A stretch of DNA of 64,000 nt from an uncultured Leptospirales bacterium (GCA_964392365.1 CAYMPH010000004.1:134678-198677); one strand, 5' to 3'; counted from the first letter of the stretch, positions 1 through 64,000 are shown. The notes: generated by a model from the sequence alone, not told the origin. Translations and numbers: made by a program.

Positions 1-453
1 ACGTTTTGAATCCTGCGGAGTCATCATCATTGTTCTCCAGCATAACGAGGCTAGATCATTTGCACCGCCCGATCCGGGGAAACGCACTTTAGGTTTTGAA
101 TGATCATTGCCTATCATTGTTGAGTTGATATTTCCGTACATATCAATCTGAGCTCCGCCGAGAAATGTATAATCCACCATTCCGCGCTGGCAGGTTTCCA
201 TTATTTCCGGCATTGAACTTGCCATGATTGCCTTATGAAATGTCCGCGAGTCACCCACTGAAATAGGCATTGCAGGCAGAAACGGCGCAACTCCGCCTGC
301 TTCAAACATGATACATAAATTAGGTGAATGGGTTTTCTGGGACAGCATTGCTGCAGCGCATGGAGCGCCGGTTCCGACTACAACAGTTGCCCCGTCTTCG
401 AGATTGCGAGCTGCTATACAGATCATCAGCTCCATTGAATTGAAATCAGCCAT
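1..453 (-). CDS. CoA-transferase beta subunit (glutaconate CoA-transferase GctB-like), partial; C-terminus lies beyond the window start
   Basis: Reverse-complement translation from the ATG at 451-453 gives MADFNSMELMICIAARNLEDGATVVVGTGAPCAA...GGAQIDMYGNINST...RFPGSGGAND, typical of family I CoA-transferase B subunits. Its start overlaps the upstream gene's TAA by 1 nt (TAATG). Confidence 0.75.
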   Translation of the reverse strand, partial: MADFNSMELMICIAARNLEDGATVVVGTGAPCAAAMLSQKTHSPNLCIMFEAGGVAPFLPAMPISVGDSRTFHKAIMASSMPEIMETCQRGMVDYTFLGGAQIDMYGNINSTMIGNDHSKPKVRFPGSGGANDLASLCWRTMMMTPQDSKR

Positions 454-1457
454 TACTTTTTACCTCCGGGTTCAGTATCGATAAGAAATTCCTGAGCTCT
501 GAGTTTCTGAATCTTTTTAATGCCGCCGTTCAATTCTAGATATTCATAAAAATCTTTCGTTCCGTATATCTGTTTATCCATAAATTTTTTAAATTCGTCA
601 GGGTCTTTTTCAGCAGCAAGCCATTCCTTGATATATACTTCATCGGAAAAATATTCATACGGCATATTTCCCGGATAGCTTCCAAATGGAACTTCAACTA
701 CAGCATCTACACACCAGAACGGTATAAAGGTGCTCTCTGGATTCTGCCGGATTTCTTCATTAGTGATCAGACGTTCTGTTGTAAGTACAACCCTCTTCGA
801 TGCTTTAGCAAGATCCTGGTCAGACACAGAAGCGCCGTAAACACGTGCATTGCCGTATATGTCGCATTCATGAACATGGATTGCTGCAAAGTCCGGATAG
901 AGCGCAGGAAGAGCTGCGAATTTTTTCCCAGTGAAAGGGCATTCTATTTCTTTTGCAGCGCTGTATTCAAAAGTATCTGTACCGAGTATATTCCTCGTGG
1001 GCATAAAAGAGAGTCCCATTGCAGCAGCCTTCAGTCTCCATGAGAGCGAGGCATTTGTCCATTCGGTAAGTTTTATTTTCCCGCTCTGAACAGCTCTTCT
1101 GGCATTCGGCGACAGCCCTCTGGCTTCAAGTCCTATTATGTAAGCCACGTCGCATCTGTCTATGCATTCGCCGCCTACTAGTATCTGAAAGTCGTGCGTG
1201 GCAGTATGTCCGGCAAGAGCAAGATTCTTTTTTTTCTGTCGAACTATCTCATGCAGTATAGCGGTTGGTATTCTGTTTGCTCCGAAACCGCCAATCCCGA
1301 TATAGTCACCGTCTTTGAGCATGGTCCTGACAACCTCATCTGCAGTTGAAATTTTTGATTTCAACGCACGGGATTTGGTTTTAAAAAATGCCCTTGCATT
1401 ATCAGGATCCGGATCTGTGAAAAGTTCATTTCGTCCAGTTTTAAGTTGTACGCTCAT
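453..1457 (-). CDS. CoA-transferase alpha subunit (glutaconate CoA-transferase GctA-like)
   Basis: 334 aa ORF. The GDYIGIGGFG, HVHECDIYGN and EEIRQNPESTFIP motifs resemble GctA/3-oxoacid CoA-transferase A subunits. It is translationally coupled to the B subunit. Confidence 0.75.
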   Translation of the reverse strand: MSVQLKTGRNELFTDPDPDNARAFFKTKSRALKSKISTADEVVRTMLKDGDYIGIGGFGANRIPTAILHEIVRQKKKNLALAGHTATHDFQILVGGECIDRCDVAYIIGLEARGLSPNARRAVQSGKIKLTEWTNASLSWRLKAAAMGLSFMPTRNILGTDTFEYSAAKEIECPFTGKKFAALPALYPDFAAIHVHECDIYGNARVYGASVSDQDLAKASKRVVLTTERLITNEEIRQNPESTFIPFWCVDAVVEVPFGSYPGNMPYEYFSDEVYIKEWLAAEKDPDEFKKFMDKQIYGTKDFYEYLELNGGIKKIQKLRAQEFLIDTEPGGKK

Positions 1458-1531
1458 ATCACTTCTCTTCCTATATTTATTAAAATAAAATTAAATAAAA
1501 ACCTGAATTCCATCTGTAAAACCATACCATT

Positions 1532-3346
1532 TTAAGCTTTATCTTCTACATACATTGATTCAATAATTTCTTTATATTTTTCTTTTATTACATTTCTCTT
1601 AACTTTTAATGAAGGTGTCAGATCACCGCTTTCCTGAGAAAACTCTTTCTGAACAATAGTATATTTTTTTATGGTTTCATAACGGGCAAGATGGTTGTTA
1701 AGTTCGTTAACATGCTCCTGAACAATTTTAAGAAAATCCTTATTTGTAAGCAGTTCTTCCGGCTTAGAGAATAAAATTTTATTTTCCATGGCAAGCTTTG
1801 CCGCCTGCTCGAGATTGATATTGCAAAGTGCAGTAAGATATTTTCTCAGATCTCCAATAACTATAAACTGTGTAAATAGCGGATCAGACTTGAAAAGATT
1901 TTCAATCTTCTGCGGAGCGACATTTTTTCCGCCGGAAGTAATGATCAGATCTTTTTTTCTATCTGTAACAAGTAAAAAACCGCTTTCATCAAAATAACCT
2001 ATATCGCCAGTCATCAGATATCCGTCATCTGTAAAAGCTTCTCTGGTCTCTTCTTCCATTTTCCAGTATCCCTTGCAGACATTTCCGCCTTTTAAAAGTA
2101 TTTCTCCATCATCTGCAATTTTTATATTCATGCAGGGTATCGGAGCGCCTGTAGTTCCGATTTTATAATTGGCAATATTCTGCATTGTAGCAGGTGCGCA
2201 GCATTCTGTCATGCCGTATCCCTGAATAACCATAATTCCCGCAGCATTAAAAAAACGGATTATCTCAATAGATGTAGGAGCGCCTGAAGCGGTCATCCAG
2301 CGCACACGTCCGCCAAGAGCATTCTGTAAATTTTCAAAAATCATCTTGTATGCTATTCTATATTTTATTCTCAATAAAAACGGGATTCGCCTTTTTGCTT
2401 CTCTGCGTTCACTTATTTTCGTGCCGACCTTCTGCCCCCAGTAAAATATTTTTCTTTTTAATGGAGATGAAGCTTCTACCTTTGAAATTATCTTCTGGTA
2501 TACCTTTTCGCAAACCCTGGGAACAGCGAGAACAACAGTAGGCTTCTTATCATAAAGATCTGCAAGCAGCGTATCAATGCTTTCAGCGTATGAGGATGTA
2601 ATCCCTACATACATGCCGTACCAGTGGCCTGCAACACGTTCAAAAACGTGACTTAAAGGAAGAAATGGAACAGTTTGATCCGTATCATAAGCATAGTGAG
2701 GTTCAACCTGATCAAGAGCTTTAATAACAGAGATCACATTATTATGAGTAAGCATCGCTCCTTTTGGAAGTCCTGTAGTTCCGGATGTATAAACAATTGT
2801 TGCAAGGTCTTCAAGATCAGCATCATCTGCAAGCTTCTCAAACAATGCCTCATTTTTTTTATATTCTTCGCGGCCTATTTTAAACAGATCATTAAAGCTT
2901 AAAACAAAATCCGGCGTGTTGTCTGCATCCTCATTTTTCATTACAATAATTTTCTGAAGCCCTTTGAAACGCTCTTTAACATATAAAGCTTTTTTCAGCT
3001 GAATTTTGTTTTCAACAATCATAATTTTTGATTCTGAATTGCTCACAATATATTCAGCTTCCTCATCAGTCAGGGTTGGATAGATAGGGATAACACAGGC
3101 GCCTATACCAAGAATTCCCATATCTGAATAAAGCCATTCAAGCCTGTTTTCAGAAAGGATTGAAACTCTGTCGCCTTTTCTAACACCAAACGAATACAGG
3201 GCCATACCAACAGTCCGCGATCTTTCATAATAATCATTCCACGAAGCGCTTTCCCATTTTCCGTTTAATTTTTTTTCGATAGCAAGACGGTCGCCGTATT
3301 TTTTTGCGCGATTTCTAAAAACCTGATTTATCGTTTTTTCTTCCAT
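1532..3346 (-). CDS. long-chain fatty acid-CoA ligase (AMP-forming acyl-CoA synthetase)
   Basis: 604 aa ORF with the AMP-binding motif YTSGTTGLPKGAMLTHNN and a downstream TGD...GY motif. SD AAGGGGGA lies upstream. Confidence 0.85.
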   Translation of the reverse strand: MEEKTINQVFRNRAKKYGDRLAIEKKLNGKWESASWNDYYERSRTVGMALYSFGVRKGDRVSILSENRLEWLYSDMGILGIGACVIPIYPTLTDEEAEYIVSNSESKIMIVENKIQLKKALYVKERFKGLQKIIVMKNEDADNTPDFVLSFNDLFKIGREEYKKNEALFEKLADDADLEDLATIVYTSGTTGLPKGAMLTHNNVISVIKALDQVEPHYAYDTDQTVPFLPLSHVFERVAGHWYGMYVGITSSYAESIDTLLADLYDKKPTVVLAVPRVCEKVYQKIISKVEASSPLKRKIFYWGQKVGTKISERREAKRRIPFLLRIKYRIAYKMIFENLQNALGGRVRWMTASGAPTSIEIIRFFNAAGIMVIQGYGMTECCAPATMQNIANYKIGTTGAPIPCMNIKIADDGEILLKGGNVCKGYWKMEEETREAFTDDGYLMTGDIGYFDESGFLLVTDRKKDLIITSGGKNVAPQKIENLFKSDPLFTQFIVIGDLRKYLTALCNINLEQAAKLAMENKILFSKPEELLTNKDFLKIVQEHVNELNNHLARYETIKKYTIVQKEFSQESGDLTPSLKVKRNVIKEKYKEIIESMYVEDKA

Positions 3347-3370
3347 CTATCCCCCTTTGCAGATTATGCT

Positions 3371-4150
3371 TTATCTGCCTTTAAAAACAGGTTTCCGCTT
3401 TTCAAGAAAAGCGGTTATTCCCTCTTTCTTATCATCGCTTTCAGCAAGTTTCCCGAACAATCTGCTTTCCAGTTTTAAAGCTTCTTCTTTTGACAGCTCA
3501 ACACTGAGGTTAATTGTTTCAATTATTGCAGCAACAGAAAGAGGTCCTTTAAATGCAATATCCTTTGCAAGTTTCATTGCCTCTTCCATCAATTTATCCG
3601 GCGGCGCAACCCTGTTCACAAGACCAACTCTCTCAGCTTCTTCAGATCCGATAAACTTTCCTGTCAGAATATACTCCATGGCTTTTGCTTTCCCGAGAAG
3701 CCTCGTCATTCTCACAATTCCTCCGAATGCAGGCATAATGCCAAGCATCACCTCTGGAAGTCCCATTTGAGCTCCCTCTGCTGCAATACGCATATGGCAT
3801 GCAAGCGCCAGTTCAGTTCCGCCTCCCAGGCACGCCCCGTTAATTGCTGCAATGACCGGTTTCTTTGAATTCTCTATAAGATTTGTTATTTCATGTGCCC
3901 TTCCTGAAAGGCGCTCACCTTCTTCAGCATTCTTAATATTCTGAACTTTGTTCACGTCCGCTCCTACAACAAAAGTTGCTCCGGCTGCTGTAATAATAAC
4001 TGCCTTAACCCTGTCATCGACTTCAATCTGATGTATGCAGAATTCGAGCTCAAGCATTGTAATTTCATCCAGCGAGTTCATCGGAGGATTATTGATTATA
4101 ATCGTTGCAACACCCTTATCCGTTACATCATAATTGACTTTTTGTCCCAT
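3371..4150 (-). CDS. enoyl-CoA hydratase (crotonase family)
   Basis: 259 aa ORF with the crotonase fold signature AAINGACLGGGTELALACHMRIAAE. Confidence 0.85.
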   Translation of the reverse strand: MGQKVNYDVTDKGVATIIINNPPMNSLDEITMLELEFCIHQIEVDDRVKAVIITAAGATFVVGADVNKVQNIKNAEEGERLSGRAHEITNLIENSKKPVIAAINGACLGGGTELALACHMRIAAEGAQMGLPEVMLGIMPAFGGIVRMTRLLGKAKAMEYILTGKFIGSEEAERVGLVNRVAPPDKLMEEAMKLAKDIAFKGPLSVAAIIETINLSVELSKEEALKLESRLFGKLAESDDKKEGITAFLEKRKPVFKGR

Positions 4151-4198
4151 TGCTGAACCTCGTATAAAAATTTAAAATATTTGAACTGATGTCAGTAA

Positions 4199-4281
4199 GT
4201 TAAGCCCCCTAAATCCCCCGGAGGGGGACTAAAAAAATTCAACTCTACTTAAGCCCCCCTCCGGGGGGTTGGGGGGCTTTA
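4199..4281. repeat. GC-rich composite palindromic intergenic element, copy 1. A-box is agcccccTAAATcccccGGAgggggACT; B-box is aagccccccTCCggggggTTggggggct.
   Basis: C5/G5-6 runs form nested hairpins in an otherwise AT-rich genome. It sits between the stop of the DUF35-BKACE gene and the start of the crotonase gene. A near-identical composite element lies at 39594-39692. Confidence 0.7.
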
Positions 4282-4285
4282 TTTT

Positions 4286-5713
4286 CTATCTTTTCTTAAG
4301 ACCCATAATTTCTCTTGCTTCGTCAGGAGTTGCAGGTGTACGTCCGAGAGCCTCGGCAATTCTTACAGCCCATTCAACCTGCTCATAGCTTCCCTTGGCA
4401 AGATCGCCGTTAGGAACGCGTATATTATCCTCAAGACCAACCCTCATATGTCCGCCCAGCAGACATGACTGAGTTATGGCAGGGAACTGATCCTGTCCGA
4501 CACCGCAGGTTGTGAAATTGCAGTTATCAGGCATCGCATTTTTCAGTGCAATAAATGCATCCGCTCTGAAAGCCTGGCCTCCGGCAACTCCCCAAACAAA
4601 ATTGAGATTATACGGCGCGCTGAAAATTCCCTGTTTGCCTATAAGCATCCAGTTGTCGAGTCCGCCCATATCATAGATTTCAATTTCAGGTTTTACTCCG
4701 TTATCAAGCATGGCTTTGGCAAAATCCTGAAGCATAGTGAAGGTGTTTTCAAAAACAAAATCTATAAATATCTTACCGGTCTTACGGTCGATTATACTGA
4801 AATTCATTGTATTGGTATTCAATGAAGCCATTTCCGGCTTAATAGCTACTATCTGCGAAATCCTCTGCTCAGGAGTCTTGCCCATGCCAACTGCAGAACT
4901 GAGATTGACTATCAGCTCAGGACACTTGTCCTTAATAGCATCATGTGTAGCCTTGATTCTCGCATGATCATGAGTAGCCATACCGTTGGATTCTCTTGCA
5001 TGCACATGAACCATTGCAGCTCCTGCCTTATAGCATTTATAAGCTTCATTTGCAAATTCTTCGGGTTCATATGGAACATTTTCATTCTGATTTTTCATTG
5101 TAGCTGCTCCTGTAAGAGCTGCAGTAATTATAACGTTGCTATACATATCTCCATGGCCTCCTTTCTGTTTTTTCGCCTGAGGAACTGATGCTACTGACGG
5201 ATCTGAAGAACCAGCGGACTCAGATCTGTCTTTCATAGAAATCTTCGAGACTTTACTCGGCTTAAAGTGATCTATATCAAGAATTGTACTGGTCGTTTCT
5301 TTTGCAAATACAGCTTCCACTCTCATTCCTGTTTTTACTTCAGAAATATCTGTTTCTTCAAGAATATGCATAAAAGGCGAATCTGCACCATCGAGTTTTA
5401 TCAGCGCCAGTACAAATGGAGCCTTCCTCGGCAGATGTTTGTCATCATACCTGACTACTGTAAAATTGACAACCTCACCTGTGTTCTGAAGTTCAACCCA
5501 GTTGTCTCTTATGTCTGTAAAATCTTTTTCACATACCTGACGGGGCGGAACATATACTTTATTGCACTTGGGGCAATTAACACCCATAATTATTTTTTTA
5601 TCCCTGATCGTAGTAATAAATTTACTGCCGAGTCTTCCAGGGAAGTATGTATAGGGGAGTGCCAGTTTCCCTTCTACTATGAAACAATCTTTCTTATCGT
5701 ATTCAAGGCTCAT
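4286..5713 (-). CDS. fusion protein: N-terminal DUF35 (Zn-ribbon + OB-fold, acyl-CoA-associated) and C-terminal BKACE/DUF849 beta-keto acid cleavage enzyme (3-keto-5-aminohexanoate cleavage enzyme Kce-like)
   Basis: N-terminus carries CPKCNKVYVPPRQVC (Zn ribbon) followed by an OB-fold-like region. C-terminus carries IITAALTGA...VHVHARE...PEIEIYDMGG...GGHMRVGLEDN...ATPDEAREI, the BKACE/Kce signature. Strong SD AAGGAGGGG. Confidence 0.8.
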   Translation of the reverse strand: MSLEYDKKDCFIVEGKLALPYTYFPGRLGSKFITTIRDKKIIMGVNCPKCNKVYVPPRQVCEKDFTDIRDNWVELQNTGEVVNFTVVRYDDKHLPRKAPFVLALIKLDGADSPFMHILEETDISEVKTGMRVEAVFAKETTSTILDIDHFKPSKVSKISMKDRSESAGSSDPSVASVPQAKKQKGGHGDMYSNVIITAALTGAATMKNQNENVPYEPEEFANEAYKCYKAGAAMVHVHARESNGMATHDHARIKATHDAIKDKCPELIVNLSSAVGMGKTPEQRISQIVAIKPEMASLNTNTMNFSIIDRKTGKIFIDFVFENTFTMLQDFAKAMLDNGVKPEIEIYDMGGLDNWMLIGKQGIFSAPYNLNFVWGVAGGQAFRADAFIALKNAMPDNCNFTTCGVGQDQFPAITQSCLLGGHMRVGLEDNIRVPNGDLAKGSYEQVEWAVRIAEALGRTPATPDEAREIMGLKKR

Positions 5714-5724
5714 CGTTCCCCTCC

Positions 5725-7266
5725 TTATTGATCTATTTCAAAATACTTGATATCGAAAATGCTGCCCACACGCTTTTCATTCCATACAGGCCTGACTCGT
5801 GTGCCGGCAACGTCGTTTTTCCCATTCTTGATCAGATCAATCTGATCACGTCTTACAAGGTGAGCAAAAGTGTCATTGCCGGTACATCCATCGAGAAGTA
5901 TATTCAGCATACCATATGGAGTTTCCCTTGTTTCTCCTGTAAGAGGATCAGGGCTGGAAAAATAAACATATTCCATATAGCGGACCTGGCCTTTCGGACC
6001 GACTTCCAGCCATTCTGTTGCAGGAATACGGCACTCTGCACAAACATCACGTGCAGGCAGATGAACCCTTCCGCATTTCGGGCATTTATTTGTAAAAATT
6101 TTCTTTTCTTTGAGAGCATGAAGAAATCTTCCCATTATAGGGCCGGTTGCAAAACGCTGATTTACTGATATTGTTTTTTTCAGAACAAGCAGTTCTTCCT
6201 TTTCAGCCTCTCCTCCAGTTGCAGGTGGTATATACTTGGAAAAAATTTCACCAAGTTTTAAAGCTAACTCGGTTTTGCCTTCTATTGAAGCCCTTCCAGC
6301 AGAAAGAAGCGAAAAAGGATCTGTCTTGCCGAGCATAACGTCAACCCAGTCTTTCGCTTCATTAACGCACAATTTAGTTGTCGGCTTTTCAGGCTGACCT
6401 GTTTTAAGATCGCACTTGCCGCCTTTGATATAAGCAGTCCATTTACCGCCGCCCTCTCCGCCGATATCATATGTAATTGTTGCATCAAGATCAGGAACAG
6501 CTTTAGGCTGAAATCTATGAACAAGAGTACCGAACATATCGAGGATGTAATCCTTAGTAGTGAACTCAACTTTTTTAGGTTCGTACTTCGCAAAAATTTC
6601 TCCAAGCTTAAGAGCAATCTCTGTTTTTCCTTCAATTGAAGCTCTGCCTGCTGATAATAGCGAAAAAGGATCTGTCTTGCCGAGCATAACATCTACCCAG
6701 TCTTTTGCTTCATTTACATTAAGCTTGGTTGTAGGTTTTTCCGGCTCGCCTGTTTTAAGATCACATTTGCCGTCTTTTATATATGCAGTCCAGACTCCTC
6801 CGCCTTCTCCGCCGATATTATACGTGATGCTAGCATCAAGCCCCGGAGCTCCCTTAGGCTGAAAACGGGAAACAAGGGTGCTGAACATATCCTGAATATA
6901 ATCAGCTGTGCCCATTTCTTTCTTGGCAGGTACAAATTTTTTAAACATTTTTGTCGTTTTACCGAAAGTACCCATATCACCTTCAAGCTTTACCTTTCCC
7001 GACATGAAAGCGTTTGTTGCATCAACCTTTCCTATATTAACACCGATGAAATTTTCCTCGCTTGCTTTCATAATTGTTACGCAGCCGGAAAGATCATCAG
7101 TCTTTTCCACTTTCATTGAATCATTCTTTACTGCAAGCTTCCACTTGCCCGCCCCTTCAATGTCGTATCCGAATAAAGCGTCAACACCCTTTGCGCCTTC
7201 AACACGAAAGCGGTCTTTCATGGTGTTGAATATATCTTCTACCTTTACTCCCCAGTATTCTGTCAT
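5725..7266 (-). CDS. triple SCP2 (sterol-carrier-protein-2) domain protein with C-terminal DUF35 (Zn-ribbon/OB-fold) domain
   Basis: Three tandem repeats of about 110 aa (YIxDMFxTLVxRFQPK...ITYxIGGEGGGxWTAYIKxGKCDLKTGxPEKPTTKL), then CPKCGRVHLPARDVCAECR. The likely true start is the ATG at 7264-7266 (MTEYWGV) preceded by AGGAGGA. The longer track ORF to 7386 overlaps the upstream gene. Confidence 0.75.
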   Translation of the reverse strand: MTEYWGVKVEDIFNTMKDRFRVEGAKGVDALFGYDIEGAGKWKLAVKNDSMKVEKTDDLSGCVTIMKASEENFIGVNIGKVDATNAFMSGKVKLEGDMGTFGKTTKMFKKFVPAKKEMGTADYIQDMFSTLVSRFQPKGAPGLDASITYNIGGEGGGVWTAYIKDGKCDLKTGEPEKPTTKLNVNEAKDWVDVMLGKTDPFSLLSAGRASIEGKTEIALKLGEIFAKYEPKKVEFTTKDYILDMFGTLVHRFQPKAVPDLDATITYDIGGEGGGKWTAYIKGGKCDLKTGQPEKPTTKLCVNEAKDWVDVMLGKTDPFSLLSAGRASIEGKTELALKLGEIFSKYIPPATGGEAEKEELLVLKKTISVNQRFATGPIMGRFLHALKEKKIFTNKCPKCGRVHLPARDVCAECRIPATEWLEVGPKGQVRYMEYVYFSSPDPLTGETRETPYGMLNILLDGCTGNDTFAHLVRRDQIDLIKNGKNDVAGTRVRPVWNEKRVGSIFDIKYFEIDQ

Positions 7267-7276
7267 ATTCTCCTCC

Positions 7277-8476
7277 TTACCAGTTAAGGTCCTTTTCAAG
7301 CATTGTGAGAACTGTCCACATAGTTCCGCCGAAACCCGACGCAAGAGCATGATTAACTTCAGTAGGTATCTGATGGTCTCCTGCATCTCCCCTGACCTGC
7401 AGAGCAGCCTCAGCTACGCGTATCAGCGCAGTAGCTCCTATAGGATTAGACGCAATAACACCTCCCGAAGGATTGATAGGCATCTTTCCGCCGATCATTA
7501 TCTCTTTATTTTCCACCAGTTTCAGATGCTCATCACCCTTAAGCTGGAAGAAATCCCTTATCCAGTCAACACCCCACCAGGATGCTGGATCATACATTTC
7601 AAACACATCAAAATACTCAAGAGGCTCTTTAATATTATTTCTTTTATAAAGATTTTCAGCAGCAAAACGATGAGTCATAGGCACAGGGTATTTTTCATCA
7701 TATCCGAAAAAGATGAATGTTTCCTCTCTATGAACTGTTATATGATCGCGGACCCAAACCGGCTTTTTGGAAATCTTTTTTGCCGTTTTTTCTTCAGCAT
7801 ATATAACTACACACGCTCCATCAGACTGCGAACACATTTCAATCAGCTTCAGATCTCCAACAAGTTTAGGTGATGTCTTAATAAGGTCATCTATCTGTTC
7901 AAATTCTAGACCAAAAGCGCGGTGAGCATTCTTATTCTTAACTGCATGCTTATCCATAATTATTCTATACATAAGGGAGGCACGCTTGGCCCTTTCTTCG
8001 CCGAATTCGCTGATTGATTCATATGCCTTGGATCCGGTAAGTGCACCTGTCTGAAGATTCCTGAACCAGAGAGGATCCGCCATGTTCGTAATACCGCCGG
8101 TGGTGTGCCCCTCCTGCTGCTTCTCAAAACCGATAGCCATAACAATATCATACATTCCGGATGCTACCAGGTTGTCTGATGCACATGAAAGTGTTGCACC
8201 GACTGTGCCCCCGGTTGTTATCCGTATTGATTCCTTGCCGTATGCCCCGGTACCGAGAGTATGCCAGCAGTCCGGCTGGTGAATCATTTCAAACAACTCC
8301 ATATTTCCATGCACAATACAGTCTATATCTTTCATGGTAAGCCCTGCATCTTTTAGTGCTGCACTTACAGCTTCATGTATCATTTCAGGCTGATTTACAT
8401 CTTCACGGTGACTGGAAAATTTCGTCATGCCGATTCCTATAATTCCGACATTTCTGTTTTTCTTTCTATGAGCCAT
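7277..8476 (-). CDS. thiolase-like protein (SCP-x / Ltp2-type, thiolase fold)
   Basis: 399 aa ORF with thiolase-fold N- and C-domains (GIIGIGMTKF..., INPSGGVIASNPIGATALIRVAE). SD AAGGAGG. The expected His of the G-H-P motif appears as Asn (SNPIGAT). Confidence 0.7.
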   Translation of the reverse strand: MAHRKKNRNVGIIGIGMTKFSSHREDVNQPEMIHEAVSAALKDAGLTMKDIDCIVHGNMELFEMIHQPDCWHTLGTGAYGKESIRITTGGTVGATLSCASDNLVASGMYDIVMAIGFEKQQEGHTTGGITNMADPLWFRNLQTGALTGSKAYESISEFGEERAKRASLMYRIIMDKHAVKNKNAHRAFGLEFEQIDDLIKTSPKLVGDLKLIEMCSQSDGACVVIYAEEKTAKKISKKPVWVRDHITVHREETFIFFGYDEKYPVPMTHRFAAENLYKRNNIKEPLEYFDVFEMYDPASWWGVDWIRDFFQLKGDEHLKLVENKEIMIGGKMPINPSGGVIASNPIGATALIRVAEAALQVRGDAGDHQIPTEVNHALASGFGGTMWTVLTMLEKDLNW

Positions 8477-8488
8477 AATATAACCTCC

Positions 8489-9634
8489 TTATTTCTCCAT
8501 TATTACAACTGCCTGATGCTGGGCAGCCGGACCATAAGAGGCCTGCGCAAGGGCTTTCTTTACACCTTTCACCTGGCGCTCGCCCGCTTCTCCGCGAAGC
8601 TGCAGAAAACATTCAATTGCTCTTGCAGCCCCGCCCAACAGAAGAGGATTGCCGTTAAGCATACCGCCGGAAAGATTAACATTATATTTATCCATTCCGC
8701 CGTCTTCAATCCACTTGCCGCCTTTGCCTTCATCAGCAATACCAACACCCTCTGCCCACATAGGCAGCTGATAAGCAGCCTGGTCGCTTAATTCAAATAT
8801 ATTGATTTCTTTTTTAGGATCTTTTATGCCTGACATTTTATATGCTCTTGAAGATGCATTTTTTAATGAAAAATTTGAAGCAAGGTCTTTATCTCCAAGG
8901 AAATAGCTGTCCATGCAGCTTCCGTATCCTGTAATCCAGATAGGGTTGTCTGTAAATTCCTTAACACGATCTTCTGTACAGAGAAGCATTCCATATGCCC
9001 AGTCAGTAACCGGATAATAATGAAGATCCCTTATAGGATCTGAAAGCAGCGGGGAATTCATTACTTCTTTTTCATCAACCATTTTGTTGTCGCGCGCGTA
9101 TGGATTCTTTTTGGAATTTTTCCTGGAACGTACAACAATCTTTGCAAGATGTTCCTCGGACAATCCGGATTTTTCCATATACGCTCTTGCCTGCAATGCG
9201 CTCACATTTAAATGGTCCATGCCAAGCGGCCTGCAGTAAAACGGATCAAAAGTCAGGTTTGTAACCATCCTTCTGCTCTCACCCTGAGATTCCTTGCAGT
9301 GCCCCATAAATAAAATAACATCATCGTGGCCTGACTTTATGCACGACATCGCATATCCAAGGCCGTTGATGCTTTCCTGCGCCATTTTTTCTTCGCCCCT
9401 GAACTGCGCTCCAACAACATCAGTGACTCCGTTATTTGAAATGGTACGGGCATCAAACATGTCATCAGAACAGGTGATAATATTCCTGATTCCCTTATCC
9501 ATATCAAATGAAACTTTAGTCTGGGTCTTGATAGATTCAAAACATTCATGCAGCATATTCTGAAATCGCGCATGCCAGGCATCGGCTTCGTTCTTAATCT
9601 GTGCTACTGCACATAACGCAACACGATTACTCAT
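8489..9634 (-). CDS. thiolase-like protein (second paralog, probably non-canonical or inactive thiolase fold)
   Basis: Likely start MSNRVALCAV at the ATG 9632-9634 preceded by AAGGAGGA. The C-terminal NLSGGMLNGNPLLLGGAARAIE matches the thiolase GHP region, again with Asn in place of His. The track ORF extends to 9709. Confidence 0.6.
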   Translation of the reverse strand: MSNRVALCAVAQIKNEADAWHARFQNMLHECFESIKTQTKVSFDMDKGIRNIITCSDDMFDARTISNNGVTDVVGAQFRGEEKMAQESINGLGYAMSCIKSGHDDVILFMGHCKESQGESRRMVTNLTFDPFYCRPLGMDHLNVSALQARAYMEKSGLSEEHLAKIVVRSRKNSKKNPYARDNKMVDEKEVMNSPLLSDPIRDLHYYPVTDWAYGMLLCTEDRVKEFTDNPIWITGYGSCMDSYFLGDKDLASNFSLKNASSRAYKMSGIKDPKKEINIFELSDQAAYQLPMWAEGVGIADEGKGGKWIEDGGMDKYNVNLSGGMLNGNPLLLGGAARAIECFLQLRGEAGERQVKGVKKALAQASYGPAAQHQAVVIMEK

Positions 9635-9893
9635 ACTTTTGTTCCTCCTTACTGAAATAATTAAACAGTTACTTAACTCTTCCGCCTGCAGCCTGATATT
9701 AATCTGCACAGTTTGATAAATAATCCTGAAAAAAAATAGAACTTAAAGGTTAGTACTTTGTAAATTCAGCAAAAATTTAATTTTTTGTCATCCCAGTGAA
9801 AACGGGGATCCAGAATTCAGAAATGGATTCACCCGAGGGTGCAGGCCATCGCCTGCGCGGGAATGACAGTTTGTATTCAAATCGAATCCGGAA

Positions 9894-10442
9894 CTATATA
9901 TAACAGTTCCAGAAATCTCCTTTTTTTACAGCCCTTATAATTGAATCTTTGTCCCTGTCAGTATCCATCTCGATCCAGGCTCTTCCAATGTTGATATTAT
10001 CATGCGAATCATCAGAAGCAATTCTGGGATACCCCCAGTCTATATCATCGAAAACGCTTTCCCTGAATCCCTTAGAGGTTATTTCAACTGCATCAATCGG
10101 ATAAAGTTTTGAAAGGTCTTCAAGTCTTGATTTGACCTGTTCAACTGAAAGATCATATTCTCCAATATGATTAAAAATATGCAGGACCTCGTTATCTCCC
10201 TCGATCCGGTTAACGTGTACATATCCTTTTACAAAAACTGTCAGTTCCAAACCGTAAAATAAAATCATCCTGGTACTTACACTATTCAATGCACTCCGGT
10301 AATCCGCTTTCAGCAGATAATCATGATCTGTCACAGCGATAAAATCATAACCCAGACTTTCGTATGCATCAGCCATCTCCTGCGGAGTCAGCTTTCCGTC
10401 CGAAAACGACGTATGAGAGTGAAGACAGCCTCTTAGAATCAA
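9894..10442 (-). CDS. PHP-domain metal-dependent phosphoesterase
   Basis: 182 aa ORF with the N-terminal HSHTSFSDG motif and later His/Asp clusters typical of PHP phosphoesterases. Confidence 0.7.
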   Translation of the reverse strand: MILRGCLHSHTSFSDGKLTPQEMADAYESLGYDFIAVTDHDYLLKADYRSALNSVSTRMILFYGLELTVFVKGYVHVNRIEGDNEVLHIFNHIGEYDLSVEQVKSRLEDLSKLYPIDAVEITSKGFRESVFDDIDWGYPRIASDDSHDNINIGRAWIEMDTDRDKDSIIRAVKKGDFWNCYI

Positions 10443-10471
10443 TATATCCTCTATTCAGTTTCAAATAACAT

Positions 10472-10497
10472 TTATTGGTCGGATGTTCAACCAATAA
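10472..10497. promoter_or_regulatory. 27-nt palindromic element TATTGGTCGGATGTTCAACCAATAAAT, copy 1 (probable operator/promoter element about 30 nt upstream of the PHP gene start)
   Basis: Identical to the copy at 11951-11977. Inverted 7-nt arms TATTGGT/ACCAATA with a 10-nt spacer. Confidence 0.5.
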
Positions 10498-10569
10498 ATC
10501 AGTCTGTATAAAAAGTCAAGGAAAAAACACTAATTACTATTGAATATCAGATTTACTTAACTTTATGTG

Positions 10570-11232
10570 CTACATCATTGCTATTAATTTATCAGAAATA
10601 ATAAGATCAGCATCAGTTAATGACCTGATCTCTTCTATATTTGTTGATGAATGAATTTCTGTTAAAATCAGACCTTTCCCGTTTATAATCATTACACCCA
10701 GCTCTGTTACGATCATGCTTACTTTGCCTTTAGCTGTTATCGGAAGTGTGCATTTTTTAAGAATCTTTGACTTCCCGCCTGCTGTATGAGTAGTAGCAAC
10801 AATAACTTTTTTTGAACCTGCAGCAAGATCCATTGCACCGCCTATACCAGGAGTTTTTTTACCCGGAATTATCCAGTTGGCAAGATTCCCATCCTGGTCA
10901 ACCTCCAGAGCCCCCAGAACGGTAATATCTATATGACCTCCTCTAATTAAAGAAAACGAAAGTGACGTATCAAAAATTGCACCATGTGAAAGAACTTCAA
11001 CATGCTGTCCTCCTGCGTTGGTAATATTTGAATTAATTCTATCACCCTTAACAATCTCCCCCATTCCGGTTAAACCGTTTTCTGAAAAAATTGTAACTTC
11101 AACTTTTGGAGGAATATAATTTGAAACAAGCGACGGCAGGCCAATTCCAAGATTTACAGTCTGCCCGTCTTTCAGTTCCCTGCCTATTCTTTTAGCGATA
11201 ATTTCCTGAGCCATATTTTTATCTGTTATCAT
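10570..11232 (-). CDS. atoA: 3-oxoacid CoA-transferase subunit B (acetate/butyrate-acetoacetate CoA-transferase beta)
   Basis: 220 aa ORF with [10 protein letters not shown]...[19 protein letters not shown] typical of the AtoA/ScoB family. Confidence 0.85.
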
Positions 11233-11241
11233 ATCAGCACC

Positions 11242-11898
11242 CTACTTTTTCCCTTCGATTACATAATCAACCACAACACCAGGAGTTACAAAATTTTCCG
11301 GTTCAATATCTCCGAATTCTACAATATTTTCAGCCTGCACAATTACAGTGTCTGCAGCCAAAGCCATAGTCGGATTATAATTTCTTGATGTGCCGAAATA
11401 TCTCGTATTCCCGTATGGGTCAACCTCGCTGCCTCTGATCAGAGCTACGTCTGCGCGAAGCGGCAGCTCAAGAATATAATCCTTCCCGTCAATTTCAACT
11501 TTCCGTTTTCCATCCTCAACAAGAGTGCCAAGGCCAATCTGGGTAAGCACACCGCCGAGACCTGCTCCGCCTGCGCGTATTCTTTCTATAAGAGTTCCCT
11601 GAGGATTGAATTCAACTTCCATGGATTTATCATTATAACGCTTAATAGCTTCAGGATTGGTTCCGAGATGAGTTGTTATATATTTTTTTATTCTTCCAGC
11701 AGCAATAAGACGCCCTATTCCGCGCTCAACATAAGATGAATCATTGCCTATAACTGTGAGATTTGCCAGTCCCATATCAATCATTAGATCAATAATATTT
11801 TCCGGAGTTCCGACTCCAAGAAAACCGCCAATCATGACTGTCATCCCGTCTTTTAAAAAAGGCTTAATGCCCTCGATATCGGTAATTTTGTTTTTCAT
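11242..11898 (-). CDS. atoD: 3-oxoacid CoA-transferase subunit A (acetate/butyrate-acetoacetate CoA-transferase alpha)
   Basis: 218 aa ORF with DGMTVMIGGFLGVGTPENII...RGSEVDPYGN typical of the AtoD/ScoA family. SD AGGAGAG. Confidence 0.85.
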   Translation of the reverse strand: MKNKITDIEGIKPFLKDGMTVMIGGFLGVGTPENIIDLMIDMGLANLTVIGNDSSYVERGIGRLIAAGRIKKYITTHLGTNPEAIKRYNDKSMEVEFNPQGTLIERIRAGGAGLGGVLTQIGLGTLVEDGKRKVEIDGKDYILELPLRADVALIRGSEVDPYGNTRYFGTSRNYNPTMALAADTVIVQAENIVEFGDIEPENFVTPGVVVDYVIEGKK

Positions 11899-11950
11899 AA
11901 TTCAACTCTCCTAACAAATTTAATAATAAACATCTGATCCTTTAAAATCA

Positions 11951-11977
11951 ATATTGGTCGGATGTTCAACCAATAAA
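11951..11977. promoter_or_regulatory. 27-nt palindromic element TATTGGTCGGATGTTCAACCAATAAAT, copy 2 (about 55 nt upstream of the atoD start)
   Basis: Exact repeat of 10472-10497. Confidence 0.5.
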
Positions 11978-12039
11978 TAAATCTGGAAAATATTCTATTA
12001 TTTAATAAATATTATTTTTTACCTTCTGAAGAAATAGTC

Positions 12040-13635
12040 TCAGATATTTTTTTTATTATTCATTTCCGCTTTTGGAATAAAGCTCATTGCCCTTTCGGCC
12101 AGTGCTGTAATCGTGAGACTCGGATTCACTCCTACGTTCGCTGAGATAGCTGAACCATCAACCACGAATATATCCGGATAACCGAAAAGACGGTTATTTG
12201 AATCTATAACGCCATTTGCTGATGACGAACCCATGTGACACCCGCCGAGAATATGGGCAGTAACAGAAAGATTGCCGATACTCTCGATAGTATTATTGAG
12301 CGGATGACCTCCACTGACTTCAGAAAGAACTTTTGCAGCGCGGTTGGCAATGCTTAAATTAGAAGGAGCTTCCTTACCTTTAATTCTGTGAGACTTCAGC
12401 CTTCTTTTAAGAAACAGTGCTGCAATTGTTCTTCCGTATGTAAATGCCACCTGGTTATCAAGGTGCTGCATTACTGTAAGCACTGTAATTCTCTTGTGCC
12501 AGTTGCGCGCGAACATAATTTTAAAAAATACATAGGGATTTGATATAATCTTAAAAAGAGATATAAGAGTACGTTTAAACGGATTATTATTATCCACCAG
12601 AGGTCCGAAGTAGAATCTCATAAACGAGTATCCTTTAGGAAAACGGTTCTGGGTGATATGCGTATGATCATCCGGGTAAAAATCGGAAGAAATTGTTGTG
12701 CCTTTTGAAAGGTCCAGATCTTTATCAGGAGAAAAACTTGCAACTATAGCTTCGCTGTTTGTGCGGACCACTTTTCCCGTTTCACGTGATATTTTTCTTA
12801 AAGATTTAGTAACATCGCGGCAGCGGAACAGCAGTTCAAGAGTTCCAAGAACGCCTCCGGCAATAACAATCTTTCCGCATTGCAAAGAAGGATACTTTCT
12901 TCCGCTTAGAGGGTCTTTTATCTGAAGCTCGTATCCTCCTTCAGAGAGAGGGGTGATGTTTACTACCTTACGGTTAGGCAGTATTGCTGCGCCGAGCTTC
13001 TGCGCGAGAAACAGATAATTTTTATCGAGAGTATTCTTTGAGCCGTGAGGACAGCCTGTTATGCATTCTCCGCAGTGATGGCATCCTTCGCGTGATGGCC
13101 CCTGACCTTTAAAAAAAGGATCTGCCTTCACAACTTTACTTTTTCCGAAATATATTCCATTACGGATTGGACCCCATGTCCTGCCTGCGCCCATGGCCTT
13201 TGCTGTTTTTTTCAGATTTTCATCCATCTCGCTTTGAGCTGGATTTATTTCTACTCCAAGCATGCGCTCTGCTGTTGCGTAGTGGGACTTAAGCTCTTTC
13301 ATCCAGTTCACTCCCAGACCGCTCCATGCAGGATCGCTGTAGAATGCATCTTTCGGACGAAGCAGAACAGCAGCATATACTATACTGCCTCCGCCGACGC
13401 CGGCTCCGCCGACTATTCCAATATGTTTATATAAAGGCTGCATAAAATATCCGCCAAGTCCAAGAGACGGCATCCAGAGGAGTCTTCTTAGATTGGTTGA
13501 AGCCTCCTCCATATCAGCAGGGCTTACCCACGATCCCTGCTCAACAATTGCTACCTTATAACCCTTTTCAGAAAGACGAAGAGCGCTGACACTTCCGCCG
13601 AAACCGCTGCCGATGATGATATAATCATAAATCAT
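12040..13635 (-). CDS. GMC-family FAD-dependent oxidoreductase (cholesterol-oxidase-like), paralog 1
   Basis: 531 aa ORF with the N-terminal FAD motif DYIIIGSGFGGSVSA, a CHHCGECITGCPHGSKNTLDKNYL segment, and a C-terminal GMC region HILGGCHMG. Confidence 0.75.
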   Translation of the reverse strand: MIYDYIIIGSGFGGSVSALRLSEKGYKVAIVEQGSWVSPADMEEASTNLRRLLWMPSLGLGGYFMQPLYKHIGIVGGAGVGGGSIVYAAVLLRPKDAFYSDPAWSGLGVNWMKELKSHYATAERMLGVEINPAQSEMDENLKKTAKAMGAGRTWGPIRNGIYFGKSKVVKADPFFKGQGPSREGCHHCGECITGCPHGSKNTLDKNYLFLAQKLGAAILPNRKVVNITPLSEGGYELQIKDPLSGRKYPSLQCGKIVIAGGVLGTLELLFRCRDVTKSLRKISRETGKVVRTNSEAIVASFSPDKDLDLSKGTTISSDFYPDDHTHITQNRFPKGYSFMRFYFGPLVDNNNPFKRTLISLFKIISNPYVFFKIMFARNWHKRITVLTVMQHLDNQVAFTYGRTIAALFLKRRLKSHRIKGKEAPSNLSIANRAAKVLSEVSGGHPLNNTIESIGNLSVTAHILGGCHMGSSSANGVIDSNNRLFGYPDIFVVDGSAISANVGVNPSLTITALAERAMSFIPKAEMNNKKNI

Positions 13636-13698
13636 ATTCGACCTCCAGATTATTTTCTGCCTTTCTTTGGTTAAAATTATCAGCCATAAACATTATTT

Positions 13699-14352
13699 TT
13701 ATAAGTTTGCTGATTGATCATTCAGCCAATCATTACATATCTGTTTAAATATCTTCACTGTCTGTTCAGCTGTATTTTCACGGGAACCGGAATTATCAAT
13801 TATTATTGATGCTTTCTTCTTCTTTTCCTCTATGCTGAACTGTGCAGAGACATTTTTTTCTGCAGTAATACGGTCAATTCTATCGCGTATCATCAGTCTT
13901 TCCACCTGCATTTCAACAGGGACATATACAACTATAGTTTTATTAAACAGCTTGTCCCATCCGGCTTCAAACAGCAGAGGCACGTCAATGATTACAGGCA
14001 TGCTGTTATCATTTAAACGGTACTGATCGAGCAGCTGATAAACCCTGTTGTTGATATGAGGATGCAGAATACCGTCCAGCAGTTTCCGTTTTTCGGGATA
14101 ATGAATTATTATATTTCTAAGGATTTCGCGGTTCAAAGATCCATCTGGATAAAGGACCTCTTCTCCAAATGCCTGTTTCACTTCTTCAAGACCCACATGA
14201 CCAGGTTCAACCACCTCTCTGGCTATAACATCTGTATCAATTATATGCCCGCCGAGATTTTTAAAAATACCTGCAACAAAAGATTTGCCTGTAGCTATAC
14301 TACCGGTAAGAGCCGGGCATTTTCTTGAAAATTTTATTGTTTCCTGGTTCAT
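13699..14352 (-). CDS. coaE: dephospho-CoA kinase
   Basis: 217 aa ORF with P-loop LTGSIATGKS and IIDTDVIAREVVEPG, the CoaE signature. Confidence 0.85.
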   Translation of the reverse strand: MNQETIKFSRKCPALTGSIATGKSFVAGIFKNLGGHIIDTDVIAREVVEPGHVGLEEVKQAFGEEVLYPDGSLNREILRNIIIHYPEKRKLLDGILHPHINNRVYQLLDQYRLNDNSMPVIIDVPLLFEAGWDKLFNKTIVVYVPVEMQVERLMIRDRIDRITAEKNVSAQFSIEEKKKKASIIIDNSGSRENTAEQTVKIFKQICNDWLNDQSANL

Positions 14353-14374
14353 AGTTTATTTTATTAAAAAGCTA

Positions 14375-14415
14375 AATTGGTCTAATATCCAAATTATTGG
14401 ACGTATGTCCAATAA
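14375..14415. promoter_or_regulatory. tandem ATTGG-N-CCAAT palindromes upstream of coaE (includes the perfect palindrome ATTATTGGACGTATGTCCAATAAT at 14392-14415)
   Basis: Same ATTGG...CCAAT architecture as the 27-nt elements at 10472 and 11951. Lies about 40 nt upstream of the coaE start codon. Confidence 0.45.
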
Positions 14416-14623
14416 TAAATGAATTTAATCATCTGCTTTATTTTGTCAAGAAGAAAAGAGGACTATATATAATATAAAATCAAAAAAAGTAAATTTATTT
14501 CAAACATGATTCACGAAAAATAAACTGGAAAAAAGCAGAAATCTCTCTTACTTTGAAAATTTTGATTTAATATAATCTGCATCATCAGGTATAACAATAC
14601 AGCAGTGCAAAAATATACAGAAA

Positions 14624-15058
14624 TTATTTCCATTTAAAAAAAGCTATGCAATTTAAAATTCCTACAGAAGAAGTTATTAATATAGTAAAATAAAGACCGC
14701 TGAAATTCCCGATAGCTGATACAATCTCTTCAGTTCTCAAATGCTGAAACAAGGTCATAATGTGAGCATATACAGAAAACACACAGACAATTGCTATAAG
14801 AAGATATACAGCACGTGATTTCATTCCCGCTATGTAAATAAAAATTGAAACTGCAAGCAGAACAGCTCCTTGTCCTCTTATTACATTATGAAGCATCTCA
14901 ACTGCTATATTAGAAAAACCGAGCTTTTCATATACAGCCGCAGGATTTTTAAACATGCTTTCGTGAAACTGTTTCGGCAAAAATGTCATTAAAACAGCTG
15001 TTACAGTATTAATTACCTGGAAAGACCAGAATGCGGAATGTTTTAAAATACGGTTCAT
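14624..15058 (-). CDS. hypothetical integral membrane protein (about 4 TM)
   Basis: 144 aa ORF, hydrophobic throughout. No recognisable motif. Confidence 0.5.
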   Translation of the reverse strand: MNRILKHSAFWSFQVINTVTAVLMTFLPKQFHESMFKNPAAVYEKLGFSNIAVEMLHNVIRGQGAVLLAVSIFIYIAGMKSRAVYLLIAIVCVFSVYAHIMTLFQHLRTEEIVSAIGNFSGLYFTILITSSVGILNCIAFFKWK

Positions 15059-15093
15059 ATCAACCTCTGAATTCTAAATTTCAATTTAAACTT

Positions 15094-15660
15094 TTATTTT
15101 TTTGACATTACTACCTTGAATAATACTGCATGCGCTGCAGCTGAAAAAACAACAGTGATTATCCACCATGACAATGGACTTGCCAGACCGTTAACCGTGA
15201 TAAAGTAAGCGCCATAAATCGAAAACAGAAACTGCAGGCTTGCCATGACAAGTCCGGGGTTCCACTCCCTGCGCTTGATCCCCTGAACAATGTGTGTTAG
15301 ACAATTTATGATACTAAAAACAACTATCAGCAGACCGAAACCTACATTATAAAATGAAAGGAGTCCGAATATAAAAAATGCAAACCACACTAAAATTATA
15401 TTTATCCAGAAAACTTTTATATCAGTCAGAGTTTCTTCGCCTGCAGGCAATTTATAGATAACATGGTTCATATAATTTTTAAAACCACCAGGCCAGTAGT
15501 GCTCTTCAAACTGGTGGAACAGGTAAAGAGGAATATTGATTAAAGCCCAGAACATTATATCAGATGGCCCGAACTGCCAGAACAGCAATGCTGCAGTTAT
15601 TATTCCCATCCAGGGTGTTATTTTTGCCCAGTTCTGTTTCGCTGCTAATTTTTTAATCAT
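15094..15660 (-). CDS. HXXEE-domain membrane protein
   Basis: 188 aa ORF with multiple TM segments and the HQFEEHYWPGG motif (HXXEE family). Confidence 0.6.
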   Translation of the reverse strand: MIKKLAAKQNWAKITPWMGIITAALLFWQFGPSDIMFWALINIPLYLFHQFEEHYWPGGFKNYMNHVIYKLPAGEETLTDIKVFWINIILVWFAFFIFGLLSFYNVGFGLLIVVFSIINCLTHIVQGIKRREWNPGLVMASLQFLFSIYGAYFITVNGLASPLSWWIITVVFSAAAHAVLFKVVMSKK

Positions 15661-15809
15661 TTATATTTTCCTGTAATTTTAATAAGTAATTTTTTCTTTC
15701 AAGGAAATTGCAATAAAATAATAAAAAGTATTATTCAAGCACCCTGTTTCCAGTAAATCATAATGTAACATAAAGCAAATGTAAATTCAATTTTCGGATA
15801 TTGGTTTTA

Positions 15810-16676
15810 TCATCTCTTTTCTTTATGAATTTTTTTGCCCAGCAGGGATTGAAGCACTGTTTCTTTATGGGTGTAATGCTTCCTGTTCTTATCAAAATAT
15901 ATTTCTTCAAGTTTCTGGTGAGAAAGAACAGGATTCATATCGCCGTCAATACATTCCCAGATGTAGAGTTTCTTTAACCCGGGCAGCTGTCTGATAAACT
16001 CAAGTGATTTGAATTTTGTAAAAAGTTCAAGTTCGGCAAGTGATTTACTGTAGAGCCAGGAAAAATCCGCCCATCCTGTATTTTCAACATTCAGAAATTC
16101 AAGTTTATTAATCTTGATTGGCCTGTCCGGTGTCTTTATTGCAGGCAGATTTTTCAAGGTGAGATGTTTTATTCCAGCCGGTATAAAAAGCCTTTCAAGC
16201 GAAACCAGTTTTGATGATGCATCGATTCTCACTTCCGATGCGGATAACCTTGCAATTTCGTCAGGCAATTCCGGATTCTTCCAGTTAATGAGGTAGAGCA
16301 TCCCGAGTGAATGAAGTTTATCCAGGCCTTTCAGGGAAGTACCCCTGGAGAGGACAAGCACGGTGAGCTTGCGGAACCTGGAGAAATCGAGAGGAATCCA
16401 TTCAGGAATGGTGAGTTCCTCGAGATCAGCCATGTCATAGAGGCAATCCAGGTTATCCTTAACAGGTGAAAGGTTTTCATCAAGGATCAGCCTGCGGATC
16501 CATTTCTTGCCCGCGAATACAGCCGGGTCAAATGTCAGATTTTTTGACCGATAATCAGTGGCAGAGATACAGACCGATGACATCCTGCCTGATGATGCGG
16601 CTGCAAGCCCTGCAGGAATGTGCAGGGGGTCTATTACGAAATAATCTGTTTCCGGGCGGTATTCATATTTTTTCAT
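15810..16676 (-). CDS. leucine-rich-repeat (LRR) domain protein
   Basis: 288 aa ORF with repeated LxxLxLxxN/C-type segments (LTVLVLSRGTSLKGLDKLHSLGMLYLINW..., LERLFIPAGIKHLTLKNLPAIK). Local GC is visibly higher than in surrounding genes. Confidence 0.55.
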   Translation of the reverse strand: MKKYEYRPETDYFVIDPLHIPAGLAAASSGRMSSVCISATDYRSKNLTFDPAVFAGKKWIRRLILDENLSPVKDNLDCLYDMADLEELTIPEWIPLDFSRFRKLTVLVLSRGTSLKGLDKLHSLGMLYLINWKNPELPDEIARLSASEVRIDASSKLVSLERLFIPAGIKHLTLKNLPAIKTPDRPIKINKLEFLNVENTGWADFSWLYSKSLAELELFTKFKSLEFIRQLPGLKKLYIWECIDGDMNPVLSHQKLEEIYFDKNRKHYTHKETVLQSLLGKKIHKEKR

Positions 16677-16849
16677 AAATTAATCCCCAATGATCTCATA
16701 AGATTTAATAAAATTGTGCGAACAGGCGATAACTCCACCGTGGTTATCGAGCGACTTGTAATGAGCCTTCCTGATCAATCCGAGATGCTAATCAGTTGAC
16801 ACATTGAAGTGAAGTCCGCTTGTCAGCCTATATTAATTAGAAATTTAAA

Positions 16850-18802
16850 TTAAAGATCTCGATACTCGGTAATCAAAATTGTAAAATCGTCCTCAAGGTT
16901 TTCAAGGTTAGTATATTTTCTTACATAATCATATACTGCCTGACACATTGCATCTGTTTCAAGACTGTAGTTCCTGCCTAAAAATTCAAAAAACCTGGCA
17001 TCACCAAGCAATTCTCCATTAGATTGAGCTTCAATAATACAATCTGAATACAGCAGAATTTTATCGCCGCGATTTATTGTTTTTTCGCAGGTTGCTATTT
17101 TTGTTTCAAAAGCATCACTTAAAAACCGTCCCCTTATAAGACATTCTTCAATAGTTCCATCTTTACGGATTATGATAGTAGATGGATGGCCTGCTCCTGC
17201 TATTAAAAGAGCACCTGTATTTATATCCAGATGGCAGGCTTGAGCAGTAATAAAATTGCCGCCGAGTTTATCTTTAATTGAAGCGTGGATTGTATTGAGA
17301 ATAGAAACCGGATCTTCAAGCTTATCACTCCACGTGTTCATGGCAATTTTAACCATAGATGCAGTAAGTGCTGCAGGCACCCCGTGTCCGGAAACATCAC
17401 CGATAAAAAGCCCGAGGTCGTTCCTCGTTTTCCTGTAATGAATATTTATAAAATCTCCTCCGATTGTACTCATAGGTACATACTTATATGCAATTCTAAT
17501 ATCAGCCGGAAGAGGAATTTTCCCAGGCAGCAATGATTCCTGTATCTGTCGGGCAAGGAGCAGTTCCCGGTTCATAGCTTCATGTTCTTTCTGTTTAATA
17601 AGAACTGCGCGGTCAGCCTTTTCATTTTCATTTTTTATTATATTTATGCGGTCAGCCAGGGCTAAGGCTAGCAAAGTGATTTCTATAACTGATCCGATGT
17701 ACGTACCATATTCGGAAATAAATGACCTCTGCATAAGGCCTGCACGGTTTAGAGCATGGATAATTATAAATGCTGCGTAAAATACCCATGCAATTATGAA
17801 AAATCTAGCCGGACGATAACCTCGAAACATCATATAAAATCCCAGGCACACTACAAATATAACATTCAATGGAAGGAGTATAGTATTAGTTCTGACAGAA
17901 AGGGAATATGATACAGTAAGTGATGCAATTATAAGAACAAAGAGCAGGGACGACAATACGGATGCTGTAATGAATAACATCCGTGAGGCTTTTTTTATAT
18001 TTAAAAATGCTATACAGAAAATTGTACCCCAGAAAACAGTAGTTGAAGTCCAGAAAGGATGACTTCGATTTGCCCACCACTGATGTTCAGGCCATAAAAA
18101 TTCATATGCGAATCCGCTCTGACTTAGCTGAAAAAACAGCATCGAAATAACATATAGCACATAGAATGCATAAGAGCTTTCTTTTGTTGATATATAAATG
18201 AAAAAATTATACAAGGCCATGATTATGAGGATTCCAAAGTATATTCCCATAACCAGATTCTCTATACGGTCATGTGAGTAAAATTCGCCGGCATGCCATA
18301 TTGTTGCCGGCAGCTGTATCTGGCTTTCGCTTTTTATCTTTAAAAATAGCGGTTGAGTATTTTTATGATGGATCTGAAAAATATAATTTCTGTGTAAAAT
18401 ATCCCTGTGTGAAAAGAGATAAGAATCGCCCGTTGTTTTAACCAGATATTTTCCACTTCCATCAGGGAAATACAGATCGATGCTGTCCAGCGGAGGATAG
18501 TTTATTACTAGAAGAAGATCCTCATTGCCGGGTTTTTCGCTAATGTCCAGTTTGAACCATATCGTAGAAGTGGTGTATCCGAAATTGGGTATTTCATCCG
18601 CTGCCGAAGAAAATTTATAAACTGGATTCTCCACGATAAGATTAGATATCTGAATTGTTCCTGACGGATCTTCAAGGACCCCTAAACGAAATGAAACGCT
18701 TCCCTGGGATGCTTTCACTTTTAGCGGGAATGCAATAAATACTGAAGTTATAAATAAAAAAAATATAATAACAGCAACAGTATTGCTGAATGTTTTTTTC
18801 AT
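16850..18802 (-). CDS. 7TMR-DISM receptor with intracellular PP2C/SpoIIE-type serine phosphatase domain
   Basis: 650 aa ORF with a signal peptide, an extracellular beta-rich region, 7 TM helices and a C-terminal PP2C motif (IGGDFINIHY...GLFIGDVSGHGVPAALTASMV). Confidence 0.8.
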   Translation of the reverse strand: MKKTFSNTVAVIIFFLFITSVFIAFPLKVKASQGSVSFRLGVLEDPSGTIQISNLIVENPVYKFSSAADEIPNFGYTTSTIWFKLDISEKPGNEDLLLVINYPPLDSIDLYFPDGSGKYLVKTTGDSYLFSHRDILHRNYIFQIHHKNTQPLFLKIKSESQIQLPATIWHAGEFYSHDRIENLVMGIYFGILIIMALYNFFIYISTKESSYAFYVLYVISMLFFQLSQSGFAYEFLWPEHQWWANRSHPFWTSTTVFWGTIFCIAFLNIKKASRMLFITASVLSSLLFVLIIASLTVSYSLSVRTNTILLPLNVIFVVCLGFYMMFRGYRPARFFIIAWVFYAAFIIIHALNRAGLMQRSFISEYGTYIGSVIEITLLALALADRINIIKNENEKADRAVLIKQKEHEAMNRELLLARQIQESLLPGKIPLPADIRIAYKYVPMSTIGGDFINIHYRKTRNDLGLFIGDVSGHGVPAALTASMVKIAMNTWSDKLEDPVSILNTIHASIKDKLGGNFITAQACHLDINTGALLIAGAGHPSTIIIRKDGTIEECLIRGRFLSDAFETKIATCEKTINRGDKILLYSDCIIEAQSNGELLGDARFFEFLGRNYSLETDAMCQAVYDYVRKYTNLENLEDDFTILITEYRDL

Positions 18803-18935
18803 CTGATTTAACCTACTGATAATTCAACAATAATAAATGATAAGGTATTTTTATAAAAGTAAATATTTAAATTCCAATTTACGATATAAAATCAAAAAGT
18901 CTTATAAAACACCTTGCCCTACAGGAGTCATAATG

Positions 18936-19008
18936 CAGCTTTTAGGAAGTTAAATTCAAGTAAAATTCTTGGTTTCCATTCTGCTAACAGCAAATATTAT
19001 TTAATTTC
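18936..19008. repeat. AT-rich intergenic repeat family, copy C, with blocks TTTAGGAAG, TAAATTCAAGTAAAATT and CTGCTAACAGCAAATATTATTTAATT
   Basis: The blocks recur at 47553-47633, 49220-49267 and 50618-50675. This copy lies in the 5' region of the 7TMR-DISM/PP2C gene. Confidence 0.55.
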
Positions 19009-19065
19009 CAGAAGATTTTCCATGTTTTACTAGTACGTTTTTGGGGACAGATCATCTGGTATAGC

Positions 19066-19100
19066 TTTAATAAAAATCCCCGCCACAGCAGCGGGGATTT
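19066..19100 (-). terminator. rho-independent terminator of the AOR gene
   Basis: On the minus strand, AAATCCCCGCTGCTGTGGCGGGGATTTTTATT (8-bp GC stem plus U-run) sits about 15 nt after the AOR stop. Confidence 0.75.
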
Positions 19101-19118
19101 AAACCATACCATTTATAA

Positions 19119-21047
19119 TTATTTTTGATTCCGCATTGCGCTCAGATCAACAAAATCAAGACCGAGTTTTTTTAATGTCCGTTTTTTCGGGATACCGTTT
19201 TTGTCCCAGCCGCGCAGCCTGTAATATGCAGGGAGCATTTTATCAAGACGCACTACTGATTTTTTATTATTTAAATCAAGCGGATCATCAGTAAATCTTT
19301 TTGCAAGAGTATCCTGGGCTTTACCAATTCCTTCACGGAGATTGAAAATTTTTTCCATATTATAACCGCGAGCACCAATCTGCATGAATTTTCCAAAATC
19401 CATTTTCATTCCGGTTGCATAATTCAGCGCTTTTGTATGAGGTAGCATCGGAACGTGAAATTTTAGCAGCCACTTGGGCATTCTGTAAACAGCTCTTATA
19501 AGAGGCCATGAGTGAGTCATAATACCGGTTATAATATCAGACACAAGCTTGCTGCCCTGCGCTTTGAAAGCTATACCAGGAACAAAAGTCCAGGAAGTAA
19601 AAAGACAGTTCCCGCCTGCGCTTATAACAGCAAGCAGATCCTGATCAAGCGCAGTCCATGATGGTTTAGATCTGTAATGAAACTGCTTTAAATTTACAGG
19701 GCCGGTTACCTCAAAATAAACCATATATCCGCCGTCAAGGTGACACGCTCCTCTTGTTGCTGTAGCATAACCAAGACCATGCCCCACTGCTGCTCTTGGT
19801 TCATATGCTGCAAGTTCAAGACCTTTTGAATGAGGAGCAAAATCCTTTCCGCCGTATTTTTCTGATAAGAACCTGACCCCTTCAGCAAGGTCTGCCCCTA
19901 TCCCCTCTCTTGATGAAATCATTTTCAGTACTTCAGATATGTTTTCCTTTTTACCGAATTCAATGCCGTTTTTCCATAGACCTTTTTCGTTTAACTCAGC
20001 AGCAAACCCCATTACTGTTCCCGCGGAAATCGTATCAATTCCGAGATGGTCAAGTTCTAGATTCCATCTCATGATAGCTTCCATGTCATTTATAAGCATG
20101 TTAGATCCGAGGAGACAGAGAATTTCATACTCAGGTCCTTTTACGTCTTTACCGTCTATATTAACAACGCGTCCGCATCTGATAGGGCAGGACTGGCAGC
20201 CGTAATTTTTTACGAGGAATTTATCTGCAAGATATTCGCCACCGATAAGGTGGGCGTCTTCATACGTGCCTCGCGTGAAATTTTTTGTAGGCAATGCATT
20301 CTTCATGGACAAAACAGTTAAAAATCCTGCTGTGCCCAAACGCGGAGCCTGGTCGCCTGTTGCAGGGTGAGCCTGCAGCATCTTTATCCATTTTTTAATA
20401 TGCTCTTTATATTTTTCAGGCTCATTAAGCTCCATCCTTTTTGTTCCGCGGGCTACCATGCCTTTAATATTTTTTGATCCCATAACTGCGCCCATACCTG
20501 TTCTGCCGTGGCAGCGCTCCTGCGAAACAATGATTGAATATTTCACAAGATTTTCACCGGCCGGGCCAATAGCCATAGTGCCTTGTTTACCCATAGCCTC
20601 CTGTGCATCCTGTGTATTCATCCCCTTCATATGTGCTGCATCTTTAATACTTACCTTGTCATCATCGATTTCAATATAAACAAGCTTTGGAGATTTTCCT
20701 CGAATTACAATTCCATCCCACCCTGCCTTCTTCAAAAATATTCCGAAATTTCCTCCGCTGTTCGAATGTCCGATAGCTCCGGTAAGAGGACTTTTTGCTG
20801 AAATATCATATCTGCTGGAACAGGGTGCATTCGTTCCGGTAAGAGGCGATGTCATTACAATAAGAATATTTTCTTCAGACATCGGATCAGTTCCAGGCGC
20901 AAGCTCGTCATAGAGAATTTTTGTGCTTAAATATCTGCCTCCGAGAAAAAGCTCGCGGTCTTTATCGCTTACTGTATATTCACCGATAGATCCACTCGTA
21001 AGATTTATTTCAATAATCTTACCCATGTAGCCTTTGAATTTACTCAT
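19119..21047 (-). CDS. aor: tungsten-containing aldehyde:ferredoxin oxidoreductase (AOR family)
   Basis: 642 aa ORF with the conserved AOR N-terminal domain (MGKIIEINLTSG...GGRYLSTKILYDE) and the Cys-containing central domain (CQSCPIRCGR). Confidence 0.85.
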   Translation of the reverse strand: MSKFKGYMGKIIEINLTSGSIGEYTVSDKDRELFLGGRYLSTKILYDELAPGTDPMSEENILIVMTSPLTGTNAPCSSRYDISAKSPLTGAIGHSNSGGNFGIFLKKAGWDGIVIRGKSPKLVYIEIDDDKVSIKDAAHMKGMNTQDAQEAMGKQGTMAIGPAGENLVKYSIIVSQERCHGRTGMGAVMGSKNIKGMVARGTKRMELNEPEKYKEHIKKWIKMLQAHPATGDQAPRLGTAGFLTVLSMKNALPTKNFTRGTYEDAHLIGGEYLADKFLVKNYGCQSCPIRCGRVVNIDGKDVKGPEYEILCLLGSNMLINDMEAIMRWNLELDHLGIDTISAGTVMGFAAELNEKGLWKNGIEFGKKENISEVLKMISSREGIGADLAEGVRFLSEKYGGKDFAPHSKGLELAAYEPRAAVGHGLGYATATRGACHLDGGYMVYFEVTGPVNLKQFHYRSKPSWTALDQDLLAVISAGGNCLFTSWTFVPGIAFKAQGSKLVSDIITGIMTHSWPLIRAVYRMPKWLLKFHVPMLPHTKALNYATGMKMDFGKFMQIGARGYNMEKIFNLREGIGKAQDTLAKRFTDDPLDLNNKKSVVRLDKMLPAYYRLRGWDKNGIPKKRTLKKLGLDFVDLSAMRNQK

Positions 21048-21127
21048 TGTTTTCCCTCCAACTGATAATTTTAAAAATCATAAACTTTTTTTTAAATTTC
21101 ATCACAACTTTCTACATCACTTATAAC

Positions 21128-21649
21128 TCACACATTAAAAATATAACGTCCTGGCTTTATGCCGAGAATTTGATCCATATTCTTTATTGTATTAAAAAGA
21201 ACAAGCATCTCGTTTTCAGAGTAGCCGGCCATATTGGAATAAATTAAATTCAGCGCGTGGTCTTCCAGTTTTTTTACCATTTTTTTGCCGCTCGCACTTA
21301 TTGTAACAAGGACATTTCTTTTGTCGGAGTCTGTTCTGGCTCTTTTGACAAACAAACGGTCTTCAAGCTGGTCAATCAGACGTGTTGCTGAAAAAACTTT
21401 TATTTTCATCTCTTCAGCAATATCGCTGATCCTCATACCGTCAACCCGCTTCAGCAGTTTTAGGATATATATAAGATCATATGACAAGCCAAACGTTGTT
21501 ACTTCAATATTTTCGAACTGATAAAATGTCCGGAGAAGATGAAATAAAAGATTTTTCAAATCATCCGATGAAATAATATGATCAAGCTGCATGTTTTTTT
21601 CTTTATCCGTATTCATATATCCACTTTCGTAATTAATTTTATTCAACAT
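21128..21649 (-). CDS. MarR-family transcriptional regulator
   Basis: 173 aa ORF with the winged HTH (MRISDIAEEMKIKVFSATRLIDQLEDRLFVKRARTDSDKRNVLVTISASG). Confidence 0.8.
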   Translation of the reverse strand: MLNKINYESGYMNTDKEKNMQLDHIISSDDLKNLLFHLLRTFYQFENIEVTTFGLSYDLIYILKLLKRVDGMRISDIAEEMKIKVFSATRLIDQLEDRLFVKRARTDSDKRNVLVTISASGKKMVKKLEDHALNLIYSNMAGYSENEMLVLFNTIKNMDQILGIKPGRYIFNV

Positions 21650-21694
21650 CTAATTCCGCTAAAAAACCAGATGTTTCTCCATTCAGGCATTTTG

Positions 21695-21735
21695 TATGCA
21701 AATTGCAAGTATTTTATTGCAAATTGCAAATATTT
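21695..21735. promoter_or_regulatory. four TTGCAA hexamers (two TTGCAAATTGCAA units) in the divergent marR / 21862 gene intergenic region; candidate MarR operator
   Basis: tatgcaaATTGCAAgtattttaTTGCAAATTGCAAatattt. TTGCAA is self-complementary. Confidence 0.5.
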
Positions 21736-21861
21736 CTTGATTTTTCCGCAACTGCTGATATATTGTCCTTAACAGGGGTTTTAAAGGTTTTTAAACACAT
21801 ACAATTTGTTAAAGGCACCTGCGTTACAAATAACAGTTCAAAAAATTGAAGGAGACTAAGA

Positions 21862-22515
21862 ATGACAGCTGTTTATCCCGCACCATGGAAGCTAAAAGGA
21901 AGAGGATATATTTTCCTGTATAAATTCCCGCGAAGTTTTGAAACAAATCCGGCTTTTAAAAGCAATCTTACAGATGAGCCATTCAGCGGATTTGGGACTC
22001 TAATGCTTGTAGACTATGAAGAATCTGATGCAGGTCCATACAGGGAACTCCTTTTTATTCCAGGTGAATTTACTTTTCTGCGTAAAAAATATTATTCTAT
22101 TACAAAAATTTATGTTTCATCAATGGAGAGTGTGGAAAACGGAAGAAGAAACTGGGGCATACCGAAAGAACTAGCAGATTTTGAAATAATTCCTCTTGGC
22201 AGAAAGAAAGAACGCATTATTGTTAAAAAAGACGGAACTGTTTTTTTTGATGTAACATTAAAAAAAAGGTATATTCCATTTAAAGTTAATACTAAATATA
22301 TATCAAATGCAATTGTGCAGAAGCTTGAGGGTGATACAATCTTTTTCACTGAATTCAACGGAACAGGAATAGGAAAATTAGCTCTATTAAAATCGATCAG
22401 GTGTGATGGAAAATACTTTCCGGAAATATGTTCAGTAAAACCGCTTGTGGTAACAGCTATTGATGATTTTAAAATTGAATTTCCGGAAGCAGAAAAAATA
22501 AAACTGGTAAAATAA
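21862..22515 (+). CDS. acetoacetate decarboxylase (ADC)-like family protein
   Basis: 217 aa ORF. The N-terminal YPAPWKLKGRGYIF resembles the ADC/MppR-family PAPW-L-G signature. Assignment is by motif only. Confidence 0.4.
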   Translation: MTAVYPAPWKLKGRGYIFLYKFPRSFETNPAFKSNLTDEPFSGFGTLMLVDYEESDAGPYRELLFIPGEFTFLRKKYYSITKIYVSSMESVENGRRNWGIPKELADFEIIPLGRKKERIIVKKDGTVFFDVTLKKRYIPFKVNTKYISNAIVQKLEGDTIFFTEFNGTGIGKLALLKSIRCDGKYFPEICSVKPLVVTAIDDFKIEFPEAEKIKLVK

Positions 22516-22557
22516 TAATATATAATTTTTCTTTAAAAAAAAACAGCGGGGTTAAAT

Positions 22558-23328
22558 ATGAATCTTGAAAATAAGAAAATTGTCATTACTGGGGCATCAT
22601 CAGGAATAGGAAAAGCAATTCTTGCTGAACTTAAAAAATTTAATGTTCAGATATATGCCGGAGATCTTGAGCCGAACAAAATAAAAACAGTAAAAGGAAA
22701 AGTTTTTACTGAAAAATGCGATGTCAGTAATCCGAAAAATATTGATCTGCTGATTAAAAATGCAGTGAAAAAAATGGGAGCAGTTGATATATTTATAGCT
22801 AATGCAGGATTCGCGTACTTTGAGCAGATTCCAAAACCGGACTGGAATCATATTGATAAAATCTATAAAGTAAATTTTATGTCTCCTGTGTATACTGTAG
22901 AAAAAATGAAAGAGCTGAATCGCGGAAGGGAATATATGGTTGTAATTACAGCCTCGGCAATGGGAAAGCTTGCTCTTCCCGGATATGCATTATATTCATC
23001 AACCAAGGCAGCGCTTGATTCTTTTGCATCAGCTTACCGTCTTGAACAGGATGACAGGGGAACCATATCGCTGATTTATCCTATTGCCACAAAGACTCAA
23101 TTCTTTAAAGTCGCAGCAGGTGATTCAACTCCGGTACCGTTTCCCGCTCAGACTCCGGAAACTGTTGCCAGGGCTGTTGTAAAAGGAATATTAAAAAATA
23201 AAAAATCAATTTATCCGTCAAAACTTTTCTTAAGCATGATGATTTTAAACAGATATATACCTGTAATCCTGCCGATATATGTCTGGATAGAAAAAAATAA
23301 ATTCTTTAAGTGGCTTAAAAACAGGTAA
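22558..23328 (+). CDS. short-chain dehydrogenase/reductase (SDR)
   Basis: 256 aa ORF with TGASSGIGKA Rossmann motif and YxxxK region (YSSTKAA). Confidence 0.8.
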   Translation: MNLENKKIVITGASSGIGKAILAELKKFNVQIYAGDLEPNKIKTVKGKVFTEKCDVSNPKNIDLLIKNAVKKMGAVDIFIANAGFAYFEQIPKPDWNHIDKIYKVNFMSPVYTVEKMKELNRGREYMVVITASAMGKLALPGYALYSSTKAALDSFASAYRLEQDDRGTISLIYPIATKTQFFKVAAGDSTPVPFPAQTPETVARAVVKGILKNKKSIYPSKLFLSMMILNRYIPVILPIYVWIEKNKFFKWLKNR

Positions 23329-23331
23329 GGT

Positions 23332-23607
23332 ATGTTAGGTTTTTTCAGAAAAAAAACACCGGTTACAGTTACCATTAAACTTTTTTCCGGCATACACCGC
23401 GAATTGAATATCGATTCTTATGATCTCGGCAAAGGCCTGATTATACAGACATACAATGGAGTCAGACTCCGGACTGTTCTTAACAAAATTGGAATTAAAA
23501 ACAAGTCAGCCATATCATATTTTCTTAACAGTAAAAGGGTCAGCCTCGGAACACGATTAAAGGATGGAGATGAGGTTTCATGCCTCAAGCCTTCCGGAGG
23601 CGGATAA
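23332..23607 (+). CDS. MoaD/ThiS-family small sulfur-carrier (ubiquitin-like) protein
   Basis: 91 aa ORF with a beta-grasp pattern (IKLFSGIHRE...DGDEVSCLKPSGGG) and a C-terminal Gly-Gly. Confidence 0.5.
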   Translation: MLGFFRKKTPVTVTIKLFSGIHRELNIDSYDLGKGLIIQTYNGVRLRTVLNKIGIKNKSAISYFLNSKRVSLGTRLKDGDEVSCLKPSGGG

Positions 23608-23635
23608 TTTCCCCGGAAGACCTGGACAGAAAAAT

Positions 23636-25312
23636 TTATTTTAATTTCTCATGTATAGATTTTCTCTGTAAATATTTTAATACACCCCAGTTTTTTTCAG
23701 CAATAAGATTCCGGGTTTTGCTCTTCGGCTGAATAAAAGACATTGCCCTTTCTGAAAATGCAGTAATTGAAAGCGCAGGATTTACACCTAGATTTTCTGG
23801 TATCTGCGAACCATCACAAACAAGCATATTTTTATAACCTTTAATGTGATTTTCCTCATCTATTACGCCTTCTTCAGGAGTAGGACCAACAGAACATCCA
23901 CCCATTATATGAGCTGTAAGAGGTGCATTAAAGAAATTTTCAAAAATTGTACCCATTGCCATACCGTTCATTTTTTTTGCAACCCTTCTACCGAATTCGT
24001 TTGCAATAGGAATCCAGGTCGGGTTCTTTTTATCTGTTCCATATTCCGAAGTTAAAATTCTTGTAAATGGCCAATATAATGTTCTTTTCCGTTTGAAATG
24101 AATATAGTTATCAAGAGTCTGCATTACAAGCAGAATGATTCCCCTGTTGGACCATTTGTAAGGATTTAATGACTGAATAAAAGTAATGGGATGCAAAAGA
24201 TTGATAAAGAAAGCCTTAAACAGACGGGGAACAAATCCACCGCCGTCTGTAAGTATGCCGGTAATAAGGGACATCATATTATGACCTGGTCCGTATCTTA
24301 CAGGCTCAATATGTGTATTTTCATCAGGGTGAACACTTGATGTTATTGCAACTCCCTTGTTATATTCAGCTTTAAATGATTTTGATACAGCGCCTATGAT
24401 AGCTTCGCTGTTGGTACGTGCGTACATTCCAAGATAATTTGAAAGATTCGGAAGTCTCTTTTTCTTTTTCAGCTTCAGCAGAAGATTGTTTGTTCCCAAT
24501 GCGCCTGCAGAAAAAACTATTCCTTTTGTATAGAAGGTATGGCCTCCGCCAAAACAGCCGGTTGATTTTTTTGTCTTAACAACATACCCCTTATCTCCGT
24601 TTGGCGAAAGAGGCTTAATATCAACTACGGTGTTCTCTGAAAAAATTCTTGTTCCGAATTTCTGTGCAAAATACAGATAATTTTTATCCATCGTGTTTTT
24701 TGCATTTTTTTTGCATCCGGTCATGCATTCACCGCATAATTCGCAACCTATACGGTCCGGCCCTTCTCCAAAGAAATAAGGGTCATTTGCAGGTTCACCC
24801 TGTTTTCCAAAATAAACACCCACAGACGTAATATTAAATGTATCTCCCCGGCCCATATCAGTAGCTGTTTCTTTAAGCAGAGTATCAGCCTCTGTAAGGG
24901 ATGGATTTTTAGCTGAACCAATCATTTTTTCGGCAATATTATAATAAGGTGCAAATTCCTTCTTTCCACCAAGACGCTTAACCGAATCACGTTGAAAAAA
25001 TACATCTGGCGGAACATAAAGAGTATTGGCATAATTAAGGCTTCCTCCACCTACACCGGCACCTGCCAGAATAATTACATCATGCAGGAGTGACATTCTC
25101 TGTATGCCGTAAAAACCGAATGCAGGCATCCATAAGAATTTTCTCATGCTCCAGTTTGTTTTTGGAAATTCATCAGCATTCCATCTTTTCCCTGATTCAA
25201 CGATTCCAACGTTATATCCTTTCTGTGAAAGACGCATAGCTGAAACGCTGCCGCCGAAACCTGAACCTATAACCAGATAATCAAAATCAAATTTCTGAAC
25301 CTCTTTTGACAT
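23636..25312 (-). CDS. GMC-family FAD-dependent oxidoreductase (cholesterol-oxidase-like), paralog 2
   Basis: 558 aa ORF with DYLVIGSGFGGSVSA, CELCGECMTGCKKNAKNTMDKNYL and HIMGGCSVG. Clearly paralogous to 12040-13635. Confidence 0.75.
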   Translation of the reverse strand: MSKEVQKFDFDYLVIGSGFGGSVSAMRLSQKGYNVGIVESGKRWNADEFPKTNWSMRKFLWMPAFGFYGIQRMSLLHDVIILAGAGVGGGSLNYANTLYVPPDVFFQRDSVKRLGGKKEFAPYYNIAEKMIGSAKNPSLTEADTLLKETATDMGRGDTFNITSVGVYFGKQGEPANDPYFFGEGPDRIGCELCGECMTGCKKNAKNTMDKNYLYFAQKFGTRIFSENTVVDIKPLSPNGDKGYVVKTKKSTGCFGGGHTFYTKGIVFSAGALGTNNLLLKLKKKKRLPNLSNYLGMYARTNSEAIIGAVSKSFKAEYNKGVAITSSVHPDENTHIEPVRYGPGHNMMSLITGILTDGGGFVPRLFKAFFINLLHPITFIQSLNPYKWSNRGIILLVMQTLDNYIHFKRKRTLYWPFTRILTSEYGTDKKNPTWIPIANEFGRRVAKKMNGMAMGTIFENFFNAPLTAHIMGGCSVGPTPEEGVIDEENHIKGYKNMLVCDGSQIPENLGVNPALSITAFSERAMSFIQPKSKTRNLIAEKNWGVLKYLQRKSIHEKLK

Positions 25313-25480
25313 ATTATTACCTCTTCGAATAATTATTTGATAATCATTTTATATTACTTTCACATTACTCTAACAACATCTATTTTTTTTGAAAATAAAC
25401 AATGCCAGTTAATATTATTTTTATTATTAAGTCAACAACGATACACTGAATTTGAACAAACCGGAGTTTCAAATTATAAA

Positions 25481-26578
25481 TCAGGACTTTTCAAGAATTT
25501 CATCCCTGTATTTCTGAGGCGTCATTCCTGTAGCTTTATCAAAGGCTCTGTAAAAAGCGGTTTTTGAGTTAAAACCGACAACATAAGCCACTGAGATTAT
25601 TGAGCTTTCCGGCTCTTCAATTATAATTTTTTTTGCATCGCGTATTCTATAACCGTTTATGAAGGTACTAAAATTCATTTTGAATTTTTCGTTTAAAAGC
25701 TGGGAAAGCTGATGATGTGTGATTGAAAGAGCCTTAGCAAGACTTCCAAGCGATATTTTTTCATCCCTGTACATTTTATTCTGTTCCATAAGATTATCGA
25801 GCCGTTTCCCAACCGCATTAAAATCCATACCCTCAAGCAGAGAATGCCCGTAGCGGCGCTTTTCTGCTTCAACCATTAAAAGCTGCAGAAATTTCGGCTG
25901 CCGCTGTCCGACAAAATATGAGCCTATCATCATAAAACTAGTAAGAAGCATGCCGCTTCTCAATATATTCATTGATCCAAGAGTATACCCTGCTGCAAGT
26001 AGTACAACAACTGCAATAGACAGTAGAATATATCCCATCGTGGTACTCACAACAGGAGGCTGCTCGGTGATCTTCCATAAAATAATTATTTTTTTAAACA
26101 GTACACCCAGATAAATGACCATCTGCACACCTGCAGCAGCAAATAATAATTTAATATAAACGCTCATACTGATATCAGTTCCGTTAAACAGATGATTAAG
26201 TATACGGCTTTTATCTCCGGAAGACATCATCATATAGTAAATATCAGCTGCAAGCGCAGCAAGTGCAGGAATAAGCAGAAAAATACTCTTGCGCGATAAA
26301 TTTTCTTCAGGAAGAATTACAAGGTAATAGGCATAATACAAAAGCGGCGTAAGCACATACAGAAATGTTAGATGAAAAACAAAAATCCACGGCCATATAA
26401 AGACCAAACCGTTATTTATAAATGCAAGCTGCATCAGGCACAAGCCCAGGCAGAAAAACATTATTGAAAGATTATAATTTGCAAGACGCCTGACTTTAAC
26501 TAAAAGCTGTCCTATAGAAAAAAGTATGGACAAACCTCCTGAAAAAAAAACAAAATAAGTTATACCGGTTTCAAACAT
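25481..26578 (-). CDS. membrane-anchored AraC-family transcriptional regulator
   Basis: 365 aa ORF with about 6 N-terminal TM segments and a C-terminal AraC HTH (ISLGSLAKALSITHHQLSQLLNEKF...VGFNSKTAFYRAF). Confidence 0.75.
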   Translation of the reverse strand: MFETGITYFVFFSGGLSILFSIGQLLVKVRRLANYNLSIMFFCLGLCLMQLAFINNGLVFIWPWIFVFHLTFLYVLTPLLYYAYYLVILPEENLSRKSIFLLIPALAALAADIYYMMMSSGDKSRILNHLFNGTDISMSVYIKLLFAAAGVQMVIYLGVLFKKIIILWKITEQPPVVSTTMGYILLSIAVVVLLAAGYTLGSMNILRSGMLLTSFMMIGSYFVGQRQPKFLQLLMVEAEKRRYGHSLLEGMDFNAVGKRLDNLMEQNKMYRDEKISLGSLAKALSITHHQLSQLLNEKFKMNFSTFINGYRIRDAKKIIIEEPESSIISVAYVVGFNSKTAFYRAFDKATGMTPQKYRDEILEKS

Positions 26579-26610
26579 ATAAACCTGTTTTCATAATATA
26601 TATTGATACA

Positions 26611-27591
26611 TTATTTTTTCTTTTTCTGTTTCATGAGACTGTCCCTGATTTTTCTGTATTCGATAATAGGCATATCTCCGGCTATCAGCTTTTCATCCAT
26701 AACAAGGGATGTCTTCTTAGGAAGCTGGGTTATTACAACGCGCTTATCCTGCCTTAAAACAATTAAATTGAAAATGTTTGCAAAATAATTTACAAAATTC
26801 CTGAGCACCGGAACATTAAGAAATTTCTGATAGAATCTTACATAAACTACAGAATTTTCCTCATCAACCGGCGCAAATATCGCTGCTACCCTGACTTTAT
26901 CAGAAATAAGATTCTGCCAGACATTCGGGAATCTGAACTGGAGCTGAAAAAGTTTTTCATAATCCTTAATCCGGTCTGCTCTTACCGGTTTTGATTTTCC
27001 ATCATCATTTATATTATCCACATAAAAATGCAGCAGTTCTCCATCGTATTTTACAACCGGACCGTTCACAAGAGTTTTCCCGCCCCTACCTATAGTTGTC
27101 CTGTGCACAATTGGAACATGAACTACATCAAGCTGATTTTCAATTGACCGAGAATAATGCACAGGCCATTGGTCGGATAATGAGGCATAACAGAATGAAT
27201 CATCCAGATCATCAAAAAATTTAACCGGAGGAAGCTTATCCATATCATCCCCATACCACAGCCAGATAATTCCGTACGATTCTTTTACTGTATAACCTTT
27301 TACTTTATATTGCGGAGGAACCGGAGAATTTTTACCGATAGCAGGAATTACCTTCACGCTGCCTGTTTTATCATACTGAAACGCGTGAAACGGACAGGCT
27401 ATATTATCGCCGCATAATTCTCCGATTGCAAGTGAAGCCCCTCTGTGACAGCACCTGTCATGAATGCAGCATAAATTTCCTTTAGTATCTCTCCAGAAAA
27501 CAAGTTTTTCCCCTACTCTTGTTACGCCGACAGGTTTTCCTTTTTTAACTTCTTTTGACTCAAGAACTCCATACCATTGATTCCAGATCAT
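26611..27591 (-). CDS. Rieske [2Fe-2S] non-heme iron oxygenase (PAO/KshA-like alpha subunit)
   Basis: 326 aa ORF with the Rieske motif CCIHDRCCHRG...CPFHAFQY and mononuclear Fe ligands (ENQLDVVHVPIVH). Confidence 0.75.
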   Translation of the reverse strand: MIWNQWYGVLESKEVKKGKPVGVTRVGEKLVFWRDTKGNLCCIHDRCCHRGASLAIGELCGDNIACPFHAFQYDKTGSVKVIPAIGKNSPVPPQYKVKGYTVKESYGIIWLWYGDDMDKLPPVKFFDDLDDSFCYASLSDQWPVHYSRSIENQLDVVHVPIVHRTTIGRGGKTLVNGPVVKYDGELLHFYVDNINDDGKSKPVRADRIKDYEKLFQLQFRFPNVWQNLISDKVRVAAIFAPVDEENSVVYVRFYQKFLNVPVLRNFVNYFANIFNLIVLRQDKRVVITQLPKKTSLVMDEKLIAGDMPIIEYRKIRDSLMKQKKKK

Positions 27592-27869
27592 TGTTTTTCC
27601 TCTTTTGAAATTTAATAATTATGAATATTTTAAAAACTATACCGGTATTATTTCAATAACAAATTTATTTCAAAAATCCTTTATACTTAATAAAATTTTA
27701 TCAATTTACAGAAGTTATTGTAATGATTATGAAATCCGGAATCTCATAATTCATCCTTATAAAATATTCTTGACACTCATGCTGTATTACAAAGCATAAA
27801 TTATATTATAAATTCTCAAATTTATTGATATAATTTATAAAAAATGTCCAAATTAGAAGGGCCGACTGC

Positions 27870-28475
27870 ATGATGAATTTGACCGCACGCCAGCAGGAAA
27901 TTGTAACTGCATCTCTTAAAATTATTTCCCAGAAGGGATTGGACTACCTCACAATTGCAACACTTTCCAAAAGCCTTAATGTAACTGAAGGCGCTTTGTA
28001 TAAACATTTTAAAAGCAAAGAAGAGATTATTTCTGTAGTTGCTGAATTCACCCACCAGAAATTTGATGAAGCAATTAAAAGTATAGTTGAATCCCCACTG
28101 ACCGATATGAAAAAACTCAAAGAAATTTTTATTGATAGATGCAGGGTTATTTCAGAAAAACCTGAACTCATTATGGCTATGCACTCAATGTCTGTATTTG
28201 CCGGATATCAGGAACTTAGCGTAATGATAATAAAATCAATTGATGCCTATAAAAAAACAGTAATGAATGTAATACTTGAATGCCAGGCAAAAAAGGTAAT
28301 TGATCCTTCGATTGATCCGGAGCATATTTTTTCTATCATAACAGGAACTCTTCATTATTTTATCACCCGCTGGCAGAAACGGAATGGAGGATTCGATCTT
28401 GTTTCTGAAGGTGAAAAACTGTGGGTAACGATTGAAAGTTTTATTACTTATAAAAAAAGTTTATTTCATAAATAA
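27870..28475 (+). CDS. TetR-family transcriptional regulator
   Basis: 201 aa ORF with an N-terminal HTH (LTIATLSKSLNVTEGALYKHFKSKEEI). Confidence 0.8.
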   Translation: MMNLTARQQEIVTASLKIISQKGLDYLTIATLSKSLNVTEGALYKHFKSKEEIISVVAEFTHQKFDEAIKSIVESPLTDMKKLKEIFIDRCRVISEKPELIMAMHSMSVFAGYQELSVMIIKSIDAYKKTVMNVILECQAKKVIDPSIDPEHIFSIITGTLHYFITRWQKRNGGFDLVSEGEKLWVTIESFITYKKSLFHK

Positions 28476-28558
28476 TGTTTTTTGTTTTTTTTATTGACAG
28501 ATTGCCGATAAATAGTTAACTTACTTTCAATATAATTAATAAATAACCAAGAGATAAA

Positions 28559-28663
28559 ATGAAAATTTTAAACAGCGCAAACCTTTTAAATGGAATTAAT
28601 CTGGAAGCCCTCACTTCTGTGGTGGTCGTGCTTCGTTTATATATATTCCGGTTTATGCTGTAG
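28559..28663 (+). CDS. ilvB leader peptide (34 aa, Val-rich): MKILNSANLLNGINLEALTSVVVVLRLYIFRFML
   Basis: Small ORF with four consecutive Val codons plus Leu/Ile. It is followed immediately by an intrinsic terminator and then the acetolactate synthase gene, the classic attenuation layout. Confidence 0.55.
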   Translation: MKILNSANLLNGINLEALTSVVVVLRLYIFRFML

Positions 28664-28688
28664 GCTAAAATTTAATTTAAAAAATATA

Positions 28689-28726
28689 AAAGCCCTGCCG
28701 GCAAAACCGGCAGGGCTTTTTTTATA
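28689..28726 (+). terminator. attenuator/terminator hairpin upstream of ilvB
   Basis: AGCCCTGCCGGCAAAACCGGCAGGGCTTTTTTTA is an 11-bp GC-rich stem plus a T-run, 20 nt upstream of the ALS start. Confidence 0.7.
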
Positions 28727-28745
28727 TCCATTGAAGGAGAAAAAG

Positions 28746-30401
28746 ATGAAAATTACAGGCGCGGAAATTATTATCAGGTCACTTGAGGCTCATGGAGTAA
28801 ATATTATTGCTGGTATTCCAGGTGGATCAAATTTACCTTTATACAATGCTCTTCATAAAAGCGGGATCAGGCATATACTCGCACGGCATGAACAGGGAGC
28901 AGGATTTATCGCCCAGGGTATGGCAAGATCAACCGGAAAACCAGCAGTCTGCTTTGCAACATCCGGGCCTGGTGCAACAAATTTAATTACAGCTCTTGCA
29001 GATGCGAATATGGATTCTATCCCGATAATTGCAATAACGGGGCAGGTTCCGCTTTCCATGATGGGAAAAGATTCTTTTCAGGAAGTTGATATTTTCAGCA
29101 TGGCAAAATCTTTCACCAAGAAATGTTATCTTGCAGAATCCGCAGACGATCTTGAGGAAATAATCGCTGATGCTTTTTACACAGCCATGGAAGGCAGACC
29201 GGGTCCGATCCTGATTGATATACCGAAAAATGTTCAGCAGGAATATGCAATCTATAAAAATCTGCTGCCTCGCATTCATAAAAAAATAAAATATTCAGAT
29301 GACAGGATAATATTTGAAGCAGCAAAAATGATTAATAATTCCAGAAGACCTGTTTTATATATAGGCGGAGGGGTTATTATGGCTGAAGCATCAGAAGAAA
29401 TAAAAATCCTTGCCGAGAAAAACTGCATACCAACTGCATCAACCCTTATGGGTCTTGGCGTTATGCCGTCCGGTCATGCGCATAATCTTGGAATGCTTGG
29501 AATGCACGGCGACCTGTCCACAAATTTAATTCTCGATAAGGCAGATCTTCTAATTGCAGTTGGAGTTCGATTTGATGACAGGGCTGTAGGCAGAGCAATA
29601 GATTTCTGCAGGCATGCATCAATTATTCATATTGATATTGATCATTCTGAAATAGGGAAGATTAAAGAAACCAACATTGCTATTATCAGCGATGCCGGAG
29701 AATCTCTCAGAAAATTAATTCCTCTGATTAATAATGACTGCAGAACAGAATGGACCGGTATTGCTGATAAAATAATATCAGACAATAAAAAAATTGATTC
29801 TGATTTATTTGATTTTGAACATCCATTTGGAATTATTAAAAAAATCAGCGGGATAATGGATGATAACACAATAATTACAACTGATGTCGGCCAGCACCAG
29901 ATGTGGACAGCTCAGGCTTATAATTTCAAATCGCCGAGAACTTTTTTTACATCAGGCGGTCTCGGCACAATGGGTTTTGGACTCCCCTGCGCAATAGGCG
30001 CAGCTTTAGCAAACCCGGATAAAACAGTTCTGTGCATCAGCGGAGACGGTTCAATTCTCATGAATATTCAGGAGCTTGCAACTCTTGCAGATTATAATTT
30101 AAACATTAAAATTATTATTATGAATAACGGTCAGCTCGGGCTTGTACGTCAGCAGCAGGAACTGTTTTATGAAGGGAATTTCTGTGCATCTAAATTTATT
30201 ACAAGTCCTGATTTCGCAGGAATTGCAGAAAAATTCGGCATACAAAGCATTGATCTTGGAAAAGTTTCATTTCCGGAACTGGAACTTGAATCAGCATTAA
30301 TGTGCAGCGGCCCGGTTCTGATAAATATTCCAATTTATGAAGATCATAATGTACTGCCTATGGTTGCGCCGGGTAAAGCAAATATTGAGATGATAGTCTG
30401 A
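28746..30401 (+). CDS. ilvB: acetolactate synthase large subunit (TPP-dependent)
   Basis: Start MKITGAEIIIRSLEAHGV at the ATG 28746 with SD GAAGGAGA. TPP motif GDGSILMNIQELAT. The track ORF from 28590 includes upstream non-coding sequence. Confidence 0.85.
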   Translation: MKITGAEIIIRSLEAHGVNIIAGIPGGSNLPLYNALHKSGIRHILARHEQGAGFIAQGMARSTGKPAVCFATSGPGATNLITALADANMDSIPIIAITGQVPLSMMGKDSFQEVDIFSMAKSFTKKCYLAESADDLEEIIADAFYTAMEGRPGPILIDIPKNVQQEYAIYKNLLPRIHKKIKYSDDRIIFEAAKMINNSRRPVLYIGGGVIMAEASEEIKILAEKNCIPTASTLMGLGVMPSGHAHNLGMLGMHGDLSTNLILDKADLLIAVGVRFDDRAVGRAIDFCRHASIIHIDIDHSEIGKIKETNIAIISDAGESLRKLIPLINNDCRTEWTGIADKIISDNKKIDSDLFDFEHPFGIIKKISGIMDDNTIITTDVGQHQMWTAQAYNFKSPRTFFTSGGLGTMGFGLPCAIGAALANPDKTVLCISGDGSILMNIQELATLADYNLNIKIIIMNNGQLGLVRQQQELFYEGNFCASKFITSPDFAGIAEKFGIQSIDLGKVSFPELELESALMCSGPVLINIPIYEDHNVLPMVAPGKANIEMIV

Positions 30402-30413
30402 ATAATTTTATAA

Positions 30414-31661
30414 TCACGCTTTCTTTTTTTTTCTCTTTTTAGTCAGATTTTTAATTTGAGAAATTTTACTGAAAGCAAGCATTTTGAATTTTGTGGAATA
30501 TTCCCTTGAGGAAACAAGCTTATCAGCAAATGTTACGACATAGGATTCTTTATATTTTGGAGGATATATCGTAAGAGGCCACATGTGCTTTATTATAATA
30601 TCTTTTTCAATGCTGTTTAATGTAAAATATTTTTCTGAATTTGCAAGAGCAATTTTCGGATGCTCTATACCGTGAAATTTATCTGCAGCCAGATCAGGCA
30701 GATCGTGATTGCGCCAGTCGTAGCAGAAAAAATCGTGAAGAAGAGCGCCTCTTGTAGCTGATCTGTAATCAAGTTTTAAATATTTAGATATTCTAAAAGA
30801 TGTATAAGCAACATTTATTATATGCTCATAAATGCTTGAGCTGTGATGATAAAAATCTTTCAGCCTCTGATACTCACTGTTTGATGAAATCTCCCCGAGA
30901 ATTGCAAGAAATTCAGAATCATCAGCAGCTTTATGCTTCATTTTATTAATTCTGCCGTTCATCACTGCAAGCATCTCGTTTATCTTGACTTTAAATTCAT
31001 TTCTCAGATTTCTCTCAAGATAAATATTTAAATCAGGGAATGCGCTGAATAATCTTTTAAACTGGCGAAGCATGGAGTTGATTTCAATATTTGGCAGTTC
31101 AATGTACTGCTGGAAAAAAAGAGACAGTTTCTTTTTCAAATTGGTAAGATTAACTATAGAATAACTCAGATCAACTGCAAAATATATAATAACCAGAATG
31201 GATCCATGTATCAGATCGCTGGCTTTAATTTTTTCGATCAGGCTGTAAAAAAATGGATGAATAAAATATAGAAACACCATAGCTAGCACTGTCCATAATA
31301 CTGTATAGGTAGGGCAGATTATTCCTTTGTAATTAAATGCATTATATGTATAATCCCATAATTTGAAACCGAATATCCTCTCTACTATATAACCGATTAT
31401 TAATTCAATTAAAGTTGTAACTGAGGCAAATATCAGGATCTGCAGAGGAATCGAAAGGCTTCCTGACAATAAAGATATCGCTATTACAATAGCAGCTCCC
31501 AGGCCATAAATGGGAGTAAATGGCCCGAATAAAAAACCTGCATTAACAAACCTGCGCCTTGGAATTGATCTGTAAATTACTTCAATTACCCAGCCCAGAA
31601 AGGAATATAAAGCAAACAGCGTTACAGCCTGCGCAAAGTGAAGTCTGAAATGTTCGAGCAT
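30414..31661 (-). CDS. membrane protein with C-terminal HD-domain phosphohydrolase
   Basis: 415 aa ORF with about 6 N-terminal TM helices and the HD motif (LLHDFFCYDW...HGIEHP). Confidence 0.65.
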   Translation of the reverse strand: MLEHFRLHFAQAVTLFALYSFLGWVIEVIYRSIPRRRFVNAGFLFGPFTPIYGLGAAIVIAISLLSGSLSIPLQILIFASVTTLIELIIGYIVERIFGFKLWDYTYNAFNYKGIICPTYTVLWTVLAMVFLYFIHPFFYSLIEKIKASDLIHGSILVIIYFAVDLSYSIVNLTNLKKKLSLFFQQYIELPNIEINSMLRQFKRLFSAFPDLNIYLERNLRNEFKVKINEMLAVMNGRINKMKHKAADDSEFLAILGEISSNSEYQRLKDFYHHSSSIYEHIINVAYTSFRISKYLKLDYRSATRGALLHDFFCYDWRNHDLPDLAADKFHGIEHPKIALANSEKYFTLNSIEKDIIIKHMWPLTIYPPKYKESYVVTFADKLVSSREYSTKFKMLAFSKISQIKNLTKKRKKKKA

Positions 31662-31741
31662 TATTTATGTCTCCGGATAAACAAGGGTTGAATTTTTATT
31701 ATTTTTTTATAGTTAGATAATAATAAAAAAGTTATATTGTA

Positions 31742-32194
31742 TCAAGATAATTTTTGTGCATAATCTTCAATAAATTCAACTTTGTCACAGTACTGCATCA
31801 TTGATATAACAAGAGGTTGCAACCCCTTATTATCCTGCAATCCATGTTTTTTTCTATTATTAATAATATATTCTGCAGTTTTATATAATTGAACTTCAGA
31901 CTTAATAAGCCATTTGTTGAACTTCTGTGCCCATAAATGAATTTTTTCATGTGCTGGTATTCCAATAATCTCTTTATAACGCTGCGCTGATTTACCTTTC
32001 AGCAGTCTTATTATATTTGAAATTTCTTCTATATTACAACCAATAAGCATATGAATATGATCTCTGCAAATATTATAGGCATATATCATATATTTTTTTT
32101 CATAAACAATTTCAGAAATTATTTTTGTTATTAATATTTCTGTTTGCTCATCAAACCATACAGGTTCATTGTATTTTACTTTAAAATCAATCAT
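31742..32194 (-). CDS. HUH-family Y1 transposase (IS200-like TnpA / RAYT)
   Basis: HUH motif DHIHMLI and catalytic Tyr context LYKTAEYIINN. Probable start MIDFKVKYNEP at 32192-32194. The track ORF to 32311 reads through the 5' hairpin. Confidence 0.7.
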   Translation of the reverse strand: MIDFKVKYNEPVWFDEQTEILITKIISEIVYEKKYMIYAYNICRDHIHMLIGCNIEEISNIIRLLKGKSAQRYKEIIGIPAHEKIHLWAQKFNKWLIKSEVQLYKTAEYIINNRKKHGLQDNKGLQPLVISMMQYCDKVEFIEDYAQKLS

Positions 32195-32290
32195 TCGTTG
32201 TGATACCCGGGAATTATATGTAACCCATGTTATATGATATATTGCAGAGCATAAAACCGTTTCATCAGAACAAGGGGTTACAACCCCTTG
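31811..32290 (-). mobile_element. IS200/IS605-like or REP-associated (RAYT) Y1-transposase unit flanked by direct copies of a GGGGTT(A/G)CAACCCC hairpin
   Basis: Hairpins CAAGAGGTTGCAACCCCTTAT (31811-31830) and CAAGGGGTTACAACCCCTTG (32271-32290) bracket a HUH-Y1 transposase gene. The unit is inserted between the LpxL-like gene and the HD-membrane gene. Confidence 0.65.
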
Positions 32291-32307
32291 TTCTACAGTT
32301 ATTAAAG

Positions 32308-33201
32308 TCATTTTTTTACCTTGAGCAGCTTATCACCTAAAAATTTATCAAAATGATACCACTCAAAAGGATGCTCCCTGAGTGATGATTCAAGTTTATC
32401 AGCGTACCATTGTGCTGTCTCGGCAATTTTTTCCTTTCTTGCTTTTCTGTCTGCAGGTTCAACATAGCGCGGCTCGGAAAATGAAAATGAATAGGAACTT
32501 TTCCCGGTTCTGAATGCAAAGAATATCAGAATCGGCGCTCCTGAAAGAAGAGAAAGCACAAATGGAATTTCAGGTATAGAAGCCTCGTGATCCAGAAATT
32601 TTATCTTAACAGCTTTCTGGTCCTGCTTCCATATTCTGTCGCCTGTCATGGCAACAACACCGCCTTCTTTTAAAAAATTTACTCCATCTATAATATCAAA
32701 AGGCGAACCTCCGTCTTTCTCCACAGCAATTATTTTAATGCCGCTCTGAACAAGGCTCGTTTTCTGCATTTTCTCAAGCTGCTCTTTGTTTTTTATTCCC
32801 ATATATAAAAGAATTTCAGTTCCTTTCTTTTTCAGAAGATGGGCTGCAATCTCCCAGTTGCCCATATGAGACATTAAAATAATTGCGCCTTTTTTATTAT
32901 CAACAAGATCATCCAGATTACTTCTTCCGGTTGATGTATATTCAATTTTTCCTTTTTCAAGCATTAGAAATCTATCGAGAAATACAGTAGTGAAATTTTT
33001 AAACTGTTTCCATACGCAGGCTGATAAATAGAAAAAATTTTTATCCGGGAAAATCTGTCTGTAAAAATAAATACCGGATAGAACCATCCGCGGGGAAAAG
33101 AGAAAAAAACCTCCGGCAATTAAAATTGCGCCATAGGAGAAAATTTTTTCTCCAAAAATTTTTGTGAAAAATGCAAGAAGCCTGTGAAAAAATTCTGCCA
33201 T
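32308..33201 (-). CDS. lipid A biosynthesis lauroyl/myristoyl acyltransferase family (LpxL/HtrB-like lysophospholipid acyltransferase)
   Basis: 297 aa ORF with an N-terminal TM and the HxxxxD-type motif SHMGNWE, plus GGVVAMTGDR. Confidence 0.65.
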   Translation of the reverse strand: MAEFFHRLLAFFTKIFGEKIFSYGAILIAGGFFLFSPRMVLSGIYFYRQIFPDKNFFYLSACVWKQFKNFTTVFLDRFLMLEKGKIEYTSTGRSNLDDLVDNKKGAIILMSHMGNWEIAAHLLKKKGTEILLYMGIKNKEQLEKMQKTSLVQSGIKIIAVEKDGGSPFDIIDGVNFLKEGGVVAMTGDRIWKQDQKAVKIKFLDHEASIPEIPFVLSLLSGAPILIFFAFRTGKSSYSFSFSEPRYVEPADRKARKEKIAETAQWYADKLESSLREHPFEWYHFDKFLGDKLLKVKK

Positions 33202-33204
33202 AAG

Positions 33205-33948
33205 TTAAACTTTACGCTTTTTCCTGATAAATTTAGGAATTACAATTCTCTGAAAGATTAATTTTGTGAAAACTGAAGAATTTCTCATGAAATCAACAAA
33301 CGGCCTGAAATGAGAAATTCTCTGCATTCCGGGAGTATATGTTACACTAATGGGGCATTCTATAACTTCAATACCCTTCCAGTTGGCCTTAACCATTATT
33401 TCAACTTCAAACTGAAACCTTTTAGATTTCACATCAAGCTGAAGAGATTCCGGAACAGGATAAATTCTGAAACCGCTCTGCGTATCTTTTACATCAGGAC
33501 CCCCTGAGCATCTTACCCAGAAATTGGAAAATTTTCTGCCGAAACTGCTGGTCCATGGAACATCAGCTGCAGACATGCCCTCTCTCATTCCAACAATGAT
33601 AGGCCTTTTGCCTACCGGGATTGAATTAATCATATTAATTGCGTCAGCAGGGTCATGCTGCCCGTCAGCATCAATGGTTATCACCCAGTCGGCAGATTTT
33701 GCTGCTTCAGAAAAACCGGTCATAAGCGCTGCGCCTTTCCCGAGATTCTCTTTATGTGTTATAATTTTAATGCCGGGAATTTTTCTGATGTTAGCCGCAC
33801 CGGAATCAGTTGATCCATCATCAACAACTATTACAGGAAATTTGAGTTTCAGAACTTTTTTTACTACATCAGCAATTTTCTGCTCGTGATTATAGAGAGG
33901 AATAAGTACTGCAAAGCGTCCCTTATTTATTTTTTTAACAGCAGCCAT
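33205..33948 (-). CDS. family-2 glycosyltransferase (polyprenyl-phosphate sugar synthase-like)
   Basis: 247 aa ORF with the GT2 motifs VLIPLYNHEQ, VVDDGSTDS and ITIDADGQHDP. Confidence 0.8.
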   Translation of the reverse strand: MAAVKKINKGRFAVLIPLYNHEQKIADVVKKVLKLKFPVIVVDDGSTDSGAANIRKIPGIKIITHKENLGKGAALMTGFSEAAKSADWVITIDADGQHDPADAINMINSIPVGKRPIIVGMREGMSAADVPWTSSFGRKFSNFWVRCSGGPDVKDTQSGFRIYPVPESLQLDVKSKRFQFEVEIMVKANWKGIEVIECPISVTYTPGMQRISHFRPFVDFMRNSSVFTKLIFQRIVIPKFIRKKRKV

Positions 33949-34806
33949 TTAATTATTTTCCGGGAGAAAAGCTATGCCCCACGTGCCGGGACCTGTATGT
34001 ACTCCGGTAGTAAGCGAAAGCGGCTGTAAAATTATTTCTGCCTTTGGATATATTTCTTTTATTTTTACTGTAATTTCATCCTCAACACGCTTTTTGTTGT
34101 CAGTGTATTCCAGCATTATAAAAGGAGAAGCGCTATCAGATACAGATAATGCCAATCTCCGTATTGAAAATTTCAACTGATCTGCATGAGTACGCACAAC
34201 GCCTGCCTTGGCAGCACCATCAGGACATGGACTGATTACTGGTTTCATTTTCATTACATCTCCGAAAAATGCGCTCGTTTTTGAAAGCCTGCCCCCTGCT
34301 GCAAGATAATGAAGTTTCTCCAGAAAAATATATTCTTCAGATTTTAAAATTATCTCTTTCGAATATTCAATTACCTTTTCCGCATCATTTCCTTTTAATG
34401 TATACTGTGCCGCTTTCAGCACTGGAATAGCAAGTCTGCCTGATGCATATCCGGTATCTATAACCGTAAACCTGTTATCTTTATCATTATTTTTTTTCCA
34501 TTCTACTGCTGCAGAGTAATTGCCTGTATATATTGATCCCACACACAAATACAGAACTCTATCATATTTTTTTAAAGCTTCAGAATATTTTTCCTGTCTC
34601 TCAGCAAGTGATGACTGGGCAGTAGAAGCTTTAGTTCCATTCAACATTTCGCTGTAAACTTCGATAGGATCAATAGATTTTTCCGGAACAGATTTTTTTC
34701 CGATATTCACAACACTTTGAAGAAGCGTGAATTCATATTTTTCAGAATCATCGAATGTTAAAGAGCCTGCAGCATCGGTGATAATATGAATTTTTTTATC
34801 AGGCAT
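33949..34806 (-). CDS. DegV-family fatty-acid-binding protein
   Basis: 285 aa ORF. The N-terminal IHIITDAAGSLT resembles the DegV IxIVTDSTxDL signature. Confidence 0.55.
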   Translation of the reverse strand: MPDKKIHIITDAAGSLTFDDSEKYEFTLLQSVVNIGKKSVPEKSIDPIEVYSEMLNGTKASTAQSSLAERQEKYSEALKKYDRVLYLCVGSIYTGNYSAAVEWKKNNDKDNRFTVIDTGYASGRLAIPVLKAAQYTLKGNDAEKVIEYSKEIILKSEEYIFLEKLHYLAAGGRLSKTSAFFGDVMKMKPVISPCPDGAAKAGVVRTHADQLKFSIRRLALSVSDSASPFIMLEYTDNKKRVEDEITVKIKEIYPKAEIILQPLSLTTGVHTGPGTWGIAFLPENN

Positions 34807-34928
34807 AAAATCTCCTTAATTCTACCATTACAGTCATTCCCTAGAATACTTCGTCATCGCTCAGTACAGGTGCGGAAATCTAATTCTATATTCCGGATCC
34901 CAGCATTCGCGATGTTGACAAAATGTAA

Positions 34929-35372
34929 TCAGAATCCAAGTGCTTTTGATATTTCTTCAGGAATTACCAATGACATTTCAAGCTCACCAGTCTCCTCCTG
35001 GTTTATCACAGCCACCTGCTCGCTTGTTCCTTTTGCTGAAATTCTTCCGTCTTTCACAAGGCGGATTTCAAATTCTGTGACAATTTTATATTTCGCAGCT
35101 GTAACTGTTGCTTTAACAATGAACTCATCCCTGTGACGAAGAGGAAATATATGCTTTGTTGTACTTTTAATCAGCGGGAAAAGGTATTTTGTTTTATTAT
35201 AAAATCCGTACAGGTCAATACCAAGACTGTCAAAGAGAGCGGATCTGGCATTATCAAAATATTTCAGATAATTTCCATGCCACACAACATGCATCGGATC
35301 AAGATCATAGAACGGAACTGTCATTTTAATTTCAGCGCTTTTATAAATAATTTCCGGGTTTTTATGATTCAT
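34929..35372 (-). CDS. acyl-CoA thioesterase (4HBT / hotdog fold, YbgC-like)
   Basis: YDLDPMHVVWHGNYLKYFDNARSALF is the hotdog thioesterase catalytic region. The likely start is the ATG at 35370-35372. The track ORF extends to 35444. Confidence 0.65.
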   Translation of the reverse strand: MNHKNPEIIYKSAEIKMTVPFYDLDPMHVVWHGNYLKYFDNARSALFDSLGIDLYGFYNKTKYLFPLIKSTTKHIFPLRHRDEFIVKATVTAAKYKIVTEFEIRLVKDGRISAKGTSEQVAVINQEETGELEMSLVIPEEISKALGF

Positions 35373-35382
35373 AATATCAGCC

Positions 35383-36912
35383 TCAAAAATTAAAAATTTC
35401 CGAATCGCGTACTGCAAGTGCAAGTTTTTCAATATCAGCATCAAGAGGTCTGTCTTCTTTTACCTGTGCAGATATTTTCCTTACATCATTTACAAGCTTC
35501 TGTATATGCTTCCTTATAGAAACATTTCCCCTGATCTCGCAGGCCTGAACTGCAGCAAGAAGATGCATTGACGCCGTTTTTTCAGCAAGCTCACATATCT
35601 TACGCGCATCTCTGGCAGAATGTGATCCCATGCTGACCTTGTCCTGGTTATGGGATTCTGTTGATCTTGAAAATGAAGCAGCAGGAAATGTGAGCTTCAA
35701 AGCTTCAGCAGCAAGAGAAGAAGATGCAATTGATATAGCTTTGAATCCGTGATTATATACTTTTTCATCTCCTGTAAGTGAAACAAGATCAGCAGGAAGG
35801 CCCCTGTTTACATTCGGATTGCACAGCAGCTGTATCTGGCGGTCCATCATATCTACAGCTGAAGCTACAGCAGCCTTTAAAGCATCCATTGCAAAAGCTA
35901 CATGACCTCCGTAAAAATTCCCGCCCATAAGAACTTCGCCTGAAGCCGTATCAAATATTGGATTATCATTTGCGCTGTTTGATTCTATCTTTATCCACTC
36001 CCTGATCCAGACAAGTGAATCTGATAAAACTCCAAGTATCTGCGGAGCGCATCTTATTGAATACGGGTCCTGAAGCGTTTCAAGCTCATTGGCTACAAGA
36101 TCATCAGGCACTTTAGTTGTTTCAAGAAGAGACAGTATTCTTTCAGAAATATATTTCTGACCCGGATGCGGTTTTGCCTCGGATATCGGTGCATAATAAT
36201 GATGGTCATTTCCTTTTAATGCATGTATTGAAAGTGCAGTCGAACAGATCGCGGCATTCAGTATTTTTTCTGCCCTATTAATTGCCATAACGCCGATTCC
36301 GCACATTGCAGCTGTTCCATTCATTATGGCAAGCGGCTCTTTCGGCTTGAACACATATGGTTTCAATCCTGCTTTTTTTATTGCATCTGCAGCAGGCATT
36401 CTTTCGCCTTTATAGAAAACCTCCCTGTCGCCTGCTAGAGCTGCAGCAACATAAGACATTGGAGTAAGATCCCCGGATGCGCCTACAGAACCTTCTTCCG
36501 GAACAACAGGTGTTATATCGTGATTTAAGAAATCAGCCATTGCATTCATCAGTTCAATAGAAACCCCTGAATAACCTCTGGCAAAACACAGAATCCTTGA
36601 AAAAACTGCAGCCCTCACCTCATATATTGCAAGAGGCTGGCCTGTTCCGCACCCGTGAAATCTGATGAGATTATTTCCATTTTTAATTGCAACATCCATT
36701 GCCATACGCTTGCCGCATGACTTGCCGTATCCGGTTGTTACGCCGTAAACCGGAATTTCGTTTTCCATTGCTTTATGAAGAAGCTCTCTTGAAGATTCTA
36801 TTGTTTTAACAAACGAATTTTCTTCGCTTATTTTAACTTTTACCTGATTTTTTGCAGCTGCTATTATTACTTCTATATCTGCGAAATTCTTATCTACTGT
36901 TATTTCACGCAT
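35383..36912 (-). CDS. aromatic amino acid ammonia-lyase (HAL/PAL/TAL family, MIO cofactor)
   Basis: 509 aa ORF with the MIO-forming tripeptide in GSVGASGDLTPMSY and strong full-length similarity to histidine/tyrosine ammonia-lyases. Confidence 0.85.
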   Translation of the reverse strand: MREITVDKNFADIEVIIAAAKNQVKVKISEENSFVKTIESSRELLHKAMENEIPVYGVTTGYGKSCGKRMAMDVAIKNGNNLIRFHGCGTGQPLAIYEVRAAVFSRILCFARGYSGVSIELMNAMADFLNHDITPVVPEEGSVGASGDLTPMSYVAAALAGDREVFYKGERMPAADAIKKAGLKPYVFKPKEPLAIMNGTAAMCGIGVMAINRAEKILNAAICSTALSIHALKGNDHHYYAPISEAKPHPGQKYISERILSLLETTKVPDDLVANELETLQDPYSIRCAPQILGVLSDSLVWIREWIKIESNSANDNPIFDTASGEVLMGGNFYGGHVAFAMDALKAAVASAVDMMDRQIQLLCNPNVNRGLPADLVSLTGDEKVYNHGFKAISIASSSLAAEALKLTFPAASFSRSTESHNQDKVSMGSHSARDARKICELAEKTASMHLLAAVQACEIRGNVSIRKHIQKLVNDVRKISAQVKEDRPLDADIEKLALAVRDSEIFNF

Positions 36913-37239
36913 TTCAAATCCCCAAAAAGATTTTTATAAAATTTATTTAAATTTAAAAAAAGTTCAAGTAATAACTTTTACCATGAAATTTTTTGTCAAG
37001 AGATTATTTTGGGGCTTCTTTTAAATCGCTATATTCCCAGTTGAGGGCTTAATTACAGCTCAGCATCAATTTGAATAAATTTTTCTGATGTTATACAGAG
37101 GTTGCTATAATTTAAATCGGAGCTTGTACCTTTAATGAAAGAGGCAGTAACATTTTCTAAACGTGAAAAAAAGGTTTACTCCTTGAATGCAAGGTTTAGA
37201 ATATTCGAGAAGAAGGATTGCTTTTAATCCGGAAAAGCA

Positions 37240-37625
37240 ACCCTCCTTCTCGACTTCTGCCGGACAGGATGTACCAATGCCGCGAAGTCCAAGGATGGAC
37301 GTGAGCGGCCACCCGAAACCGGCCTCTCAGTAGCCGAGGAGGCTTAATGAACTTTATCTTATTTAAATCTGTTTTTTTAAGGAAAATTAATCTTCTCTTC
37401 CGGAGTAAAAAACTCCCTTTCGCCGGTTATGAAGTAACCGGCTCGAATGGAAATAAATCATTCAATCCAAGCCGATGCAGACTTCACCGGCGGAATAGCT
37501 ATATTTTACAATCAGCTTTAAGAAAATATTCATTTAAACTGAAACAAGTATTATTCAGATAAAAGCCATCAGCCTCTGCGGCTACTGAGCAGGCGGCGGT
37601 GGGTGGAGTCTCGAGGAGGGAGGCA
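37240..37625. other. GC-rich structured non-coding element with nested long-range inverted repeats (candidate structured ncRNA or MITE)
   Basis: The outer arm CCCTCCTTCTCGACTTC (37242-37258) pairs with GGAGTCTCGAGGAGGG (37605-37620). The inner arm GGCCTCTCAGTAGCCGAGGAGGC (37321-37343) pairs with GCCTCTGCGGCTACTGAGCAGGCGGC (37572-37597). An AT-rich interior of about 230 nt carries several local hairpins. No credible ORF in the 812-nt intergenic region. Confidence 0.45.
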
Positions 37626-37724
37626 TGCTGCTTAAATGCCTCCATTCTTGAGAAATCTGCAACACCTCACTTCTGAGGAGATGTTTAGGTTCATTAACCT
37701 AGAAGCCCTGCGCCAGCAAAAAAA

Positions 37725-39551
37725 TTATTTCATCATAACAATCAGTTCATCCACGATCGAGCTGAAATGTTTAAGAGCTTCATTTACAGGGTCCGGTGAA
37801 CGCATATCAACGCCTGCATCAGCAAGTTCGTCTATAGGAAACTTGCTGCCGCCGAGTTTAAGAAAATTCAGGTACTTATCTCTTGCTGCATTTCCCTTAG
37901 AGAGAACTTTTTCAGCAAGTGAAATCGCAGCTGAAATTCCTGTGGCATATTTATAAACATAAAATGCTGAATAAAAATGCGGAATCCTTAAACATTCAAG
38001 AATCAATTCCTCATCAATAATCATTGCGCTGCCGAAATAATCTTTTAACAGCGAACTGTAAATTTCTGTAAGGGTCTCGAGCGTAAGAGGATTATTCTTT
38101 TCTGCCCGGGAATGAATAGCAAGTTCAAATTCAGCAAACATTGTCTGGCGATAAAGAGTTCCCCTTATGTTATCAATCTCCCGGTTGAGAATATAAGCTT
38201 TCATGCGGGAATCATCCCTGTACTTATCCAGCAGATATTTTGAAAGTAAAGTCTCGTTAAATGTTGAGGCAACTTCAGCTACGAATATTGTATAGTCATG
38301 GCTGATATACGGCTGATTCTTTTTAGAATAATATGAATGCATGGAATGTCCTGCTTCGTGAATAAGCGTATAAAGGCTGTTGATATTATTCTCGTCATAG
38401 TTCATCAATATATATGGAGGAGAGTCATAGCATCCGGATGAATATGCGCCGCTGCGCTTTCCTTTGTTCTCAAATCTGTCAACCCAGCCGCTATCAAAAC
38501 CTTTTCGGAGTATTGCAGTGTATTCCTCGCCAAGGGGAGCAAGGGACTTTACGCATACATCAGCTGCTTCTTCATAAGACATTTTAAATTTAATATCATC
38601 AACAAGCGGAACATAGGTATCGTATATATGAAGCGAATCCACTCCTAGCTTTGTTTTCCTGAACTCAAGATATTTGAATAATGCAGGCAGATTTTCCCTT
38701 ACAGCTGTAATGAGATTATCGTAGACCGAATCCGGTACATTATCTCCGAATAACGCTGAACTTCTGCATGTATCAAACTTTCTTGCTTTTGAATAAAATA
38801 AATCTTTTTTTACTGATGATGATAAAGCTGATGCAATTGTATTTTTATGATCATTATACTCAGCGTAATACTGAAGAAAGGCATTCTTCCTTACATCTCT
38901 ATTCCGGTTTATAAGGAATGAACTGAAATTCCCGTGACTGAGTTCCATCTCAGCTCCTGTATCATCCGCAAGAGTTCCGAATTTCAGGTCCACATTATCA
39001 AGCTGACCGAAAATCTGCGAAGGTGCTCCGGATATTTCACCCATCATAGCCATGATCTGCTCGGTTTCCTCCCCGCGCGTGTGAGGCTTGAATCTGATTA
39101 TTTTTTCAATATCAAACCTGTAATCTTTCATGGATTCATCTTTCATAAATCCATGAATTACATCATCCGGTATGGATTGAATTTCAGGAGTCATAAATGA
39201 AAGAGCTTCAGAAATTCTCGTATAAAGATTTATTGCTTTCTGATGAATACCAAGATACTGCTGATTTGATTTATCCTCATCGCTTTTTAAATGAGAGTAT
39301 GTGTATAGACGTTCAATCTGTCTGGAAATGCTGAGATTAAAATCAAAAGCCTCCTTGAAAATCTTCAGGCTCTCATGAAGCCTGCCTCTGTATTTTTCAA
39401 TCTTAACAATATCTGTTTCAATTTCAGAAAATAAAATTTCCCATTCCGAATCAGTTTTAAACAGCGGAGAAAGGTCCCATTTATCTTTATCTGAAACTTC
39501 ACTTCTTACCGGAATTTTTTTTGCCATTAAATTTCTCCTGTTGATACACAA
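37725..39551 (-). CDS. pepF: oligoendopeptidase F (M3B family zinc metallopeptidase)
   Basis: 608 aa ORF with the HEAGHSMH zinc motif and M3 family architecture. Confidence 0.85.
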   Translation of the reverse strand: MCINRRNLMAKKIPVRSEVSDKDKWDLSPLFKTDSEWEILFSEIETDIVKIEKYRGRLHESLKIFKEAFDFNLSISRQIERLYTYSHLKSDEDKSNQQYLGIHQKAINLYTRISEALSFMTPEIQSIPDDVIHGFMKDESMKDYRFDIEKIIRFKPHTRGEETEQIMAMMGEISGAPSQIFGQLDNVDLKFGTLADDTGAEMELSHGNFSSFLINRNRDVRKNAFLQYYAEYNDHKNTIASALSSSVKKDLFYSKARKFDTCRSSALFGDNVPDSVYDNLITAVRENLPALFKYLEFRKTKLGVDSLHIYDTYVPLVDDIKFKMSYEEAADVCVKSLAPLGEEYTAILRKGFDSGWVDRFENKGKRSGAYSSGCYDSPPYILMNYDENNINSLYTLIHEAGHSMHSYYSKKNQPYISHDYTIFVAEVASTFNETLLSKYLLDKYRDDSRMKAYILNREIDNIRGTLYRQTMFAEFELAIHSRAEKNNPLTLETLTEIYSSLLKDYFGSAMIIDEELILECLRIPHFYSAFYVYKYATGISAAISLAEKVLSKGNAARDKYLNFLKLGGSKFPIDELADAGVDMRSPDPVNEALKHFSSIVDELIVMMK

Positions 39552-39593
39552 ATTCTAAAATAAACCATTTAACATTCACAATGTCATTTACTG

Positions 39594-39692
39594 TAACCCC
39601 CTAAATCCCACGGAGGGGGACTTTAATAATTATCAAGATATAAAATTTTCTGTTAAACTAATCTTCAGCCCCCTCCGGGGGATTGGGGGGTT
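39594..39692. repeat. GC-rich composite palindromic intergenic element, copy 2. A-box is aacccccTAAATcccacGGAgggggACT; B-box is agccccCTCCgggggaTTggggggtt.
   Basis: Same A-box/B-box architecture as 4199-4281. It lies between the purN stop (overlapping the TAA) and the pepF start. Confidence 0.7.
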
Positions 39693-40299
39693 ATGAAATA
39701 CTTACAATTCTTCCCTTAACCTTCAGTTTACCTTTGCAGAAAAGATTTATTGCATCAGGTAAAATTTTATGTTCCTCTTTAAGAATCCTAGCTGATAGAG
39801 TATCTTCATCATCTCCCGGCAGTACAGGAACAAAAGCCTGGAGTATGATTGGACCTGTGTCTGTTCCTTCATCAATAAAATGCGCTGTGCAGCCTGTTAT
39901 TTTTACTCCGTAATCAATAGCCTTTTGCTGGGAATTTATTCCCGGAAAAGCCGGAAGTAAAGCCGGATGAATATTTATAATTTTATTCTTATAATTTTTA
40001 ATAAAAACAGGAGACAGTATTCTCATGTAACCAGCTGCCACAACAAGATCAGTTCCGGCTTTCTTTAAAAGATACACTAATTCCCTGTCGAATTCCTCTC
40101 TGGATGGAAAACTTTTCGGATCAACAAAAAAAGATTTCATTCCGAAATCATTCGCAAGCTTCAGGGCTTTCGCGTCTTTTTTGTCTGATATTAATATACC
40201 AAGATTGGCTTTTATCCCGCCGGATTTTATTTTTTTTGCAGCAGCTTCAAAATTAGAACCCCTTCCTGATGCCAGGAAAGAAACAGTTTTATTCAGCAT
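39691..40299 (-). CDS. purN: phosphoribosylglycinamide formyltransferase
   Basis: 202 aa ORF with SGRGSN, INIHPALLPAFPG and the formyl-transferase fold. Confidence 0.85.
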   Translation of the reverse strand: MLNKTVSFLASGRGSNFEAAAKKIKSGGIKANLGILISDKKDAKALKLANDFGMKSFFVDPKSFPSREEFDRELVYLLKKAGTDLVVAAGYMRILSPVFIKNYKNKIINIHPALLPAFPGINSQQKAIDYGVKITGCTAHFIDEGTDTGPIILQAFVPVLPGDDEDTLSARILKEEHKILPDAINLFCKGKLKVKGRIVSIS

Positions 40300-40300
40300 A

Positions 40301-41293
40301 TCAGATCCTCATTTTAATTAATATATCATCCGCGGCTTTATCATCTGGAAATTTCTCAAACAGCAGATCATTTCCCTTATAAACATATATTTTATTATCA
40401 CCTTCAGCCTTACCGTATCTTAATACAACGGATGCCAGAAAATCAATTGCCTCATCATCAGCTTCACCGCTTACATATAATGCAGGACCTTTGAATTCAG
40501 GTGTTAAAAATATATCAGCTCTTGATCTGTATTTCTCAAGCTCGTTATTTTCATTTTCGTTTCTGCCGACTATGAATTTCATTTTTTTATTGTATCTGTA
40601 ATGCCTGCCGAGAGTAAGCAGAAACATATCAACTGAATCAGCATTTTCATTACGTTTCAGCAGATCCTTCACTCTTGCTGCAATGAAAGCATCAGTCAGA
40701 AAACATCCTCCGGCAGGTGATTGATAATCGGCAATACCGTATTTTTCTGCAAGTTCAATCTGTGCGCTTCTTCCTCTGCCGCTGAAATTCAGGAGTTTCT
40801 CCCTGTCAATCAGTCCTGAAGTTTCAGGAAGAGTCGGATCCAGAATTTTTGCTGAAAGAGGCCTCACGAGTCTTCCTTCAAGATCTGTTTCATTTATAAT
40901 GTGCTTCAGGGTATTTTTCATCTGGGACATGGGTCTCTGGCCCACCACCTCGCCTGTTGCAACAAAATCAGCTCCAATCTCATTCATGAGCAGGCTGGCC
41001 TGCTTTATAAAAAAAATTTTACAGTCAATGCACGGATTCATTCTTTTCCCGTATCCGTGTTTGGGTTTTCTGAGCATATTTATATAATCATTTTCGCATC
41101 TGTAATAAACAACTTTCAGTCCAATCTGGCGTGCAATTTTATCCGCATTTAAATTTTCAGATTTAAAATCCGGCGCTGTAAATGGAAGAAGACAGTGAAG
41201 CGCAGTAACTTCAACTCCCTGATCCATCAGAACCTTTGCAGCAAGAAGGCTGTCAAGTCCTCCGGAATATAATAAAACTGCTTTAGCAGGCAT
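40301..41293 (-). CDS. PP-loop (SGGxDS) ATP-pyrophosphatase family protein, tRNA-thiolation type (ThiI/MnmA/TtuA-like)
   Basis: 330 aa ORF with N-terminal LLYSGGLDSLLAA and a CIDCK cysteine pair. The exact subfamily cannot be resolved by eye. Confidence 0.5.
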   Translation of the reverse strand: MPAKAVLLYSGGLDSLLAAKVLMDQGVEVTALHCLLPFTAPDFKSENLNADKIARQIGLKVVYYRCENDYINMLRKPKHGYGKRMNPCIDCKIFFIKQASLLMNEIGADFVATGEVVGQRPMSQMKNTLKHIINETDLEGRLVRPLSAKILDPTLPETSGLIDREKLLNFSGRGRSAQIELAEKYGIADYQSPAGGCFLTDAFIAARVKDLLKRNENADSVDMFLLTLGRHYRYNKKMKFIVGRNENENNELEKYRSRADIFLTPEFKGPALYVSGEADDEAIDFLASVVLRYGKAEGDNKIYVYKGNDLLFEKFPDDKAADDILIKMRI

Positions 41294-42513
41294 TATATTT
41301 CACCATGTTCAGTAAGCTGTATAATGATCTTATCACCTTTTTTCAATATTTCATTCTCTTCAGGAAAGATCATAAGACAGTTTGCCTCGCTCATTGATTT
41401 TAAAATTCCGGAACCCTGATTGCCTGTAGTTTTAACATAGAACATCCCGTCTTTAATTGAAAAAACTCCGCGCATGAAATGCCTTCTGCCTGCTTTCTTT
41501 TTAATATCTTCTTCAAGAATTGCGAATACTTCCGGCTTTGAAAATTTTATTGCACCTGACATTTTAAAAAGAGCAGGCCTTACAAATTGGGAAAAAGATA
41601 CCATAGCAGAAACAGGATTTCCCGGAAGACCGAAAAATAACGACGCACCCTTTGTTCCAAAAGCAAGAGGCTTGCCTGGTTTCATTTTAATTGAATCAAT
41701 TTTAATTTCCACGCCGAGTTCCGACATGATCTCCCTGACATAGTCGTACTTGCCCATTGAAACTCCGCCTGTGGTTATCACAATATCAGACCCAAGTGCT
41801 TTTGTGAAAACTTTCCGTGCAGCGTCCTTATCATCTCTTACAATGCCGAGATAAACAGCCGGCAGATTATTTTTTTTAAGCTCTGCTAAAATCGAATACG
41901 CATTGCTGTTTCTGATCTGACCCGGTTTTATAACATCTCCCACTTCAGCAATTTCATCGCCTGTTGATATAAGAGATATCGACGGCAATCTGAATACTTC
42001 TACTTCAGTTAAATTCAAAGAAGCAAGTATTCCGATATCAGCAGATTTCAGGATTCTCCCTTTTAAAAAAACTGTATCTCCTGACTTAACATCCTCTCCT
42101 GCGAGCCGTATGTTTTCGCCTTTTTTAACTTTTCTGAAAATTTTTACAACATCGCCCGCTTCTTCTGTATCCTCAAACTGAACAACACTGTCCGCTCCCG
42201 CGGGAACAGGAGCACCTGTCATTATTCTTACAGCTTTGCCTTTTACAACAATTGTGTTTTCAAAATCTCCGCCTGCCTGTATCTCGCCTGTTATCGGCAG
42301 TACAGAAGGGGAAGTTTTCGATGCGTTTTCAGTATCGCAAGCTATAATTGCGTATCCGTCCATAGCAGAATTATCCAGAGGCGGAATATTAATATCTGAA
42401 ATAATATCTTTATATAAAACCCTGCCTCCTGCCTGCAGTATTTCAACTTTTCCGCCATCAAGCTCCCTGACTGAATCAAGTATTATTTCAAGAGCTTTTT
42501 CTACGCTTATCAT
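41293..42513 (-). CDS. moeA: molybdopterin molybdenum/tungsten transferase
   Basis: 406 aa ORF with the MoeA domain pattern (GDTVFLKGRIL...ITTGGVSMGKYDYV). Confidence 0.8.
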   Translation of the reverse strand: MISVEKALEIILDSVRELDGGKVEILQAGGRVLYKDIISDINIPPLDNSAMDGYAIIACDTENASKTSPSVLPITGEIQAGGDFENTIVVKGKAVRIMTGAPVPAGADSVVQFEDTEEAGDVVKIFRKVKKGENIRLAGEDVKSGDTVFLKGRILKSADIGILASLNLTEVEVFRLPSISLISTGDEIAEVGDVIKPGQIRNSNAYSILAELKKNNLPAVYLGIVRDDKDAARKVFTKALGSDIVITTGGVSMGKYDYVREIMSELGVEIKIDSIKMKPGKPLAFGTKGASLFFGLPGNPVSAMVSFSQFVRPALFKMSGAIKFSKPEVFAILEEDIKKKAGRRHFMRGVFSIKDGMFYVKTTGNQGSGILKSMSEANCLMIFPEENEILKKGDKIIIQLTEHGEI

Positions 42514-43748
42514 ATATTATTTTCCATAAAATCAGCAATACCGATTGCTATTCCTTTTTTGGATGAAAGTTTATACGGTTCCATATTCTTTGAAACAAGC
42601 CAGGCAACCTGATCGCCGTTTACTTCAGTTTCCTCGCCCCTGTTTGCAATAACAGCAATGTTTCCTTTTTCGAGCCTGTCTTTTGCAATTGAAATCAGCT
42701 CATCGTGGCTGATCCTTTCCTGATATTTAAAAGAAAGCATTTTGAGTTTCGGAAATTTTTCCCTTACCTCATCAATTACCTTCACTGTCGGAACAAGATC
42801 AATCGATTTAAGAACTCCGCTCGGAATTTTCCCTTCAGCTACTTTCTCAGGCATGTAATCTGCCACTGCAGCAGAAAAAATTCCAAATGCAAATTTTTTA
42901 TCTGCAAGAATACTATTCACCTGCGTCCTGTACTCATCGTATGATTTAACATTTTTTTTATTCAGATATGAAGGCGGATTATATGCTGTGCCTCCGTGTA
43001 TAAGAGTAACATCCGCTCCTCTCATGAATAATTCAGCTGCGATTTCAGAACCGAGCCTGCCTGTAAATTTATTTGTAATTCTGCGCGCATTATCAATAGG
43101 AACAGGAGTAGGACCTCCTGTAACAAGAACTTTAATTCCTTTAAGTTTGGATTTGCTTGATGCTCTGCACACTTCTGCAACAAGAGTTTCTTCAGACGGA
43201 ATGTTATGCTTGCCGTAGTCTTCTCTTGGCGGAATAATTCTCACACCCATGGAATGAAGTTTTTTCAGGGACTCAGTTAATATGGAATTATGTAGAGTGC
43301 CGTGCATTGTCGGAGCCACAAGAACGCTGGCATCACCCCTCTCCATTCTGCCGAGAGCTGAACCGAGCGTGGTTGTTAAAGCATTATCAGCAATTCCGCA
43401 CGCCATTTTATTTATTGTATTATAAGTTGCCGGAGCCACAAGAAATATATCAAAAGGATTAGCATCGCTGATATGTTCTGCAGCTGAAGTGAGTCTGGTA
43501 ATTACAGAATTTCCGCTGCACCACTCAAGTGCATCAACTGTAGTATATCTCAATGCCTCATCTGAAGCAAAAACAGCAACATCAGCACATTGCCTTCGCA
43601 GAGCTCTCACAATAAACGGAGCCTTCATTGCTGCAATGCCGCCGGTTATCATCAGTGCAACTCTTTTGCCTTTTAAATGAGTTCCATCAACAGTAACATC
43701 ATGATCGCCCATTCCGCTTGATACAGGCGGAGAAAAATCCCAGTCCAT
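42510..43748 (-). CDS. coaBC: bifunctional phosphopantothenoylcysteine decarboxylase / phosphopantothenate-cysteine ligase
   Basis: 412 aa ORF with an N-terminal flavoprotein domain (KRVALMITGGIAAMKAPFIVRAL) and a C-terminal CoaB domain (VLVTGGPTPVPID). Confidence 0.85.
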   Translation of the reverse strand: MDWDFSPPVSSGMGDHDVTVDGTHLKGKRVALMITGGIAAMKAPFIVRALRRQCADVAVFASDEALRYTTVDALEWCSGNSVITRLTSAAEHISDANPFDIFLVAPATYNTINKMACGIADNALTTTLGSALGRMERGDASVLVAPTMHGTLHNSILTESLKKLHSMGVRIIPPREDYGKHNIPSEETLVAEVCRASSKSKLKGIKVLVTGGPTPVPIDNARRITNKFTGRLGSEIAAELFMRGADVTLIHGGTAYNPPSYLNKKNVKSYDEYRTQVNSILADKKFAFGIFSAAVADYMPEKVAEGKIPSGVLKSIDLVPTVKVIDEVREKFPKLKMLSFKYQERISHDELISIAKDRLEKGNIAVIANRGEETEVNGDQVAWLVSKNMEPYKLSSKKGIAIGIADFMENNI

Positions 43749-43966
43749 AAGGCCTCCAGATTTTTTTATATTCCGTATTTTTAAATTATATTTAAAAATT
43801 GCAACATAGAAATAAAAATATCAATCATAAAATTTTATTCCTTCTCATTTAAAACAACCATGTGTAAGAACAGGGGATAAGGAGATTGTAGAGATAGGGT
43901 GATAAAGAAATTTTTCAATCGCCTCATCTGTTATATCCCCATATTTCCTATTATCTTTTTCTTTCT

Positions 43967-45241
43967 TTATGCATTTATAATTTTCTTTTTATCCACCATA
44001 AGAGCTGTTATAAAACTGAGAACTGCAACAATTGATGCAGCAAAAAAAACAGCTTCGTAACCGTATGAAATCCATAACATTCCGCCAAAAGCGGGTATAG
44101 TCATTGATACAACATGATCCATAGTTATGCCTGTAGATAAAGTAGCCGGGATATCGCTTTTACTTAAAGCTATTCGGTTAAGGTAGGTTGTCCTGGCAAT
44201 TCTTGTTGCGAACATAAGATTATCTGTAATAAATAAAAAATATAAAAGATACAGATTTTTCGAAAGAGCGAATCCCGCACATACACCTAAAAGTATGACA
44301 GAATCAGCCATAAACATCTTTCTTTCTCCGATAATATCTGTAAGAGCTCCAAATGCCTGCCTGAAAACCACACCTGCAACTGACGATATTAAAATCAGAA
44401 TAGCCATTGTTTCAGGTTTAGTTCCGAATACAGTTACAAAAACCCATGGCGCAAAAGTGAGAAATATCTGTTTTCTCGCACCGAATAAAATATTCAGAAT
44501 ATAAAATAATTTATATTCCGCTTTTATAACAAATCTTTTCTTACCGTTTGCTGAATCTTTTGCAACCTTTACCTTGCTGAAAGCAAATGCCGCTCCTATT
44601 GATGCAACAGCTGCAAAAGCAAAAAGACCGGGATAAATAGCTCCTGTAAATATATTGCCGTAAACCCAGACTGCTCCGGCACCGAAAATCATTGCAAGAT
44701 TTCTAGAGCCGCTGATCTGACCAAGCCTTTTGCCCTGCTTGCCGTCAGTAGCCAGATGCAGCCCCATAACGCTTTCAACCGGCATGAATAGATGATCAGA
44801 CAAACTCCAGGTCATCATCCAGAAAGTCATCAGGTAAATATTGGGCGACATAAAACCGAGACCCAGAACCCCTGCAGCAGAAATTACTCCAACCATTATA
44901 GCCCAGGCTCTGATTGAATATGAAGAAAGTATGCCGGTAACTGCAATAAGCATGAATCCCGGCAATTCGCGCGGAAATTCAAGAAATCCCCTTTCTGTTG
45001 CAGAAAGCCTGAATATATCATTCAGATAATTATTAAAGGTTGTGAGCAGAATTCCATTGTTGATTCCAAACAGGAAAATACCAATTAGGAAAAAACGTAA
45101 ATTTATATCCGCGGAGTTCCATCGATCCAGAAGTTTCATTTTTTTATAGCCTGTTTTTTTTAAGATAGAAAGGATAAAAAAATTTAAACCTGATACAGTC
45201 AAGGAGAAATCAAAATTCATTAAAATTGCATGATGGAACAC
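43967..45241 (-). CDS. MFS-family transporter
   Basis: 424 aa ORF with about 12 TM helices. The start is uncertain: the track codon at 45241 is GTG, and in-frame ATGs (MNFDF..., MKLLDRW...) lie downstream. Confidence 0.65.
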   Translation of the reverse strand: MFHHAILMNFDFSLTVSGLNFFILSILKKTGYKKMKLLDRWNSADINLRFFLIGIFLFGINNGILLTTFNNYLNDIFRLSATERGFLEFPRELPGFMLIAVTGILSSYSIRAWAIMVGVISAAGVLGLGFMSPNIYLMTFWMMTWSLSDHLFMPVESVMGLHLATDGKQGKRLGQISGSRNLAMIFGAGAVWVYGNIFTGAIYPGLFAFAAVASIGAAFAFSKVKVAKDSANGKKRFVIKAEYKLFYILNILFGARKQIFLTFAPWVFVTVFGTKPETMAILILISSVAGVVFRQAFGALTDIIGERKMFMADSVILLGVCAGFALSKNLYLLYFLFITDNLMFATRIARTTYLNRIALSKSDIPATLSTGITMDHVVSMTIPAFGGMLWISYGYEAVFFAASIVAVLSFITALMVDKKKIINA

Positions 45242-45255
45242 GGATGATACGGATA
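45238..45255. promoter_or_regulatory. inverted 9-mers AACACGGAT / GATACGGAT (reverse orientation of the downstream iterons)
   Basis: These are the reverse complement of the ATCCGTGTT repeat unit. They lie at or just upstream of the MFS start region. Confidence 0.4.
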
Positions 45256-45312
45256 AAGGGAAAAAAAGTCTGTCTTTCAGAAGTACAAGCGAATTGTTTG
45301 AATCTCATAAAA

Positions 45313-45348
45313 ATCCGTGTTATCCGTGTTATCTGTGTCATCCGTGTT
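45313..45348. repeat. four tandem 9-bp iterons (ATCCGTGTT ATCCGTGTT ATCTGTGTC ATCCGTGTT)
   Basis: Direct tandem array in the divergent intergenic region between the MFS gene and the 45449 gene. Candidate regulator-binding array. Confidence 0.6.
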
Positions 45349-45448
45349 CTATTTACTTTTTTTCTTATACTAAAAGTTCAAAAAAAATTAATGGAAATTC
45401 ACTTAAAAATCCGATAATAAGACATAACCATGTTTACAAAAGAAAATT

Positions 45449-46453
45449 ATGAAAAATTATATTAAAATATTAATACTGGTGATATTTGCGGCTGTTACTT
45501 TAAAAGCTGAAACTGAACCATCCCTGTTTAAGGTTTATCTGAAAATGGATAAACTTAAATTTCAGGAATCGGAAGACATTATTCTTCATATAAATATTAA
45601 AAATCTCTCAGGCGAGAGAAATTCATTTACAGCTTATGACAGAGACGATTTCAGGGGAATGAGCTACACAACTTTTCAGCCTGTTGTTTATGATATGAGC
45701 GGCCGTATGGCTGAACTTATTGTTCCTTATAAAATGCAGAATAAGTCAATAGAGCAGATTCTGCCTGATCTGCTTGATAGAAATATTGAACTAGGTCCAA
45801 ATGAAACTTTCACACACACTGTAAATCTTGCAAAATTTTTCAAATTGAGTCCGGGAATTAAATACAGGGTTCGCGGATTATTTTATCCTGATATTAAAAG
45901 CGAACTCATGATTAAAGGCGACAATGAGCTGATATTTAAATTAGATAATGACAGATCATTCGTTAACATTAGAAGCGGAATGGTTGAAAAAACTGAAGAC
46001 AGAAGCTATTCTCGGGAAATCGCCCCATCCGAAATAATAACGCTGGCATTGAATGCTGAAAAAAACAATGACTGGGAAAGGCTCAGAAAATATATATTTA
46101 TTGAAAAACTCATAAGCTCATATTCGCGCTATGTAAGAATATATGATCAGTCCGACAGTGCAGGCAGGAAAGAAATTGAGGACGATTTCATTAAATTTTT
46201 ATCCAGGGACAGGCACGATTATATAGTTGACTTCAAGATAATTAAAGAATTTAAAGATGATAAGAACAACAAGGCTTTTGTTGAAGCTCTTGTTGAAAGA
46301 TCCGGATATAAAAAAGCTGACAGATTCAAGTATATCTATACACTTGAAAAAAAAGAATTTACTGAAAAATACACCAATAAAAAAAGCTATGAGCAGAATC
46401 TCTGGCTTATTACCAATGTCGATGCAGTTATAATGAAAGGCGGAACAAAATGA
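45449..46453 (+). CDS. hypothetical secreted protein (signal peptide)
   Basis: 334 aa ORF. The N-terminal MKNYIKILILVIFAAVTLKA is a signal peptide. No recognisable domain. Overlaps the fliM start by 4 nt. Confidence 0.5.
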   Translation: MKNYIKILILVIFAAVTLKAETEPSLFKVYLKMDKLKFQESEDIILHINIKNLSGERNSFTAYDRDDFRGMSYTTFQPVVYDMSGRMAELIVPYKMQNKSIEQILPDLLDRNIELGPNETFTHTVNLAKFFKLSPGIKYRVRGLFYPDIKSELMIKGDNELIFKLDNDRSFVNIRSGMVEKTEDRSYSREIAPSEIITLALNAEKNNDWERLRKYIFIEKLISSYSRYVRIYDQSDSAGRKEIEDDFIKFLSRDRHDYIVDFKIIKEFKDDKNNKAFVEALVERSGYKKADRFKYIYTLEKKEFTEKYTNKKSYEQNLWLITNVDAVIMKGGTK

Positions 46454-47475
46454 CAGAGATATTATCCCAGGATGAAATAGATGCCCTGTTGACGGCCATT
46501 TCCACCGGCGAGGTAGACACGTCGGAGTATTCCCAGGCCAAAGAGCAGAAAAAAGTTAAGATATACGACTTCCGACGTCCGGATAAATTTTCCAAAGACC
46601 ACATCCGTACACTGCAGATGATGCACGAAACATTCGCACGTTTAACAACAACTGCTCTTTCAGCTCAGCTCCGTGCTCTTGTGCATGTTCACGTAGCATC
46701 AGTTGACCAGCTGACATACGAGGAATTCATACGTTCTATTCCGAACCCTACAACACTTGCTGTTATAAATATGGATCCTCTAAAGGGATCCGCAGTACTT
46801 GAAATTGACCCATCCATCACATTTACTATTATTGACAAACTTTTCGGAGGTATGGGCGAGCCTGTTAAAATGAGCCGTGAGTTAACTGATATAGAACTTT
46901 CAGTTATGGAAGGTATCATAGTAAGGATACTCGGCAATCTCCGTGAAGCCTGGTCCAATGTAATTGACCTGAGACCAAGACTTGGAAACATAGAAACCAA
47001 TCCGCAGTTCGCTCAGATAGTTCCGCCGAATGACATGGTGGTACTAATAACGCTCGAAACCAAAGTCGGCGAAGTTGAGGGAATGACAAACCTTTGTATC
47101 CCGTATATTTCCATTGAGCCTGTAATTTCAAAACTATCCGCTCAGTATATGTACTCGAGTATCAGGAAAGGCGCTACTGACGAAAACCTTTCCATTATTC
47201 AAAGCAGACTTGAATCCGTAACTCTTCCTGTTGTGGCAGAAATAGGTGAAGCAAAAATAAGTTTCCGCGAAGTGCTTTCGCTTCTGCCTGGAGACGTTAT
47301 AAAACTCCCTGACACAAAAATCGGATCTGATATGGTATTAAAAGTCGGCGGAAGAAAAAAATTCAAATGCAGACCCGGTCTTGTATCTTCAAGGATTGCA
47401 GTTAAAATCGGAGATAAAATTGAAGAAGTTCCGGATGAGCTGCTCACAACAAAACGAAATGATGATGATCTGTAG
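46450..47475 (+). CDS. fliM: flagellar motor switch protein FliM
   Basis: 341 aa ORF with the N-terminal CheY-P binding motif LSQDEIDALL, the YDFRRP signature, and a C-terminal FliN/SpoA-like domain. Confidence 0.85.
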   Translation: MTEILSQDEIDALLTAISTGEVDTSEYSQAKEQKKVKIYDFRRPDKFSKDHIRTLQMMHETFARLTTTALSAQLRALVHVHVASVDQLTYEEFIRSIPNPTTLAVINMDPLKGSAVLEIDPSITFTIIDKLFGGMGEPVKMSRELTDIELSVMEGIIVRILGNLREAWSNVIDLRPRLGNIETNPQFAQIVPPNDMVVLITLETKVGEVEGMTNLCIPYISIEPVISKLSAQYMYSSIRKGATDENLSIIQSRLESVTLPVVAEIGEAKISFREVLSLLPGDVIKLPDTKIGSDMVLKVGGRKKFKCRPGLVSSRIAVKIGDKIEEVPDELLTTKRNDDDL

Positions 47476-47552
47476 AATTTTCTTCTTCTTTTTAATAAAA
47501 TGCATTAAGAAAACAAAATGTTTTTCACAATTCATTGTCCTACATTCGACAT

Positions 47553-47633
47553 CCTGCAGCATTTAGGAAGCTGGAAGCTGCTATATTTCTTAACTCTCCG
47601 CATGCTAACAGAAAATGTAATTAATTTTTAATC
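47553..47633. repeat. AT-rich intergenic repeat family, copy A (TTTAGGAAG ... TTCTTAACTCTCCGCATGCTAACAGAAAATGTAATTAATTTTTA)
   Basis: Shares conserved blocks with copies at 18936, 49220 and 50618. Lies in the convergent fliM / cyclase spacer. Confidence 0.5.
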
Positions 47634-47670
47634 TTTAAGAATAAAAATTTTCATGTTCCGCATGGAATGG

Positions 47671-49044
47671 TCATCTCCCTTCAATTTCCGAGAGCATTCT
47701 TTTCAAAACTTCAGCAGCGTGGTCAGCCTCCGTCTGGTTAAGGTCAACACGCAGAGAGATCCCCTTTTCTTCTTCTTTCAGTATTTCCCGGGAAGACGGC
47801 GCATTTTCATAGAAGTCGATCACCTGATAGGTGAGGACCGGCGCGGCAATCCCCTTGACCTGTATTTCTCCCATCTCACGGCAGGAAATCCTGTCCTTCA
47901 CCAGAAGCCAGGATTCCTGGGAGATCAGAATCTGGTCCGGGCCGGCATTTGATTCAAGCCTGCTGGCCAGGTTCACCTGTCCGCCGATAATAGTGTAATC
48001 GAGCCTCTCCTCAGACCCGAAATTGCCGACTGTGCAGAACCCGGTGTTGATCCCCATGCGGATGTGAAGCGGACGTGTGACGCCGCGAGCGCGCCATTCC
48101 TCTCTCATCGCGTCCATGCGGTCCCGCATTTCGATGGCCATAGTAACGCATCGGAGTGCATCCTCCCTTTCGCCATGGGTTTCAGGATCGCCAAAGAAGA
48201 TCATAATGGCGTCGCCGATGAACTTGTCGATGGTACCGCCATGCTTCATGGCGATACCGGCCATAGAGTCAAGGTAACTGTTCAGGAGGACGCTCAAGTC
48301 CTCAGCCTCCATCCGGTCTGTGGTCTCGGTGAAACCCTTTATGTCGGAAAAGAATATAGTGAGCTTTTTCCGGGTGGTCTCAATCTTTACATCTTTTTTC
48401 CCGGAAAAGATTGATTCATAGATCTGCGGTGAAAGGTATTTTGAGAGCTTTGACGAAAGCGTTTCGAGCATGCTCTTCTGAATCTTCAGCTCTTTTTTGG
48501 TCTGGCTGAGTTTATTATTCGTATTATAAGAAATAAAATCCTGGGTGAACACCAATATTACAAATCCAAGGCCAATGGTAATTATGTTGAGCATTGAAGA
48601 TTCGGGATTATAGTGAAAGCCGAACAATACAAATCCTGTGAGTATGGCAATTAACAGGGAAATAATTCTGGTTAATAATATTTTAACTCCGCCTGTAACA
48701 ATGCCGACAGAACCGGTAGCAACAAAAAATAATATTACACCAATTGGATTCATCTGAACCAATGGAAGCCATATCCCGCAAACAAAAGGGTCCATATTTA
48801 AGTTGAAATACAGTTCAAATTTCCTCTGGTTTTTGCTAAGACATGCAAGGAGAAAAGCCAGGTGCGGCCACAAAAGGAGTATAGCAATGAATATGATATA
48901 GTAATGTAATTCAAGTTTCAGTTGATAAAAGAATGGCAGACCAACGAGGAATCCAAGGAGACAAAATATTATTCTCCCAATATAATCATTCTTCACCAAA
49001 GGGTGAATCCCGCCGCGTGGCTTAATTTTATGTATCCAGTCCAT
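47671..49044 (-). CDS. class III adenylate/guanylate cyclase with N-terminal 6-TM sensor domain
   Basis: 457 aa ORF with N-terminal TM helices and a cyclase domain (FSDIKGFTETTDRMEAEDL...GDAIMIFFGDP...HIRMGINTG). Confidence 0.8.
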   Translation of the reverse strand: MDWIHKIKPRGGIHPLVKNDYIGRIIFCLLGFLVGLPFFYQLKLELHYYIIFIAILLLWPHLAFLLACLSKNQRKFELYFNLNMDPFVCGIWLPLVQMNPIGVILFFVATGSVGIVTGGVKILLTRIISLLIAILTGFVLFGFHYNPESSMLNIITIGLGFVILVFTQDFISYNTNNKLSQTKKELKIQKSMLETLSSKLSKYLSPQIYESIFSGKKDVKIETTRKKLTIFFSDIKGFTETTDRMEAEDLSVLLNSYLDSMAGIAMKHGGTIDKFIGDAIMIFFGDPETHGEREDALRCVTMAIEMRDRMDAMREEWRARGVTRPLHIRMGINTGFCTVGNFGSEERLDYTIIGGQVNLASRLESNAGPDQILISQESWLLVKDRISCREMGEIQVKGIAAPVLTYQVIDFYENAPSSREILKEEEKGISLRVDLNQTEADHAAEVLKRMLSEIEGR

Positions 49045-49219
49045 TTAGTATCGTCTGCTATAGGGATAATCGGAAATATAATTCACGTTAAAGGCGTGAA
49101 GAAAAAAAGCAAGAAATTTTCCGGTTATCTATCCAGGAATTTAAAACAAGAATAAAATTTTATAATACATCCATCCATACAGGTAACAAATGACAGCTTT
49201 TAAAAAACTAAAAACAACT

Positions 49220-49267
49220 ATAATTCTTAACTTCCTGTATGCTAACAGCAGATATTAATTAAATTTT
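49220..49267. repeat. AT-rich intergenic repeat family, copy B (TAATTCTTAACTTCCTGTATGCTAACAGCAGATATTAATTAAATTTTA)
   Basis: Shares the TTCTTAACT and ATGCTAACAG blocks with copy A. Lies upstream of the cyclase gene. Confidence 0.5.
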
Positions 49268-49273
49268 ACATAA

Positions 49274-50542
49274 TCAATGACTGTTACTGCAGTTTTGAGG
49301 TGAGACTTTCTGAGATTTGAGAAAATATAATGGAGTCATAACAATCAGGCCAACAGCGAGAATCATTAATGCCTGTCCTAAACCGAGATGGTCTGCAAGA
49401 ACGCCGATTATGAAAGCCATGATCGCTGTATAAAATGCAGTCACCAATGACCGCACAGACAATGATGTTGCAAGAATTTCGAACGGTACAGTATCGCTCA
49501 CATAACTCACACTCATAGGTGATCTCAGATTCTGAATAATAAAAATGCCGGTGAAAAGCAATATCGCTGCAAGATTATAGTTTAAAATATAACTCAGACC
49601 GCAGAAAATGCCAAGACCGAAACCTGTAAGCATTGTAATATTCAAGGGTGTTGTTATCACTTTAAACATCGAAGAAAAAGTACCGGCGCTGCGGCTTGCA
49701 CGGGAGGTCATCAGATAAATACAGAAGTAGACAATTCCTACCAGAACTGCTGAGCGCTGTTTTTCATGCAAAAAAGCAAGCAGTGGCAGGGCTACAGCCA
49801 TGCTCTTAACTACAGGCTGCAGAAAATCCTTGACTGCATTGTAAAAACCGTCATAGATGCATACGTTAGTTGTAGCCCGCAAAGCTCCCTGGCCTTTGAA
49901 TGTAATGACTAAACTTTTCCACACTGAAACAAAACTCTCTTTAATAGATCCGCCCTTATGAATTTCTCCGTCAAGCTCAGCCGGATAAGAAAGCATAAGA
50001 AACAGGTTGATAATATATGGCAATATCGAGACAAGAAATATCACATCGTAACGGCCGCTCATGAATACGATCCCTGCCGCTATCAGGGCTGAAAGAGCTG
50101 ATCCTCTCTGCGACCAAGAACGCGTATGCCCGTAATAATCGACTTTCTGATCCTGCCAGCCATTAATTCTCAAGTATTCGAATATCATAGCCTTGTGCGT
50201 TCCGCCTCTAAAAGCTTCACCAAAGGCAAACATAGTCATGCCGAGCATTAAAAGCCAAAATGACGTTGCAAAATAAAATATCACAAAAGAAATTATATAG
50301 GATAAAAACGACTGCACCATTGAGCGTCTTCTGCCGAAAGCATCCGCAATAACACCGGTAGGAACCTCAAGCACATTGGTCATGATCTCGCGGTATGCGT
50401 AAAGTGTGCCGATCAGAGTAAAGCTCATATTTTTTTCAAGCAGAAATAAAACCAGAAAAGGCTCAAAGAGTTTCAGATTTTTAAGGAAGCCATAAGAGCT
50501 GAACTTGGCGTATTGAATATCTTTTTTATATTTATCATTCAT
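49274..50542 (-). CDS. MFS-family transporter
   Basis: 422 aa ORF with 12 predicted TM segments. Confidence 0.65.
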   Translation of the reverse strand: MNDKYKKDIQYAKFSSYGFLKNLKLFEPFLVLFLLEKNMSFTLIGTLYAYREIMTNVLEVPTGVIADAFGRRRSMVQSFLSYIISFVIFYFATSFWLLMLGMTMFAFGEAFRGGTHKAMIFEYLRINGWQDQKVDYYGHTRSWSQRGSALSALIAAGIVFMSGRYDVIFLVSILPYIINLFLMLSYPAELDGEIHKGGSIKESFVSVWKSLVITFKGQGALRATTNVCIYDGFYNAVKDFLQPVVKSMAVALPLLAFLHEKQRSAVLVGIVYFCIYLMTSRASRSAGTFSSMFKVITTPLNITMLTGFGLGIFCGLSYILNYNLAAILLFTGIFIIQNLRSPMSVSYVSDTVPFEILATSLSVRSLVTAFYTAIMAFIIGVLADHLGLGQALMILAVGLIVMTPLYFLKSQKVSPQNCSNSH

Positions 50543-50617
50543 ATATATTTCTGAGAAACTGAGATAAAAAAAGCAAAAAGTTTTTCTCAGTTCATTGCTG
50601 TAAATATAGCAGAATGC

Positions 50618-50675
50618 ATTTTATAAGAAGCTAAATTCAAGTAAAATTTTTATTCCCGTATGTTAATAAAATTTG
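50618..50675. repeat. AT-rich intergenic repeat family, copy D (AGAAGCTAAATTCAAGTAAAATTTTTATTCCCGTATGTTAATAAAATTTG)
   Basis: Shares the 17-nt block TAAATTCAAGTAAAATT with copy C. Lies 70-150 nt upstream of the MFS start. Confidence 0.5.
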
Positions 50676-50781
50676 TTTATTAAAATTTATAATGATAAAA
50701 AAAATTATGAAATGTGTAACCTTTTTACAAAAGAATACGTCTTTAAGTAAATCGGATTTATAAAATTTAAAGAGGTATTTA

Positions 50782-51324
50782 ATGGAATGTTCAAAACAGA
50801 CAGAAAAAGAAAAATCATCAGAAATGCAGGAAAAATACAAAATTGAAATAGATAAAACAGGCGGTAAATGTCCTGCAGGAGAAAAACGGGGTGAGGAAAA
50901 TATTCTGAAAAAAGCAATACCGGTTTTATCGTGTGAAGGTGCATGCATACGCGGGGAAATCGCTAGAATCGCTGCAAATCTGATATCAAAAGAAGAAGGA
51001 TACTCAAGAGGATGCCATGGGGAATTTCTGACTATTCCGGATTCTGCAATAGCAGAATGGATCAGGAATGCTGAAAAAGTTGTGGTTGTTGACGGATGTT
51101 TTTTAAAATGCCATAAACGCATATTTAATAATATTCTTGATGAATCAAAAATCTGCAGTTTTGATGCACTGTCATATTATGGAAAATATACAGAATATTT
51201 TGATCCGGATTCTGTTCCTGAAAAAGAACTTAAACAGGTTGCAGCAGATGTTGCAGCTAAGATAATTAATGATCTCAGAAAAAATATTACTGCATCAGCT
51301 AAAGAATGCTGTGCATGCTCATAA
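50782..51324 (+). CDS. Cys-rich DGC-domain protein (putative metal-binding)
   Basis: 180 aa ORF with several Cys pairs and VVVDGCFLKCH (DGC motif). SD AAGAGG. The overlapping minus-strand ORF 50637-51122 is low-complexity and rejected. Confidence 0.5.
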   Translation: MECSKQTEKEKSSEMQEKYKIEIDKTGGKCPAGEKRGEENILKKAIPVLSCEGACIRGEIARIAANLISKEEGYSRGCHGEFLTIPDSAIAEWIRNAEKVVVVDGCFLKCHKRIFNNILDESKICSFDALSYYGKYTEYFDPDSVPEKELKQVAADVAAKIINDLRKNITASAKECCACS

Positions 51325-51339
51325 AAATAAGGAGGAATT

Positions 51340-51603
51340 ATGGCTAATTTATCATTAAAAGAATTATCACTTGTTTCGCTTGGGGCTTCAATTGGATCAA
51401 ACTGCATTCCATGCGTTGTTTATCATATAAAACAGTGCAGGAACAGCGGTCTTTCTGATGATCAGATAAAAAGTGCAGTTAAGATGGCTGTAAAAGTGAA
51501 AAATGTCCCGGCTGAAAATGTTCTTTCATCAGCTTTAAGACAACTGGATATTCAGGAAAGCAATGAACAGTGTTCTCCGGAACAGCCTTGCAGTTGTAGT
51601 TGA
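51340..51603 (+). CDS. AhpD-like / carboxymuconolactone decarboxylase-family small protein (CxxC)
   Basis: 87 aa ORF. NCIPCVVYH matches the AhpD-core CxxCxxxH motif. SD AAGGAGGA. Confidence 0.55.
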   Translation: MANLSLKELSLVSLGASIGSNCIPCVVYHIKQCRNSGLSDDQIKSAVKMAVKVKNVPAENVLSSALRQLDIQESNEQCSPEQPCSCS

Positions 51604-51649
51604 CACGGCTGCTATAAGAGTATATAATTAAATCAATGAGGAAAAATAT

Positions 51650-52225
51650 ATGGAAATAAAAGATACTTCCGTAATAAGTATTGAATCATTTATAAAGGAT
51701 TATAACGATGCTCTCTACAGATATTTAAGAAAAATTACAGGCAGCGGAGAGGATGCTGAAGATATACTTCAGGAAAGCCTGATAAAAATAGCCGAATCCC
51801 TTTCGTCTCTCAATGATCCATTAAGAATAAAAACATGGGCTTTCAGAATAGTAACAAACACAGCAATGGACTTTTTCAGGAAAAATAAAAAAGTAAATTA
51901 TGTTGAATTTGATGAAAAATTATATGACCCTGAGATTAAAGAAGACGATATTGAGGATAAAATTATTGTTGATGAAATGAACGAATGCATAAGGGGAGAA
52001 ATGAGCCGTATAGCCCCTAATTACAATAATGTATTGATACTTTATTATTTTGAGCATATGAATATTTCAGAGATTGCAAGTATTTGTGATATATCGCTTG
52101 CAACAGTCAAGATACGCCTGCATCGCGGGAAAAAATTATTAAATAAAATTTTATCAGAAGGCTGCAATTTTTATTACGATAAAAACAGCAATATAAGATG
52201 CAGCAGCAAACCGGCCGGGAAATGA
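51650..52225 (+). CDS. ECF-type RNA polymerase sigma-70 factor
   Basis: 191 aa ORF with region 2 (DAEDILQESLIKI...WAFRIVTN) and region 4 HTH (ISEIASICDISLATVKIRLHRG). Confidence 0.8.
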   Translation: MEIKDTSVISIESFIKDYNDALYRYLRKITGSGEDAEDILQESLIKIAESLSSLNDPLRIKTWAFRIVTNTAMDFFRKNKKVNYVEFDEKLYDPEIKEDDIEDKIIVDEMNECIRGEMSRIAPNYNNVLILYYFEHMNISEIASICDISLATVKIRLHRGKKLLNKILSEGCNFYYDKNSNIRCSSKPAGK

Positions 52226-52590
52226 ATTAACTCAATATTAAAATATGTACCGGGATATTTCTCGATGGAATTTCAGAAAATAACAAACAGGAAAATACCG
52301 GATTATATTTATTTCAACTCTGCTTTTTAAAAAACCACTCCCAGTCAGACCTGTTCTGGATTTCATTAATAATTAATAAAAAATTTCTCCAGTTAAATCT
52401 GCAAGTATGCTTCTATCATTTTCAAACATAAAAAAAATAAAATCATTCAAATAAAAAAATCAGAATCTCTGTATCCTTTTAATAAATTAATACGTCTATA
52501 GTTCTGAAAACCAGGCACTTTGCAGGAATAAATTTTTAAATTAAACCTGATCTTGCCTGAAAACTAATTTTATAAATCAAGGAGAGTAAT

Positions 52591-52815
52591 ATGAAAGAAG
52601 AAGTTCAAAAATCAAAACACAATTTTATTTCGGTTGGTCTCGGAATACTGGTCATTGCTGTTGGATCAGCCTGGCTGCTGAAGTCATTCGGAATCCTTCC
52701 TGAAAATTTTGAAATGCTGAAGTATGCATGCCCTGTATGTGTCATACTGGTTGGCGCCGGCATCTTATTGAAACGGAATTCAAAGAACGATAAAAATATT
52801 CAGGGGGATATTTAA
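52591..52815 (+). CDS. small membrane protein (2 TM), unknown function
   Basis: 74 aa ORF with two hydrophobic helices and a CPVC pair. Translationally abutting the next gene. Confidence 0.4.
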   Translation: MKEEVQKSKHNFISVGLGILVIAVGSAWLLKSFGILPENFEMLKYACPVCVILVGAGILLKRNSKNDKNIQGDI

Positions 52816-53385
52816 ATGGGTGATAAATTTTTCTTCTTTGGATTTATCGGTTTTGCTGTAATACTTGTTTTGTTTATTATTAGACTTCTGGTCAGAAAAA
52901 TTAATATCTTTGCCAGGCCGCCTATTAATGTAATTGCATTTATATCAGCAAAAATATGCGCATTCGGCTCATGCTCATTTATACCCCTCGGTGTATTGTT
53001 TCCCGAGTTAAAATGGCAGACAACGCCTGCACCTGTTACTGCAGGCGGCCTGATATTATTTTCTGCAGGCATTTTTTTTGCCGTTATTTCAATGAAAAAA
53101 CTCGGAGATGATTTAATATTCGGATTGCCTGAATCCGGGATAAAATCGCTCAAAACTGATGGAATTTACACAGTCAGCAGAAATCCTCTATACCTCGGTT
53201 TTATTTTAATTATCATCTCATCATGGATCTGCACTCCAAATCCTGTAAACATTGCTGCTGGAATCGCTGCAATTATATTGCACCATATCATTGTGCTGCG
53301 GGAGGAGAAATATTTAATATCACGCATTGGCATAAAATATATCAATTATACTGAAAAAACAGGACGCTACCTGTTGTATATTTAA
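52816..53385 (+). CDS. isoprenylcysteine carboxyl methyltransferase (ICMT/PEMT) family membrane methyltransferase
   Basis: 189 aa ORF with multiple TM segments and the C-terminal RNPLYLGFIL...HHIIVLREEKYLISRIG signature region. Confidence 0.65.
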   Translation: MGDKFFFFGFIGFAVILVLFIIRLLVRKINIFARPPINVIAFISAKICAFGSCSFIPLGVLFPELKWQTTPAPVTAGGLILFSAGIFFAVISMKKLGDDLIFGLPESGIKSLKTDGIYTVSRNPLYLGFILIIISSWICTPNPVNIAAGIAAIILHHIIVLREEKYLISRIGIKYINYTEKTGRYLLYI

Positions 53386-53511
53386 TATGGAGAAAAAATT
53401 AAAACCAGCGCATATTCCTTTAAAAGAAGCGAAATTATCATAATACGATGTTTACTATTTGATCCCGCAGGGCCGTTGTCTAAAACGGTCCTGCGCTTTC
53501 CACAAGCGGTA

Positions 53512-53580
53512 TTTGGAGATAAAATCGAAGAAGTACAGGATGAACTGCTCACTACAAAACGAAACGATTATGATCTGTAA
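53512..53580 (+). pseudogene. duplicated, decayed copy of the fliM 3' end (last ~21 codons plus stop)
   Basis: GGAGATAAAATCGAAGAAGTACAGGATGAACTGCTCACTACAAAACGAAACGATTATGATCTGTAA is about 88% identical to fliM 47410-47478 (DKIEEVQDELLTTKRNDYDL* vs DKIEEVPDELLTTKRNDDDL*). No in-frame start upstream. Confidence 0.7.
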
Positions 53581-53582
53581 AA

Positions 53583-55724
53583 TTACAGAGATGCAGTATT
53601 TATAATAAATCTAATTGAATTTTCATCGATCAGAAGTTTTCTTGAAATTTCATCTGCAGGCCATCCTTTTTTAGACAGTTCCCGCACAGTTTTAATTACG
53701 CTTTCATTTATGTTTTTCGGCAGCTGGACATCACCCTTGACCTGTTTGGCAATAGGGCCTGCATTATCAACACTCTGTATAAAATCCGCAAGCTGCTTTA
53801 TCTTTTTATCTGTCTGATGAAACATTTCCTGAAGTCTTCCGTCTGTATTATCCAGATCATCTTTAAGAGATTCCACTTTATTGAACATTGCATTTATCTG
53901 CTCGATTCTCTTCTCTATGTGTGATGATATGCTGTCTATTTCAGAGAATTTATCCTTAACTTCCTGAATTTCCCGTTCACGTGATTTAAGAATCAGCGTT
54001 GTTTCCTCTATCTTATGCAGATATTCGCTCATTCTGTCGATTCTCTTATCAGACTTGTCAATAACCTTCTGGAATGCGGATACTTTGTTTTCAACAGTTT
54101 TTATTATAATTTCAGATTTTGTCGCTGATTCAAGATTTTTTGCAATAAGATCCTCATATTCCTTCAGCTCATCAATCTGCTGGGAAAGCCCTCTGTAGCT
54201 TTCTGAGAGTGAATCAATTCGTCCATTGACCTGATTGATTTTAAAAATATTTTCATTGAATGCTTCAGATTTTTCCATAATAATATCGCTCAATTCAAGA
54301 AGACCCTTAATCTCGCTTTCGACATTATCAAGTTTCTCTTTCTTAGCCTGATAAGCCCTGATCTCTTTCTCAACAATTTTCTTCATATCCTTAATATGAT
54401 CAAAATCATTTAAAAATTTGCCGAGACCTTTTGCTTCTTCTTTTGAATCAGCAAGGATTCTTCCGAAATGGCTTAAAGATTCATCAACCTTCTGAATCAT
54501 TAAATCTGATCTTGCGAATATTTTATTGCTTTCCTCATATTTAACTATTTCAGATTTTATATCGCCAAGACGTTTTTCAAGAGATCCGAATTCTTTTTTC
54601 ACGCCCTCGAGGTTGCCTGCAATCGCATCAGTTAATTCGTTTTCGTATGTACCCAGCCTGTCTTCAAGACTTCCGAATCTCGTTTCAATGGTAATAAATT
54701 CTTCATTGAGATGTTCTATTTTTTCTTCTGCAGTATTAATAAGCCGTGTTTCTATTTTAGAATATTTTTCCTCAAATTCATCCATTATATTCCGGATATC
54801 TTCGGCTTCCTTGCGTGCAGCTTTTACAATCTCATCTTTTTTGGATACAGCGTGAATGCTCAGATTATCAAATTCATTTCTTACCTTTTCAGCTTCCAGT
54901 TCAAAAGATCTAACAAGTTTCTGCTTCGATTCTTCAACATTATCTTCAACATTTTTCAGCATGCCCTGAATTTTATTTATTTCAAAATCAACTGAATCAA
55001 ACATTTTCTTTTTATGATCATTTATTTCCGAGAAAACAGTATTGTCAAGATCGGCCATTGTGGTTTTCATTGAGTTGATCTGATAAGATAAATTTGCAGC
55101 TCCTTCAACGGTTTTAGCCACACCTTCAACTTTTTTCTTAAGATCTTCAATTATAGCATCGCCTGTATTTCCAAGTTTCTGCTCAAGAACTGCAAGAGAC
55201 TCTGAAAAATTATTTGATGAATCCTCAGAAATCTCCCTGGATCTTTCTCTTAGTTTCTCAGTAAACGCCTGCATCAGCTCATTACTTTCGTTTTTAATTC
55301 CTGCAAGTCCGTCATTAAGAAAATTTATTTTTTTCGACAGATCCTTAAAGTCTTCCTTGGCAGCTGCTATAAACTCAATCTGCTTATTGGCTTCTCTTCC
55401 GGCTATTGCAATTGATTTTACATCATCCTCTATTTTCCTTAATCCGTTTCTTTCCTGATTAATCATGCTGAATTTAGATTCAATATCTTTAAGAGAAGCT
55501 GTCAGACTGGCTGAGACTGCCGAGGTTCTCTTCAGCAGAACATCCATTTCAATAGTTGCATCGCTGAACTTCCTGTTTTCTGATTCAGCAAGTTTTTTAA
55601 AATCATCAAACATCTTCTGTGAATAGCGCTTAAGCTTATTCATTCGAAGATTAGATTTATCAATTCTTCTGAATAGGAAAAGAAGTAAAATGCAAGATGC
55701 AAAGGTTATAATATTTAAAATCAT
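53583..55724 (-). CDS. membrane-anchored long coiled-coil protein, unknown function
   Basis: 713 aa ORF with an N-terminal TM helix, then heptad-rich low-complexity sequence throughout. No enzymatic motif. Confidence 0.5.
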   Translation of the reverse strand: MILNIITFASCILLLFLFRRIDKSNLRMNKLKRYSQKMFDDFKKLAESENRKFSDATIEMDVLLKRTSAVSASLTASLKDIESKFSMINQERNGLRKIEDDVKSIAIAGREANKQIEFIAAAKEDFKDLSKKINFLNDGLAGIKNESNELMQAFTEKLRERSREISEDSSNNFSESLAVLEQKLGNTGDAIIEDLKKKVEGVAKTVEGAANLSYQINSMKTTMADLDNTVFSEINDHKKKMFDSVDFEINKIQGMLKNVEDNVEESKQKLVRSFELEAEKVRNEFDNLSIHAVSKKDEIVKAARKEAEDIRNIMDEFEEKYSKIETRLINTAEEKIEHLNEEFITIETRFGSLEDRLGTYENELTDAIAGNLEGVKKEFGSLEKRLGDIKSEIVKYEESNKIFARSDLMIQKVDESLSHFGRILADSKEEAKGLGKFLNDFDHIKDMKKIVEKEIRAYQAKKEKLDNVESEIKGLLELSDIIMEKSEAFNENIFKINQVNGRIDSLSESYRGLSQQIDELKEYEDLIAKNLESATKSEIIIKTVENKVSAFQKVIDKSDKRIDRMSEYLHKIEETTLILKSREREIQEVKDKFSEIDSISSHIEKRIEQINAMFNKVESLKDDLDNTDGRLQEMFHQTDKKIKQLADFIQSVDNAGPIAKQVKGDVQLPKNINESVIKTVRELSKKGWPADEISRKLLIDENSIRFIINTASL

Positions 55725-56224
55725 TATATCAGCTCCGAAAATTAAATATTGAGGATTGCATTAAATCTATTATAAATTAATTTCCATCAATGCCGGGAAA
55801 AGGATAGATTCACAAAGATGAAAGCCATTGCCTTTTCAGAAACAACAGAGCATGATGAAAACTAAAATTTGCATGATATAAAGCATCAGTAAAGACTCTT
55901 TATAAGAATAAGTATGGAATCCCGCATATGCATTAAATAAACATCGATATGATTTTGTCAATACTAATTTATGTCACATTAGAAAGTGCTTTTTTATCAT
56001 TCCTGATTTTTATTATTTGACAATAATATGATGAAAAATAAATTTACCCTTTTATAATGGTACAATTGCTGTAATTACAGAATTTGTGCCTGCTAAGGAA
56101 CTGTAAAATAATTATGTTCACAGATTCATATTTTGATTAAAATGTAACATGTTGCAGAATTTTTGTCATAATTACAGTTAAAATCAGAAAAGCTTCATAT
56201 TATATATAGAAGAGGTAACTTATA

Positions 56225-56383
56225 ATGAAAAGGACTTTCCAGCCAAGCAGAATCAAACGAAACAGAAAACATGGTTTCAGGAGCAGAAACAGCACACCTG
56301 AAGGAAGAGCAGTTATTAAAAGACGAAGAAGAAAAGGTAGATATAAACTTACAGTTTCAGATGAAAAAAGACTGCCGAAATAA
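56225..56383 (+). CDS. rpmH: 50S ribosomal protein L34
   Basis: 52 aa ORF not in the track: [44 protein letters not shown], the L34 signature. SD AGAGGT. Confidence 0.85.
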
Positions 56384-56404
56384 TAATATAATTATATTAA
56401 ATGC

Positions 56405-56794
56405 GTGAAAAGGATAAATTCTTTAAAGGGAAGAAATCTATTCAAGGAAGTCTACGGAAAAGGGAAAAGATTTAAAAGCAGAGGAATTAAACTATGTGTT
56501 CTCTATCTCGGAAGAGATAATGAAATTTTTAATGACTGCATAGATAGCAAATCGACTGCTGTTAAAATTGGAATAAAAGCCGGAAGAAAATACGGGAAGG
56601 CTAATAAAAGGAATAAAGCAAAAAGAAGAATTAAAGAGATTTTAGGTGAATTTACGAGTGAATTTGAAAGCGGTTTCTGTTTTATAATTACTCCGGATGT
56701 TGATTCAAAAAATAATTCTTTTGATGAAAACCGGGAAATTATAAAGAAACTGCTTATAAAAGCGGGAATTATAAAATATGCAGTTGATAAATAA
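56405..56794 (+). CDS. rnpA: ribonuclease P protein component
   Basis: 129 aa basic protein with a GTG start. Position between rpmH and yidD and its composition (RLxxxxxF) fit RnpA. Confidence 0.75.
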
Positions 56795-57050
56795 TATAAT
56801 GAAAAAGCTGTTGAACATCCCCACTAGTATTGCAACAGCCCTTGTAAAAGCATACAAAATGATCATATCACCATATTTGCCTAAATCATGCAGATTTTAT
56901 CCTTCCTGTTCTACATATTCAATTGAATCTTTTAAAAAATATGGTTTTATAAAAGGCATGTTTTTAACCATTGAAAGAATCATAAGATGCAATCCGTTCA
57001 ATCCAGGCGGATTTGATCCGGTTCCTGAAAATTTCCGCTTTATAAAGTAG
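56778..57050 (+). CDS. yidD: membrane protein insertion efficiency factor YidD
   Basis: 90 aa ORF with [20 protein letters not shown]...[14 protein letters not shown], the YidD signature. Overlaps the rnpA end. Confidence 0.85.
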
Positions 57051-57154
57051 ATTATCTTCATTCATCTTCCCCGCAATTTAATTTAACCTTCATGCAGGAT
57101 GTTAATAATTTTTAATTTCTATTATCTGATATTATAATCCGCTGAGAGGAAAAA

Positions 57155-58834
57155 ATGGAAAAAAATGCAATTTATGCAATACTGCTTACCGGAACAATCT
57201 GGCTTGGATGGTATTTTATTTTCCCGCCTGAACAGAATAAACCGGTTCAGCCGGTTCAAAACCAGACTCAAACACAGACTCAGACAAAAACAGAAACCCC
57301 GCAGGTAAAAGCTGCTGATATAAAAACAGCTGATCCTATAATAAATGCAAATGCAGCCAAAGAGGAAAATATTGAATTTAAAACCTCTAAGTTCAATTTT
57401 GTTTTCACAAACAAAGGTGCTGCAGTCAAAAGCGCTTCCTATACTCACATAAATAAAACAGACAACAAAAAAAATATCGAACTTGTTATTGAAAAAAATA
57501 AAATCGGAACAAGCGGCGTTCTTGATTTTGCAGTTCATTTCGATGAATATGAATTTATGAATGGTGGATCTCTTGATTCCACTCTATGGACGCATGTAAA
57601 GACTGACGACGGAGTAAAATTCTCTGCTGTTATAAATTATGCGGGAAATCCGCTTTATGTTGAAAAGAAATATTCATTTCCAAAAACAGGAAATGAAATT
57701 AAGATTTCCTATAAATTTAAAAACACAGGGAAAAATACAGTTCAATTCAGAGATTCATCTTTGATATTTTCTCCAGGTGACGCAGTCGGCCCGACACTCG
57801 ATTTCAGCAACAGCTACAATAACCTGAGCAGCACATACCAGCTTAATGGAAGCTTCAAAACAGAGACAAAGGGCGGTGGATTTTTCTCCAAAGCTGCTGA
57901 TATGAAAAAAGAAAACGGAAATGTCGGCTGGGCCGGAATCATGGGCAGATACTTTCTGCTTATAATGATACCTGAAGGCTTTACAGGATCTGCAATTTTA
58001 TCGAATAATAAAGATACAAACCCCGGTCACAGAACAGGATTTTCAGTTAAAATGGATAATCTTGAATCAGGAAAAGAAATTTCAAAAAACTTTAAAATTT
58101 ATCTCGGCGAAAAAGACAAAGATGCACTTGCTCTGGTTGACAGCTCAATTGTAGAAGCCGCGGATATAAATTCACTGATTGAACCTATACGATATGCAGT
58201 TATCTGGTCTCTGATGTGGATTAATAAATTTATAGGAAATTTCGGCTGGTCTCTGATTGTATTTTCTATTTTAACAAAGCTTATATTTACTCCGCTGACT
58301 TTAAAATCCACAAAAGAAATGAAAAGGATGAGTGAACTTACACCTAAGCTGAATGCTCTTAAAGAAAAATATAAAGACAAACCTGAACTTCTCAACCAGA
58401 AGACAATGGAATTTTTTAAAGAAAATAAATACAATCCAATGGGCGGATGCCTTCCTATGATAGTTCAGATGCCGTTCTTCATAGCACTTTACAGCGCACT
58501 GGCAAACTCACTTGATTTATGGAACGCACCTTTCATTTTCTGGATGAAAGACATGTCAATGCCGGATACAGTTGCAACTATTTCCGGATTCACAATACAG
58601 ATTCTGCCGCTTGTAATGGTAGCAACTACATTCATCCAGCAGAAGCTTACTTCAGTTGATGCAGGAGGCCAGCAGCAGAAAATAATGATGATGGTACTGC
58701 CGGTTGTACTGCTTTTTGCTTTCTGGACTATGCCTTCAGGTCTTGTTCTATACTGGGCCCTGCAGAATATTTTCCAGATACTTCAGCAGGTAATTGCTAA
58801 TCATATTGGAAATAAGAAAAAAGCTGCAATATAA
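57155..58834 (+). CDS. yidC: membrane protein insertase YidC
   Basis: 559 aa ORF with an N-terminal TM, a periplasmic domain and the C-terminal 5-TM Oxa1/YidC core (KMKRMSELTPKLNALKEKYKD...MMMVLPV). Confidence 0.85.
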   Translation: MEKNAIYAILLTGTIWLGWYFIFPPEQNKPVQPVQNQTQTQTQTKTETPQVKAADIKTADPIINANAAKEENIEFKTSKFNFVFTNKGAAVKSASYTHINKTDNKKNIELVIEKNKIGTSGVLDFAVHFDEYEFMNGGSLDSTLWTHVKTDDGVKFSAVINYAGNPLYVEKKYSFPKTGNEIKISYKFKNTGKNTVQFRDSSLIFSPGDAVGPTLDFSNSYNNLSSTYQLNGSFKTETKGGGFFSKAADMKKENGNVGWAGIMGRYFLLIMIPEGFTGSAILSNNKDTNPGHRTGFSVKMDNLESGKEISKNFKIYLGEKDKDALALVDSSIVEAADINSLIEPIRYAVIWSLMWINKFIGNFGWSLIVFSILTKLIFTPLTLKSTKEMKRMSELTPKLNALKEKYKDKPELLNQKTMEFFKENKYNPMGGCLPMIVQMPFFIALYSALANSLDLWNAPFIFWMKDMSMPDTVATISGFTIQILPLVMVATTFIQQKLTSVDAGGQQQKIMMMVLPVVLLFAFWTMPSGLVLYWALQNIFQILQQVIANHIGNKKKAAI

Positions 58835-58865
58835 CATTTATAAATATTTATGAAAGGAGGTATAT

Positions 58866-59510
58866 ATGAAAGTATTTGAAGCAGAAGGAAGAACACCGGA
58901 TGAAGCAACAAAGAAAATGCTTGCTGAGCTTGGTATTAGAGATACAACTAAAATCAGAGTAGAAATCATTGACCAGGGAAAAAGCGGAATCTTCGGACTT
59001 GGAGTTTCACGTCCGGCTAAAGTTAGAATATACTTCAATGAAGATAAAGAAAACGTAGGCGAAACAGCAAAGCAGGTGCTTGTTGATATTCTCACAAGAA
59101 TGGAAATGGATGCCGGCATTAAGGATCTAAAAGAAAGCGACGAAAAAGTTTATATAGAAATTGAAAGCAAAAACAGTTCAGGCCTTTTAATAGGCAAACA
59201 GGGGCGCACTCTGGAAGCAATTCAATTCATGGTCAACTTGATAGTGAGCCAGAAAACCGGAACCGAGAAAAAAATAATTCTGGATATAGAATCATATAGA
59301 ACAAAAAGGGAAAAAGCCCTGAAAAAAATATCCCGCGATGCGGCTTTCAAGGTAATAAGGTCCGGCAAGCCTTTTACACTTGAACCGATGAATCCGTTCG
59401 AAAGAAGGCTTATACATCTGACTCTTCAAAACGATGACAGGGTTATAACAAAAAGCGAAGGACAGGGAATTTACCGTAAGGTTAAAATTTCGCCGGCTGC
59501 CAAACAGTAA
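58866..59510 (+). CDS. khpB: Jag/KhpB-family RNA-binding protein (Jag_N, KH and R3H domains)
   Basis: 214 aa ORF. The R3H motif LEPMNPFERRLIHLTLQ and its position after yidC support the call. Confidence 0.75.
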   Translation: MKVFEAEGRTPDEATKKMLAELGIRDTTKIRVEIIDQGKSGIFGLGVSRPAKVRIYFNEDKENVGETAKQVLVDILTRMEMDAGIKDLKESDEKVYIEIESKNSSGLLIGKQGRTLEAIQFMVNLIVSQKTGTEKKIILDIESYRTKREKALKKISRDAAFKVIRSGKPFTLEPMNPFERRLIHLTLQNDDRVITKSEGQGIYRKVKISPAAKQ

Positions 59511-59515
59511 ATAAT

Positions 59516-60871
59516 ATGTTAGAAAAAACGATCTGCGCACTTTCGACACCGCCGGTCAATTCAACAATAGCAGTTATAAGAACAAGCGGAGCCGAATCCT
59601 TACCAGCAGCGAAAGCGATATTTTCGGCTCCTGGCAAAATCTCTCCGCGATACGCCGCTTACGGTTCAATAATCGAAAGCGGCCGCATCCTTGATGATGT
59701 AATTTTAATTTACTACAAAGCCCCCTCAAGTTTTACAGGCGAAGATATGGTGGAAATATTCTGCCACGGGAACCGTCTTGTATCATCAAAAATCCTCAGT
59801 CTCCTGGTTCAAAACGGAATGCAGTTAGCTGCACCGGGCGAATTCAGCAAGCGGGCTTTCCTTAACGGTAAAATTGATCTCACTGAAGCTGAAGCAATCA
59901 ACCATTTAATACTGGCAAAAAGCGACTGGGAGATAGATATTTCAATTGATCAGATGCACGGCTCACTCAGAAAAATAATACGCCTTCTCAGGGAAAAACT
60001 CATACTTCTCAAAGCAGACATAGAATCAACCATTGATTTTTCTGAAGAAGACATAGAATTTGTTTCCCGCGAAGAAGCTCTTTCCCAGATAGAACATTTA
60101 TCAAATGAAATAACAGACCTGATTACCAGATGCCGCATTGGTGAAAAAATTTCACACGGAATTGATGCTGCAATTGCAGGAAGGCCTAACACAGGTAAAT
60201 CGAGCATACTGAATCTTATCCTGAATCAGGAAAGAGCAATTGTTTCAGATATTCCGGGTACTACGCGCGATATTATAAGGGAAACAGTTCAGATCGGAGG
60301 CATTCATATCAACCTGATTGACACTGCAGGTATCGGCATTCCGGGTGATGAACTTGAAAGGCTCGGCATTGAAAGAAGCAGGAAAAATATTGATTCAGCA
60401 GGCATAATTTTTATGGTAATAGACGGGTCACAGGGTTTATTACCTGAAGACAAAGAAATTATTGATAAAATCATCCGGAAAAAAATTATTTACATCATTA
60501 ATAAAACTGATATTGCTGATAGAGAAAAAATTGATAAAATTCAAAAAAGTTTGGATGGAATTTCCATTTTGTTTTCAGCAAAAACAGGTACCGGCCTGAA
60601 TGATCTTGAAAAAGCGATAACTGATATTCTAAGCACTGAATTTGCTGATTATAAAAATTCTTTCGCAGCGGATGTTAGAATTATAAATATACTTGAAAAA
60701 TCACTGAAAATATCCCATGTTATAAATGAACTGCTGAATGAAAATCACCCGAAAGAAATTGTTGCTTTTGAAATACAGGCTATGATAGAATCACTTGGAG
60801 AAATTACCGGAGAAATTCTCCCGGATGATGTTTTAAATTCAATCTTCAGCAGATTCTGTATAGGCAAATAA
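59516..60871 (+). CDS. mnmE: tRNA modification GTPase MnmE
   Basis: 451 aa ORF with G-domain motifs (GRPNTGKSS, DTAG, NKTD) and the C-terminal FCIGK. Confidence 0.85.
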   Translation: MLEKTICALSTPPVNSTIAVIRTSGAESLPAAKAIFSAPGKISPRYAAYGSIIESGRILDDVILIYYKAPSSFTGEDMVEIFCHGNRLVSSKILSLLVQNGMQLAAPGEFSKRAFLNGKIDLTEAEAINHLILAKSDWEIDISIDQMHGSLRKIIRLLREKLILLKADIESTIDFSEEDIEFVSREEALSQIEHLSNEITDLITRCRIGEKISHGIDAAIAGRPNTGKSSILNLILNQERAIVSDIPGTTRDIIRETVQIGGIHINLIDTAGIGIPGDELERLGIERSRKNIDSAGIIFMVIDGSQGLLPEDKEIIDKIIRKKIIYIINKTDIADREKIDKIQKSLDGISILFSAKTGTGLNDLEKAITDILSTEFADYKNSFAADVRIINILEKSLKISHVINELLNENHPKEIVAFEIQAMIESLGEITGEILPDDVLNSIFSRFCIGK

Positions 60872-60890
60872 ATATTTAGGGAGAATTAAA

Positions 60891-63800
60891 CTGATAGATC
60901 CCCTGATTTATAAAAGTGCTGTTGATAATATTCCTGCAGCCCTGATTCTGATAAATAGAGATTTAAACATTGTTTTATTCAATAAACAAGCTGACGAACT
61001 TTTCTCTTCAATATTAAACATCCCGCTTAAACATGGTGCATCTATTTTCAACTTTATATCTAAAGAGTTTAAATTAAATATTGAAGAATCCTTTACAGGA
61101 AAACTGGATAATAAAAACAATTTTGATGTTATTGAAAAAATAAATAATCAGGAATACTGGCTGAAATATTTTTTTTTACCTGTTACAGAATCCGGTAATA
61201 CTGATCATATATGGATTTCAGTAATAGATCTCTCAGAAAGAAAAGCTGTTATTGACCAGATAATCAATAATGAAAGAAAATTTAAAAACCTCGTAAAAGA
61301 ATCTTCAGATATTATACTCATTCTTGACGAAACAGGTAATATAAAATTCGCAAGTGATTCAATAGAAAAAATTCTGGGGTATACCCCATCAGAAGCAGCA
61401 GATAAAAATATATATTCTTTTATACACAAACTTGACGTTGATTCATTCAGGAATTTATTTCATAAAACTTTAAAAATCAATGAGGATTCTTTTCTTTCAG
61501 AATTTCAGTTCCAGCATTCAAGCGGTGAATACGTTTACATGGAAACATCAGGAACAAATCATCTTCACGATGCAGGCTCTACAGGATTTGTTTTAAATAT
61601 CAGAGATATAACTGACAGGAAACAGATCGAAGCAGCTCTCGAAAGAATTAACAGGCAGAAAGAAATGATTCTTGAATCTGCAGGAGAAGGCATCTTTGGT
61701 ATAAACTCAAAAAGAATGATAACTTTTGTAAATCCGATTGCAGCACTTCTCCTTGGCCAGAAGCAGGAGGAAATAATCGGCGAATTCGATTATAATATTT
61801 TTAAATATTTTAAATCAGATGGCAATGAATTCGCATCTGAAGAAAATCCGGCGATGATTACGCTCAGAGACGGGAAAAGCCGCCACTACCTGCATGCTAT
61901 TTTTAAATTAAAAAATACTATGGAAATACCTGTTGAATTTATAATAAATCCGATTATTGAAAAAGACTCAGTGATAGGAGCAGTAATAACTTTTAATGAT
62001 ATTGCTGTAAGAATAATTGCCGAGCAGGATTTAAAAAAAGCAAAAGAAGATGCAGAAAAAGCAAATTTTGCAAAAACAGAATTTCTTGCAAACATGAGCC
62101 ATGAAATCAGAACTCCGCTCAACAGTATAATCGGTTTTTCTGAAATTCTTGAGAAAAAATTAAATGATTATGATCAGGTGGAATATATTTCATTAATCAG
62201 AGAAAGTGCTGCAAATCTTCTGGGACTCATCAACGATATTCTTGATATTTCAAAAATAGAGAAAGGGAAACTTGACCTGGAAATTATTGACTTCAATCCC
62301 CATGAAATTTTTGAAAAGGCAATTGAACTTTTCGGAGCATCGGCTTATGAAAAAAAAATAATTTACACAGTTTTTATTGATCCTGAAATTCCAGTTTCTG
62401 TCAAAGGAGATCCTTTAAGGCTGAATCAGATTTTAATTAATCTAATTGGAAATGCGATAAAATTTACTCCTTCTAACGGGTCTGTCCAGGTTTTAGTTTT
62501 TTTAAAGCAAAAAGAAAACGGGAAAATTCAAATTACAGTATCTGTCACTGACACAGGAATCGGCATTCAGGATGATAAGAAAGATATTATACTTGAAGCT
62601 TTTACGCAGGCCGATTCATCAACAACCAGAAAATACGGCGGCACAGGACTTGGACTTGCTATTTCCAATAGTCTTATTCATAAAATGGGAGGAATTCTCA
62701 GTATAGACAGCATAAAAGGCAAAGGCTCTTCTTTTTCATTCACTCTTGAATTTGAATATACAGAGGAAAAATTTCTATACAATAAAAAAAACAGCGGAAT
62801 AAGAATATTTCTCATTTCAGAATCCGGACCGGAAAAAGAAATTATTCTGAAATATATAAAAGCAAAAAATATTATTGTGACTGATATTAATGAAAATCCG
62901 GAATTAATTATTATAAACACTTCTGAAAATATTCTGGAAGAAATTAAAGCTGTTAAAAAATTAAATATTCCGATTATTAATATTATAAATTTTTATAATG
63001 AAATTGAAAAATTTAAATTCCGCGAATCAGTGCAGACATTTATTACGAAACCAATCACAGGATTAAAAATATACAAGGCAATAAATGAACTTTTTCTTTT
63101 TGAACCCGTTAAACTGAAAAGTGAAGTTAATCAGTTTATAAAATTTAAAGGCAGGGCACTTGCAGCTGAAGACAATCTTAATAATCAGAAACTTTTAAAT
63201 ATAATCCTTACAGAAATCGGACTTGAAGTTGATCTGACAGAAAATGGAGAAGAGGCATTTATAAAATACACTGAAAATAATTATGATGTTGTTTTGATGG
63301 ATATCAATATGCCGGTTCTTGGAGGTCTAGAATCTCTTGGTTTAATAAGGAATTATGAAATAGAAAATCATCAAAGCGAAGTTCCGGTAATAGCTCTTAC
63401 AGCAAAAGCACTGATTGGCGACAGAGATGAAATTATTTCAATGGGATTCTCTGATTATATTTCAAAACCGATCTCCAGAAATTCTATAATTAAAATCCTC
63501 TCCAAATATCTTATTTACTCTGATACTCCGCCTGAAGATAAAGCTGGAACATTATATAAAAATACAGATACAACTTCTGATTTACAAAAGGCTGCTGATA
63601 ATATGGGGATCACAGTTGGAAATTTAAAAGATCTTATGCTGGATTTTTTCGAGACTATCGATGAATATATCGACCCACTGAAAAAAGCTGTATCAGAAAA
63701 TGATTTAAAATCCATAGAACAATACAGCCATAAATTAAAAGGAAGCACATTAACCTATGGTTTCAGCAATATTGCAGACAATCTTTCAAACATGGAAAAA

Positions 63801-63899
63801 CTCTCTTCAGCATTGCAAAACGCTGATTATAAAAAAAAGCTTGATGAAATTATTAATGAACTGAATGAATTAAAATTGAATGTTATTTCTGATTCATAA
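60891..63899 (+). CDS. hybrid sensor histidine kinase (PAS-PAS-HisKA-HATPase-REC-HPt)
   Basis: The frame is open from 60864 and encodes two PAS domains before the track start METSG at 61539. HisKA is at ANMSHEIRTPLN, HATPase at GTGLGLAIS, a receiver at VLMDINMP and an HPt at HKLKGS. There is no ATG/GTG/TTG in the first 225 in-frame codons. The proposed start is CTG 60891, 8 nt after AGGGAGA. Confidence 0.7.
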   Translation: MIDPLIYKSAVDNIPAALILINRDLNIVLFNKQADELFSSILNIPLKHGASIFNFISKEFKLNIEESFTGKLDNKNNFDVIEKINNQEYWLKYFFLPVTESGNTDHIWISVIDLSERKAVIDQIINNERKFKNLVKESSDIILILDETGNIKFASDSIEKILGYTPSEAADKNIYSFIHKLDVDSFRNLFHKTLKINEDSFLSEFQFQHSSGEYVYMETSGTNHLHDAGSTGFVLNIRDITDRKQIEAALERINRQKEMILESAGEGIFGINSKRMITFVNPIAALLLGQKQEEIIGEFDYNIFKYFKSDGNEFASEENPAMITLRDGKSRHYLHAIFKLKNTMEIPVEFIINPIIEKDSVIGAVITFNDIAVRIIAEQDLKKAKEDAEKANFAKTEFLANMSHEIRTPLNSIIGFSEILEKKLNDYDQVEYISLIRESAANLLGLINDILDISKIEKGKLDLEIIDFNPHEIFEKAIELFGASAYEKKIIYTVFIDPEIPVSVKGDPLRLNQILINLIGNAIKFTPSNGSVQVLVFLKQKENGKIQITVSVTDTGIGIQDDKKDIILEAFTQADSSTTRKYGGTGLGLAISNSLIHKMGGILSIDSIKGKGSSFSFTLEFEYTEEKFLYNKKNSGIRIFLISESGPEKEIILKYIKAKNIIVTDINENPELIIINTSENILEEIKAVKKLNIPIINIINFYNEIEKFKFRESVQTFITKPITGLKIYKAINELFLFEPVKLKSEVNQFIKFKGRALAAEDNLNNQKLLNIILTEIGLEVDLTENGEEAFIKYTENNYDVVLMDINMPVLGGLESLGLIRNYEIENHQSEVPVIALTAKALIGDRDEIISMGFSDYISKPISRNSIIKILSKYLIYSDTPPEDKAGTLYKNTDTTSDLQKAADNMGITVGNLKDLMLDFFETIDEYIDPLKKAVSENDLKSIEQYSHKLKGSTLTYGFSNIADNLSNMEKLSSALQNADYKKKLDEIINELNELKLNVISDS

Positions 63900-64000
63900 A
63901 TAAATCAAAATCTCCGTAGGAAATATAAAGCCTGACTCTCTCCTCAATGTTTGAAGCTGAAACAAGCTCCCCATAATGCTTCCCTGCTACAAGATGAATC
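63884..64000 (-). CDS. 3' end of an unidentified minus-strand gene (partial)
   Basis: Open frame running off the window end (...IHLVAGKHYGELVSASNIEERVRLYISYGDFDLFMNQK*), convergent with the kinase gene. Too short to assign. Confidence 0.25.

What the first reader, a model, noticed from the sequence alone, without database searches (positions are those of the whole stretch)
47410..53580. 6-kb island inserted into the 3' end of fliM, bracketed by ~67-bp direct repeats of the fliM terminus
The last ~21 codons plus stop of fliM (47410-47478) recur at 53512-53580 at about 88% identity. The downstream copy is non-coding, with no in-frame start. This is the signature of an element that integrated into the 3' end of a gene, supplied a replacement terminus and displaced the original. 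The usual target is a tRNA or tmRNA; here it is a protein gene. The intervening 6 kb encodes a 6TM class-III adenylate cyclase, an MFS transporter, a DGC-domain Cys-rich protein, an AhpD-like CxxC protein, an ECF sigma factor, a small membrane protein and an ICMT-family methyltransferase. No integrase or recombinase is visible, so the mobilising function is absent, degraded or unconventional.
Basis: seen in the sequence. Interest (0 to 1): 0.65.

Follow-up and report, generated by a model that had tools for sequence, protein, structure and literature searches.

The report
Gene island inserted into fliM's end
A 6.1-kb block of accessory genes sits inside the last 66 bases of the flagellar gene fliM of an uncultured Leptospirales bacterium, having brought its own copy of the gene's end; a relative still has the empty site, but this is a new case of a known kind of insertion, not a new mechanism.

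Summary
Window 47410-47479 (last 21 codons, stop and 4 nt of fliM) recurs at 53515-53584, 62/70 identical. The downstream copy ends 2 nt from the stop codon of a convergent 713-aa coiled-coil gene.

The insertion reading is supported. A metagenomic relative (L103) has the empty site: intact fliM, 2 nt, then that gene's stop, with no island and no duplicate. Every other relative carries something different at this spot:
- L001: 1.55 kb and a decayed remnant.
- L095: 4.1 kb, with an internal fliM-end copy bracketing a single ATPase-nuclease gene.
- L096: a pristine remnant.
- L087: a different gene.

So the end of fliM is a repeatedly used insertion site, not the scene of one recent event.

None of the cargo intervals seen encodes a recombinase (two only in part). 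The window's cargo is compositionally mixed. Its cyclase has homologues in ordinary, unrelated contexts in other Spirochaetota.

Best reading: decayed integrative islets that kept their attachment-site repeats and lost, or never had, their own integrase, as in e14 at icd or streptococcal cis-mobilizable elements. Integrase-free routes are not excluded.

Verdict: a new member of a known kind, of moderate interest.

The parts
46450..47475 (+). fliM, 341 aa, intact. The last 21 codons and the stop lie inside the repeat.
   Evidence: Pfam FliM 2.3e-82 and FliMN_C 1.2e-19, the latter ending at residue 324. The protein differs at one residue (K323R) from that of relative L001.
47410..47479 (+). Repeat copy 1 (attL-like). 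This is the working fliM terminus: 21 codons, stop TAG and AATT. Inferred to have arrived, at least in part, with the insert.
   Evidence: The stop is TAG here and in the other occupied genomes. It is TAA in the empty-site relative L103 and in the window's remnant.
47671..49044 (-). Cargo: membrane-bound class III nucleotidyl cyclase (MASE2 plus Guanylate_cyc).
   Evidence: Pfam. GC3 is 0.54 against a background of 0.23-0.39. The closest homologues (65% and 54% identity) lie in unrelated contexts. The PADLOC PycC hits reflect general cyclase similarity only.
49274..50542 (-). Cargo: MFS transporter.
   Evidence: Pfam MFS_1. GC3 is 0.42.
50782..51324 (+). Cargo: Cys-rich DGC-domain protein.
   Evidence: Pfam PF08859, 2.4e-13.
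51340..51603 (+). Cargo: small CMD/AhpD-like protein.
   Evidence: Pfam PF02627, 6.5e-11.
51600..51628 (+). Sigma-70-type promoter-like site matching the consensus at 12 of 12 positions, just upstream of the ECF sigma gene.
   Evidence: This is a consensus match only.
51650..52225 (+). Cargo: ECF sigma factor.
   Evidence: Pfam Sigma70_r2 and Sigma70_r4_2.
52591..52815 (+). Cargo: 74-aa membrane protein with a LiaF-like transmembrane region.
   Evidence: Pfam PF22570 and PF18917 at about 4e-6.
52816..53385 (+). Cargo: PEMT/ICMT-family membrane methyltransferase.
   Evidence: Pfam PF04191, 1e-10.
53466..53495 (+). 12-bp-stem hairpin at the right end of the cargo, probably the terminator of the methyltransferase gene. 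It sets the left limit of the remnant.
   Evidence: Folds at -26.7 kcal/mol, z = -3.4.
53515..53584 (+). Repeat copy 2 (attR-like). This is the displaced native fliM terminus, now non-coding. Its stop is TAA, and its last 2 nt overlap the stop codon of the convergent gene.
   Evidence: The junction matches the empty site in L103. Both amino-acid-changing differences (P to Q, D to Y) lie in this copy.
53583..55724 (-). Right flank: the convergent 713-aa coiled-coil membrane-anchored protein, the original neighbour of fliM.
   Evidence: 97% identical to the L001 and L095 proteins. It directly abuts fliM in L103.

Best explanation
**What is shown.** In the ancestor of this small Leptospirales clade, fliM and a 713-aa coiled-coil gene converged with only 2 nt between their stop codons. 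One relative still has this arrangement. In the window's lineage, 6,105 nt entered fliM 66 nt before the end of its stop codon. The incoming DNA carried its own copy of the last 21 codons, the stop and 4 nt. fliM therefore stayed intact, and the native terminus was pushed 6.1 kb downstream, where it is decaying.

The same site is occupied by different DNA in every other relative seen. One relative (L095) has two fliM-end copies bracketing a single-gene unit. The right-end junction of that unit recurs in a second genome (L001).

**What is inferred.** These occupants are integrative islets that recombine at an attachment site within the last roughly 70 nt of fliM. They have lost their own recombinase, or rely on one encoded elsewhere. 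This is the state described for cis-mobilizable elements (CIMEs), including tandem accretion.

The window's cargo is a cyclase, a transporter and a small ECF-sigma, thiol and membrane gene set. It is accessory, of mixed origin, and now probably immobile.

**Confidence.** About 0.9 for insertion with a replacement terminus. About 0.45-0.5 for the recombinase-in-trans, decayed-element mechanism.
For: 1. **The repeat is real.** It is far above chance. An independent Logan contig spans both junctions.
2. **Empty site.** L103 has intact fliM, then CTGTAA-AA-TTA, the stop of the 713-aa gene. This matches the remnant junction in the window. L103 carries its own variants on both sides, about 10% in fliM and 11/120 in the right flank.
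3. **Different cargo, same flanks.** L001 has 1.55 kb and L095 has 4.1 kb. L087 has a different gene, and L096 has a WG-repeat gene next to a pristine 111-nt remnant.
4. **Array in L095.** The order is fliM tail A, 146 nt, the AAA_14-DUF4143 gene, 194 nt, then tail B (88.7% identical to tail A over 106 nt). Next comes a 96-nt piece of an older copy of the same gene.
5. **Shared junctions.** Tail B of L095 and the L001 remnant are both preceded by GAAATGATTATT. That motif occurs once in each locus. The junction of tail with truncated gene is also the same in L001 and L095. Together these imply a discrete unit with defined ends that was present at least twice.
6. **Remnants of different ages.**
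   - L096: no amino-acid change in 111 nt.
   - Window: 8/70 differences.
   - L095 tail B: about 11%.
   - L001: about 30%, with an indel.
   - For scale, neutral (4-fold) divergence between these genomes is 0.17-0.57.
7. **The fliM end is unusually divergent.** Between the window and L001, synonymous codon differences are 17/33 in the last 102 nt. They are 81/308 in the rest of the gene.
8. **Precedent.** e14 is flanked by icd and the icdC C-terminal pseudogene, with synonymous differences between them (PMC13626634). CIMEs and tandem accretion at the 3' end of target genes are described in PMC5704250.
Against: - **No recombinase.** No integrase, excisionase, transfer or phage gene lies in any cargo interval seen: window, L001, L095 and the visible parts of L096 and L087.
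  - Ten mid-size ORFs elsewhere in the window also lack one.
  - The largest non-coding gap in the island is 365 nt, and its reading-frame fragments match no family.
- **Left limits differ.** The duplicated fliM end begins at 47410 in the window, 47381 in L001 and L095 tail B, and 47369 in L096. This fits erosion, or elements with different attachment sites. It is not what one fixed attachment site predicts.
- **No mobile-element match.** Phage and plasmid collections match only the cyclase catalytic domain at about 65%. A degenerate fliM-end pattern found nothing in viral contigs.
- **The cargo is not a module.** It is compositionally mixed and is not seen as a block elsewhere.
- **The synonymous bias weakens when polarised.** Six of 8 differences preserve the peptide (P = 0.002-0.007 if all changes are treated as random). 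Once differences are assigned to copies, 5 are remnant-specific, 3 synonymous and 2 not. That split is compatible with neutral decay.
Confidence: 0.5

Rival explanations
1. Integrase-free mobility by homology. A DNA circle forms by recombination between the two fliM-end copies in a donor, or a linear fragment is taken up. It carries a captured fliM terminus and inserts into the recipient's fliM end. Insertion is by RecA-dependent single crossover, or by homology on one side and an illegitimate join on the other. No dedicated recombinase is ever needed.
For: - No recombinase lies in any occupant.
- The flanks are a mosaic of recent homologous exchange. Window and L001 show 0/300 differences at 46149-46448 but about 10% elsewhere.
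- The fliM tree disagrees with that of the 713-aa gene.
- Variable left limits of the duplicated end fit crossovers or joins at variable positions.
- A circle with a fixed sequence would carry the same GAAATGATTATT-tail junction into each insertion.
Against: - Homology of 70-111 nt at 80-90% identity is a poor RecA substrate.
- The right limit of the duplicated end is the same in all occupants (stop plus AATT). That looks more like a defined site than a random join.
- Every fliM-end copy encodes the clade-specific ending TTKRNDDDL (with one or two substitutions in the decaying copies). The ends were therefore captured within this clade, which needs an extra step.
Confidence: 0.25
2. Local duplication followed by ordinary gene gain and loss. 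A roughly 110-nt tandem duplication of the fliM end arose once. It created the only neutral space between two genes whose stops were 2 nt apart. Unrelated DNA later landed there by illegitimate recombination. Unequal crossing-over between the two copies made arrays and deletions. Gene conversion from fliM keeps some remnants looking young.
For: - The duplicated segment always ends at stop plus AATT, as a single founding duplication predicts. The left limits shrink as expected from erosion: 47369, then 47381, then 47410.
- Unequal crossing-over explains the L095 array and the shared junctions without any element.
- Polarised differences in the window remnant are compatible with neutral decay.
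- The cargo is heterogeneous.
Against: - One old duplication does not by itself explain the pristine remnant in L096, or the window remnant being younger than the window-L001 split. Repeated gene conversion must be added.
- The L096 remnant differs from the working L001 and L095 ends at 4/70 positions. It differs at 8-12 from the L103 and window ends. That is unexpected if each remnant only tracks its own genome.
- The fliM end is about twice as divergent at synonymous sites as the rest of the gene between window and L001.
Confidence: 0.2
3. Assembly artefact. The island was joined to fliM wrongly in a metagenome-assembled genome, or the apparent empty site (L103) is a collapsed repeat.
For: - All the sequences are metagenomic.
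- L103 is only 1,573 nt.
- The Logan contig for the island ends 60-70 nt outside each repeat.
Against: - Two assemblies agree base for base across both junctions.
- The two copies share no exact run longer than 11 nt (read from the aligned copies). Assemblers therefore cannot confuse them.
- Three further assemblies from other samples show the same kind of structure.
- L103 has lineage-specific variants on both sides of its junction.
Confidence: 0.03

Closest known systems
e14 element and phage 21 at the icd gene of Escherichia coli
   Same: - Insertion is into the 3' end of a protein-coding gene.
- The element supplies a replacement C-terminal coding segment, and the native segment persists as a pseudogene (icdC) at the far end.
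- The two copies differ mostly by synonymous changes.
- Excision recreates a hybrid gene.

Source: PMC13626634.
   Different: e14 and phage 21 encode their own integrase and are prophages. Nothing here or in the relatives encodes a recombinase or a phage gene. The target is fliM, and the duplicated segment is shorter, 70-111 nt.
Cis-mobilizable elements (CIMEs) and tandem accretion of integrative elements in streptococci
   Same: - Islands keep attL and attR but have lost integration and transfer genes.
[quoted passage not shown] This produces tandem arrays with internal attachment-site copies (PMC5704250).
- The L095 array (tail A, unit, tail B, older truncated unit) has this form.
   Different: Streptococcal CIMEs are recognisably derived from integrative conjugative elements, and partner elements with matching integrases are known. 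No parent element, integrase remnant or partner has been found here. Streptococcal repeats are typically tens of bases with exact cores; these are 70-111 nt at 70-89% identity.
tRNA- and tmRNA-targeted genomic islands
   Same: The logic is the same. The element carries the 3' part of its target gene, so the gene survives insertion, and direct repeats of the gene end flank the island.
   Different: The target is a protein gene. No integrase lies next to the target gene, which is the usual position in tRNA islands.
Single-gene AAA_14-DUF4143 ATPase-nuclease genes (PADLOC defence candidate PDC-S01)
   Same: The occupant of the site in L095, truncated in L001, is one such gene. Scores: PDC-S01 1.9e-83; Pfam AAA_14 and DUF4143. 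DUF4143 is listed in the PD-(D/E)XK nuclease superfamily (PMC3424549).
   Different: The window's island has no such gene. A second paralogue between coaBC and the MFS gene in L001 and L095 has no flanking gene-end duplication. No role in mobility is known for this family.

Membership tests
Integrative element using the 3' end of a gene as attachment site (e14 / phage 21 / ICE / IME type) | Direct repeats made of the duplicated target-gene terminus flank the inserted DNA. | tested here: met
   70 nt, 62/70 identical, at 47410-47479 and 53515-53584.
Integrative element using the 3' end of a gene as attachment site (e14 / phage 21 / ICE / IME type) | Related genomes have an unoccupied site with a single, intact gene end. 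| tested here: met
   In L103, fliM is followed after 2 nt by the stop of the 713-aa gene, with no duplicate.
Integrative element using the 3' end of a gene as attachment site (e14 / phage 21 / ICE / IME type) | The element encodes a tyrosine or serine recombinase. | tested here: not met
   Pfam on all seven island ORFs and on intergenic reading-frame fragments finds none. None is called in the L001, L095 or L096 intervals.
Integrative element using the 3' end of a gene as attachment site (e14 / phage 21 / ICE / IME type) | The element excises as a circle and restores the attachment site. | not testable with these tools
   This needs read-level data or PCR on the source samples.
Cis-mobilizable element (CIME) | attL and attR are retained, and integration and transfer genes are absent. 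| tested here: met
Cis-mobilizable element (CIME) | Tandem accretion occurs, with an internal attachment-site copy between units. | tested here: met
   Seen in relative L095, not in the window itself: tail A, unit, tail B, truncated older unit.
Cis-mobilizable element (CIME) | The element derives from an ICE or IME by deletion, and is mobilised by a related element's integrase. | not testable with these tools
   No parent element or partner integrase was found in any sequence available. Whole genomes of the clade could not be searched.
Transposon or insertion sequence | A transposase, terminal inverted repeats and a short target-site duplication. | tested here: not met
   There is no transposase. 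No inverted repeat pairs the island ends. The duplication is 70 nt of gene end, not 2-15 nt.
Pycsar anti-phage system | A cyclase (PycC) with an adjacent effector. | tested here: not met
   The cyclase matches PycC models at 3.3e-28. This is the same order as its generic Guanylate_cyc match. No other island protein, including the neighbouring MFS transporter, matches any PADLOC model.
Flagellar switch protein FliM | FliM and FliMN_C domains, at full length. | tested here: met
   2.3e-82 and 1.2e-19. The protein is 83-100% identical to those of the 80 Leptospirales loci kept.

The most novel reading that the evidence does not exclude
The occupants of this site move without any integrase. They would be minimal units whose only fixed feature is a captured fliM terminus. 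The smallest is the roughly 1.6-kb unit in L095, which carries a single ATPase-nuclease (AAA_14-DUF4143) gene between two 106-nt fliM ends. Such units would circularise and re-insert by homology, possibly helped by the nuclease they encode. That would be a new, very small class of self-restoring mobile element aimed at a tightly packed gene junction.
Probability: 0.12. Interest if true: 0.7.

Novelty: new member of a known kind. Interest (0 to 1): 0.42.

Why it matters
- **A clean natural example.** It shows how accessory genes can enter a junction with no free space (two stop codons 2 nt apart) without harming either gene, because the insert carries a spare gene end.
- **A new target.** fliM joins the short list of protein genes used as attachment sites. 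A full-text search for fliM together with 'genomic island' and 'integrated into the 3' found no paper.
- **Turnover at one site.** The contents differ between every pair of relatives examined. They include a candidate anti-phage gene in two relatives and a signalling and stress gene set in the window.
- **Practical use.** The fliM to coiled-coil-gene interval is a ready marker for strain-level variation in these uncultured Leptospirales. The lack of a recombinase makes it a test case for how decayed islets persist or move.

Tried and rejected
1. **A longer repeat in the window.** I first took the repeat to be about 100 nt. I rejected this because the extra stretch is a hairpin after the methyltransferase gene.
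2. **fliM-end duplicates in 79 more distant Leptospirales loci.** None was found. There fliM is usually followed by a convergent M23 peptidase gene (65 of 80 loci). Insertions between the two carry ordinary genes and no duplicate.
3. **Ancestral adjacency in relatives with 44-53% identical coiled-coil homologues.** fliM is not adjacent in any of them, so the adjacency belongs to the narrow clade only.
4. **The island as a conserved module.** The cyclase's best homologues (65% and 54%) lie in unrelated contexts.
5. **Phage, plasmid and viral-contig searches.** These gave only generic cyclase-domain matches, or nothing.
6. **Searching with the 38-aa remnant peptide.**
   - The word-index search returned only the query itself.
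   - The exhaustive search returned short FliM C-terminal fragments. Two that looked like fusions sit on contigs of 560 and 838 nt, the first at about 1x coverage. I regard them as chimeras.
7. **Cryptic recombinase remnants.** Reading-frame fragments from the island's five non-coding gaps match nothing.
8. **Pycsar reading of the cyclase.** Rejected, because there is no effector.
9. **Gene-end duplication at a second AAA_14-DUF4143 insertion.** This is the paralogue between coaBC and the MFS gene in L001. No duplication is present.
10. **A replication origin next to the island.** DnaA-box matches do not cluster there.
11. **The synonymous-bias test.** It is significant under a naive null but not once differences are assigned to copies. 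I use it only as supporting evidence.

Full report
**1. The observation**

fliM occupies 46450-47475 (341 aa; Pfam FliM 2.3e-82 and FliMN_C 1.2e-19).

- Its last 21 codons, stop TAG and the next 4 nt (47410-47479) recur at 53515-53584. The match is 62/70 identical with spacing 6105. blastn gives E = 2.9e-17.
- The second copy reads GDKIEEVQDELLTTKRNDYDL* in the fliM frame. It has no in-frame ATG.
- Its stop TAA (53578-53580) lies 2 nt from the stop (53583-53585) of a convergent 713-aa coiled-coil gene.
- The sequence just left of the second copy is not fliM. It is a 12-bp-stem hairpin at 53466-53495 (-26.7 kcal/mol, z = -3.4). The repeat in this window is therefore 70 nt.

Seven ORFs lie between the copies. 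A Logan contig from run SRR13723393 is identical to window 47349-53652.

**2. Whose genome, and which relatives**

A scan of species-representative genomes with FliM returned 80 loci, all uncultured Leptospirales or Spirochaetota. Further searches used the 713-aa protein and exact-sequence look-ups. Together they give a small clade that shares the flanks.

| Locus | Source | Contig / locus size |
|---|---|---|
| L001 | NCBI CAZGWD010000003 | 291,514-nt contig |
| L095 (= L101) | ENA ERZ27284379 k139_211086 | 74,594-nt contig |
| L087 | JGI Ga0124853_1384814 | 1.6 kb |
| L096 | JGI Ga0453684_0069978 | 4.4 kb |
| L103 | JGI Ga0393259_0062125 | 1.6 kb |

Fourfold-site divergence in the 713-aa gene:
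- L001 to L095: 0.17.
- Window to either L001 or L095: 0.34-0.35.
- L096 to the others: 0.51-0.57.

L103 differs from the window, L001 and L095 by about 10% in fliM and 13% in the upstream gene.

**3. The empty site**

In L103 an intact fliM ends ...GACCTGTAA, followed by AA and then TTA. That TTA is the stop of the convergent gene, whose C-terminus reads ...SRKLLIDENSIRFIINTASL.

This is base for base the junction that follows the remnant in the window (CTGTAAAATTACAGAG). L103 has no island and no second fliM end. It carries its own variants on both sides of the junction, so it is not a chimera of the other genomes.

The native arrangement had 2 nt between two stop codons. The copy next to the coiled-coil gene in the window is the displaced native terminus.

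Two details fit:
- The native stop is TAA in L103 and in the window's remnant. The working ends in the occupied genomes have TAG.
- Both amino-acid-changing differences lie in the remnant.

**4. The site is used repeatedly**

| Genome | Between fliM and the coiled-coil gene | fliM-end copies |
|---|---|---|
| Window | 6.1 kb, seven genes | working end plus a 70-nt remnant |
| L001 | 1.55 kb: 5' 369 nt of an AAA_14-DUF4143 gene, then a 315-aa ORF | working end plus a decayed remnant (about 70% identity, 3-nt indel) abutting the coiled-coil gene |
| L095 | 4.1 kb, array described below | tail A plus internal tail B; no remnant at the coiled-coil gene |
| L096 | WG-repeat gene; the contig then ends | pristine 111-nt remnant, called as the 38-aa ORF MKISRPGLVSSRIAVKIGDRIEEVPDELLTTKRNDDDL, 2 nt from the coiled-coil stop |
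| L087 | a different gene with a terminator next to the coiled-coil gene | nothing recognisable |
| L103 | empty | one |

The order in L095 is as follows:
1. fliM with tail A;
2. 146 nt;
3. a full AAA_14-DUF4143 gene on the opposite strand;
4. 194 nt;
5. tail B, 88.7% identical to tail A over 106 nt;
6. a 96-nt duplicate of codons about 120-88 of the same gene, 98% identical;
7. a 331-aa gene;
8. an FGE-sulfatase gene;
9. the coiled-coil gene.

Shared junctions link L095 and L001:
- Tail B of L095 and the L001 remnant are both preceded by GAAATGATTATT. That motif occurs once in each locus.
- The junction of a fliM end with the truncated ATPase gene is the same in both. It lies at an 11-nt microhomology, TTTCTTT[C/T]ACA.

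The simplest history is an ancestor with two such units in tandem and three fliM ends. L001 then lost the first unit. L095 replaced the distal part.

**5. Ages and histories of the ends**

Remnants differ widely in decay:
- L096: none in 111 nt.
- Window: 8/70.
- L095 tail B: about 11%.
- L001: about 30%.

The window's remnant has 5 changes of its own in 70 nt. That is less than the roughly 0.17 expected per lineage since the window-L001 split. The window's insertion, or a resetting of its remnant, is therefore younger than that split.

Three further signals suggest mixed histories:
- Between window and L001, synonymous codon differences are 17/33 in the last 102 nt of fliM against 81/308 upstream.
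- The L096 remnant differs from the working L001 and L095 ends at 4/70 positions, against 8-12 for the L103 and window ends.
- The flanks are mosaic. Window and L001 are identical over 46149-46448 (0/300) but about 10% apart elsewhere. The L001-L095 distance in fliM is as large as window-L095, unlike in the coiled-coil gene.

These are small samples. They are consistent with fliM ends moving with the inserts, and with frequent homologous exchange around the site.

**6. The cargo in the window**

- GC3 is 0.54 for the cyclase and 0.42 for the MFS gene. The other five genes have 0.21-0.39, within the window's background of 0.23-0.39.
- The cyclase's nearest homologues (65% and 54% identity, both Spirochaetota) lie among unrelated housekeeping genes.
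- Nothing matches phages. Plasmids match only the cyclase catalytic domain, at about 65%.
- PADLOC matches the cyclase to Pycsar cyclase models at a level no better than the generic cyclase domain. No effector is adjacent.
- The DGC, AhpD-like, ECF-sigma, LiaF-like and methyltransferase genes look like a small envelope or thiol stress set. A consensus sigma-70-type promoter lies before the sigma gene. That functional reading is inference from the domains alone.

**7. Mechanism**

*Shown:* insertion into the fliM end with a replacement terminus; an unoccupied site in a relative; different occupants in close relatives; an array with an internal fliM end; junctions shared between two genomes.

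*Not shown:* what catalyses any of it.
- No recombinase is present in any occupant.
- None is among ten mid-size ORFs elsewhere in the window.
- The island's largest non-coding gap is 365 nt.

I favour decayed integrative islets that kept their attachment-site repeats. A recombinase would act in trans or has been lost. This is the CIME and accretion pattern (PMC5704250), on the model of e14 at icd (PMC13626634). My confidence in it is about 0.45-0.5.

Two integrase-free rivals remain:
- Homology-driven insertion of circles or fragments carrying a captured fliM end (about 0.25).
- One founding tandem duplication that created a landing pad, followed by ordinary gain and loss, unequal crossing-over and gene conversion (about 0.2).

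The differing left limits of the duplicated end (47369, 47381, 47410) and the polarised substitution pattern (3 synonymous and 2 non-synonymous changes on the remnant) keep both rivals alive.

**8. Comparison with known systems, and novelty**

The structure works like e14 or phage 21 at icd, and like tRNA-targeted islands. In its recombinase-less, arrayed form it works like streptococcal CIMEs.

It fails the membership test for a self-sufficient integrative element, because it has no recombinase. It meets the structural criteria for a CIME. Its origin from a larger element and its mobilisation in trans could not be tested.

fliM as the target appears to be unreported. A full-text search for fliM together with 'genomic island' and 'integrated into the 3' found no paper. 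I rate it a new member of a known kind.

The most novel reading still open is that these units move without an integrase. The roughly 1.6-kb, single-gene ATPase-nuclease unit of L095 would be the minimal form. DUF4143 belongs to the PD-(D/E)XK superfamily (PMC3424549), and the gene matches PADLOC candidate PDC-S01 at 1.9e-83. I put this reading at about 0.12.

**9. Verdict**

- The mechanism is partly inferred.
- Interest is moderate: 0.42.

Noticed in passing
L095:10809-12544 (minus strand relative to the locus); L001:11030-11398: In relative L095, a roughly 1.6-kb unit holds only an AAA_14-DUF4143 ATPase-nuclease gene and is bracketed by two 106-nt fliM ends. The gene matches PADLOC defence candidate PDC-S01 at 1.9e-83. 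In L001 the same gene is cut down to its first 120 codons, at an 11-nt microhomology directly after the fliM stop.
   Followed up: yes
window 43749-43966; L001:6062-7282: L001 and L095 carry a second AAA_14-DUF4143 paralogue (406 aa) between coaBC and the MFS gene. The window has about 125 nt of unrelated sequence there instead. No flanking repeats or gene-end duplication mark that insertion.
   Followed up: yes
window 46149-46448: The window and L001 are identical over 300 nt here, but about 10% apart in neighbouring stretches. Other segments pair L001 with L095 instead. The flanks of the site are a mosaic of recent homologous exchange.
   Followed up: partly
window 51600-51628: A sigma-70-type promoter-like site matches the consensus perfectly (TTGACA, 17 nt, TATAAT). 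It ends 21 nt upstream of the ECF sigma factor gene inside the island.
   Followed up: no
window 45449-46453: A 334-aa ORF with no Pfam match overlaps the fliM start by 4 nt (ATGA). It precedes fliM in nearly all of the 80 Leptospirales loci, at only 31-42% identity outside the close clade. It may be a conserved but fast-evolving partner gene of fliM.
   Followed up: no
window about 45300-56400: Genes to the left are almost all on the minus strand. Genes to the right (rnpA, yidD, yidC, jag, mnmE, preceded by a 52-aa ORF where rpmH would be expected) are on the plus strand. This resembles a replication origin region, but DnaA-box matches do not cluster there and no dnaA was seen in the part of the window annotated (38-64 kb).
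   Followed up: partly
L002-L080 (e.g. L002:11089-12114): In 65 of 80 Leptospirales loci, fliM is followed by a convergent gene of about 340 aa encoding an M23 peptidase. Several loci have 1-6 kb of ordinary genes between the two and no fliM-end duplicate. One is L007, whose extra ORFs looked by eye like a CO-dehydrogenase cluster; I did not scan them against Pfam. The fliM to coiled-coil adjacency is peculiar to the narrow clade.
   Followed up: partly
L097 (560 nt) and L098 (838 nt): Two tiny metagenomic contigs encode apparent fusions of a FliM C-terminus to unrelated N-termini. One N-terminus is the ACT domain of the acetolactate synthase small subunit, joined at a DV(V/I)KL microhomology. 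Given the very short contigs, and the roughly 1x coverage recorded in the name of the 560-nt one, these are probably chimeric assemblies.
   Followed up: partly
L094 (= window 47349-53652): The Logan contig for the island stops 61 nt left of the first repeat and 68 nt right of the second. This may reflect branching of the assembly graph, caused by co-occurring related strains or by variants without the island in that sample.
   Followed up: no
window 47671-49044: The island's cyclase has a much higher GC3 (0.54) than any other gene examined in the window. Its only near homologue (65% identity) is in a Spirochaetota genome, in a locus of 51.5% GC. This suggests separate and fairly recent acquisition of this one gene.
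   Followed up: partly
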